Assembly: GCF_001194135.2 (NCBI RefSeq)
Contig: NC_068984.1
Location: 5,827,741 to 5,891,740, forward strand
Source of the DNA: Octopus bimaculoides
Lineage: Eukaryota
Direction: 5' to 3'
DNA: 64,000 nucleotides
The notes below the pieces were generated by a model. The model saw only the letters and a list, made by a program, of their open reading frames with translations, did not search any database and was not told the DNA's origin. The position numbers and the translations under genes are program-made. Below, piece after piece: positions 1 to 64,000 of this stretch; the first letter of the stretch is position 1; every line of letters begins with the position of its first letter.

Positions 1-13114: not shown

Positions 13115-13287
13115 GTTCCTGTCATATTTGGGACCAGAATTCTTCACCGTATGCTTTGGATTGTCATCTATTCGTTTCCTTCAAACCGAAACAGCTCAAC
13201 GAATACCTTTGTTCGAAAGCTTCCCAGTTTGGTCGGAAGCTGACCTATGGATGTTGCAATCATCCGGTTCAGGCTTCCGATGTGTAG
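13115..13287 (+). other. Candidate exon, host gene unknown
   Basis: Long polypyrimidine tract ending CTCTACAG at 13114; all three frames stay open for more than 40 codons; non-repetitive. Product not recognised. Confidence 0.35.
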
Positions 13288-13829
13288 ATATAAGCATATA
13301 TTTTTCATCCATCTCTCCCCGCATAATGATTAAGCCACAGATATAAAACACCAATCACGATCCGAAAATCTACAATTGTAGCATAATCTTAATCCATTCT
13401 TGTTTACAAACAAGCCTACCACATCCGTTCTTAAAATTAAATCTCCTTCATTATGAACGTCGACGAAACATTGTATGTACGAGCACTATAATCACCTCTA
13501 ATTAGTTTCACCTGTAAATAAGTCATCAATTCTCAGGATATTTCTCACTCACACGATCTGCTCGGAACATTATCTTTTGTTTCATCCTCTTCTTGAATCT
13601 ACGTCTCCGGTATGTGAGTCTTATCACCTGTCGTCTTAATTCTTCTACAAGTGACACTGAGCCACTTAAGAGGCCACTACGGGGTCGCTAGAAATAGAAG
13701 CCAAGTCACTATGAAATTAGTCCCTACAGTCTTAAAAATAATAATTTTTGACTGACACTGCATTGTATAGTCTGAGGAAACAGTGACATCATAGACCAAG
13801 GCTGAGTTGATGTTAAATAACAACATACA

Positions 13830-14528
13830 TTCAACTAAGGACCTTCTGCGATTGACTCTTGATCTAAACAACAGAGTTAAAACGGCAACCTTTGAGCATC
13901 ATATTCATCTTGAGAAAGAGATGGAAGTCCGCAGGTGCTAAATCTGAAGAATAGAGCAGAAGCGAGATCATGTTTTTTGGTGAGACACTCACGACTGAGG
14001 AGACCTCGGTAACAGGGTGCATTGTAGTTGCACAGATTCTAATTCTTCACGCTCCACAGATCCGGTCGCTTTCGCCAAATATCCTCTCTCAAATGCTTCA
14101 AAACGTCGGAATTTTTGATCGACAATTCTATGGATGTCGGTGACAAAAGAACGAAAAGCATGCTCTTGATTGAGCTGCGGCTATTTTGAAACGCTCGTGC
14201 CTCTCAAAACCTTGCTCACGACCCATTACCTCTTGGCTGTAAGCTTGCCGAAGCATGCTCAAATGTCTCTGAAGCAGACTTCCCAAGTTTAACGCAAAAC
14301 TTCAGGTTGGCTCCTTCTTCCAGCTTCCTGTTCATGACAAAAATCGCAGACTAGAGCATAGACGTGATTACAAAAACGCACATTTCATGACTTGCGAAGT
14401 ACACAGTGATATCACTCGGCACACTGCCTCTTGAAAGTCACTGTTAGCTCTCATTGCGCGTGTAACCGTGTGCTGTCATCTGTTGGCGCGCTACAGAACT
14501 AGTCCGGGAACTTTTTGATATCACTTCG
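13830..14528 (-). mobile_element. Mariner (DD34D) transposon relic, internally deleted
   Basis: TA + TIR CGAAGTGATATCAAAAAGTTCCCGGACTAG at 14528; MNRKLEEGANLKFCVKLGKSASET; DLWSVKN; YSSDLAPADFHLF..M..LKGCRF. Confidence 0.85.
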
Positions 14529-14574
14529 TATATATAAGGATACAAACATGCATATCAGTCTATCTAGTTAACTG

Positions 14575-14623
<49 letters not shown>

Positions 14624-14877
14624 AAGAGAGATAGAGAGAGATAGAGAAAGATAGAGAGAGAGAAAGAGAGAGAGAGAAAGGTGTGAAGTGCAATTTCAAT
14701 GTGCAAGGTCACACGATGAATGAATTCAAATCATAAAAACAGTTTGGCTAAAATATTACAACCTACCCAACGAGTACAAACACCTTGCACATTAGTTTAG
14801 AGCGCTCACTGTGCGGCCTAGAAGCTCTGGTGTTGATATGTAAAACTTTTTTCAAATAAAAAAAATGTTAGGTTACA

Positions 14878-15160
14878 ATAGTTAGAGCATTCGGCTCACG
14901 ATTGTATGGTTGTAGTTTCGATTCTCGGCGGCGCGTTATGTCCTCGAGCAAGACGTTTTATTTCCCGTTGTTACAGTTCACACAACTGGGAAAAATGACT
15001 AATACCTGTATTTTAAAAGAGTCAGCCTTGTCAAATTCTGTTTCACGCTGAATCTCCCAAAGAACCATGTTAAAGTTCAGTGTGTCTATGGCTTGCTCAG
15101 TTAATTTCACCAGCAGGGTTTCCGCTGATCAGATCAACTGGAACCTTCGTCGTCGTAACT
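14878..15160 (+). mobile_element. CORE-type SINE carrying the family B 3' tail
   Basis: Head and CORE-like TCCTCGAGCAAGACGTTTTATTTCCCGTTG...CAGTTCAC match the 38438 copy; tail GTCAGCCTTGTCA...GATCAACTGGAACCTTCGTCGTCGTAA matches family B. Confidence 0.7.
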
Positions 15161-18100
15161 AAAGTGAGTTAGTTTTTATTTTCAAAACCAAGGCTTTCCA
15201 AGTGTTCATTCATCTAAGTACTAACTAGGCTAATCGAGCGAGAACCGGTGTTTTCGGTGTGTTGTCCACCTGAACAAGGCAAAGTTAAAAGCAACGTTAG
15301 GATGAGAAAGGAAGGCTGCAGATACAGATGTGATATGTGCTGGTCACATTCCTATAAATATTATAATATCCTTGCGTTGTCCTCCATATTGTTTTCTCAT
15401 GAGATGTCTATGTAGGACAGTATAATCGGAAATACAGTTTTAATCACCTTTCAGCTAGAGTCAATATTTGTATTTTCTTCGCTGAAATTAACCAGCGCAC
15501 GCTCAATCAACATTTATGAAAGCGAGAGATTTATATGTTGTGATATTCACGAATGTGTGTAAAGACAATAACAATGTAATTTGAAGTGAAATTGTGGTGA
15601 ACGTTACACACTAATCTTTCAAGACACTTACTCTAGAACATCATCACGAAATAATAATAGTAAAAGCTCACACACAAACACGAAACAGATTTTTCTCTGA
15701 TTTTGCCAGCTTAGATTTATCTCTTCTTGCTCCACACGACAAAGAGGATAGAAATCTTTTTTTCTTTTTTTTTTTCTGTACTTTCAATTTTCTATCTACT
15801 TTGCTCCCAAGGTAAAAACGATATATATTTGTTATTCTGAAAGGATAAATGATAAAGTGGACTTTCGAAGAACTGGGGGTCAAACAACTAATTCACAATG
15901 CGGATAAAAATGTCAACATTTATTTATATAGAAAGACCGTCTCACTATTAAATCACATCATCCTATTTAGCTTCGCATCTGAGAAATATCTGAAAAACAT
16001 TTACTAGAATTAAGTGCACAGAAAACTTGGCCTCCTGTTTCATGCTTTCATTGAACAATAGAAAATGTTTCAGATATATTTATCTTTTTGTTTTAAGATA
16101 CATTGTAGCATTGATAAAGACAGCCAATATTTATACTGGTTGGGAAATGAAGCCTTCAGTACTGTTGCAGTTACAAAAGACATCCTGTGTTGGTTTGCTT
16201 ATCCTTGGGCCCTGAAATCCTTATGGAGAAGCAGGATCACCGTGTCTTAATCTGCGGTGTGTCTTGGACAGTGTTAGAACATAGCCGATTTCTTCGGGAA
16301 AGAGACAGAAAAGAAAAGGACAGACACTAGTACAGGACTGGACTCCAAAATGAACAAAGCCAAAAGCGACCTCGGCAGTAATTGAAGTCGCAGGGCAGGG
16401 AGTCGAAAAGAATGCTTCAAAGCACTACCCACCGTTCTAACAACTCAACCAATTCGCCGTCCAAGACTAGCATGAAAGATTCGAAATATTATGTCTAGTA
16501 GCTAAGAAGATTTAAAAAGACCTCAGAGTTATGATGCGGCTTCGTGCAGCAACGTCTCTTTGTGCAAAGGTTTATTTCAGTAACAAGAACCTTTTCTGTG
16601 AAATCAATGCAACTTATCTTCTCTGTAACATCGTATTCTTCACGATCAGTTTAGAAAGAGTTGAAATTTTAACAAATAAAATTTAATTCCTTCCTAATTT
16701 TGTGCGGAGTGGTAACTGAACTCGTTGAAATATCAGTATTACTTACTTTTTAGTTTTATACTTCAGATCAAACAGATTATAAATTCCATACCCTTCTGAA
16801 ATTTGAAAGATTGAGAAGATGAAGAGGAGAAACATCACTTCCTCCCATCCTTTGTATCTTGTTTTTGACTCTGGAACATTGCAAAATAATTGTCTTTGCT
16901 TATCTTAAGTTGGTGCCAACCTGTCCAACCCTGTTCCCGTGACAGAAACTTCATGCTCAAGACTGGTCAAAATTAAATCCTACCATTAACATTTCCTGAT
17001 ATTCTATTCCAAACACCAACATAATCCTGTCATGCCATATTCCCGCTATTGCAGGAATGGGTTAAGTATCATCTCTGCAGGATTCCCGTTAAAGAGGTAA
17101 TTAACAAAATATAGTAGAAACGGAAGATGCAGCCGATTCCGTCCGTTAGTTTGCCTGTATATGTAACTAGCTATTTTTATTTTTTGCTCAGGAGCCCAGG
17201 TTTAAGAGGATTAATAATGACAAAGCTATTTAAATAAATTCATTAATTTCAAAATTAATTGAAACGAAGTTGTTTCAACCAAAGAGATAATAGTGGGAAG
17301 GAAAGCCCAGAAAACGAAGGATAATAGGAAATAAAACACTGGCAGGCAGAGTTCACTCGGAATTTGTCCTAATTTACTTAACTATTGATGTAGCAGATCT
17401 TTTGAGGGTGGTTGCTTTTTAGGTGTATGATAGAGTCATGCCAGGATCGAGTTGTAAATAAACCATGTTCCCATCGCAGGTCAAAATACCTTCATATATG
17501 CCATACTTATATTCAGGAGAAAAGCATGAAACTCACATCATTCCATTGTTTTCCTTCTGCTAGACGTGTAAATCTGGGTCAGGTGCAACATGAACCAATA
17601 TTAACGATTGTCAACAATCCTGCAAGTAATCGCCGGCAAACTGATTTAGTCGCGCTCCCGAGCGGAGTCATTTATATATTCCGTAGACGTCTTTGGTAAA
17701 AGCATGAATGCCATCACACCTCATTGCTTATTTCATCGACCGTAAAGCTGGAACTCTATATCTACTCTAAATAAATCGATATCCATTGTTAAGCAGTCCA
17801 AATACTTTATTGGTTGCTACTAACCTTTGTGTATGTGTGAGAGTGTGGAGGTTAGTATGAAACACGCTTGTGTATATATTTGGATATATAGTCGAGAAAA
17901 ATGGTAAAAAAAAAAATTCTCTTATGATAGCAAAGATGGGGAAAAAAACTAATAAAACATCAGTTTATTGTTGAATGTAAACTGTGTGGTACGGAACATT
18001 ATCTAGTGATGTATCCAGTGTGTTTAAATTGATATGTCAACAAACGGAAAGTTACCATCAAAAGAATGAATTCTACATCAACTCCACTTGTTTCTGGGTT

Positions 18101-18605
18101 ATATAGAAAACAGTAAATCGGCGATTACTGTCTTAAATAAGACAAACAACAAAGAAAGTTCGGAACAAATATTAATCTATGATTTTAGCGATATATAGAC
18201 ACTAATACATCAGACAATAAACTGCTTGATAATTTAAACGCCCGAGTAAATGTTGCATTTAAAAGGGGGGAAATAAAAATTATGTCTTTTTTTTTCTTTC
18301 TTGCGGAATTACCTATTTTGGGAAGTAAAGTTAAACAAAAAAATATTTCTCTTTATATTCTTGCATCCAATACAAGTACTGTGTCATGTATTACTGTGAT
18401 GTTAGGCATATTGTTATGAATCAAGCAACAGAATCAGTTCTTTGATCGATTCTCTGCATTTCTTTGGTACATTTTTTAAGACCTAAGAAGTTGCAGATAT
18501 CTAATGAAAATGTTCGATAGTGACTTCAAAGTTTCGGTTTCTTAGGCATAAGACTGAGGTTTAGCTTGCTCCACCTGGCCATTTGTATGGTGCTTCTGGC
18601 ATGGT

Positions 18606-18752
<147 letters not shown>

Positions 18753-19672
18753 AATTCTTAGTGAAATGCTCTCGACTAGGTTTTTAATTAAATTTTTAAC
18801 TATATTTTGACTAAAGTTTCTTTTTGTGTGTTTAAATCTATGTTGCAATGTATCCTTATGCATTTATGAATGCCTATGTACACACACATACAAACATGTA
18901 TAGTTACATGCAAACATAGTCACATACGGTCGTACATATCCATAGTTACACGTATATATAGCTGGGTGTAAATAAATATTTCCTTATAGACTCGTGTCAC
19001 TATAGAAAAGGTTTTTATCTCGATATGTATAAATACAAATATACGCGGTTATATATTTGCATTTGTATATGTATAGACACCCTTGCCAGAAATGGAGTAT
19101 TTCAACAAATAATCTATAGTAACATTTTTTTTTATTAATCTAACCTTTAAAAAGAAAAATATCCGGTTTAAAATTATTTGAAGCGTCTGACACTAACACT
19201 GACTTTGAAATTTTCTCTAACCTATGATCTGTAACAAATTGTACTAACATCATCTATAAATATTTTATGGTCAGTAATATAGTCTCTTATCATCCTATAA
19301 AGATTTGAAAGATCACATGAAAACCGTCAAACAGGATTTGTGGTCGAAATATGGAACATCGTCAAATGAACCACTATGAAAGTTAGCTCTTATGCATACC
19401 TGACTGACGTCAAACAAATTTCCCTTATCAAAGCAGACACACTCTCTCCACCATCCGTATGTATGGTAAACAGTAATTGGAGCATTATGATGTTATGCGA
19501 GGGCGTAGCGAAGTGAATATTTCATATTTCCTCCACGTGCTGCAACTGAAGTTCACTTTTATTATTTAATTTCATTCTTATTGACAATAGTCAAAACAAA
19601 GACAGAATTTATTCTTGTGAACTTCTGGATAAATGATAATTTTATCTTCACGAATTGAATTGTATTCTAAAT

Positions 19673-19921
19673 CAGTGGTTCTCCAACTTTTTCAGGCTAA
19701 GAGTACATTTCTTGTCCCCACCTCACCCCACCATTTTCTGAAGCAAATCCAAAACAGTATTTCACAAATAAAACTTAACCTCATGAACCTTTTATTTTGT
19801 TTCTTTTTTACATCCTCTGTCCCGTTTTGGTCACCCCATAATCGCCCCATCTTTCTTCAACGCCCTCTGGATCTTTCCATCACTTTCAGAAGAGCGGTAC
19901 CGCCCATTTGGGGAACTACTA
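19673..19921. mobile_element. hAT (Charlie/MER5-like) MITE
   Basis: TIRs CAGTGGTTCTCCAA and TTGGGGAACTACTA; 8-bp flanks TTCTAAAT and CTCTATAT (6/8 match, NTCTANAN-type target). Confidence 0.7.
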
Positions 19922-19937
19922 CTCTATATGGTCCCTC

Positions 19938-20080
19938 TGTGTGCGTGCATGTCTGCGCATGCGTGCATATCTGCGCGTGCGTGCATGTCTGCATGTGCGT
20001 GCATGTCTGCGCATGCATGCCTCTGGGCGTGCATGTCTGTCTGTGTATGTCTGTGTGTGTGCATATCTGTGTGTGTGTGT
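19938..20080. repeat. Degenerate (GTGCATGTCTGC)-type minisatellite
   Basis: Seen directly. Confidence 0.8.
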
Positions 20081-20265
20081 TGAAATAACAGTAATGAATC
20101 AGTCCGACCGTAAGTATTCCGTTGTTTTCAGAAAATAGGTTTAAAATCCTCACAAACACATATTTAATGATGGTCGTGACTTCGAAGTTACTCTCAGCAT
20201 TTTTGTGTTGAAACTAATATGATCCACAGCTGCAACTTACTGAATGGTCCTTTAATTATTATCAT

Positions 20266-20472
20266 TCGTCCTTTACTAATCTCAGTCATTTAACTGCGGC
20301 CATGCTGGAGCATCGCCTTGAAGAACTTTTAATTAAATGAATCGAACCCTGTAATTTTATTAAACCTGGTACTTATTCTATCGGGCTCGTTTGCCGAACC
20401 GATAGGTTACTGGGATGAAAACACACTGGTTGTCGAGCAGTCGTGGGGAACAAGCAGATACAAACGCACGCG

Positions 20473-20519
<47 letters not shown>

Positions 20520-20598
20520 GACGGGCTTCTTTCAGTTTCCATCTACCAAATCCACATATAAGGCTTTGGTCGGCTCGCGGCTATAGAAGACATTTGAA
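20266..20598 (-). mobile_element. SINE family A, 5'-truncated
   Basis: CAGTCATTTAACTGCGGCCATGCTGGAGCATCGCC...CAGTTTCCATCTACCAAATCCAC. Confidence 0.85.
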
Positions 20599-22575
20599 GT
20601 TTTCACACACTAGGAGCTGGTTTATATTACTGTGTGTGTGTGTAGCCATGCATATATTGTACATGTGGGGGTACAGAACTCTTTTTTTCATTTGGCTAAT
20701 GAAAATTATTGTATTCAAGTTTGACATCCATCATACATCCACCCGTACATCCACCCAATCATACCCGTGTCCATCCATCCATGTATCATTATAAAAATGC
20801 TTAAATCTCTCAATGCGTTCGCTCAAGAGCTGCTTAGTAACTTCGTGTTGTAGCTCAATGCAAGACCAGTCAGAATTGATGCAAACATGCTGTTTACATT
20901 CTCTAGCTCTGACTTGATCGTGTTGTAAAGTTATTACAGGAGCAGTTTCTAATAAATCAGGTCTCTTTCACTAAACATCACATGAAACTAGGAAATCTAC
21001 TGCAAATGGAAAATATTCAAATGAAAGACGTACATTAGAGCACAATAAAACACATTTAATAATATAGCATGACCATACACACATTTACATACGTATAAAC
21101 ATATATATATACGCTTATAAGCCTACATATTTATATATGCACACACACAAACACACACACACTAGTGTGCATACACAAGGATACATATTTATACACAAGT
21201 ATACCTGCTTACTCTCGAATGCATACATGCATAAATGCGTATGTATTCATTCATATACACGCGCATACATAATCAAACTTACATAAACACGCTTATACCC
21301 ATATACATATGAGCACACAAACGTGTATATCCATACATACTATTTTAGATATAATTGAAAATATGGCTGTTTTAGCTTTCTTTTTTATTAGAATTTCTTG
21401 TTATTTTCCTCTGATTTCCTTGAAGTTTCTGGAAAAGCCAACTTTCTCAATTTTCCTAAGAAATAGCAAGGAAATCATACGAAAATATGAAAAGATTTTG
21501 TAAAAAAACATACCCAAGACACAGTCGTCTTCTCAATATAACATTGCGAAAAGAAAAGCTGTTTACCATTTCGTGTATGTGTATTTGTATCTGTTAATGT
21601 AAATGCTATAAATGTAAATGCTTGCTTGTATAGTGGAGAAAATATGCAGATATATGTTTGTGAACAAGGCTCTGTACCTACCTATACAGAGATCTATTAC
21701 ATATATGGGTATGTGTTACATACATACATACAAAGTGGTATGAAAACGTTAGTTCTGTAGCCTATCAACAGTTGGTAGCATGAGGTTGTGTGAGCAGTGA
21801 GAGCTTGCAGTGACTTTCATCAGGCAGTGGTGCCGAGTGACATCGCTGTTTACTTTGCAAGTTGCGAAATCTGTGCTTTTGTGATCACCTGTATGCTGTA
21901 GTCTGCGATTTTTGTCATGGACAGGAAGTTGGAATAAAGGACCAACGGGAAATTTTACGTTAAACTTGGGAAGCCTGCTACAGAGACATTGAGCATGCTT
22001 CGGCAAGCTTACAGGAACGAGGCAATTGGTCGTAAGTAATCTTTCGAATGGTACTGGTAATTCAAAGGCGGAAGAACTTCTCTTGAAGACGATAAGCGAT
22101 CTAGAATACCTGCCATGCGCTTCACCCTCGGAAATGTATTGTGCATGAAGAATTCGCCCCCCCCCCGCCCCGCCGGGCGATCGAAAGTTCAACTGCGACG
22201 TTTTGAAGCGTCTGCGGGAGGACATTCGGCAAAAGTGACGCGATCTATGGAGCGGGAAGAATTGGATTCTTCACGACGACAGCGCACCCTGTCGTCGAGT
22301 TCTACTCACTCACGAGTTTCTCACCAAAAACATAGGATCGCTTTTGCATCCACCCTGTTCTTCAGATTTAGCACCCTGTAGACGAAAATATAGTTCAAAG
22401 GTCGCCGTTTTAATGCCGTTGTCGAGACTAAGAGCGAATTGCAGAAGGTCCTCGATGCGCTTACAGAAAACGACTTCCAGACCGGATTCCAAGAGTGTCA
22501 GGAACGCTAGGACCGGTGTATTGCTGCGCAAGGTAACTATTTCGAAGGAGATGATGTTAAATCTTAGCTAAATAA

Positions 22576-22985
22576 TACAGTTCTATATTTAAGAGATGAG
22601 GAATTATGTACATTATTTATATTTGACGGATATTTGTCATCTTGTTTGATGTTTCGGCTGATATACCTTCCAGCATTCCTTGGGAAAATTTCGAACCTGG
22701 GTTCTCATTCCTAAGGTATTTTTGGATGTTGTTATTATTATTCACGTCACTGCTTGGTATCGAAGCTACTAACCCCAAGATTCCTAGTTCGATTCCAAGC
22801 AGTGACCTGAATAATAATAACAATAATAATAATAACATCGAAAAATACCTTAGGAGTGAGAACCCAGGTTCGAAATTTCCCCAAGACACCTGATGAAGGC
22901 TGGAGGGTTTATCAGCCGAAACGTTGTGCTAGCAACAAGCAAGATGAGGACAAATATCCATCAAATGTAACTAATGCAAATAATG
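22576..22985. mobile_element. SINE family E fold-back insertion (tRNA-like head + hammerhead tail)
   Basis: Minus-strand copy 22578-22782 joined to plus-strand copy 22783-22985, giving arms of roughly 170-200 bp; TSD TTAGCTAAATAA at 22564-22575 and 22986-22997. Confidence 0.85.
22885..22930 (+). ncRNA. Minimal type I hammerhead ribozyme (Penelope-type), intact catalytic core
   Basis: GACAC-CUGAUGA-a-GGCUG[10 nt]CAGCC-GAAA-CG-UU/-GUGCU; helix III is the palindrome AACGUU; predicted cleavage after 22925 (GUU triplet). Confidence 0.7.
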
Positions 22986-23471
22986 TTAGCTAAATAAGTT
23001 TTTTTTTATTAAACATAACTAGCTTTTGATAGATATATACATATAGTGCAATTTAAAAGATTATTGCATCGCACGACCAATAATCAGTATTAAACCCCCA
23101 TATTTATCTCCATGTCTGAAGGATAACGGTATTAAAGTGAACGTATCATTTGGCTGGAATCAGCCCTTGGGTACGTCGCAGAGCTAATATACAAAACAAG
23201 ACAGAAGAGATTGTTCACAAAATACTTAGTTACACAATCTTACGCATATTTCATTAAGAATGATAGTTTAATAATCAAACTGCATCGTCAAATCTACAGA
23301 GATGTTTCACTCTCAATTTTAATTTTATTGAGATTATTGACAATGTTGCCATTGCTAGATAAGCAATGAGGTGAGAACTACTGATACACAGTGTTTCTTC
23401 TACATACATTACTGCTGATTTGGTTATTTATAAATGGGTTTTTCTTCTATTGTCTGTTACCTGGAGTTAGT

Positions 23472-23835
23472 GGAGGTGCAATGGCCCAGTGGTTAGGGCA
23501 GCTGACTCGCGGTTTCGATTCCCAGACCGGACGTTGAGTGTTCATTGAGCGAAAACGCCTAAAGCTGCACGCGGCTTCGGCAGGGAGTGGTGGCGAATTC
23601 TGCTGTACTCTTTCACCACAACTTTCTCTCACTCTTCCTTCCTGTTTCTGTTGGACCTGTATTTCCAAGGACCAGCCATGTAACACACTGTGTTACGCTG
23701 AACCTCCCCGAGAACTACCTTAAGTGTACACGTGTCTGTGGAATACTCAGCCACTTGCACGGTAATTTCACGAGCACGCTGTTCCGTTGATCGGATCAAC
23801 TGAAACCCTCGTCGTTGTCACCAACGGAGTGCCAC
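23472..23835 (+). mobile_element. tRNA-derived SINE family B
   Basis: GGAGGTGCAATGGCCCAGTGGTTAGGGCAGC...TTCGATTCCC head and ...GATCGGATCAACTG...CGTCGT...CGGAGTGCCA tail; closely similar to the 37824 and 44763 copies. Confidence 0.9.
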
Positions 23836-24027
23836 ATACAAATTTCTCTATGTATATGTAAACATACACAAACACATATATACACACGCTCACATATACG
23901 TATATGAGATCATATACACATACATTTGACTTGTATTGGGTCGAACTAATTTTGCAGATTGAATGTTTTATTTAAATTGAATATTTATCACGCGATTCGA
24001 GTTTCACAACAGTGCAATTTCGGGCTC

Positions 24028-24063
<36 letters not shown>

Positions 24064-24462
24064 AGTGTAGGCGAGTGAGCTTGCGGGCCAGTGTACGCAC
24101 AGAGACATGCGTGTGACGTGTGTGGATAGATAAATGAATCCCTGGAGGGAAGAGAATGAAAAGGAAACAGTTATATAACTGATGTGATAATATATGGTAA
24201 ACGCCATTTTTCATACACATACATGCACGAGAGCATTCACGCATCACGTGCACACATCCCCCNNNNNNNNNNNNNNNNNNNNNNNNNNNNNNNNNNNNNN
24301 NNNNNNNNNNNNNNNNNNNNNNNNNNNNNNNNNNNNNNNNNNNNNNNNNNNNNNNNNNNNNNACACACCTGTGTACATACTCTCAAATTCACATGTGAAT
24401 ATATAGACACATACATATATATGTATACACACACACGTATAAATACATACATTCCTACACTC

Positions 24463-24500
<38 letters not shown>

Positions 24501-24969
24501 TACATACACACACAAATCTCTAGGGATATACGTGTGTTTGCCTGAGAGATATTTATCTATTTACGCACTGGACGTCTCTAATCCACTCCTCCCGCCAATC
24601 TTAATCTAAAGTACAATACCCCCTAAGTCGTCAATATATAGTTAACACTATGTTAGAATAGTCCTATGGTATGAGGAAATATCCACATCTATGTACATGT
24701 CTTTTATTGTGTGTGCAGATAGTCATATTGACGTTTTATTGCAGAAATGTCATCAATGGATTTACTCATAATTCGTTCTCTTGCCTTATATTTAACATTA
24801 TCACCACTTCGAGTCGTATTTTTATAATCTGGTCAATAATATTGTATGAAAGTATGACAGTAGAGGAATAGATTTCATATTATTTAGCACAAAGAAATGA
24901 AAGGATGCAATATCTGTCCGTGTGTCGTATTGTCCGCCGCCGCTTTCTTTCTATATCCCCTCTCTTCCA

Positions 24970-25015
<46 letters not shown>

Positions 25016-25781
25016 GCACACACACACACACACACACACACANNNNNNNNNNNNNNNNNNNNNNNNNNNNNNNNNNNNNNNNNNNNNNNNNNNNNNNNNN
25101 NNNNNNNNNNNNNNNNNNNNNNNNNNNNNNNNNNNNNNNNNNNNNNNNNNNNNNNNNNNNNNNNNNNNNNNNNNNNNNNNNNNNNNNNNNNNNNNNNNNN
25201 NNNNNNNNNNNNNNNNNNNNNNNNNNNNNNNNNNNNNNNNNNNNNNNNNNNNNNNNNNNNNNNNNNNNNNNNNNNNNNNNNNNNNNNNNNNNNNNNNNNN
25301 NNNNNNNNNNNNNNNNNNNNNNNNNNNNNNNNNNNNNNNNGACAGACAGAGAGAAATGTATAAAAGAATAAATGAAATGATACGATATGATGTAGAGAAC
25401 ATCTGAACAGAGTTACACAAAAAGTTCTGGCAAACACTGAGGAGCAAACACTGTCTGCTTGAAGCACATTCAACAATGCAGTTCTATCGTGTATGAGAAA
25501 GTAAAAAGAATACTTTGGCAAAAATCTGGAACCCGAGGAAACTGGTCGTTGACCAGCGACAATAAATCTAAAAGATGCTCCGTAAGTTGTTGCCGCGAGG
25601 AGTCAAGAATTTAAAATATCGGTGCCATATCCTTTCATCAACGTGGAAGGTAGATTTTTTTTTAAAGTTATCTTATTTTTCATCCAAGCTCTCACAATTT
25701 TTTTTCTTTCACACGCAAATGACGATGCTTCTATTCCAATATCGGCCCTGAAACTGTAGAAGGTAATGCACAAGCGTACTG

Positions 25782-25930
25782 ACTGTAAGTTATCTCTATA
25801 TAGTACAAAGAGTACATGCGTTATAAACTGCATAAAACACAGTACAAAGAGTATATAGTACAAAGAGTATTACTGCAAGTAATCTCTATATAGTACAAAG
25901 AGTACATGCGTTATAAGCTGCATGAAACGC
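25782..25930. repeat. Local direct duplication (about 58 bp, period 90) with four AGTACAAAGAGTA motifs
   Basis: Seen directly. Confidence 0.8.
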
Positions 25931-26733
25931 ATGCGACACACAATGAAATACTGCCCTCACACAGAATTCCTTGACATCCACAGAAGAACCACTCATTAGT
26001 AGGACTACTGATTAGTAAGAGGTTCTTCACAAACACACTTCAGTATCTGCTTCACAAACTGCCAGGTAAAAAAGTCACAGGAGATAAAAAAAAAGTCACC
26101 GGAAAGAAAAAATTTACGTGCGTGTGTGTGTGCGAGTAGGGGGGTGAGTATGTGTGTGTGTGTGTGTGCGAATAGGAGTGCGTGTGCGGTGGGGTGTGTG
26201 CGCGGGTAGATGTATGTGTATGCGAGGTGTGTGTGTGTGCCAGTGTGCGAGTAGGTGTGTGTGTGTGTATGAGTAGGTGTGTGTGTGTGTACATACACAT
26301 AGCGTTTGCCACTGTTTTTCCCGAACGCGGCATTCTCTTCAATAGAGTAAAGAGCGTCCGACAATCAAATCTTGTCGTTGAAGGTGATGTGCGTGAAAGG
26401 CATAACCTAACGAGATTGGGGCGTGTCTGAAGACCCTACAGGGCAGTGTTACCGAGGCTAGGTCTCTTAGTATCTGCAGGTCTCAGAGCCAAAATACTGG
26501 AGAGTGACTCAGACTGAGAGATGGTCAAGTAAGTAGCCGGGTGGCTTAAGGTATGACGTAAGACTTGATAGACACGGTGACCCTGGGCGTTGCTACTGAC
26601 AGCGTCCGGTTTCTCCCAAATATACTACATTACAGTTTTCAAGTATATTCGTTTGGTAGCAACACTGTCAAAGCGATTGATCGATTTGGCGGTGGACTTG
26701 GTATTTAAAAGTCTTGTTATATAAGAACTGGTA

Positions 26734-26964
26734 AAGGCGGCGAGCTGGTAGAAACGTTAGCACGCCGGGCAAAATGCTTAGCAGTATTTCGTCTGCAGCT
26801 ACGTTCTGAGTTCAAATTCCGCCGAGGTCGACTTTGCCTTTCATCCTTTCGGGGTCGATAAATTAAGTACCAGTTACGCACTGGGGTCGATGTAATCGAC
26901 TTAATCCGTTCGTCTGTTCTTGTTTGTTCCCTCTGTGTTTAGCCCCTTGTGAGAAATAAGAAAT
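26734..26964 (+). mobile_element. SINE family C, full length, tail subfamily 2; central domain resembles Meta/MESC-domain SINEs
   Basis: GGCGGCGAGCTGGTAGAAACGTTAGC head, GAGTTCAAATTCC B-box, GTCGACTTTGCCTTTCATCCTTTCGGGGTCGATAAATTAAGTACCAG core. The Meta/MESC assignment is from memory and unverified. Confidence 0.85.
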
Positions 26965-27210
26965 GAACCGACGTATAAGACATCGAAATGGAGAACATAT
27001 GGTGGAGATGTATAGGGCCTGTTTGGAGGCGGAGAGAGAAACATTACTGTACACAAGGTTGCATAGATAATCTTTCAGAAAAGATAACTGTAATGGAGTG
27101 TGACAGGAATAGGCGGAAGTTGTAAAGGACAACGTTTTTCAACAGCCTAGTCACAAGGTGGAAGGTAACTGTGTATATAATGGCAGAATCGTTTGTGAAC
27201 ACACACACAA

Positions 27211-27253
<43 letters not shown>

Positions 27254-28304
27254 GAGTTTAAATCTAATCGTAATTTATTCCATATATGTTTCACATATAA
27301 AACTAATATTTCTAAAGAGTGAAACGAAAGTACGTGATATTGTAGCAATGTTTGTACAAGACTTCTCTTTAATGTCATCACATGATTCTGGTTATCAAAC
27401 AACATCTTACATGTGGAACTTCATCGATCAAAGAGAGGATTTTAGTCATAATTCTGTACTGTTACATATGACTTACTCTATTAAATGGTTGACACCTTCA
27501 TAGAACTGGTAAATAGGGAAACTCCAATATTTACTACAAATATGAATACAGGCACATACATGTATTTACTCAATATAGTTTGCATATGTACTTTTACACA
27601 CACACAAACACACACACATATATATATATATGGATGCATACACACAGATACACTCACCTACAGGAGTATATAGACACAAACAAAGATATACACACATACA
27701 CCCATATATTTCACATATAGATACCTCGTCATGTAGGTACACATGCGTGCACGCACATATACATCTGCAAATTAAACCCTTCGTTTCACACAGAACACTT
27801 GAACGTTTTTGGAATTCAACAGACTGAAAATAATAATAAAAATATTTTTGAAAAAATAGTTAAAATTGCATGAACGAGAGAGAGACAGAGAGAGGGGGAG
27901 ATAATAGAGGAAGAGATGGATGAGGAGAGGAAAAGTAAGGTGGGACAGAGAGCAAGGAGAGTGGGTAGGGAGAGAATTGGAGGCCGAAAAGGGGATAAGT
28001 GGGGAGGAGAGAGACGGTCGTGATATTTTAGTGCACAGGTAGTGCGGTGTAGTATTGTAAATGGTGAATGCTGGTGAGGATTTTAAACCAGGGTATTTCA
28101 CAGTCTGTGTCTTTTGGAGAATATATAAATGCGTTTATTAGATCTATGGACCTTAATTTATCACGCGTCTTTTTATAAGGTTCACGGAAGTTACATGCTT
28201 TTACGTGTTGCTCTTGAAAATACACCGTCCTACAAACTAGACGTGGTTACTAGACATTTGGCAGGACGTTCAATAAAGAGATAGTCCACTCAGGGGCAAA
28301 TGCT

Positions 28305-28414
28305 GAGACGGAGGCGGAAAGAGAGACAGAGACGGAGAGAGTGACGGAAAGATAGATGAAGTGAGAGAGAGAGCGACGGAGAGAGACAGACGGAGAGGGA
28401 GACAGACGGAGAGA

Positions 28415-28446
<32 letters not shown>

Positions 28447-28830
28447 AAGAGACGGAGAGACAGAGACGGAGAGGGAGACGGAGAGAGATGGAGAGACAGA
28501 GAGAGATGGAGAGACAGAGAGAGATGGAGAGAGAGGAGAGAGGGAGAGAGAGGGAGGGAGGGATGGAGAGCGAAAGAGGGAGGGATGGAGAGAGAGAGAG
28601 CGGATAGAGAGAGATAGAGGCATAGAGAGAGAGAGAGATAGAGGCATAGAGAGAGAGATAGAGGCATAGAGAGAGAGATAGAGGCATAGAGAGAGAGATA
28701 GATATGGTGAGAGAGAGAGAGAGAGATAAGGTGAGAGAGAGAGAGAGAGAGATAAAGTGAAAGAGAGAGAGTTAGATAAGGTGAGATAGATAGATACAGA
28801 TAGATAGATAGAGAAGATAGGTAGATATTA
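28305..28830. repeat. Long compound GA-rich microsatellite/minisatellite (includes AGAGATAGAGGCATAG units)
   Basis: Seen directly; source of the SL/RE pseudo-ORFs. Confidence 0.95.
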
Positions 28831-29260
28831 CACACACAAACAGACATACGTAAAGGAATAAGGATAAGGAATCTGGGCGGGTACCTTTATTAGCTTTCTC
28901 TCATATTGTCCGGACCCAGCTAACCACATCGAATGATGGGAAACATGCAAAATTGTTTCTGATAAGCAATTACACGGTAGTAATATTACTCGACAGACAA
29001 ATCCCGAGTTTGCTTCATTGGATTTCATACAACACACAGAGTTTATAATTAAGCTATCATAAACAAGACTGGAGAATTACACATCTTCAATAATATTGCA
29101 GTATTATTCTCATTAAATTTAGATTCAAAACCAACACATGTTTCTGCAGGATAAGTGTCATAGTGTTCTTTGATGCAGCATTTATGTGCATTTTCATGGT
29201 TCAGTTGCAGTACATATTCATCCAGGGTAGACATTGCTATGCATCGTTGTTCATAATATA

Positions 29261-29985
29261 CAGAGTGCGATGAGTAAATTGTCATTTTATATTTTTGATT
29301 TTTGTTTCTGATTTTGTCGACTACAAAGTATAGTAGGGTGTGTTGGGTACTGTCTGTGAGGAAAACAGCATCATAACGCAATTCACACTGCCAGTAATTT
29401 GGAAACGACATGCTGTACTACTTGGCATTCGCGTCGGAAGCTCCAATACAAACATTTCAGTGCTTGGGTGTCAATCTGAGGACATGGACCGAAAGGGATA
29501 AAAATCAAACGACCAGTCAACATCATGGTGTCTGGAGTGATCATTATTGATGGAGACGTTATGCTTCCATTCAAACTTCTCACACGACCTCAGACTCAAC
29601 ACGGAGGCCTACATCAAGTGCTTGGAGGAGGTTGTGCTGCTCTGGGTCAAGAGGGTGGCTGCTGGAAGACCCTATGTCTGGCAATAAGACTCTGCAGCAT
29701 GTTACATAAGCAGGAGAATCCAGCCATGGCTGTCGGGCAATTTCTGCGACCACATTACCCCTAACATCTGGCCACCTAACTCCCCAGACAGCAATCCCCT
29801 TGATTATTATGTGTGGATGTGCAGTTGAGCGAGAGACCAACAAAACTTCTTTTAATACCAAAGATGAACTAAAGGCAACTGAAGACAAAGATATTTTTAT
29901 GTAATTTTGGTAAGTAAATATATCTGTTAAAATGATATGTCTGATTTTTATGCAATTTAGACTACAATATATTCACGGCAACCAG
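29261..29985 (+). mobile_element. maT (DD37D) transposon, internally deleted
   Basis: TA-flanked degenerate TIRs (CAGAGTGCGATGAGTAAATTGTC / GACTACAATATATTCACGGCAACCAG); WKRHAVLLGIR; YVWQ*DSA...WPPNSPDSNPLDYYVW with exactly 37 residues between the last two catalytic Asp. Confidence 0.85.
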
Positions 29986-30320
29986 TATATTTATGTGCGC
30001 TCGCGCATGCGTGAACGACAAGGTATAAATAATGGTGATTGCATAGTTCCTTACTGTAGTGACTTAGCTTACAGTTGTTTCCGGTAGTCATTATAGGTTT
30101 GTTATGGATATGTTTACTCAGTCGGTCCATTGATCGGTTGAGACAAATTGAACGACCTAGAAAACATTCGTCAGTCATTTCTGGATATAACCAGGCAGAA
30201 TACTGAAAGAATGGTACGGGTATGGGAGGGGAGCGACGAGGGGCAATAAGTGGGAGAGCCTGGTTTAGTAACAGAGAGCTTATAAAGGATTTTGCCCGGA
30301 TTGGTAATCCTTCACTAATA

Positions 30321-30405
<85 letters not shown>

Positions 30406-31324
30406 ATATACAGAACCATGTAAATATGCCAGGAAGACAGGAAAATCTACAAATACATGTATAATATTAATCTTGTAATACACGTCTATATACACGTATT
30501 TGTAGGTTTGTAATATCACATTCATAGACTGTGTTTCTCATCAATATTTACAAAGATTCAGGCATAAATGAATACATACGGAATTGTTGTACACATTAAG
30601 ATGCATTACGTTCTATAGAGACATGTAAACACATACAACACATGAGCGTTAGTGACAGCGTATACAGACATGTGTTAATAAACACAATTTTAACACAGAA
30701 ACACACATGTGCGTGCACGCACACATACATGCACGCGCACATATGTATATATAGAAAGAGAAACGGCGGATCAAAATAACTTCCTAGATCCACCATTCTT
30801 CGGCATGTTAAATATGGGAGATTATTCAGTAGCAGCCATTGTGTTTGCGTGTGTGTGTGTGTGTGTACATATATATGTATGTATGTATATATGTACGTGA
30901 ATAATGTAATATTCAGGAGTAGGTGGAGGAAAGCTGTATCCTTTTTTCGATTGTAACCTATTTAAATATTCTACCAGAAAACCATATTTAATATGCAGAA
31001 AATATGGAAGTGAAATTCCTCGGAGATTGAAATATTGTGAAATGAAATTGTTTCAAGAAGGAGAATGGGAATTATGACATCCACTTAATAATAAGAATTC
31101 CCCACAGAGGATTTACTAAGAAGGAAACCAGAAAAGAAGAATGAAATGGCTTAAGCAAAAGCTATTATTAAGTTAGATAAGTAGGGTCTAAGCATTGATG
31201 TGAACATCAATTTGATTATTTGTTGGGAGAAATAGAAAAGAAATATTTATTTCAAAATTAAATTATCAAAACAGAATATTAATCACTGGAGTAGTGTTAT
31301 TTCAGAGAGAGAGAGAGAGAGAGT

Positions 31325-31361
<37 letters not shown>

Positions 31362-31436
31362 NNNNNNNNNNGTGGGAGAGAGAGAGATAAAGAGAGAGAG
31401 AGAGAGAGAGAGAGAGTGAGTGTTTGCATATTTTTT

Positions 31437-32285
31437 AAATCCTTTTGTTTCAGTCAAAGGCTGAGGCCATGCTGCGGCACCGCCTTCCTCTTTTGTATTG
31501 TTTCTGAAGTAGCGAGTTGGACGGAGCTGCTCTTCGTTGTGCCTCCTGCCTTAATGTAGGTTTATCTGGCACCTCAGATAGAAATTTGTCCAGACGCTCT
31601 ATGAAGACCTCTCACTGTACACCTCGCAAATACCTGAGGTTGTTCGACAGAATGTCGAATTGTGGTTTGCCCTTGAAACCCAAGCTGTTACAGCATTGTG
31701 TCCTTATTTGAAATTAAGAAGGCGGGATCTTTGGCACCATGCAACGCCATCCAGTTCGTTGGTTGGTGTAGCTCTTTCAATTCCAAAGTTGAGAGCTAAA
31801 GCTTCCAGAATATTTCATTTGTATATCACTGCCTATATTCCGGTTCTTTTCGCTCGGAAGTAGAGTCTCGGTTTCTTTAGCCTCTCCCAGTAGCTCAACG
31901 GGTAATAAGCACATAGAATGTTGCATTCAAAGTTCACGTACCAACTCTAACAACTGCAATACTCCCTGGTCCTGTGTATTCTGATCGTAGTCTGGTTGTG
32001 AGCTGATAGTAGAGCGCTTGAATCTTCTTGGCATTGAACTGCATGTTATTTTCATCATCCCATTTTATATTGCATACAGGTCGTTTTGTAGTTTTAGTAT
32101 GTGGTCAGGGTCGTTGACCGATTGTGTATCATCACCGTAGTTAGTGAGAGTGGCTGAATATGGCTGAGGGCATGTCTGAGAGAGGCACTACAAACAATAG
32201 TGGCCCCAGTACACTTCTCAGAGAACTGAAGTCTCCCCACTGAAAGCACTACTGGCTGCAACTGTTTTCCCTCTGCCTTTTCATT
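31437..32285 (-). mobile_element. CR1/L2-type LINE 3' portion with intact 3' end
   Basis: SVLGPLLFVVPLSDMP, NYGDDT, LQNDL, NNMQFNAKK, YWERLKK, RLDKFLSEVPDKP, RAAPSNSLLQ, then tail GGCGGTGCCGCAGCATGGCC...GACTGAAACAAAAG. Confidence 0.85.
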
Positions 32286-33799
32286 AAGTTAAATCTATCT
32301 GGAGCATCAGAATGAGGATTCGACATGATATTATGTGATGTATAATAAGTAGTGTGTCACGGTATAATGAAGGGAGATTAAAATGCAACTTATGCTTCGA
32401 GGAGAAGTTACATAGAAGTTACATAGAAGAAATAAACATTATGGTGTACACATTTATTTTAAAACCTTTCCAAATAAATGAAATACCGATCGGTGGACCC
32501 TAATGTAGTCGGGTCTGCCTTTCACGGTTCAGTATATTTAAGTCAACTGCTATTATCAAGTCCCTTTAGTAATAATTTACCTAATTGCTTACCAAATTAT
32601 TTTAGTTATCTTAATTTTATAACTATCAGTATATTGTAGTTGATATTATTTAATTTTTTTAATTCTGTAATTAGATTACCAGTTTTTATCAGTTTTTAAT
32701 AATTTTCAATTATATTTGATTAGTTTTAATTGCTTTTTGATTTAGCTTTTAATTACAGTTTACATTATTTTTAATTACATTTTAAGTTTTTTTATTTTTT
32801 ACTTTACATTATTTTTTATCTTAATTTCTTTTATCTTCATTTATATTAATCATACAATTATTCTAATATTCATTTTTTTAAGGAAAATAATTCTATGATA
32901 TAAATATATCAGTTATTTTCCTTTAGAATTCTCAATAACTCTTCCTGTCTCTAACTCCTAGATTATATTTAGATTTGATATTGATCAAATGACATTTCCA
33001 TCGTAATTTAATTATCTCCTGAACTATCTCCTTGGTTCTACATACCACCTCTGTGTATTTGAATTGGTCAGTAACGACTTAAAGAGGTAGGAATTTTGCC
33101 ATAAACCTTCAAGTTGACGGGTTGGATTGTTGATACTAAGTATCATATAACATTCTTAGCATCATCTGATAATTACTACTCCTAAGTAGGCTGCTGAAAT
33201 ATCCTTATCCTTTGGACAAATACAGTTTTACGACTATGTCCGAGTCCTGGGTATATCTTTAAACGGCATCCAGTAGCGGGGCCCTCGTACGGGAGTTCTA
33301 AGGTTTTGAGGAGTGTGAAACCACGTCTTAATCGATCTTGTCCGGGTTACTCTGACCCGGAATAGTAGCACTTGTCAGAGTCACTGGTATAGCTTAACTA
33401 GCATGTTTATTAAACCCTGATTTATCTTCTCTCCTTCATCAAATTCAGAACAGCGTCTCTACCAGTATCTGGCGTCTGCCCTGGTCACATACCTGCACCT
33501 CTCCGACCTTCGGCGGCAAGTTATGTGTTTCGTTCTTCTGTTAGGTAAAACAGAATAAATCCAGGCGGGCTGGCTTTAAAGGCGTCCCACTACATACCGT
33601 TGACGTAGCAGCTCGTTTGCAGGTTGTTCTCGAACCAGTCGTTCTGGATCTCCTCGTTGCCACTGGACAATTCACAGATAACTCAAGTTGTGCGGTATGG
33701 GATTATGCGCCCTTATCACTGCAAACAATTATTTGTGCAAACACCGATCCGTCTCAGCCTTCTTCCTTTGTTCTCCTCCGTTTCTTTATCATGTCCATC

Positions 33800-35110
33800 G
33801 GCGATGGCCCCCAAACAAAACTTGCTGTTTTATCCGGCCAGAAAACCACACCTGACATATTTCCTATGCGGTAGAATCAAATAGTCATTTGCTTCCTGGA
33901 ATATCAGAACATTACTTGATGTTCCCAACTTAGATCGACATCGTCGAAGGACTGCTGTAGTTGCCTCCGAACCGACGCCTTCTACAAGATCTACAAGTAT
34001 GGTTGGCCTTACTTCACATCCCACCTTCAGTCTCTGTTTCTTCTCTGTTAGCAGGCGCAGGCTATACCTGACGAGTGTAAACAATCCAATATTGTCAGAA
34101 TCTGAAAGCGCAAAGTAGAATCCGCAGCATCTTTAATACTCGCCGCCTAGAGTCCACATCAAAACTCTTCTCAGCCACGGCGTATGAGATTCAGCTGGCG
34201 ATTCAGCTGGCGATTCAGCTGGCGATTCAGCTGCAACACCTCGTAATTTCGCCTCTCTTAAACACATGATGAACTCAATGAACAGAGCCTACTCTTGGCT
34301 CGGTCTTCAAGTGAATCATCGGAACACTAAAGTTTTCCTATCAGATTTCCCGTATTCATCTCGGTCACAGCCTGCCTTTATTAATGATGCTCCTCTACTG
34401 CAGATAGACTCACTCTGCTATCTCAGAAGCACGATCTCTCACCTTGGACTCCTTGACAAGGAGATACTCCGTCGGGTCCACTTGGCGTCTGAGGAACTCA
34501 GAACGAATCTGTCAGAGCAAGAACCTAAGAGCAAGAACGTCCGTTTATCGAGCTCTCAGTGTGTCCATTCTCTTGTACGTGTCTGAACCCCTTTATCGGC
34601 GCCAGGTCAGAAAACAGAGCGTTTCGCATCAAATCGCTCCAAAGTATTCTCGGTCTCACGTGGAAAGACAAGGTGCCTCATACAGAAATTCTCCTCAGGG
34701 ATTAGATCTATAGTCTTTAAGCCTGCATCCATCGTCGTCGTCATCTCCATATGATTCGGATGACAGGTAACTGGCTCCCAAAGATGGTCCTCTTTAGGGA
34801 GATCGAAACTGAAGCTAGCCCTCATAGACGTCCAAAACTTCGGTTTCCTTATCATCTGAAGCAGTCTTTCAAGAGGTTGGAGGAGTTGGCATTTGATCGG
34901 AAGGCATGGAAATCCATGTGTGAGACTGGAGTAGAGCGCTTCTGAAACCAAATGCAGGAGACTGCATAAGACGTCTTCACCAACCCCCTGCGACTGTTGT
35001 TAGGGGTTGCTTTCAGTGTCCTCAGTATCACAAGATCAACCTATCTCATGTTGGTCTTGTCAGCCACACATCCACTCCCATGAGAGACAATGTACCGGAA
35101 GCGAAGGGGG
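33800..35110 (+). mobile_element. RTE (BovB-like) LINE, decayed RT and C-terminus
   Basis: KTTPDIFPMR, KIYKYGWP, CYLRSTIS, LDKEILRRV, VYRALSVSILLY, ILGLTWKDKVPHTEIL, LPKMVLF, RPKLRF, AFDRKAWK, CPQ...HVGLVSH; upstream sequence to about 33420 may also belong. Confidence 0.85.
34188..34233 (+). repeat. 12-bp tandem repeat GATTCAGCTGGC x3.8 inside the RTE RT
   Basis: Seen directly; in frame with the 34266 ORF (DSAG repeats). Confidence 0.9.
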
Positions 35111-35591
35111 GTAAATGGCTTGGATCGAAAGCTGTCATCATTTTTGATGAGCCTTCATCAGAAAAACTATCTCCCTTAAAATATTCTCTATTCTAAGCAG
35201 TGTGGTAAAGCTTTGATAAAGATAGGATAGCGTTAAATTTCTTAATCGCCGTAAAATTTTAGTCTATTAAATATGGGATCGGTTAACATGCATGATTACT
35301 GCATCGCAGAAGTTTGAAATTATCATCTCATCTGAAACGCGTGTAAGCGAATTAAAGAATGAATAATCCTCCATTCTTTGTATTTTTATTCTATACTCTC
35401 GAACTTTATTCTAAATTTCTTCGGTGTTTGGACTTCGGATTTACAAACTGGACAGAGAACGGAGACTAATTTTACGGCCACCATGGATTTCAATGGATTT
35501 CATTGGACACTTTAGTTAACTAAGTTAGACCCGACATAGTGCCTACAAATTGTTCGCCTGGATGTTTTAAAATCTCGTTTTNNNNNNNNNN

Positions 35592-35645
<54 letters not shown>

Positions 35646-37072
35646 TCTTGCATGCACATGTACGTATGTATACCATTACAGGTATACGTACATATATACA
35701 TACAATACAAACACCTGTGACTTCAACGTTTCACGGTGTTTGGGAATTATTGAAGCAGCCTAAATAAACTAGTCAGCGAATGTTAGAACTCGCTGTTAAT
35801 AAGACAAAGCGGAGTGATTACACGTGCACTGGGTTGCTTATTTAATATTTGCTGCTGTATGCATAAAAATGCTAGTTTTCCTTTGTGTGTGTACGTACAC
35901 ATGCATCACGTGCGTACGTAAATGGAGAGAGAAAAACATACCTACATTATTGTGTGTAGTTGTTTTGTCCTAAGTTAAACCATGATTGAGAAGAGAACTT
36001 TTATCAAAAGCATTCCGCTTGTGGCCATCCCACCTATTTTTAGATATCATAAATTTAGGTCTCTATTATTCAATATCAAGTAAATTATTGACCCTTTTCA
36101 GCGGCGCTTATTTTCCGTACTAAATTTTAGTATGGAGTAAATCCATAAATTTTAGTCTTCAATGCATTTATAAATAAAAAATTATTAAATACATTAGAGA
36201 AATATAAATGTCTATCATCTTTATACAATCTCAGTGAGTGAGCGACTGGACAATAGTTTCAAATATGATTACATTCGCGTCCACAGACGATTATTCTGCA
36301 TTAACTGACCACTATAAAATTATATTTTAAGTCAATATTATTAGCTGTATAAATATATCAGAAAGATCGATTCGAATATTGAACAGAATTTTATTTAGTA
36401 GGACAGCAAAAAAAAACGTGCCAAATATTCAAATATGTCTTACTGAGTTATTTATAAACCTCATGCCATTGGCTTTAAATAGGATTTTACAGAGGTCAGT
36501 TCATCGAGGGTAAACGATCGCTGACGAGAAGGTAATGACACTTGAAACTGTAGTTCAGTCGATTTCTCATTCATTGACCTCAGGGAGGTTATGTAAACAT
36601 GGAATTATCGGTTTCTGGCTGTCTAATGCGTCTAATATATTTCATTTATAAATGCAGTTCGGCTAAAAATCTATAGATTTACTTCATGGTATTAAGTCAT
36701 AGTAACTCTATAGTTTTACCAGGACTTAATACTTAAAACGATAGGTATGATTTGGAAATTTACCCGTTATGTTTAGCTGGCGGACAAACCGTGTAGGAGA
36801 CTCCATAGATCAAGCGTTGTAATGCATCGGTGCAGAGACTGTGTTGTGTGAGAGTCAGTGGTAATGTGTGTACATATGCATGTATATATAAGACAAGTAT
36901 GAGAAACAAAAGCTGCTGTTTATATCTTGTTTTCATCATACTTTCTCCTACATTTACTCTGTATATCATAACCAAATGATAATATATAGACATAATTAAA
37001 TATAAGTATACAAGAAAAAGTGTGTACTGATATAAGGCATACAAATACATATATACAAAGGGATATATATAT

Positions 37073-37600
37073 AGTACTTGTTTCAGTCATTTGATTGCGG
37101 CCATGCTGGAACACTGCCTTTAGTCGAGCAAATCGACCCAGGACTGTTCTATGTACAGCAGTAACGACTTCGTTGTCTTGGAAGTAGACTGGATGACGAT
37201 ACGCTAAGTCAGTCTCTAAACCCACCTGTAGCAGTCGTACATCAAACTGTACACACAAGAAATGTTATGTATATATGTGTGTATGTGTGAGTTTCAAACC
37301 GAGACCCCCGACACGATTACCCATCACCGGAAATTTTCTAACCAGACAAAGCCATCTAAAGATTGCTCTCGGGCCTGAAGTAACGGGCGGTTTAAATTCC
37401 TTTATTCTTTTACTTGTTTCAGTCACTTGACTGCAGCCATGCTGGAGCACCGCCTTTAGTTGAACAAATCACCATAGGACTTATTCTTTCTAAGCCTAGT
37501 ACTTATTCTATCAGTCAATTTTGCCGAACCGCTAGGTTACGGGGACGTAAATACACTAACATCGGTTGGCAAGCGGTGGAGAGACAAACACAAATATATA
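37073..37600 (-). mobile_element. Two SINE family A 3' fragments (37073-37150 and 37404-37600)
   Basis: TACTTGTTTCAGTCA...TGCGGCCATGCTGGA tails. Confidence 0.8.
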
Positions 37601-37823
37601 CATATATACATACACACACACATATATATTTTCCTTTTAATTTTAATCCGTCTTTATATATTTCTTTCTATTTTCTATAAATTCTTCTTATTTTGATTTC
37701 ATATTTTGGTATGCCTAACTTAATCTTTTATCCTTTTATGTTTTACCTTTATAGTGTTAAATTGTGTATGGTATTGAGTTTTATATTTTGCATTCCTATT
37801 TACCTTCGCATACACTGGTATAG

Positions 37824-38203
37824 TGGAGGCGCAATGGCCCAGTGGTTAGGGCAGCGGACTCGCGGTCATAAAATCACAGTTTCGATTCTCAGACCAGGCT
37901 TTTTGAGTGTTTATTGAGCGAAAACACCTAAAGCTCCACGAGGCTCCGGCAGGGGATGGTGGCGAACCCTGCTGAACTCTTTCATCACAACTTTCACTCT
38001 TACTTCCTGTTTCTACTGTGCCTGTAATCCAAAGGGTCAGCCTTGTCACACTGTGTCACGCTGAATATCCCCGAGAACTACGTTAAGGGTACACGTGTCT
38101 GTGGAGTGCTCAGCCACTTGCACGTTAATTTCACGAGCAGGCTGTTCCGTTCATCGGATCAACTGGAACCCTTGGCGTCGTAAGCGATGGAGTCCCAACA
38201 ACA
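37824..38203 (+). mobile_element. SINE family B, full length, with 12-bp TSD
   Basis: TSD ACACTGGTATAG at 37812-37823 and 38204-38215; (CAA)n tail. Confidence 0.92.
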
Positions 38204-38380
38204 ACACTGGTATAGCATTCGTTGGACATTTTGCATTTCCTCTCCGCATGCATTCAGGTTGAGACGTGGCTCCATATGCTTCTTAAGTTGATATCTTTCA
38301 GTTACTTATATTTTACACCAAATGTTATACTATACCCATTATATAAGCGTGTGTATAAAGATATATATACATATATATAT

Positions 38381-38425
<45 letters not shown>

Positions 38426-38437
38426 TGTGTGTGTGTA

Positions 38438-38694
38438 GGTGCATGGCTCAGTTGTTAGATCGTCGAGCATACAATCGTGAGGTTGTGAGTTCGAATCCCG
38501 GACCGGACTGCGTGTTGTGTTCTTGAGCAAAACACTTTATTTCACGTTGCTGAAGTTCACTCAGCTGTAAAAGTGAGTTGCGGCGTCACAGGTGCCAAGC
38601 TGTATCGGCCCCTCTGCCTTTCCCTCGGATAACATCAGTGGGGTGGAAAGGGGAGGCTGGTATGCAGGGGCGACTGTTACTCTTCCATACTTGT
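38438..38694 (+). mobile_element. tRNA-derived CORE-type SINE, running into a gap
   Basis: TGGCTCAGTTG A-box, GTTCGAATCC B-box, TTCTTGAGCAAAACACTT...CACTCAGCTGTAAAA CORE-like domain (CORE-SINEs such as OR2 are known in Octopus). Confidence 0.75.
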
Positions 38695-39372
38695 NNNNNN
38701 NNNNNNNNNNNNNNNNNNNNNNNNNNNNNNNNNNNNNNNNNNNNNNNNNNNNNNNNNNNNNNNNNNNNNNNNNNNNNNNNNNNNNNNNNNNNNNNNNNNN
38801 NNNNNNNNNNNNNNNNNNNNNNNNNNNNNNNNNNNNNNNNNNNNNNNNNNNNNNNNNNNNNNNNNNNNNNNNNNNNNNNNNNNNNNNNNNNNNNNNNNNN
38901 NNNNNNNNNNNNNNNNNNNNNNNNNNNNNNNNNNNNNNNNNNNNNNNNNNNNNNNNNNNNNNNNNNNNNNNNNNNNNNNNNNNNNNNNNNNNNNNNNNNN
39001 NNNNNNNNNNNNNNNNNNNNNNNNNNNNNNNNNNNNNNNNNNNNNNNNNNNNNNNNNNNNNNNNNNNNNNNNNNNNNNNNNNNNNNNNNNNNNNNNNNNN
39101 NNNNNNNNNNNNNNNNNNNNNNNNNNNNNNNNNNNNNNNNNNNNNNNNNNNNNNNNNNNNNNNNNNNNNNNNNNNNNNGAGAAGGAGAGTGGGAGAAGGA
39201 GAGTGGGAGAAGGAGAGTGGGAGAAGGAGAGTGGGAGAAGGAGAGTGCGAGAAAGAGAGAGGGAGAGAAAAAGAGGAGAGAAAAAAAAGAGAGAGAGAAA
39301 AAAAGGAAGAGAAGAAAGATGAAGAGAAAAAGAGAGAAAAAGAGAGAGAAAGAGAGAGAGAAAGAGAGATAA

Positions 39373-39403
<31 letters not shown>

Positions 39404-39919
39404 AAGGGAGAGAGAAAGAGTTGGAGAAAAGAGAGGGAGTGTATGTTCCTGACACCTATCGAAGTGACACCTGTCGATTTTAAAATCTCACAACACCATG
39501 CAACTACACAGATCGCTGCAAATAAAAATCTACCAGAGCTTTAGAGATCAATAATTTCGATTAAGGCCATACGTAAGGCTGACGTCACGAAACTCACGTT
39601 GAATCGGTAAAACTGCAGGTAAGCACCAATGGAAGGGATTATTAGAAGATTTCCGAACGTGTGTTCCACTTATTCCACATTTTTATGGTAATCCTTTGGG
39701 GATGGCTCGATGGCATTAAGTGTTGGACCGTGCAGGCTCTTCAATTGGATGTAATTAAAGTAGCCGGAATGCGTGTGTTGGTGGTGGTGGGCAGAATGGG
39801 ATAGTTAAGTGTGCGTTTCACCATTATCACTATAAAATATATTGTCTACACGTGAAGAAGTATGTGTGCGCGCATCTCTCTCTCACTCATATATATATAT
39901 ATATATAAGGTTTTTTATG

Positions 39920-40328
39920 TGAAATCGTGTGTTGAAACAGATGTTGTTGTACTTGGGGATGGTCATATTGCCAGTTTAGCCAATAAAAACACACGCACTG
40001 TATATTTGGTGTTAATTTTTTTTTTTCAGCTTTATATTACATTAATCTTAATCTTAATCTTATTTCGGCCAGAGTTCTTTCGTCACACTTCTGTGACCTC
40101 ATCAGTGGTCCTTTGTTTCCTTCTTTCTTATGTGTGTCTCACCTTGCTAACTATCAGCCATAAGATTAAGATTAAGATTAATGTAATATAAAGCTGGAAA
40201 AAAAAAAAAAAAAAAAAAAAANNNNNNNNNNNNNNNNNNNNNNNNNNNNNNNNNNNNNNNNNNNNNNNNNNNNNNNNNNNNNNNNNNNNNNNNNNNNNNN
40301 NNNNNNNNNNNNNNNNNNATCCCCAAGT

Positions 40329-40335
<7 letters not shown>
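39920..40335. mobile_element. Fold-back insertion of a PLE-like terminal repeat containing a second hammerhead
   Basis: Arms 39944-40063 and 40160-40335 (the latter broken by a gap) are reverse complements; the 96-bp loop holds the ribozyme. Confidence 0.65.
40067..40111 (-). ncRNA. Minimal type I hammerhead ribozyme, second family
   Basis: GGACCA-CUGAUGA-g-GUCAC[agaagu]GUGAC-GAAA-GAAC-UC/-UGGCC; core intact, C17 cleavage site, helix I has one bulge. Confidence 0.65.
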
Positions 40336-40366
<31 letters not shown>

Positions 40367-40933
40367 CACACACACACACACTGTCGCACACACGTGTTTT
40401 CTGTGTGAGCTTGCGTGCGCATGGACATATGTATGTCCGTATACGTGCGTGTACATGTAGATGCAATGCTAGAATATATATATATGATACTATAGCCGAA
40501 TGGTTGCAAATGCAGCTTTGCAGTAATGGCTCGGGGTTCGCTCCCAGTGGGTACCATGTTGGGAAATTGATTTTACTGTTGTCTCGTGGCAACTCGAGCC
40601 ATGAGTGAATTTGGGTGGACGGAAACAAGGCGAATTGGCAGAGTGTATGGGGCGCCAGATATAGTGGTTTCAGGTATTTCTATCCGTGTTGCACTCAGTT
40701 CACATCCCACCATGAAGAACTTTGCATTTCATCCTTTCAAATGTTCCGAGAATCCAAGAGTAAATAGAGGCCAGAGAATTGGCGGAAATTTTAGACCGAA
40801 GAATAGAAATAATCTGCAGTGAAATGTGTTGGCTCCGAACCTAACTGATAGGCTTTTTTTTTTTTTTACAGAAAAACTAATTATACAATTGTTTAGTTAA
40901 TTGGTTAACGTTGAATAAGAATAATCATAATCT

Positions 40934-41546
40934 CAAATTTTTGCCACAAGGGCAGCTTAGGGGGAGGGGGATTAAATCGATTACATGGACCTCAGTGCGT
41001 AACTGGTACTTATTTAATCGATCCCGAAAGGGTGAAAGGCAAAGTCGACCTCAGTGGTATTTGAACGTAAAGACAGACGTAATGCCAGTAAACATTTTGG
41101 CCGGAGTGCTAACGATTCTGCCAGCCGGCAGCGTTAATAATAAGAATCCTTTCCACAATAGGCACCGGGCGTGACATTATAAGGGCGGGGGATAGTCGAT
41201 TACATCGACCCCAGGGTTTCACTGGTACTTAATTTATCGACGCTGAAAGGATGGAAGGCAAAGTCGACCTCGACGGAATTTGAATTCAGAACGTAGAGAC
41301 AGGCTAAATACCTATTTCTTTACTGCCCACAAGGGGCTACACACAGAGAGGACGAAAAAGGACAGACAAACGGATTAAGTCTATTATATCGACCCCAGTG
41401 CGTAACTGGTACTTATTTAATCGATCCCGAAAGGATGAAAGGCAAAGTCGACCTCGGCGGAATTTGAACTCAGAACGTAGCGGCAGACGAAATACTGCTA
41501 AGCATTTCGCTCGGCGTGCTAACGTTTCTGCCAGCTCGCCGCCTTA
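40934..41546 (-). mobile_element. Three SINE family C copies stacked head to tail or nested
   Basis: GAAAGGCAAAGTCGACCTC core occurs three times (about 41035, 41255, 41440); the third copy has the subfamily 2 tail and truncates the second. Confidence 0.88.
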
Positions 41547-41559
41547 ATAATAATAATTT

Positions 41560-41990
41560 CTTTATTAACTACAAAGGGTTTACATTAAGACAGGCATTGT
41601 GGACAGTGCAAGACAAAGAATGTGTGTGTATGTATGTGAGTGTGTGTTGTGAGGGTTTTGCGTGGAAACAAGATTAACACAATGGAAAAAAAATTCAACA
41701 ATATGTAATCCTCAATAGTAAGGAGACGTTTGAGGGCTGCTCATGGAGAATCCCCATAAAAACCATGGGTACCCCGACTTTGTGAGCAGGTGCCTTTTTT
41801 TCTTTTCTCCAACTACAAGCGCATGCTCGGGGCAGGCCTGTTGACTCGCACCATTCTCGCCACTTTCATCCACCTTTCAGCAAACTGGCTGAAAGACAAC
41901 ACATCCCTCTCTACCCTTAGAACCAGCGCGCGTGTCCTATTTCAGCGCTTAATAACTCTTCCAAGAAAGAAGAGACAACAACATTTCGTA
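41560..41990 (-). mobile_element. Probable L1/Tx1-type LINE 3' end
   Basis: Minus-strand FAERWMKVARMVRVNR resembles the L1/Tx1 ORF2 C-terminus (F..RW); followed by UTR-like sequence. Confidence 0.45.
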
Positions 41991-42530
41991 TAATCTTAAA
42001 GTATGTGTACATAGAACCATAACAGACCTATATAGACCATCTATTAACAGCCAAAGCTTCATTTGCAAATTATAAATTGCATTCCTTGACTTTATACGAT
42101 GGTTGAACATGAAGACATTCTGACAGGCATGAATTATTAGTTTCTTTCTAAAACACATCCAGCTGTCAGCCACACAACATCGTTTATAAAATATTTAATG
42201 TATACACAGTTTTCACGAGGCTATATTAGCGATGTGGCTCTTACTCTCTCTCTCTCCCCGCTTCTGTGTGTATGTGTGTTTACGTACGCAGATATACGCA
42301 GTGTGTGTGTGTATACATACACATATACATGCACACACTTCTTACACATACAGGCAGGTGCACACACAAACACATATATATATATATACATAGATACACC
42401 ACAAAGAAACAGGAAATATGAAATATTAAAAGAGGAAACATTAAAATTAAAATCATCGTCTACTTATTGATTATCATTAAAAGATATTGAGAAATTAAAA
42501 TTTTACACAATCCTCATAAAAATTGCCGAC

Positions 42531-42567
<37 letters not shown>

Positions 42568-42749
42568 ATGCTAATATTCATAATGACACTGTAGAAATAT
42601 TTGAACATCTGTGTTCGTACCTAAAAGTAAGCACCGTTACGTCTGGATAAATAAATATTTAGATGGCTAATCATATAATTACGCTATCAACAGATGGAAG
42701 AATTGTTTGGGCCATTTATGAACACACAAACCTACAAACCCAGTTATGC

Positions 42750-42900
42750 TCAGCCTCGTTGAATTAATTGTATTGGATGTAATTGTCAAAACATTTCTGC
42801 GACCTGGTCACTCTCATTGCAGTTGCGATTCGGCAATGGAATTGTTTAAACGCAGTTCTTCGCCAATAAGAGTATGTGAAGAAAGAAGTTTGGCTCTTGA
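42750..42900 (-). mobile_element. Helitron PIF1-helicase C-terminal scrap
   Basis: AKLLSSHTLIGEE and FKQFHCRIATAMRVTRSQKCFD resemble Q.P.RLAFAMTINKSQGQTF. Confidence 0.45.
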
Positions 42901-42904
42901 GAAT

Positions 42905-43328
42905 TTATTTTTGACTGCGGCCATGCTGGAGCATCGACTTTAGTCGAGCAAATCGACCCCAGGACTTATTCTTTGGAAGCCTAGTACTTATTCTATCTGT
43001 CTCTTTTGCCGAACTGCTAAGTTACGGGGGCGTAAACACACCAGCATCGGTTGTCAAGCGATGTTGTGGGGGACAAACACACACAAAGGTACACACACGC
43101 GCACACACACATNNNNNNNNNNGTGGTTTGCTTCCCGAACCACATTGTTCCAGGTTCACTACACACGTACAAATATATAAGTGTGTGTGTGTTTGTATGA
43201 CGCTTGAATTTCCGTTCATTACATCCGCTTTAGTCGGGCCGAAGCTATAGTAGAAGACACTTGATCAAGGTGCATCGCAGTAGGACTGAACCTGGAACAA
43301 TGTGGTTCGGGAAGCAAACCACTTGCTA
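42905..43328 (-). mobile_element. SINE family A spanning a 10-N gap
   Basis: Tail GACTGCGGCCATGCTGGAGC, body, and head GGACTGAACCTGGAACAATGTGGTTCGGGAAGC. Confidence 0.85.
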
Positions 43329-43379
43329 TACATGTACGCTTGTGCATATATCATCGTGTATATATATAGTATATATAAT

Positions 43380-44040
43380 TATGGAGTGAATTTTAGGGCT
43401 CATAAATCTAATATTTCCTATCCTTCCTTAATACCAGTTCCCATATGTTGTTCATATCTGCACTCGGTCTGCTTAGTAGGTTATTACGTCCCAGCATATG
43501 AGCTGCTTCTTTTAGTTTTCGTATTTTCCAGTGGTGTTCTCTGTCTATTATTTTAGTTTCATCTTAGAGGGGGAGGTGGTCTCCATTTTTCCATACATGA
43601 TCAGCTATACCCGATTTATCAAGATCTCCTCGTTTCATAGCTTATTCTCCCCGTGTCACAGCGATGTTCCTCTACCCTTATTTTGAGGGGCATTTTCGCC
43701 TTTGCATAACCTAGCACAGCTGCATAGGATGGAGTACACGCAGTTCTTGGTAATATTCTCTTCTATTGACGGTTTTACTCGAAGGAGATATTTGCGAAGT
43801 ATTGTATTACTCTTGAATGCTGTTCTGGTGTCATATGGGCCGCATATCTTTTGTATCTTTTCGGAGAAGCCTTTCACATAGGGTAGACAGACTGTGCACA
43901 GTTTATCGGTTTCATCCCCTCTTTTCTTCCAAATTGGAGTCGAGAGTATGCTTTTGGGATAGTTGTTGCTTAATAGATTGTTACTGAGCTGGATCATTTC
44001 TTCGTGGTGGGTAAGTCGCGGTCGTGACCGTTTCATGCTT
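43380..44040 (-). mobile_element. Penelope-like element, RT-linker plus GIY-YIG endonuclease, pseudogenised
   Basis: CLPYVKGFSEKIQKICGPYD...NCVYSILCSCARLCKGE...RVEEHR...KSGIADHVWKNGDHLPL*DETKIIDREHHWKIRKLKEAAHM...WELVLRKDRKY*. Confidence 0.9.
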
Positions 44041-44762
44041 CCTTCACCACCATATACGAGACTAAACTTTACAAATTGTCCTTCCTTTATTAATAAAACG
44101 TCTTATATGTTTTAGATATGACTGCTATATTCAGCACATCACAAATAGAATCTTTGATCAGTTTTGTTGCTGTTGTTGCAGCTTCTTGTCTGTTCTATTT
44201 ATTGTTGTTGTTGCTGCTGTTACTTTTCTTGCTTTGATCAAACGTTGTTGCTACGGTCGGACACTTTGGAAGTTCTTACTATCGTAGCGATGGTTGTTCT
44301 CTCCCCAGTTGTACCTGATGATCATCTTGTATTTCATATCTACTTACTTTATTGATTATCCCACGTCAGCTGATCAAATAAATCTGTGATCAGAGATTCC
44401 AACCGTGACCACTCCGTCCGCGTTTTCATCTTAAAACCTTTTATCTAGGTTTACATCTATCACCCGATTGTTTCAATTTTTACTTTATGGATACGAGGCT
44501 GCTATTTCTAGCAACTCCAGTGGCCTCGTAATGGTAGAGAACGTTTTATGTTCTTGGGACGCGCCCGCGCACACTCAGACTGGAAACTATACTGGGCAAC
44601 ACCGTTTTTGCTGGTATATAAGACTTGTTTTTGACCAATTAGGAGACGCTGAACCATCCAACCTCATTCGTTTTGCCCCATCACCTAAATATTTTGTTTT
44701 ATTACATATCCCTCCCTATTTTTATAAATCACTGTTGAAAAACATCTCGTTACAATGGCAAC

Positions 44763-45152
44763 GTGGAGGCGCAATGGCCCAGTGGTTAGAGCAGCTAACT
44801 CGCGGTCATAGGATCGCGGTTTCGATTCCTAGACCGGGCGTTGTGAGTGTTTATTGAGCGAAAACACCTAAAAGCTCCACGAGGCTCCGGCAGGGGATAG
44901 TGGCGAACCCTGCTGTACTCTTCCACCACAACTTTCTCTCACTCTTACTTCCTGTTTCTGTTGTGCCTCTAATTCAAAGGGTCAGCCTTGTCACACTGCG
45001 TCACACTGAATGTCCCCGAGAACTACGTTAAGGGTACACGTGTCTGTAGAGTGCTCAGCCACTTCCACGTTAATTTCACGAGCAGGCTGTTCCGTTAATT
45101 GGATCAACTGGAACCCTCGACGTCGTAAGCGACGGAGTGCCAACAACAAAGA
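44763..45152 (+). mobile_element. SINE family B, full length, with 11-bp TSD
   Basis: TSD ACAATGGCAAC at 44752-44762 and 45153-45163. Confidence 0.92.
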
Positions 45153-46069
45153 ACAATGGCAACACACATTTTCGATGTCTTAAAACTTAAACCTCTTCTC
45201 TGGTATATTTGAGAGTGAAGCTGGAAAAGAAAAGGGTTGTTAAGTTGTGTAAAGAATACCCCAACACCGAAGCTGAAAATGAGGACAAAAACGTCCCCTT
45301 GATTAACCCCTCATTCGACCACTGATTATGTTGGAGACATAAATCAATTATATTCTTTTTGATCATTTTTATCTTGTTATTTGTAATTTTGTTTGCGCTA
45401 TTTCTAATTATTCTTGAAGCTACGATGAGATAATTTTATCATAATCTATTTTAAACAATATATAACTGACACAGACCGGATCATTCCAGTGCAATATTTC
45501 TAATTTAAAAGGAAATAAGTCGTAACACATTACATTAATAAGACGGCAACGGGGACAAATGAACATTGGTGTGAAACGGCTTTAAATGTTGCGAACCAGT
45601 TACGACTGGTTTGAACCAGGTGAACCCTGTTCAAATTCTTTGAGAATCTTAATTCTACAAAATAACATGAAAAAAAAAAGAAAAAAGAAGCAAATATGTA
45701 CTTAAATAACTAATTAGAAGTGATTCGAAATGGTTTAAACATCAGTTTGTATTAAAAAATGTAAAAGGCCAGAAAGCGCATGATGAAAGCTGTATTTTAA
45801 TCGGATTAAGTCGAAAATAAATTCACAGTCGGTTCATTTTAAAAATCGGTTCAAACAGTTTAAAACGCATAAAAAATTGGGTTGAACGACTTAAGAATGG
45901 CTGTAACCCCGGTTGCGAAAGATTGAAGCAGAATTCCTTACGATTGGAATTGTTAACATTTGAAAAGGAAGAATATTTTGTAAAAATGAAAACGACTGGT
46001 GATTGCATTATACTAATTAAAAGAAAATTGATTCTCCACATATGACAGAAGGGAAACCGTTGTTGTTAG

Positions 46070-46310
46070 AAATTTTTACACAAGGCCAGCAATTTTTTTT
46101 TTGGGGGGGGGGGNNNNNNNNNNNNNNNNNNNNNNNNNNNNNNNNNNNNNNNNNNNNNNNNNNNNNNNNNNNNNNNNNNNNNNNNNNNNNNNNNNNNNNN
46201 NNNNNNNNNNNNNNNNNNNNNNNNNNNNCAGTATTCGACTGGTACTTATTTTATCGACCCTAAAAGGATGAAAGGCAAAGCCGACCATGGCAGAATTTGA
46301 ACGCAGAACG
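46070..46310 (-). mobile_element. SINE family C spanning a gap
   Basis: CTGGTACTTATTTTATCGACCCTAAAAGGATGAAAGGCAAAGCCGACC. Confidence 0.8.
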
Positions 46311-47117
46311 TTCCTCTAAAACTGATTGCCTTATGCCAAAATTTATAAGAATTACTATTGTCAGTATGTAAGGGCTAATTCATTATGTTGCAAAATATGT
46401 AATCGCTTCCATATATTCTGAAAAAAAAAATGGTTGGGAGCTACCTTAAATATGAAGAAAAAAAAACTGGTTTTCCTGGAAAGGCCTTATTCGGACTGGA
46501 TAAGGCTTTAATGTCCCACAACAACACAAAGACTTGCTTAAACTTGCAAAATTCAGCAAATGTCTTACTGGTGAGATTGAACTAGATTCTTTCCAATATT
46601 TGTATTTTAATGGAAATGGCTTAAATTAATTTGGTTCAGACTTTTGAAACTTGTCCAATATCAGGACGAAAGAATTGTATGATACACACCATCTATAAAG
46701 AGGAACAAAACATATTCCAACATTTTTTCTGTATGATGAAGCTGGTATTTATCAATTTGAGAACCATCAGTTTAGACACCATATGACTGCTATTTCTAGC
46801 AGACCAAGTGACTGCATAGATTCTTTCTACATTAGTGACACACAACATTCCGTTGTGTAGTTAATATTTCTATGAAAATTTTTTTAAATGCCGGGTAAAA
46901 TTTAATTAAGGTTTGACTCGATCAGAGCTGATACTGGAGATAAAAAAATATGCATTTAAAAAAAAAAACTATTCCGTTATAGTTGTCTGAAATATTAAAT
47001 GTATTTTGCAGAAATACATTTAATATTCCAACATCTTATATTTATGTAAAATCAATTAATGCGAAAAGCAACGTTCTTGAATTTCGAATTACTTTTCATA
47101 AGTAAGATACAGGCGAG

Positions 47118-47895
47118 GACAGGCGCAGGCGTGGCTGTGCAATTAGAAGCTGGTTTCCCAACCACATGTTTCCGGGTTCTGTCCCACTACTATAGCCTCA
47201 GGCCCACCAAAGCCTTGTGAGTGGATTTTTGTAGACGGAAACTGAAAGAAGCTCGTCAAGTCGACTAAAACATCTGCGAGATATGCTTAATTCATTGCAA
47301 GTCTTCGTTTTTTATTCTTATCCTAAGCAATTAAATACCTATTTTTTGCCCAACCTTGAGAGACAAAGAGAGAGAGAGAGAAAGAGAGAAATAAAGAGAA
47401 AAAGAAAGAAAGAGAAAAAGGGTGTGTGTGTGTTCTTCACCACTGCTTGATAACAGTGTTGGTGTGTTTACATCACTGTAACTTAACGTTCCGGCAAAAG
47501 ATACCGATAGAATAAGTATCCGGCTTTAAACAAATAAGTACTAAGATCGATTCATTATTTACATTTGACGGATATTTGTCCTCATCTTGTTTGTTGTTAA
47601 CACAACGTTTTGGCTGATGTACTCTCCAGCCTTCATCAGGTGTCTTGAGGAAATTTCGAACCTAGGTTCTCATTCCAAAGGTATTTTTCGATGTTATTAT
47701 TATTATTATTATTATTGTTATTATTCAGGTCACTGCCTGGAATCGAACACGGAATCTTGGGGTTAGTAGCCCAGGCTCTTAACCTCTACGCCATATGCCC
47801 GTGAGCATAAAAACTGTAATATAGAACTGTAAGATCGATTCATTCGACTAAAATTCAAGGCCGTGCTCCAGTATGGCAGCAGTCTAATGACAAAC
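47118..47895 (+). mobile_element. SINE family A in two pieces, tail interrupted by family E
   Basis: Head 47118-47257; body and tail 47430-47556 and 47830-47895. Confidence 0.75.
47557..47829 (-). mobile_element. SINE family E (complete tRNA-like head to hammerhead), with an inverted terminal stub
   Basis: Head GGGCATATGGCGTAGAGGTTAAGAGC...CTACTAACCCC...GTTCGATTCC at 47801 downward; (AAT)n; hammerhead 47599-47644 with G12A; plus-strand stub AATATAGAACTG; 15-bp TSD TAAGATCGATTCATT at 47542-47556 and 47830-47844. Confidence 0.88.
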
Positions 47896-49077
47896 AAGCA
47901 AAAGATGAAAGTAACAAAAAATTCCTGTATTTTCGAAGAGGAGAAAAATGGATATTGAACGCTTCTGCATTCTTTGGTTCATTAAGGGTAGCGGTGTAAT
48001 TGATGAGGTGAAGATCATGAAAGCCACAACAGTGTTAAAATAACAAGACACTAAAACAGAAGGAGGAAATATAGACCAGGTCCGTATAGTTGTTAGCAGT
48101 GTAATGTATTTTAGCATTGATGTGGTTGGAAGAGCAGCGTGTAAGGCTCTTTAAATTGCTTATTACGTTTGGTGCTGAAATCCAGCCGGGAATGTCCTAG
48201 ACTAAATTCAGTTCCTCAAATATAAAAAAGAAAAACCTTTTGATAACAGTTCAAAAAGCAAAATCCTTTACGGAGTTATACGATTCCTCTCAGTCATCAG
48301 TAAATAACAAAAACTAATTCATCACGTGTATAAACACACTGAATTCTAGACTACAACTCCTGTATGTACTTTAGGTTTTTGTTTTATCTAATCTATATTT
48401 TTGCTAAACTGATGATTTGTAGAAAAAAAAAACATTTAATATAAAATAAAAAGAAAAATTTGATGATCATTTTCTTTAAAACTTTAATCATCTAGCTTTG
48501 CCGTCGGCGCCAGTACGGTTTCGCTTCACATCTGACGGTTTCTGTTATCCAATGTTTCATTTTAAAACAAAATTTATACAATCTGTGTGTATTAATATTT
48601 TAAAACTTATCTCTGAGCTAAAACAACATTCAACAATAATTAGCCTACAAAACTTAACGTTTCCTCTATAATGTTTTCCGGGAGGCGTAAAGGCACCAGT
48701 ACAGATTTGCACCCTATCTGATAGCTTTGCTCCTAGACTTTGTGTCATCCAAATTCTTAACTGTTTTCTTTCGCTTCCTGCTTCTACAATAACTACACGA
48801 TACTGATGTTCTCTCGATTTCTTAGAAATATTATTCAAATCTCCTTTTATAGAAGTAATCGTGCCACTCATTCCATTATTATTATTTTTTAAATACTGTC
48901 TTAAATTTCCAGTCCAAAAACAAAAGACAACTATTTTGAACGTTCTGCATGATCTTGAGTTACTTTGCTGAGCCCCTACAGCAGACTTTGTCTACCCTTC
49001 ATGATATTCTCAACGGAATGTTCGCATCGTGTGAACGTTCATAATGATCCGTGGAACCTCAGGTATTGAACAAGTAC

Positions 49078-49790
49078 TGGGTTGGCCAAAAAGTCCGTTC
49101 GATTTTCTAAGCGACAGAAGTTATTCAACACAAAGCAAGTTATTCAGTCAAAGATATAATTACCGTTTCATTTTAGTATCTTCTGTCATCTTGTGGGCAA
49201 ACTCACTATCTCTCTTCAAAGAATTTCCTGTCGTTACTGGCGAAAAACTCTTTCAGATGAATCTTTACATCCTCTTCAGTACTGAAGGTCTGTCCTTTCA
49301 AGGAATTTTGAAGGGACAAAAACATGTGGAAATTTGAAGGCGTAAAGTCGAGTGAATATAGAGAGTACAGCAAAACTTCCTAGCCAGGCCTCAGTAACGT
49401 CTACAAAGACGTGTGCGGTGTGGCATTGTTGTCGTGAACGTCAGTGTCTTAACGCTTAGCAAATGCAAGATGTTTCTGGTGGATCACTACGTTTAATTTG
49501 TCCAACCCGTCATGATGCACATTCGATTTGATGGTCCTGTCTGAGAGAAGAAACTCGTGAAAGACAACACCCTTCCAGTTCCACAAAATTAAAAACAAAC
49601 TTTTTGGGGTTAAGTTCGACTTCAGACGTTGTTTGCGGTCGTTCGCCACGCTTTCTCCATGATCGTTTGCGCTTCGAATTGTTGCAGACGATTTATTTTC
49701 GTCCCCTAATTCGTCGCAAATTCGCGTCGAGCTACATTGAAGTTTCAAGTATCTAACGCATGTGCAAAGGGCAGGCTGAAGTTAGCTATT
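49078..49790 (-). mobile_element. Mariner (DD34D) relic, second family
   Basis: TA + TIR CTGGGTTGGCCAAAAAGTCCG; ILWNWKGVVFHEFL, NNATPH, YSLDFTPSNFHMFLSLQNSLKG, LPTRWQK..NGNYIFD. Confidence 0.8.
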
Positions 49791-50392
49791 TGTTAGAGTG
49801 CTTCGAGTTCAGTGTCGACAAATCTTTTGGCCAAATCCAAATATCGATTTTAGCCTTGATTCGTACACTACTCTGAAAACTACGGTTTTTGGTTGAATAT
49901 TCTGTACTTGGGGAACTTATCTTTACGCATTGGGGTCGATTTAATCGACTTGGCTCCTCCCACCAAGCGGTTTGTGCCAAAACTTCAAAGTCAATTAAAT
50001 CGACCCCAGTGCGTAAATTTCATCACCTCCCAAAAGGATGAGAGGCAAAATCGATCTCGCTGGATTTTGAACTCACCATAAAAACGGGCGAAATGCTGCT
50101 GAGCATTTTGTCCAGCATGCTGACGATCCTGCCAACTCGCAGCCTTTCATTGTACAAATATTAAATAATGAACTAAGAGAGAGTTACATATTGAATAACA
50201 GAATTAGTTCATTTATTGAAGAATCATACAAGCAACCTAGTATTTTATTAGTGGACTTGTTAAATCGATTCGATACATTTAGAGGCCATATTCAAATAAA
50301 CAACATATTTGTAATTAACTAATTATAAATACGTTATTTAAATTATTTGCAATTGGTAAATTATAGATATGTAGAATGGATGTAAAACAATG

Positions 50393-50539
50393 AAATTGTC
50401 AGGAACCGCAATCAGAATGATGGAAAGAATGAAATAAAAAAACAGCGAAAATGTCAGGAACCACAATCAGAATTATGAAAGAATGAAATAAAAAACAGTC
50501 AGATTGTCAGGAACCGCAATCAGAATGATGGAAAGAATG
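50393..50539. repeat. 53-55 bp tandem repeat, about 2.7 copies
   Basis: TGTCAGGAACC(G/A)CAATCAGAAT starts at 50397, 50452 and 50505. Confidence 0.9.
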
Positions 50540-50639
50540 CATTTTGTTTTGTTGTTCAATAAATCTTTGTCTTCGCCCATTTCGGCTTTGTCTTTATCAG
50601 TAGTACCCTGGTATTTCTGGTGTTATGACACTAAATAAT

Positions 50640-50873
50640 TTTTTCTACTCTAGGCACAAGTCCCAAAATTTTGGGGGAGGCGACCAGTGGATTAGATCGA
50701 CCCCAGTACCCTACTTAGTGAGGAAATAACTTCTCAGAATTAAGAATCACTTTTAATTATTATTTTACACAACAGGACCATCCACGATTTTCCTTCCTAG
50801 CTAACAAATTTATCGACCCCGAAAGGATGAAATCCAAAGTCGACCTCGGCGGAATTTGAACTCAGAACGTAAA
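50640..50873 (-). mobile_element. SINE family C inserted in the last exon of tubulin copy A, carrying an internal foreign insert of about 97 bp
   Basis: 13-bp TSD GACACTAAATAAT at 50627-50639 and 50874-50886; insert at 50711-50807. Confidence 0.88.
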
Positions 50874-50999
50874 GACACTAAATAATGTACGTTGAATCGT
50901 AGCATCACTACAAATCCATCTCAACCAAACCCGTTCAACTGTACCAATGTCAAAAAATTCTGCACCCAAACATAGCCGTGAACTGTTCACGGATATTTA

Positions 51000-51178
51000 T
51001 AGGCACCAGTGTGGCTGTGTGCTAAGAAGCTTGCTCCTTAACCACTTGGTTCCGGGTTCAGTCCCACTGCGTGGCATCTTCAACATGTGTTTTTTACTAC
51101 AGCTGCGCGCCGACCAAAGCCTTGTGAATGGATTTAGTAGACGGAAGCTGAAAGAAGTCCGTCGTATATATATATATA
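51000..51178 (+). mobile_element. SINE family A 5' half inserted in tubulin copy A
   Basis: GTGGCTGTGTGCTAAGAAGCTTGC...GGGTTCAGTCCCACTGCGTGGC...GAAGTCCGTCGTATATA. Confidence 0.85.
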
Positions 51179-53519
51179 GTAAGATGAGGGTTCAGATAGA
51201 ATCAGGCACTTGAAAAGCTATGCACCAGGTAGAGTTGGGTAGTGTCTGTGGTACCAGTATGGTTGGTGAACGTCGAAATATCAGACAGGTTATTTCGGTT
51301 GTGTACAGGCAGAAAACCAACCCTATGAGTATTTAGCGCCTGGTCCAAACCACGCGTTATTTTCTTCACTATAGTATAGCATGAAAGTATAGTAAGAGCG
51401 GTAAAAAGCTATTGATAAAAGAAAAAAACGAGACTAGGACTCGGAAACGAGTGGGGAAATCGATAGCCTAAAGGGTCAGCGAAAAAGGGAGTAAATTAGA
51501 TTGGACCTAGGTTGGGCGCTATTTTAGAGTTTTTTTAATGTCCTTAAAGTATTTAAACGTGCGGGTAGCCTTATGAGTTCAGGAAAGACGAAGGTCTAGT
51601 TTATGATTTAGTAGATTTTTCACTATCAGATCTCTTTAAAATTTCTATCGAGCATTTAATATTTGATATATGTCACAAGCAAAGTTCCAAAGTCTTGTGT
51701 TGTTGTCCACCTCGAACTGTTTGACGGGGAGACAAAGTCTAATATGAAGAAATGTATAATAAGAAAAGGTACCATATTGTAAACAAGTTTCTGTAGAGCA
51801 GTATTCAACTGTCGTTGAAATTTCGGACACGCGGTGAGACCAGCCATTAGAGCGGTCACCATAAGAACGTGTACTACGTTCCACCATACGGTAACAGATA
51901 TCATATAAAGCTTCGTTATCGATGTATAACGTTGATATTTTAACAGTATCGTATTATAAGGTTCTACAACAGAAGCAAGTACTTCACATGAAACGATTGA
52001 CATTAATATGGCAAGTTTGAACTATATCAGCAAGAACTGGCATCGAAATGCTAATATTTCTAAATTAAATGTCAGATTGAATTACAAATTATAACCTAGT
52101 GGTAATTTATTGGAAACTCTTAAAATAGTCTTTCAGTTACAAAGGCTTAATTATATGTGTCGCGCAAAAACACGGACAAACGAGACAATTTTGCATACGA
52201 GAAATCAGGACAGCGCGCCAGTATATCAGGGTTTGTAGCATACTAACCGAGTACTGGGGTCAATGTATCAGAATGCATCCTCTCAAGAACGAGATATTTT
52301 TCCAAAATAAGAAATTATGTCGGTCACATTGTGTGGAGCAAATTCAGGACGACCATAATGCTATTTATGATATTTTTGAAAGAACTGCATAAAGGATGCT
52401 GACAATAACATCAATATTACGCCACTATCTTCAATACTTGCTACCAAGTCAAGATATGGTAAAGATTGTTGTACATTTTTTAAATAAAAATTTTTAGCAC
52501 ATATTTTTTTCCCTCTAGTTTCAACTCAGAGCTGCGGCCATGCAGATGCACCGCCGTTTATTTGGATACAAAGTTAGATACAAATTTAGGACACAACTGA
52601 TAATAGATTCAAAGAAAAGTTTTACACAAACTAAGAAAGTTACATATGATGCGAGATCTAAAAGAAATAAAGCGCCTGAAAATAAATCACCTTTCAATAT
52701 CCTGTGAATGAATAGCAAAAAGTGGGAAGGAAAATAAATTACTTACGTTTGGTGAAGGAACGAAAGGACGCGTTTCTCATGCTATCAAGATAGTCTTCAT
52801 AGAGATTTCTTCATTTGTATATTCTTCGTACGCCATTCATTGCCACTGATAAGAGAGTGAATCAACTGGAAGCCGTGAAGACAGCCACAATGTTTAACTT
52901 TTGCATCCGGAACACTAGCAACCAATTCGTCACCTTCTGTGTAAATAAGGTTTGTTCCCAGTTGTTAACAGTTTCTCTTTAGCCAAAATTGAATTTCTTT
53001 GCTCGGAAAAATTAACTGAACGAATAGAATCCATTGTACAAGGTTCGAAGTCGACAAAAATAAGAATCACTTTTGATTATTATTTTACACAACAAGACCA
53101 TCCACGATTTTCCTTCCTAGCTAACAATTGTGTCGAACTGTCTTCAGCAAAATAGAGGGGGAAAAAAATTCGAGCCAAACTCAAAACTCGCTATTTATAG
53201 AAAATGTTGCAATTGTTCTTTATGCAGAACGAGGCAGAATTTGCATACGAGATTTTTGCGAGGATTGCCAATTTACTCGTGGAATGTAGATTCATTGAAT
53301 TGATATACCATAGGACAAATGTTCTAAGATCGAATCCCGTCTAAGTCATCTGATGTTTATTTTTTTTTCTAGAATTCATGAAATAAATGCACAATGACTT
53401 ACTGGGTTAGGTTTAATTGGGTGCCTATCTGACACAAAATACAATGGTTTAAAAAACTTGCCTAACCGTGGTAGAAAAAGACTGGTGAAAAGAAACACTG
53501 CCACCGCATCAATATTCTT

Positions 53520-53877
53520 TTCTACCCAAGGCAAAAGGCCAAAATTTTGGGGAGGGGACCAGTTGATTAGATCGACTCAAGTACGCAATTCGTACTTAAC
53601 TAATGGACCCTGAAAGGATGAAAGGCAAAGTCAACCTCGGCGCAATTTGAACTCAGAACGTAAAGACAGACGAAATATCGTTAAGAATTTCGTCCGGCGT
53701 GCTAACGTTTCTTATTTCTGTACTGCCCACAAGGGGCTACACACAGAGGGGACAAACAAGGACAGACAAACGGATTAGGTCGATTATATCGACCCCAGTG
53801 CGTAACTGGTAGTTATTTAATCGACCCGCTAAGCATTTCGTCCGGCGTGCTAAAGTTTCTGACAGCGCGCCGCCTTC
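53520..53877 (-). mobile_element. Two SINE family C copies, subfamily 2 abutting or nested in the head of subfamily 1
   Basis: Junction GCTAACGTTTC|TTATTTCTGTACTGCCCACAAGGGG; the second copy is internally deleted. Confidence 0.85.
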
Positions 53878-54640
53878 CACCACATCAATATTATTGATCT
53901 GGCGCCCTGCATTGTTGCAAACACGCACGCACATACACACGCTTTTCACATTTCATTAGCTACGTGCATAGATAAACTATTCCTTTCTGCAAGTGAGCCT
54001 CATCAAAATAGACAAAGCCATAAAAAGAAACAAAAAAAGAATTAATGACTACTTCTCGACTTTTATATAGAAGTATGCTTGCATGTACATGTGTATGAGT
54101 GTGTAACTGCGTGCATGTGTGTGTGTGTGTGTGCGTGTGCGTGCGTAGTGAACTGGCAGAATCGCTGGAGCGTGAGACATATAAATGTTTTGTCATATTG
54201 TTCCAACTGTTCATGCCCTGAGTTCAAATTTTGCCAAAGTCACACATGGTTTCCCCTTTCAGTTGTCAAGAAAATACTAGAGGCAGTTCCCTCTCCGAAT
54301 CTCTTTCTCAGAATCAGATTTTCTACCCTTTAAAATGAATGCGATGAACACTCCCAAAAAACCTTTCCTCCAAAGCACCCCCCCCACACACACACACATA
54401 TAATGTCTGTGACATATTTTAACTGCTAAAGGCAAAGTCACTGCAGTTACCATGGAGGAAAAATATCACTCTTATCGAAAAAATGTATAAATACACCATA
54501 TCTGTCCAGTGTTACACTCTGTCGGATGCCCAGACTTTGATGTTTCTAGTTCTTTAAACATTATCAATGGGAAATACCGAAGAGAGGCAACTCTGAACAA
54601 ACTTAATCAAAGCGCTAGCTTTAACTAAAATACAATCCAC

Positions 54641-54778
54641 AATATTCTTTTCTACTCTAGGCACAAGGCCCGAAATTTTGGGGGAGAGGGCCAGTCGATT
54701 AGATCGACCCCAGTACGCAGCTGGTAGTTAATTTATCGACCCCGAAACGAGGAAAGGCAAAGTCGAAATCGGCGGAAA
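54641..54778 (-). mobile_element. 5'-truncated SINE family C with TSD
   Basis: Flanks AATACAATCCACAATATT and AATACAGTCCACAATATT (1 mismatch). Confidence 0.85.
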
Positions 54779-55479
54779 TACAGTCCACAATATTGACTGA
54801 TTTACACCAGTAAACGGCCAAAGTCGTGAAAATTACAATAATATCAGCGCCAAGCAGTTGTTTATGCATAAGCAAACTTTCAGTTAGTTAGAATATGTTT
54901 GTAACATGTTTCAAATGCTAAAGGCAAAGTCCTTGCAGCTAACACGGAGAAAAAATTCTCTTACGTTAAAAAAAGTGTAAAAACAATATCTGTAATTGGT
55001 TTCCCACCTCTCCTGACATTACTGTCCATGTACCAAAATTTGAAACCAATACCCCTAGATATGATGGTGTTTAAGTGTATACTCAAATACATACATACAC
55101 ACACATTTACATACATATATTATGTTGAAATGTAGATGCATGTACAGGATTGCCGAATGGGGTGGTGAACCCCAGGGCTTGTCTCTTGATAAAAGTTCAA
55201 ATGACCAAGCTGTTGGAAGCTCTGAATTTTTAACAATTTTAACAATATTTCAAGTCTTCATATCGTTAAGTTATGGTTTAAAGAGTCGATTTTCGTCGGG
55301 AAGTTTTCTATGGCCAATGGCCTTTAGCACCAACAATAACACTGTTTTTACAAAATAACAAAATAATGTTAACAATTGTCCAATTAATTGAAAAATTATT
55401 GAAAGCTTAAACACGTTTCAAAAATTATTAGTTCATTAAGAGTTCATTAATGCAATATTGAAAATTCTCATAATTAATC

Positions 55480-56180
55480 AAAAAATGATTTTCGTGTCTT
55501 CTTCAAACCAAATATTATTATTATTTCACTGAGGTCATTCTTCTCCTGAAGATCGCTCTCCATGTTAAGTGAGAACGACTAAGTCATACAACCTTTTGTC
55601 ATCACCATCTTCACGAAGCTCTCGATGAACTTTGCATAGTCTAAAAATCTCTCAACTGATTCTACCGTAAATAGTAATGTGTAGAATAGCTTTTCAAAAG
55701 CAGTGAGTTGCTAAAATCGTTAGCACATCGGACAAAGTGCTTAGAGGAGGCATTTCATTTGGGTTTTTACGTTCTGATTTGAAATCCTGCTGAGGTCAAC
55801 TTTGTCTTTTATAGTTTTGGGATCGATAATATAAAGTACCAAAGAAATATTGGGGCAGGAATGAAATTAACTTGTCCTTTCCGTTCGAAACTGCTGATCT
55901 TGAACCCTGCAACAGACTTCTTTCAGGAGGACACGCCGTGATCTTTGGGTTCAAAAATATATTTCAGAGCAATACATGCATTTTACAAAAATTGGCAAAT
56001 AACTTGTACGTTTTGGTGTAAAAGCTCATTTGGTTCCCATATCTTCGTCATAAATTGCCTTCAGGTGTTCCCTCTATCTTCTGAAAGAGCTTCTGAGTCT
56101 TTCTCCAATATCTTGAGCATGAAAGGTTCAGCTCGTCTTCTGTCATGCTTCGATATTCTCACAGAACACAAAGCATTTTA
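55480..56180 (-). mobile_element. Possible very decayed Tc1/mariner 5' fragments, split by a SINE C copy (55700-55900, +)
   Basis: Weak HTH-like peptides (HLKAIYDE; IYG; ESDLQEK); no catalytic motifs seen. Confidence 0.3.
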
Positions 56181-56439
56181 TTGTTCTTACCGAATCAAAT
56201 TGCTTTTATACCCTGTCAGTTACCGAATTAATAACAACAAATAAGCATACCGTTACGGTTTTTAGGAACCATCACGAAGATTTTCTTGCCCGTTCTCTTC
56301 TGGTTCATTATCACCCTTAATGACCAAGAGGTCTCGCTCTTTTCTTAACTCTCTTCTATGATAGGATCTCTAGACTGTATGATATGGGCTCTGGTATGAA
56401 GTTGCGTCGCTTACTGGTTGAGGAATTCGGCTCACAATT

Positions 56440-56920
56440 GTAAAGTCAGCCTTCAGTAAAGCCATGTATTGTGAAAATATCGATTAGTATCCTTTCAACA
56501 ACTCTCCAAACGTTGTAGTCCATGGGATTGCAATCCGGTGTGTTTGGAGTCCACAAGTGGAGCGCTACATGGCCATGAAGGTTGTTTGACATCAATTTTT
56601 GGGTTACGTGGGCTTTGTGAAAATGTGCTGAATTTTGCTGAAATACGTACTTCAGCCATCTAGGGTTTAATAACTGTCTCCAGCACCTCAATATATCCGG
56701 CAGTGTTAATTCTAAGAACCTACAGAAAGATGTGAGGTGACATGACATGACAGTTGTTACTCACCAATCTTAAAATCATCTCAGTAGCTGAAATTCAGAG
56801 TGCATCACTCTGGGGACATCAGAAGGATTTTTAAATAATCATTTATTACTTTTCCTGCTAAACTTTTGGTCTTGGTCGAAGTTTTTTCTCATCAGAGAAG
56901 AACCAGAACATGCCATGTTT
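56440..56920 (-). mobile_element. maT (DD37D) transposase relic
   Basis: GMFWFFSDEKNFDQDQK, PSDVPRVMH, YVFQQNSA...WTPNTPDCNPMDYNVWRVVE; 37-residue spacing. Confidence 0.85.
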
Positions 56921-57074
56921 GTGAGGGTTTATAACATTCTTAAGTAACTGCTCGGTACTGATCAAACATTTTTTTTCTTGTATCGAATATCTTCATGTAC
57001 CACAGCCCTGATAGTCCACTCCAACAACTGAAATTGTCTCACGATAGTTCTCATTAATTTCCCGGCATGAATGC

Positions 57075-57285
57075 AGCAAGCTGGCAGAAACGTTAGCACG
57101 CCGGGCGAAATGCTTAGCGGTACTTCGTCTGCCGCTACGTTCTGAGTTCAAATTCCGCCGTGGCCAACTTTGCCTTTCATCTTTTCGGGATCGATAAATC
57201 AAGTACAAGTGAAACACTGGGGTCAATGTAATCGACTAGTCACCTCCCCCAGAATTTCAGGCCTTGTACCTATAGTAGCAAGGAT
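57075..57285 (+). mobile_element. SINE family C, subfamily 1
   Basis: AGCTGGCAGAAACGTTAGCACGCCGGGCGAAATGC...TTTGCCTTTCATCTTTTCGGGATCGATAAA. Confidence 0.88.
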
Positions 57286-59174
57286 TAATTTCGCGGGATC
57301 ATTATAGATAACGGTTTGAGTACCTTTAATATACTGCAGTTTCATTATAGCGTCCCAACGTTTCGAATGTTTTTCTTTCTTTGACACAGCTGAACTATTC
57401 CTGCCAGAGGCTTCTTCCGATTCCATCCGAACTTTGCGTACATGTGTTCATACAACATTTATGGAAACAAAGACTGCGTTTGTTTTCATCATTTCGTATA
57501 TTAACAATTTACTTGCTATGGAGGATCTGAAAGAAATAAAAAAATTTATGCGTCCTCAAATACCCCTTGCACTGTGTATATATAACACGCCGTTTACATA
57601 TTTTAATTACAATATTGACTAAAATCTCTTGATATATTCTTTAGCACAATAAAAGATTGAAGCAAAACACTGTTAATGCATCAATAGGTTATATTTTTAT
57701 CGTATCTACAAAAGAATATGGCAATACTATTAATATTTATTATCAATTCTGTTACATAATGCGAAAATAAATGAAATTTTCTATTAATTGTATTTTAGAT
57801 ATTAAATTTTTGTCTCCGTATTTTTAATTTAAAATTTCCTGTTTTGCATCAGTTTGATCTAAATCCATTGATAATAAACGATTTAGATGAATGGCGAGTC
57901 AACAGGAGATGAAACCGTGTAATTTACAAACTTCAACGAGGTTAAATACAAAAATGTATTTATTTAGATGCGTTCAATTTAAATTAAAACTTTAATTGAA
58001 AACTTTAATATTGATTTTGAAGATGTGTTCGTCTGGCACGTGATTTGGCCAGAGACCTTGTGTTAAAATTGAAGCAATTAAAATCGAGCAAGAAATATTT
58101 TAGCCATCTAAAAGCACACCAACCTGTTATATTCATATTTTATGTATTTCGTGAGATAACAGTTGATTTTAAGTTTCGCTCCAAGCTGGGCTGCTTACGA
58201 CTCAATCCAGTGTATTGAGTACTATGGCAGATAATGTTTGTACTGTTGAAAATATATTTTAATATCAATTAAAGTCACATTAAACAGTAATGATAAAAAT
58301 TAAAGTTGTGTACATTTATATTTAACTTGTTGTGCTTGTATAGAATGTGTTTCTGCGTCATTAAGCTTCATCAGCGACATACATCGAATCTCTTGTTCAT
58401 AAACTATTAAGACTTGCCGCTGCCAGGCGTAAACAGCAAACAATAAATTTTCTGGAGACAGCAAAGCTTTGCTAATCAATAATAAATAAACAAATTAATT
58501 AACAAAAGGCACACTCAGCAGTTGTGATTAAAATAAAGCTGTGTTCATTATATTTATGTTCGTACATCTCACACAGACTGTGTATAAGGAGATTTTCTCT
58601 TCCTAGACAGTTACAGTAGTGAAGGTCTTTCCAAGTTTGGGTGTAAACGAACGTGTTAAACATAATTGTACGCACCCTCACAACCACATAGATATTAAGC
58701 AAAGGAATGAAGATCCTCGTATTATCATTTCTAATTAATAACGATCAATTAAATAATCATTAGAAAATTTTCATATAAATCATTATAATTGGTTTTATAT
58801 GTTCATTTCCTAATTACGTAATTACACCGTCTCATTTAATGAACAAAGGAATTCATGAGCGTCCACAAAAGAAAAACGTATTTTTCTGTGTTTTGTAGAC
58901 GTGACATGAATGCATTTGGCTGATCCCTTCTCCATATAAGGGAGAACATAATTCTGTAGAATACATATTTCTGTTTTGCTTCCGATCTAGTCAACCAGCT
59001 ATCATCAAAGACTTTCTACAAAGTTTTTTTCATCAGCAATAACTCAAAAAAAACAAACAAACAAAAAAAACAGAAATTACAGTAAAAAGAAATTAATATT
59101 TAAAACAACTATCACGAAAAATATAATAACTCACCTTTATGCAACAAAACCTTCACTGATCCATTCGTGCTACG

Positions 59175-59398
59175 AAAATATGGATTTGAAATTTTGGCAA
59201 GAGGTCAGCAATTTCGGAGAAAGAATTAAGGCAACTACATTGACCCCAGTGTTCAACAGGTATTTGTTTTATCGAACCTAAAAGGTTGAATGGTAAAGTC
59301 GACTGCGGCGGCATTTGAATTCAGGACGTAAAGCTGGAAAAATAGTCGCTCAACATTTTTTTCGGGCAGGGTACCTATTTTGCCAGCTCGCCACGTTA
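59175..59398 (-). mobile_element. SINE family C, degenerate
   Basis: TTGACCCCAGTG...GGTAAAGTCGACTGCGGCGGCATTTGAATTCAGGACG. Confidence 0.75.
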
Positions 59399-59417
59399 CT
59401 AAAATATAAATATGAAG

Positions 59418-59727
59418 ACAGTTCTATATTTGAGAGATGAGGAGTTATGTACATTATTTACATCTTTGTGAGATTAAGTTAAAACAGTACAGAGAACACC
59501 ACTGGAAAATACGAAAACTAAAAGAGGCAGCACATATGCTAGGTTTAATAAGCTCCTAGGCAAACCTAGTGCAGATATGGGTAGTATATGGGAACTGGTA
59601 TTAAGGAAGGATAGGAAAATATTAGATTTATAAGCTCTAAAACTCACTTCATAGTTGCCCCTGAGCATATAGCGTGGTGGTTAAGAGCAACAAACAAAAC
59701 GAGGACAAATATCCGTCAAATGTAAAT
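59418..59727. mobile_element. Chimeric fold-back: family E 3' end (-), Penelope endonuclease 3' fragment (+), family E head and tail stub (+)
   Basis: 59418-59463 matches 22578-22625; 59464-59660 (REHHWKIRKLKEAAHML...WELVLRKDRK) matches the reverse complement of 43380-43560; 59663-59688 is the E head; 59689-59727 is the E tail. Confidence 0.85.
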
Positions 59728-60110
59728 ATTACTCTTTTACTTGTTTCAGTCATTTGACTGCGGCCATGGTGGAGCACCGCCTTTTAGTCGAGCAAATCGA
59801 CGCCAGGACTTATTCTTTGGAAGCCTAGTACTTATTCTATCGGTCTTTTTTGCCGAACCGCTAGGTTACGGGACGTAAACACACCAGCATCGGTTGTCAA
59901 GCGATGTTGGGGGGACAAACACAGACACACAAACATATACACACACATACATATATACGACGGGCTTCTTTCAGTTTCCATCTACCAAATCCACTTACAA
60001 GGCTTTGGTCGGCCCGAGGCTATAGTAGAAGACATTTGTCCAAGGTGCCACGCAGTGGGACTGAACCCGGAACCGTGTGGTTGGTAAGCAAGCTACTTAC
60101 CACACGGCCG
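59728..60110 (-). mobile_element. SINE family A, full length
   Basis: Complete tail-to-head match with the 842 copy. Confidence 0.92.
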
Positions 60111-60604
60111 ATCTATTAATGTTGTATTAGATTCGAAAACAAATATAATGAACATAGCTTTATTTTAATCCCCACTGCTCAGAGTGCCCTTTGTTAATTA
60201 ATTTGTTTATTTATTATAGATTAGCAAAGCTTTGCTGTCTCCAGAAAATTTATTGGTTGCTGTTTACGTATGGCAGCGGCAAACTTGACAATGATTTTCA
60301 ATGCTTTAAATGTTTTCTTTCTAGATATTGGAAAATGCAAACAATCATATTTTGAGACTAAGCTCAACAATAAACGGGGTTTATGAAATTGGAACCAAAA
60401 TTTAATACTTACAACCTTCAGTGATTATAAAAAAATAAACCACCATTTGTTATGAAATAATGGATGTAAAATATCTTCTGGACTGAAAATTGAACATTCT
60501 TACTTAATATATTTTAACAGACATTAAAGGAATTTAAATGAACCAGGAAAATAATGAGAGAAATTACAAAAATCGATCGTTCATGACAAAAGAAATTAGT
60601 TCGT

Positions 60605-60800
60605 GATATTAGTTTCAAATTTGACAGAAGGCCAGCAAGTTCGGAGGAAGGGATAAGTCGATTACATCGGACCTAGTGATCAACTGATGCCTATTTTATC
60701 GATCTTGAAGGATGAAAGGCAAAATCGACATCAGCGGAATTTGAACTCAGAGCGTAAAGCCGGAAGAAATACCACTTAGTATTTTTCCCGACGCTCTAAC
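60605..60800 (-). mobile_element. SINE family C at the point where tubulin copy B homology stops
   Basis: GAAGGATGAAAGGCAAAATCGACATCAGCGGAATTTGAACTCAGAGCG. Confidence 0.8.
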
Positions 60801-60804
60801 GAAG

Positions 60805-62830
60805 CGAACACGTCCTGGATCAAAGATGCTCATCATATCTGTAAAATAGAGTATTGAACGCTGAAGATCAGAAAACATTCTGTGTTGCTGACCACCTCGA
60901 ATTACTAGAAAGGTGCAAAATTTGGTATGAAGAAACGTATTCTAGGAAAAGGCGCCGTTGTTGGCAATTTTCTATAGATCAGTATTTAATTATTGTTGAA
61001 ATCGCGGTCATGTGGTAAGGACCAACCATTAGAGTCGAGACTAAATAATTTCACTCTCCATAGGAAGGTGTACTACGTTCTAACATACGATAGCAGATAT
61101 CAAAGTTTCGTTATTATTGTACAACGTTGATATATTTTGATAGCGTTGTATTATTGGGTCCTTTAACGACAGTAACAGATAACTGCAAAAGAAAAACAAT
61201 TTGTTAGTTTAGAGATATAAAGTAAACTTATTTATGCTATTAACGTAATTATGAGCGATCGAAGCCAAAACTGAATACGAAAATTCTAATTATTGTAAAC
61301 AAAAATGTGAAGTCGATCCATATTTTATATCGTAACAGACATTTATTGGGACAAAATTTGGCATTAATATACAGTGCAAATTAGGAAATCATCAATATTT
61401 ACGATTGATACAACATATAAACGAAATAATATTATATTCTTTAACATTAAGCAGAGGCATCAGTGAAGTCAGAAAGAATATATCTTCAATATGTGTGTGT
61501 GTGTGCTATTTTAGAAGTCAATTAATTATTTACCATAATGAAATTATCCTAGTAATATTTCTCTTTACGTGGGCCGTGGGTCGTATGAAATATAAGTAAA
61601 ATGAGAAGAAAGCAGCGTAATTAATTTTATGTGCCAGAGTTAATGAAGTAAAGTGGTGTAATTAAATTGGAAAGACCTGAAGTATGGAAGCATCTTTTAA
61701 ATTATTCATTCAATATGGAAGTCTTCAAAATAAGTAATATTTTGTGCCGAAATGAAGTGAAGCAAAAGTCAGAAAAGTACAACCCCCCCCCTTATTTCTT
61801 CATTGTCAAACGTCATATCATCCTTTAGAAAAATTATTGCAAATGTCCTCCTTTTTAGATTCTTCTATTTCACATAATTTTCATTCGTTTCATCAAACAC
61901 ATCTTGCGATGATTACAAATACGACAAAGTAATAAGTTGCATATCTCATACCATTTGTTTAGTGCTATATAATGTGAGTAGTAGGGTTGGCTTTGTCTAT
62001 ATTTATATAACGTAATACAGTATATGACGCTTGTTACAAGATAAATTTGAATATAGTTCACAAATATGATATCACTCATTCACAGGTTGTACAAGTAATT
62101 AAAATGATCCAAACATCTAAAATACACCGTCTTTCTCCACTAGCAAGATTAATTACACCTATCAAATTAATTACATCGATTTTCTCTCATGTTCCTGTAA
62201 TATGCTGCGGCATCTCGTTACGTTCCTCTTCAAGTAAGCGGGAGTTGATAAGGTACCCGTAAGGTACAGCGGTTAATATAATTGAAGGTGGCCTTGTGCC
62301 AATTTTATAAATCAATATTCCTCTTTTAAATAGAGTCAATAAATTAAATCGATCACATAGTAATGGCATTTATTGCAAGAACGACAAGATGACAGGAGTA
62401 AAGACGGAAAGTCACGATTTACATTGATGAACAGCTTAGGAAGAGGGAGTTCGTTTTGGAAGGATATTCTTCGCAAATATCGCTAAGTATTAAAGACCTA
62501 CACGTCATCCCAAAAGAGAGAATGAGGCAGCGAGATGCCATGATGGCAATCACAATTTTCAGTTTCTTTACTCCCAACGTCCATAAATACATCAACGATA
62601 TAAATTTTTACAAGCTTCATTTTAGTTAAACATGAAATTATCACGTCCTGAAGATTTGAGTTATCGAACTCGAAGCAATAGACTTTATTGTGCAAGGTTC
62701 ACAGTCGACAAAAATGATACAAGATCATCATCACCGTGAGAGATTTCATTAGGATCGATGCCGTGTTCAATTGCAGTAACTTCTCATCGTCACCAAATCT
62801 GTTGCCTGCAAAATAGATGTTACAACATTG
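60805..62830 (-). pseudogene. TUBB: Beta-tubulin pseudogene, copy B (unprocessed, divergent, 3' part missing)
   Basis: 62423-62815: *EVTAIEHGIDPNEISHGDDDL, IFVDCEPCT, QIFR.DNFMF, DVGSKETENCDCHHGISLPHSL, CEEYP, donor GTAAAT. Intron 61183-62422 ends in TTTCTTTTGCAG. 60805-61182: LSVTVV, DICYRMLERSTPSYG, LNTDL*KIANN..FPRIRFFIPNFAP, RGGQQH, MMSIFDPGRVRF. Confidence 0.9.
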
Positions 62831-63101
62831 GTAGTTAAAAACTCGCTATTTATAGTGGGCAATTACAACGGATAGTTATCCACAACGAGAGGGAATTTAC
62901 ACGTGAGCTTTCTAGTAGTTATACAAGAATAAAGAAAGATGCTTATTCATTAGTTACGAGTTCGTAATTCTACTAACAGAAATCAATTATTAAAGTTTAC
63001 ACTGTTTAGAAAATAGTTTAACATTCCAACTTTAATATAATTTTTCTTTATCAAAATTTGATTTTCAAGTCTCTTTTATTATTGAATATTTTAACTACAC
63101 T

Positions 63102-63359
63102 CAATGGCGGACTGGGTCTAAAAATATTGGTTGCCAGGAGACTAAGGGCGCCCACCGGCAACTACATTTTTTTTTTTTTTTTTTAATATTCTTTTCAACT
63201 GTCTACAAACAGAGCCAGGCTGAAATAATGCATTCTTCCAGGAATGAATAAAAACATTCTGAAACTTAGATACTAACATGGGCCCCCATATATGGATTCT
63301 AATGGCGCAGGGGCCCACTTACCATCGGGTAAGCTGGCAACCTGAGCAGTCCGTCACTG
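63102..63359. mobile_element. hAT-family MITE (258 bp)
   Basis: TIRs CAATGGCGGACTG and CAGTCCGTCACTG; perfect 8-bp TSD ACTACACT at 63094-63101 and 63360-63367. Confidence 0.9.
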
Positions 63360-63929
63360 ACTACACTATTCTTTTACAAAGCCAATTTTAATTCACTGCA
63401 AGAAAGTAACGTCTTATTTTCTTCATTTGTATCCTTTTCCTTGTAACAGTTTTTTCTTCTGTCTTCCTTTCCATGTCTTCTTTGTTTACCCGCCCACTAG
63501 ACGTCGTTTTCCTCACCACTCTTATTTACATCGTTTTTTGAACGTCTTTCTTCTTCATATTTCATGTAACATTCATTCTGTACCCACACACTGTTAGTCT
63601 CACTTTCTTTCCTTGCAAAGCTGATTCTGTCTGACTGTCTCTCTTTTGCTTTCTACCACCTTTATTCAATTTGTGAAAATGTTTACACTATATCAATTTA
63701 TCACACCAAAATTACATACAAAATTTTCATTTCGAATTTCACACACAATGTGTAGTCCATGGTCCTTTGGATAATGAAAGACTTGGATTATTTACTGTGC
63801 CTACGTCGGCTTCGCTTTATTGTTAAATAATATTTTCATTTCGTTTGCGTTCAATAGAATGATACAACATCCATACTGTGCTATTGGTTTCTGCATTAAT
63901 TTGTTTCCAATTTAACGTAGATCGTCAAC

Positions 63930-63939
63930 ACACACAGTG

Positions 63940-63971
<32 letters not shown>

Positions 63972-64000
63972 GTATATATACATATATATATATATATATA
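63930..64000. repeat. (TA)n/(CA)n microsatellite
   Basis: Seen directly. Confidence 0.95.

What the first reader, a model, noticed from the sequence alone, without database searches (positions are those of the whole stretch)
59418..59727. Penelope endonuclease 3' fragment captured inside a family E insertion
SEEN: about 197 bp encoding REHHWKIRKLKEAAHML...WELVLRKDRK* sits between an inverted family E 3' end and a family E head fused directly to its tail stub. By eye it is roughly 80% identical to the PLE at 43380-43560, but extends slightly further 3' and stops at CCCCTGA, where a hammerhead CTGATGA could begin. INFERRED: RT template switching between PLE RNA and SINE RNA in a single integration event, which would be physical evidence of the partnership. 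Independent nested insertion is the alternative.
Basis: partly seen in the sequence, partly recalled or inferred. Interest (0 to 1): 0.7.

Follow-up and report, generated by a model that had tools for sequence, protein, structure and literature searches.

The report
Truncated Penelope copy with SINE tail
This 310-base block is one dead insertion made by a Penelope-type jumping gene, with the end of that gene joined to the head and tail of a short tRNA-like repeat; a second animal genome shows the same join as an inherited layout, so a one-off copying accident is the less likely explanation.

Summary
Window 59464-59656 is an 83-85% copy of the 3' end of the Penelope-like element (PLE) reading frame at 43377-43572. 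It lies between an inverted family E 3' end (59418-59463) and an E head (59665-88, 21/24) fused directly to an E tail (59689-59727).

- All three E insertions in the window have PLE-type anatomy: an inverted arm starting exactly at ACAGTTCTATATT, a direct arm ending at ..CAAATGTAAAT, and AT-rich 12-15 bp target duplications (TSDs).
- The E tail and its 38-nt extension are about 80% identical to PLE 3' tails in an unrelated eukaryote assembly (ENA ERZ21867824).
- In that assembly, 6 of 10 PLE copies show the same collinear layout: ORF end, UTR, tRNA-like module, hammerhead-like tail. One copy (L010) is an intact analogue of this block, with flanking direct repeats.

The best reading is an ordinary 5'-truncated PLE insertion whose 3' region natively carries family E, plus a head-to-tail internal deletion. 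A template switch is not excluded. A nested insertion is not supported. The suggested hammerhead start at CCCCTGA is not supported either, because that motif lies in the part deleted from this copy.

The parts
59407..59417 (.). Candidate left target-site duplication TAAATAT (59407-59413), followed by 4 nt of filler, GAAG
   Evidence: Read directly from the sequence. TAAATAT recurs at 59723-59729. The match is short, AT-rich and overlaps E's own end, so it is not significant on its own.
59418..59463 (-). Inverted arm: the last 8 nt of the E/PLE 3' end plus the 38-nt 'tail extension'. Its reverse complement reads ATGTAAAT|AATGTACATAACTCCTCATCTCTCAAATATAGAACTGT.
   Evidence: 43/46 identical to 22577-22622. 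It starts at the same ACAGTTCTATATT as the other two E insertions. The extension is conserved in organism Z locus L006.
59464..59625 (+). Last ~162 nt of the PLE ORF (C-terminal part of the endonuclease region), frameshifted. The ancestral TAG stop is at 59623-59625.
   Evidence: tblastn to organism Z PLE protein P0001 covers residues 155-197.
59626..59662 (+). PLE 3' UTR. 59626-59656 is shared with the 43377 copy; 59657-59662 (GCCCCT) is unassigned.
   Evidence: The UTR motif ATTAGATTTATAAGCTCTAAAACTCAC is homologous to the leader just upstream of the tRNA-like head in organism Z.
59665..59688 (+). Family E tRNA-like head fragment carrying the A-box region, GCATATAGCGTGGTGGTTAAGAGC
   Evidence: 21/24 ungapped match to E copy 47775-47798rc; score 33 against a shuffle maximum of 19.
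59689..59728 (+). Family E 3' tail stub, ending at the usual E 3' end ..CCGTCAAATGTAAAT(A). About 230 nt of E between head and tail are missing (B box, AAT repeat, body, hammerhead-like motif).
   Evidence: The junction GGTTAAGAG|C|AACAAAC shares a C and a nearby GTTAA with the E tail sequence GTGTTAACAACAAAC.
43377..44050 (-). Second, longer, degenerate PLE 3' fragment, used here as the reference. It covers ~220 aa of the C-terminal ORF with stops and frameshifts.
   Evidence: It is 65-75% nt identical to organism Z PLE copies.
47558..47831 (-). Full-length family E copy. In order: a 12-nt inverted stub, a leader, the tRNA-like head with A and B boxes, an (AAT)n run, the body, the hammerhead-like motif and the tail. 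It is nested in another SINE, with the TSD AATGAATCGATCTTA at 47543-47557 and 47832-47846.
22577..22986 (+). Family E foldback insertion: an inverted 5'-truncated arm with the extension, then a direct 5'-truncated arm. TSD TTAGCTAAATAA at 22565-22576 and 22987-22998. The intact CTGATGA..GAAAC motif is at 22890-22922.

Best explanation
Window 59418-59728 is a single insertion unit, dead on arrival, made by a Penelope-like (RT plus C-terminal GIY-YIG-type nuclease) retrotransposon.

Mechanism (inferred, by analogy with the Anolis element PAc): the nuclease cuts both strands of an AT-rich target, and each 3' end primes reverse transcription.
- One cDNA started at the distal RT start site ('site 2', ...GAACTGT-3'). 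It ran only 46 nt and forms the short inverted arm.
- The other cDNA started at the proximal site ('site 1', ...CAAATGTAAAT-3') and forms the direct arm.

I propose that the template of the direct arm was a PLE RNA whose 3' region natively contains the family E module. That region reads, in order: ORF end, about 37 nt of UTR, tRNA-like head, body, hammerhead-like motif, tail. Reverse transcription stopped 162 nt inside the ORF, which is ordinary 5' truncation. About 230 nt of E were lost between head and tail at a C/GTTAA microhomology, either by an intramolecular RT jump or by a later deletion.

Family E is therefore the 3' (pseudo-LTR-like) module of this PLE lineage, or a non-autonomous derivative of it, and is mobilised by the PLE machinery.

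Shown:
- the segment boundaries and identities;
- the shared insertion anatomy of three E copies;
- homology of the E tail to PLE tails;
- the conserved ORF-module-tail layout, and an intact analogue of this block, in a second genome.

Inferred:
- that the octopus-type PLE natively carries E;
- the two-strand priming;
- the timing of the internal deletion.
For: (1) All three E insertions in the window start with an inverted arm at exactly ACAGTTCTATATT. Their direct arms end within ..CAAATGTAAAT(AATGT), and two are flanked by 12 and 15 bp TSDs. This matches published PLE hallmarks: an inverted 5'-truncated copy, a 30-40 bp tail extension at one end, two RT start sites, and extension from both strands (PMC8557442; PMC11167929).

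(2) The E tail is homologous to PLE 3' ends elsewhere. 22888-22953 matches L001 6924-6989 at 77%, E=1.5e-9. 47553-47642 matches L006 624-710 at 78.9%, E=1e-13. Tail plus extension are about 80% identical over ~140 nt to L006. In L003 and L004 that tail is attached directly to PLE ORFs.

(3) In organism Z, six PLE copies share one collinear junction: L001, L007, L008, L009, L010 and L011. The order is ORF end, UTR, leader, tRNA-like head, body, tail. Free SINE copies start inside the same UTR or leader.

(4) The octopus PLE ORF end and UTR are significantly similar to that leader (score 33 against a shuffle maximum of 25, 0/500). The head follows 9-17 nt after the AAAAYTSAC motif in both species.

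(5) L010 2046-3056 has a 55-nt inverted arm from site 2 abutting a 5'-truncated PLE ORF, then UTR, module and tail ending at site 1. It is flanked by an AATGTAGTT repeat. It is an intact analogue of this block. L006 590-952 is an E-like foldback with an 11-15 bp TSD.

(6) The direct-arm 5' ends of the three window copies fall inside the head, about 6-17 nt upstream of it, and 200 nt upstream in the ORF. This is what random 5' truncation of one long RNA would give.
Against: - No intact octopus-type PLE with its native 3' end was available, so native PLE-E continuity in this genome rests on cross-species collinearity.
- The tRNA-like heads of E and of the organism Z module are not demonstrably homologous beyond generic tRNA-likeness (38-48 of 500 shuffles reach the score for L008 and L001; E head against an unrelated window SINE head scores as well).
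- The single full-length E copy has 17 nt upstream of its head that do not resemble the PLE UTR.
- The other PLE copy loses homology at the same UTR position and is followed by AT-rich sequence and a different SINE, not by E.
- The TSD of this block is only a 7-nt AT-rich candidate.
- The GIY-YIG identity of the ORF rests on motif inspection. Pfam does not call it and the AlphaFold model was unusable.
Confidence: 0.55

Rival explanations
1. During this integration the PLE reverse transcriptase started on a free family E (Pol III) RNA, copied the tail, jumped to the head, reached the 5' end of E RNA, then switched to a PLE mRNA in its 3' UTR and copied about 200 nt more. The product was joined to the short inverted arm.
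For: - The E homology begins within about 2 nt of the tRNA-like +1, right after the PLE UTR.
- The only full-length E copy shows no PLE UTR upstream of its head.
- The second PLE copy ends its homology at the same UTR point (CATARTT) and is followed in the same orientation by another SINE. An RNA end acting as a preferred acceptor site would produce this.
- A second discontinuity (head to tail) in the same arm fits a jump-prone reverse transcription.
- The block looks like one insertion unit.
Against: The same junction position (head 9-17 nt after the conserved UTR motif) is an inherited feature of six diverged PLE copies in another genome. An intact analogue exists there. An independent switch landing in the same ~10-nt window of a multi-kb RNA would therefore be a coincidence, unless that site is a mechanistic hotspot. 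One of three E insertions carrying PLE ORF sequence is a high frequency for a rare accident.
Confidence: 0.25
2. Independent nested insertion. A 5'-truncated PLE fragment inserted into a pre-existing family E copy, and later deletions removed the rest.
For: Nesting of repeats is common in this window; for example, E copy 47558-47831 sits inside another SINE with a clean TSD.
Against: - There is no direct repeat of 4 nt or more flanking 59464-59662: the junctions read TTTACAT|CTTTGTG and GCCCCT|GAGCAT.
- The PLE piece lacks any 3' tail or RT start site of its own.
- The E parts on its two sides (antisense 3' end; sense head) are not contiguous in E, so at least two further deletions would be needed, plus the head-tail fusion.
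Confidence: 0.04
3. A secondary rearrangement or artefact. This could be ectopic recombination or gene conversion between separate PLE and E copies, microhomology-mediated deletions after insertion, or a mis-join in a repeat-rich assembly with gaps.
For: The window contains 1987 N. An assembly gap with inverted SINE-head duplicates lies next to the other PLE copy at 43114-43165. PLE tandem and inverted structures are known to disturb assemblies (PMC8557442). The head-tail junction has microhomology.
Against: There are no Ns in or near 59100-60200. Every junction is collinear with a known PLE insertion architecture that is reproduced in long-read contigs of another genome.
Confidence: 0.1

Closest known systems
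Canonical EN+ Penelope-like elements (Penelope/Poseidon type, e.g. PAc of Anolis): complex insertions with pseudo-LTRs, inverted 5'-truncated copies and a 30-40 bp tail extension
   Same: Frequent 5' truncation. An inverted arm abutting the direct copy. A 38-nt extension present on one arm only, bounded by two fixed start points. AT-rich targets. A hammerhead-like motif upstream of the 3' end.
   Different: The 3' region here contains a tRNA-like (A/B-box) module. Such a module was not described for PLE pseudo-LTRs in the papers I could read. The RT part is absent from both window copies. Pfam does not call GIY-YIG on the ORF remnant.
Non-LTR retrozymes and other non-autonomous PLE derivatives (pLTR-derived; short non-autonomous Penelope elements of butterflies; MRC1/Chlamys)
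   Same: Family E is short and non-coding, carries a type I-like hammerhead motif, and shares its 3' end with a PLE. This parallels what is proposed for retrozymes and pLTRs.
   Different: E copies here are dispersed, TSD-flanked single or foldback insertions with a tRNA-like head. They are not tandem arrays of ribozyme units. No evidence for circular RNA was obtainable.
tRNA-derived SINEs that share a 3' tail with a partner LINE (e.g. MIR/L2; general SINE-LINE model)
   Same: A composite of tRNA-like head, body and a tail homologous to the autonomous partner's 3' end.
   Different: The partner is a PLE rather than an APE/RLE LINE, and insertions show PLE-specific inverted arms. In the second genome the whole SINE-like unit sits inside the partner's 3' region, and free copies begin in partner UTR sequence.
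Template-switch chimeric retrocopies such as U6-L1 chimeras in mammals (recalled from my own knowledge, Buzdin et al. 2002; not read here)
   Same: Two unrelated RNAs joined head-to-tail in one TSD-flanked retrocopy.
   Different: In those chimeras the autonomous element's 3' end is at the 3' side and the small RNA at the 5' side. Here the order is reversed, and the junction is conserved across species.

Membership tests
Penelope-like element (EN+) | Reverse transcriptase of the PLE/TERT-related clade in the same ORF | tested here: inconclusive
   Both window copies are 5'-truncated and hold no RT. Longer relatives of the same C-terminal domain in organism Z carry Pfam RVT_1 upstream (P0018, P0020, P0083). 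Clade placement was not tested.
Penelope-like element (EN+) | C-terminal GIY-YIG endonuclease with the CCHH pattern | tested here: inconclusive
   By inspection, the consensus of 28 relatives reads ..NCVYSIPCSCGKIYKGETGRPLKVRLEEHRKAV..ADHIW... Pfam GIY-YIG gave no hit. A profile search of the PDB found nothing. The AlphaFold2 model had pLDDT 53 and was unusable.
Penelope-like element (EN+) | Insertion anatomy: 5' truncation, an adjacent inverted 5'-truncated copy, and a 30-40 bp tail extension at one end | tested here: met
   Seen in three window insertions (22577-22986, 47558-47831, 59418-59728) and two in organism Z (L006 590-952, L010 2046-3056). Criteria taken from PMC8557442 and PMC11167929.
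Penelope-like element (EN+) | Hammerhead ribozyme motif in the pseudo-LTR / 3' region | tested here: inconclusive
   CTGATGA..GAAAC with helices I and II is present in E (22890-22922). Across 10 sequences, 76% of cells are paired against 25-45% when the partners are slid, and 3 pairs show compensatory changes. The shuffle control was not significant, and Rfam hammerhead models found nothing. The motif is absent from the 59418-59728 copy itself.
tRNA-derived SINE | Internal Pol III promoter (A and B boxes) in a tRNA-like head | tested here: inconclusive
   By inspection, TGGCGTAGAGG lies at about +8 and GTGTTCGATTCC at about +51 of the head in copy 47558-47831. ARAGORN and the Rfam tRNA model do not call it. 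The 59665-88 fragment keeps only the A-box region.
tRNA-derived SINE | 3' tail shared with an autonomous partner | tested here: met
   The E tail is homologous to tails attached to PLE ORFs in organism Z. In the window the only physical link is the block under study.
tRNA-derived SINE | A uniform 5' end at the Pol III start in most copies | not testable with these tools
   Only three copies are in the window, with three different 5' ends. No further sequence of this species could be reached.
Template-switch chimeric retrocopy | One TSD around the whole chimera, with junction points that vary among independent chimeras | tested here: inconclusive
   Only a 7-nt AT-rich candidate TSD was found (59407-13 / 59723-29). 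In organism Z the junction is constant across six copies, which argues for inheritance rather than repeated switching.

The most novel reading that the evidence does not exclude
A lineage of Penelope-like elements, shared by this cephalopod-like genome and a second, distant animal genome, has a tRNA-like Pol III promoter module built into its own 3' region, upstream of a hammerhead-bearing tail. The element's pseudo-LTR would then double as a tRNA-headed SINE (family E). That would be a SINE class driven by GIY-YIG/PLE machinery rather than by a LINE. Blocks such as 59418-59728 would record either co-transcription or RT jumping between the two RNAs.
Probability: 0.4. Interest if true: 0.65.

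Novelty: new variant of a known kind. Interest (0 to 1): 0.45.

Why it matters
PLEs are the least understood retrotransposon order, and their non-autonomous partners are only now being defined (retrozymes as pLTR derivatives). SINEs make up roughly a tenth of octopus genomes, yet in the literature I searched no autonomous driver is named for them, and I found no SINE assigned to a PLE partner.

If family E is the 3' module of a PLE, three things would follow:
- a concrete driver for at least one cephalopod SINE family;
- a case where a Pol III promoter module has been built into a PLE;
- natural sequence records of the two RT start sites and two-strand priming, so far seen only in vitro for one lizard element.

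The single locus alone is an ordinary dead copy. Its value is as an entry point to that relationship.

Tried and rejected
- **Rfam.** The gathering threshold on the whole window, and the E-value threshold on E copies and organism Z tails, gave no hammerhead or tRNA hit. Only spurious miRNA-hairpin matches to the E foldback appeared.
- **ARAGORN.** No tRNA was found in the window.
- **Pfam.** No GIY-YIG call on the window-derived ORF, on organism Z fragments or on their consensus.
- **PDB profile search.** Only chance hits.
- **AlphaFold2 on P0001 with 28 relatives.** pLDDT was 53 and the nuclease region was below 50, so I ran no fold search.
- **JGI metagenome scan for the E tail.** One chance bacterial match, L005. 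No sequence of the window's own species was found in the protein database (all hits come from one ENA assembly).
- **Reading 59663-59690 as a degraded hammerhead/tail rather than the E head.** This is weaker: score 19 with gaps against 33 ungapped.
- **Reading the PLE UTR 59630-59669 as an inverted E head (palindrome).** Rejected, because the same UTR is present in the independent PLE copy at 43377 and in organism Z leaders.
- **Similarity between the leader of E copy 47558-47831 and the PLE UTR.** None found.
- **Homology of E and organism Z tRNA-like heads.** Not significant.
- **Homology of the 38-nt extension to L001/L003/L004 tails.** Weak. It became clear only with L006.
- **A TSD for the PLE piece alone.** None.
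- **E sequence downstream of the SINE that follows the 43377 PLE copy.** None.

Full report
**1. What is there**

- 59471-59656 matches the minus strand of 43377-43564 at 84.7% over 189 columns (E=1.6e-53). With weaker ends, the homology runs from 59464 to 59656 (163/197).
- The segment encodes the end of an ORF, LCEIKLKQYREHHWKIRKLKEAAHML../..SADMGSIWELVLRKDRK. It is broken by a frameshift and by a 1-nt insertion before the ancestral TAG at 59623-25.
- The reference copy at 43377-44050(-) is itself a degenerate, 5'-truncated C-terminal ORF fragment of about 220 codons.
- tblastn with related proteins finds only these two pieces in the 64 kb.

**2. The flanks, and what 'family E' is**

BLAST of the flanks and reading of the matching places define family E.

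The one full-length copy is 47831->47558 on the minus strand. It is nested in another SINE and flanked by the 15-bp duplication AATGAATCGATCTTA. In sense orientation it reads, in order:
- a 12-nt stub, CAGTTCTATATT;
- about 17 nt of leader;
- a tRNA-like head, GGGCATATGGCGTAGAGGTTAAGAGCC...GTGTTCGATTCC, with A- and B-box-like motifs at the spacing of a tRNA gene;
- an (AAT)n run and a body;
- CCTGATGAAGGCTGG..CAGCC(G/A)AAACGTTGTG;
- the tail ..GATGAGGACAAATATCCGTCAAATGTAAAT.

The copy at 22577-22986 (12-bp TSD TTAGCTAAATAA) is a foldback. It has an inverted, 5'-truncated E arm followed by a direct, 5'-truncated E arm, and the arms are 73% complementary.

Turned to sense, the inverted arm carries 38 extra nt after the usual 3' end: AATGTACATAATTCCTCATCTCTTAAATATAGAACTGT.

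In the block under study:
- 59418-59463 is that extension plus the last 8 nt of E, in antisense (43/46 to the 22577 copy);
- 59665-59688 is the E head (21/24 ungapped; score 33 against a shuffle maximum of 19);
- 59689-59727 is the E tail (87-95%).

About 230 nt of E are missing between head and tail: the B box, the AAT run, the body and the CTGATGA..GAAAC motif. The junction GGTTAAGAG|C|AACAAAC shares a C and a nearby GTTAA with the tail sequence GTGTTAACAACAAAC.

**3. The insertions have Penelope-type anatomy**

In all three E insertions the left extremity is the same ACAGTTCTATATT, the reverse complement of the end of the extension. The inverted arms are 12, 46 and about 190 nt long. All three direct arms end within ..CAAATGTAAAT(AATGT). 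There are thus two fixed 3' start points 38 nt apart, one used by each arm.

This is what the literature gives as peculiar to PLEs:
- frequent 5' truncation, an inverted 5'-truncated copy adjacent to the direct one, and a 30-40 bp 'tail' present at only one end (PMC8557442);
- for the Anolis element PAc in vitro, cleavage and extension of both DNA strands, with reverse transcription starting at two adjacent internal sites whose spacing corresponds to the tail (PMC11167929).

The targets are AT-rich. For the block itself I could find only a 7-nt candidate duplication (TAAATAT, 59407-13 and 59723-29) with 4 nt of filler. It lies between two other SINEs (59178-59406 and 59730-60109, both minus), so the TSD remains unproven.

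**4. Evidence from elsewhere**

A protein search with the 43377-44050 translation found seven relatives. A second search with the best of them found 557. All come from one ENA assembly, ERZ21867824, whose contigs reach 1 Mb. It is a eukaryote that I call organism Z.

Organism Z shares none of the window's SINE families. Only the PLE ORF (65-75% nt identity) and the E tail are in common. Longer relatives carry Pfam RVT_1 upstream of this C-terminal domain.

I fetched ten loci, L001-L004 and L006-L011.

(a) In L003 and L004 the ORF end is followed, after about 30-60 nt, by a ~150-nt tail containing CTGAAGAAGACCGGAGGGCACATCGGCCGAAACGTTGT..GATGAGGATAAT. This tail is homologous to the E tail:
- 77% over 66 nt, E=1.5e-9;
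- 0 of 500 shuffles reach the score;
- 78.9% over 90 nt against L006, E=1e-13.

(b) L006 590-952 is an E-like foldback. Its inverted arm carries an extension about 80% identical to the octopus one. Its direct arm ends at CAAATGTAAATAA. The unit is flanked by an 11-15 bp duplication, AATACAAAGAG. The extension is therefore templated element sequence, conserved between genomes.

(c) In L001, L007, L008, L009, L010 and L011 the ORF end is followed by the same collinear series: UTR, leader, tRNA-like head with a B box, body, and the hammerhead-like tail. The copies are 75-91% identical to one another. Free SINE-like copies (L003 3601-4005rc, L004 4600-5030rc) begin inside the same UTR or leader. 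In that genome the tRNA-like SINE module is therefore an integral part of the 3' region of a multi-copy PLE subfamily, not the result of repeated accidents. My sampling of L009-L011 was biased towards relatives of L001.

(d) The leader just upstream of the organism Z head is significantly similar to the octopus ORF end and UTR:
- octopus: GAACTGGTATTAAGGAAGGATAGGAAATATTAGATTTATGAGCCCTAAAATTCAC
- organism Z: GAACTGGTATCAAAAGAACATTAGGTTTATAAGGCCCCAAAATTGAC

The score is 33 against a shuffle maximum of 25. In both genomes the head starts 9-17 nt after the AAAAYTSAC motif.

(e) L010 2046-3056 has a 55-nt inverted arm starting at the distal site. It abuts a 5'-truncated PLE ORF, followed by UTR, module and a tail that ends at the proximal site. 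The unit is flanked by AATGTAGTT on both sides. It is the same construction as window 59418-59728, but with the module intact.

**5. The hammerhead question**

The E tail has CUGAUGA, a 5-bp helix II, GAAAC and the palindrome ACGU followed by U. This is the format of the minimal, dimer-dependent type I hammerheads described for PLEs (PMC7761336).

On an ungapped alignment of ten octopus and organism Z sequences (A2):
- the proposed helices I and II pair in 76% of cells, against 25-45% when the partners are slid;
- three pairs show compensatory changes (CG/UA twice, GC/AU once);
- the shuffle control is not significant with so few related sequences;
- no Rfam hammerhead model scores.

I call it hammerhead-like and plausible, but not proven.

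After CCCCTGA the block continues GCATATAGCG.., which is the E head. The CTGATGA motif lies in the deleted part.

**6. Explanations**

*Best (0.55).* The block is one PLE-type insertion whose direct arm copies a PLE RNA that natively runs from the ORF through a short UTR into the E module. It is an ordinary 5'-truncated PLE copy, plus an internal head-to-tail deletion of unknown timing. Family E is the 3' module, or a pLTR-like non-autonomous derivative, of that PLE.

Four observations favour it:
- E begins almost exactly at the tRNA-like +1;
- the only full-length E copy has no recognisable PLE UTR upstream of its head, although 11 of its 17 leader nt look like a second partial ACAGTTCTATAT;
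- the other PLE copy loses homology at the same UTR point and is followed by a different SINE;
- the heads of the two genomes are not demonstrably homologous.

Against it stands the conserved junction position and the intact analogue in organism Z.

*Nested insertion (0.04).* It fails on three counts: the PLE piece has no TSD and no tail of its own, and the flanking E parts are not contiguous in E.

*Later rearrangement or misassembly (0.1).* This cannot be excluded without reads.

**7. Comparison and novelty**

As an object, the block is a member of a known kind: a truncated, rearranged PLE insertion.

What is less ordinary is the relationship it exposes. A tRNA-headed, hammerhead-tailed short repeat shares its 3' end, extension and insertion anatomy with a PLE. 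In a second genome it sits inside the PLE's own 3' region.

The papers I could search describe non-autonomous PLE derivatives (retrozymes related to pLTRs; short non-autonomous Penelope elements; MRC1/Chlamys). Octopus repeat surveys list PLEs and thousands of unclassified SINEs separately. I found no description of a tRNA-type SINE partnered with a PLE. That is absence within a limited library, not proof of novelty.

I rate it a new variant of a known kind, interest 0.45.

**8. Limits**

- No further sequence of the window's species could be reached, so copy numbers, consensus sequences and empty sites are untested.
- PLE identity of the ORF rests on three things: RT-bearing relatives, motif inspection (VYSIPCSCGKIYKGETGRPLKVRLEEH..ADH) and the insertion hallmarks. 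Pfam, PDB and structure prediction did not confirm a GIY-YIG fold.
- The identity of organism Z is unknown.

Noticed in passing
window 43114-43380: The longer PLE fragment (43377-44050, minus) loses homology at the same UTR position as the block under study. It is followed by 49 nt of AT-rich sequence and then, in the same orientation, by a nearly full-length copy of the abundant ~390-bp SINE. That region also holds an assembly gap (N at 43114-43126) and an inverted duplicate of the SINE head (43127-43165). It could be a second PLE-SINE join or an assembly problem.
   Followed up: partly
window 59730-60109 and other copies (847-1255, 37402-37628): The abundant ~390-bp tRNA-type SINE ends ..GCCGCAGTCAAATGACTGAAACAAGTAAAAGAGTA. 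Its CCGCAGTCAAATG resembles the CCGTCAAATG at the RT start region of family E. It might use the same machinery. I saw no hammerhead-like motif in it.
   Followed up: no
window 21900-22565 (+): A degenerate, internally deleted mariner-type transposase remnant. I recognised the N-terminal HTH-like ..KLGKPATETLSMLRQAYRNEA.. and the C-terminal ..QERWDRCIAAQGNYFEGDDVKS* by eye only. The E foldback at 22577 inserted right at its stop codon.
   Followed up: partly
window 22703-22861: The long hairpin of the E foldback copy gives sub-threshold matches to several Rfam miRNA precursor models (mir-2300, MIR845_1, mir-548). These reflect the inverted-repeat structure and are not miRNA genes.
   Followed up: yes
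L003 5729-5833 and L004 5733-5892 versus L001, L008-L011: Organism Z has two PLE 3'-end forms. One has the tRNA-like module between UTR and tail; the other has the UTR joined to the tail directly. The module-less L003 UTR is the same sequence as the leader of free SINE copies. One form therefore derives from the other by insertion or deletion of the module.
   Followed up: partly
L001 6590-6700; L004 5030-5075: Organism Z leaders contain a relic of a second ORF end (GAACTGGTATCAAAAGAACATTAGG). The relic is closer to the octopus-type ORF end than to the ORF it follows. This suggests an old fusion of a 5'-truncated element of one PLE lineage behind the ORF of another. In L004, a 24-nt poly(T) separates an inverted SINE copy from a truncated PLE.
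   Followed up: no
window 59178-59406 (-): Another tRNA-type SINE family lies immediately left of the block, with further copies at 26739-26911, 41374-41555 and elsewhere. A possible 9-nt duplication, AAAATATAA, flanks it at ~59121-59131 and 59402-59410.
   Followed up: no
L009 2900-2945: One organism Z copy has a deletion inside the hammerhead-like helix II (CTGAAGAAGGCCGAAAC). Individual copies therefore lose the motif readily.
   Followed up: no
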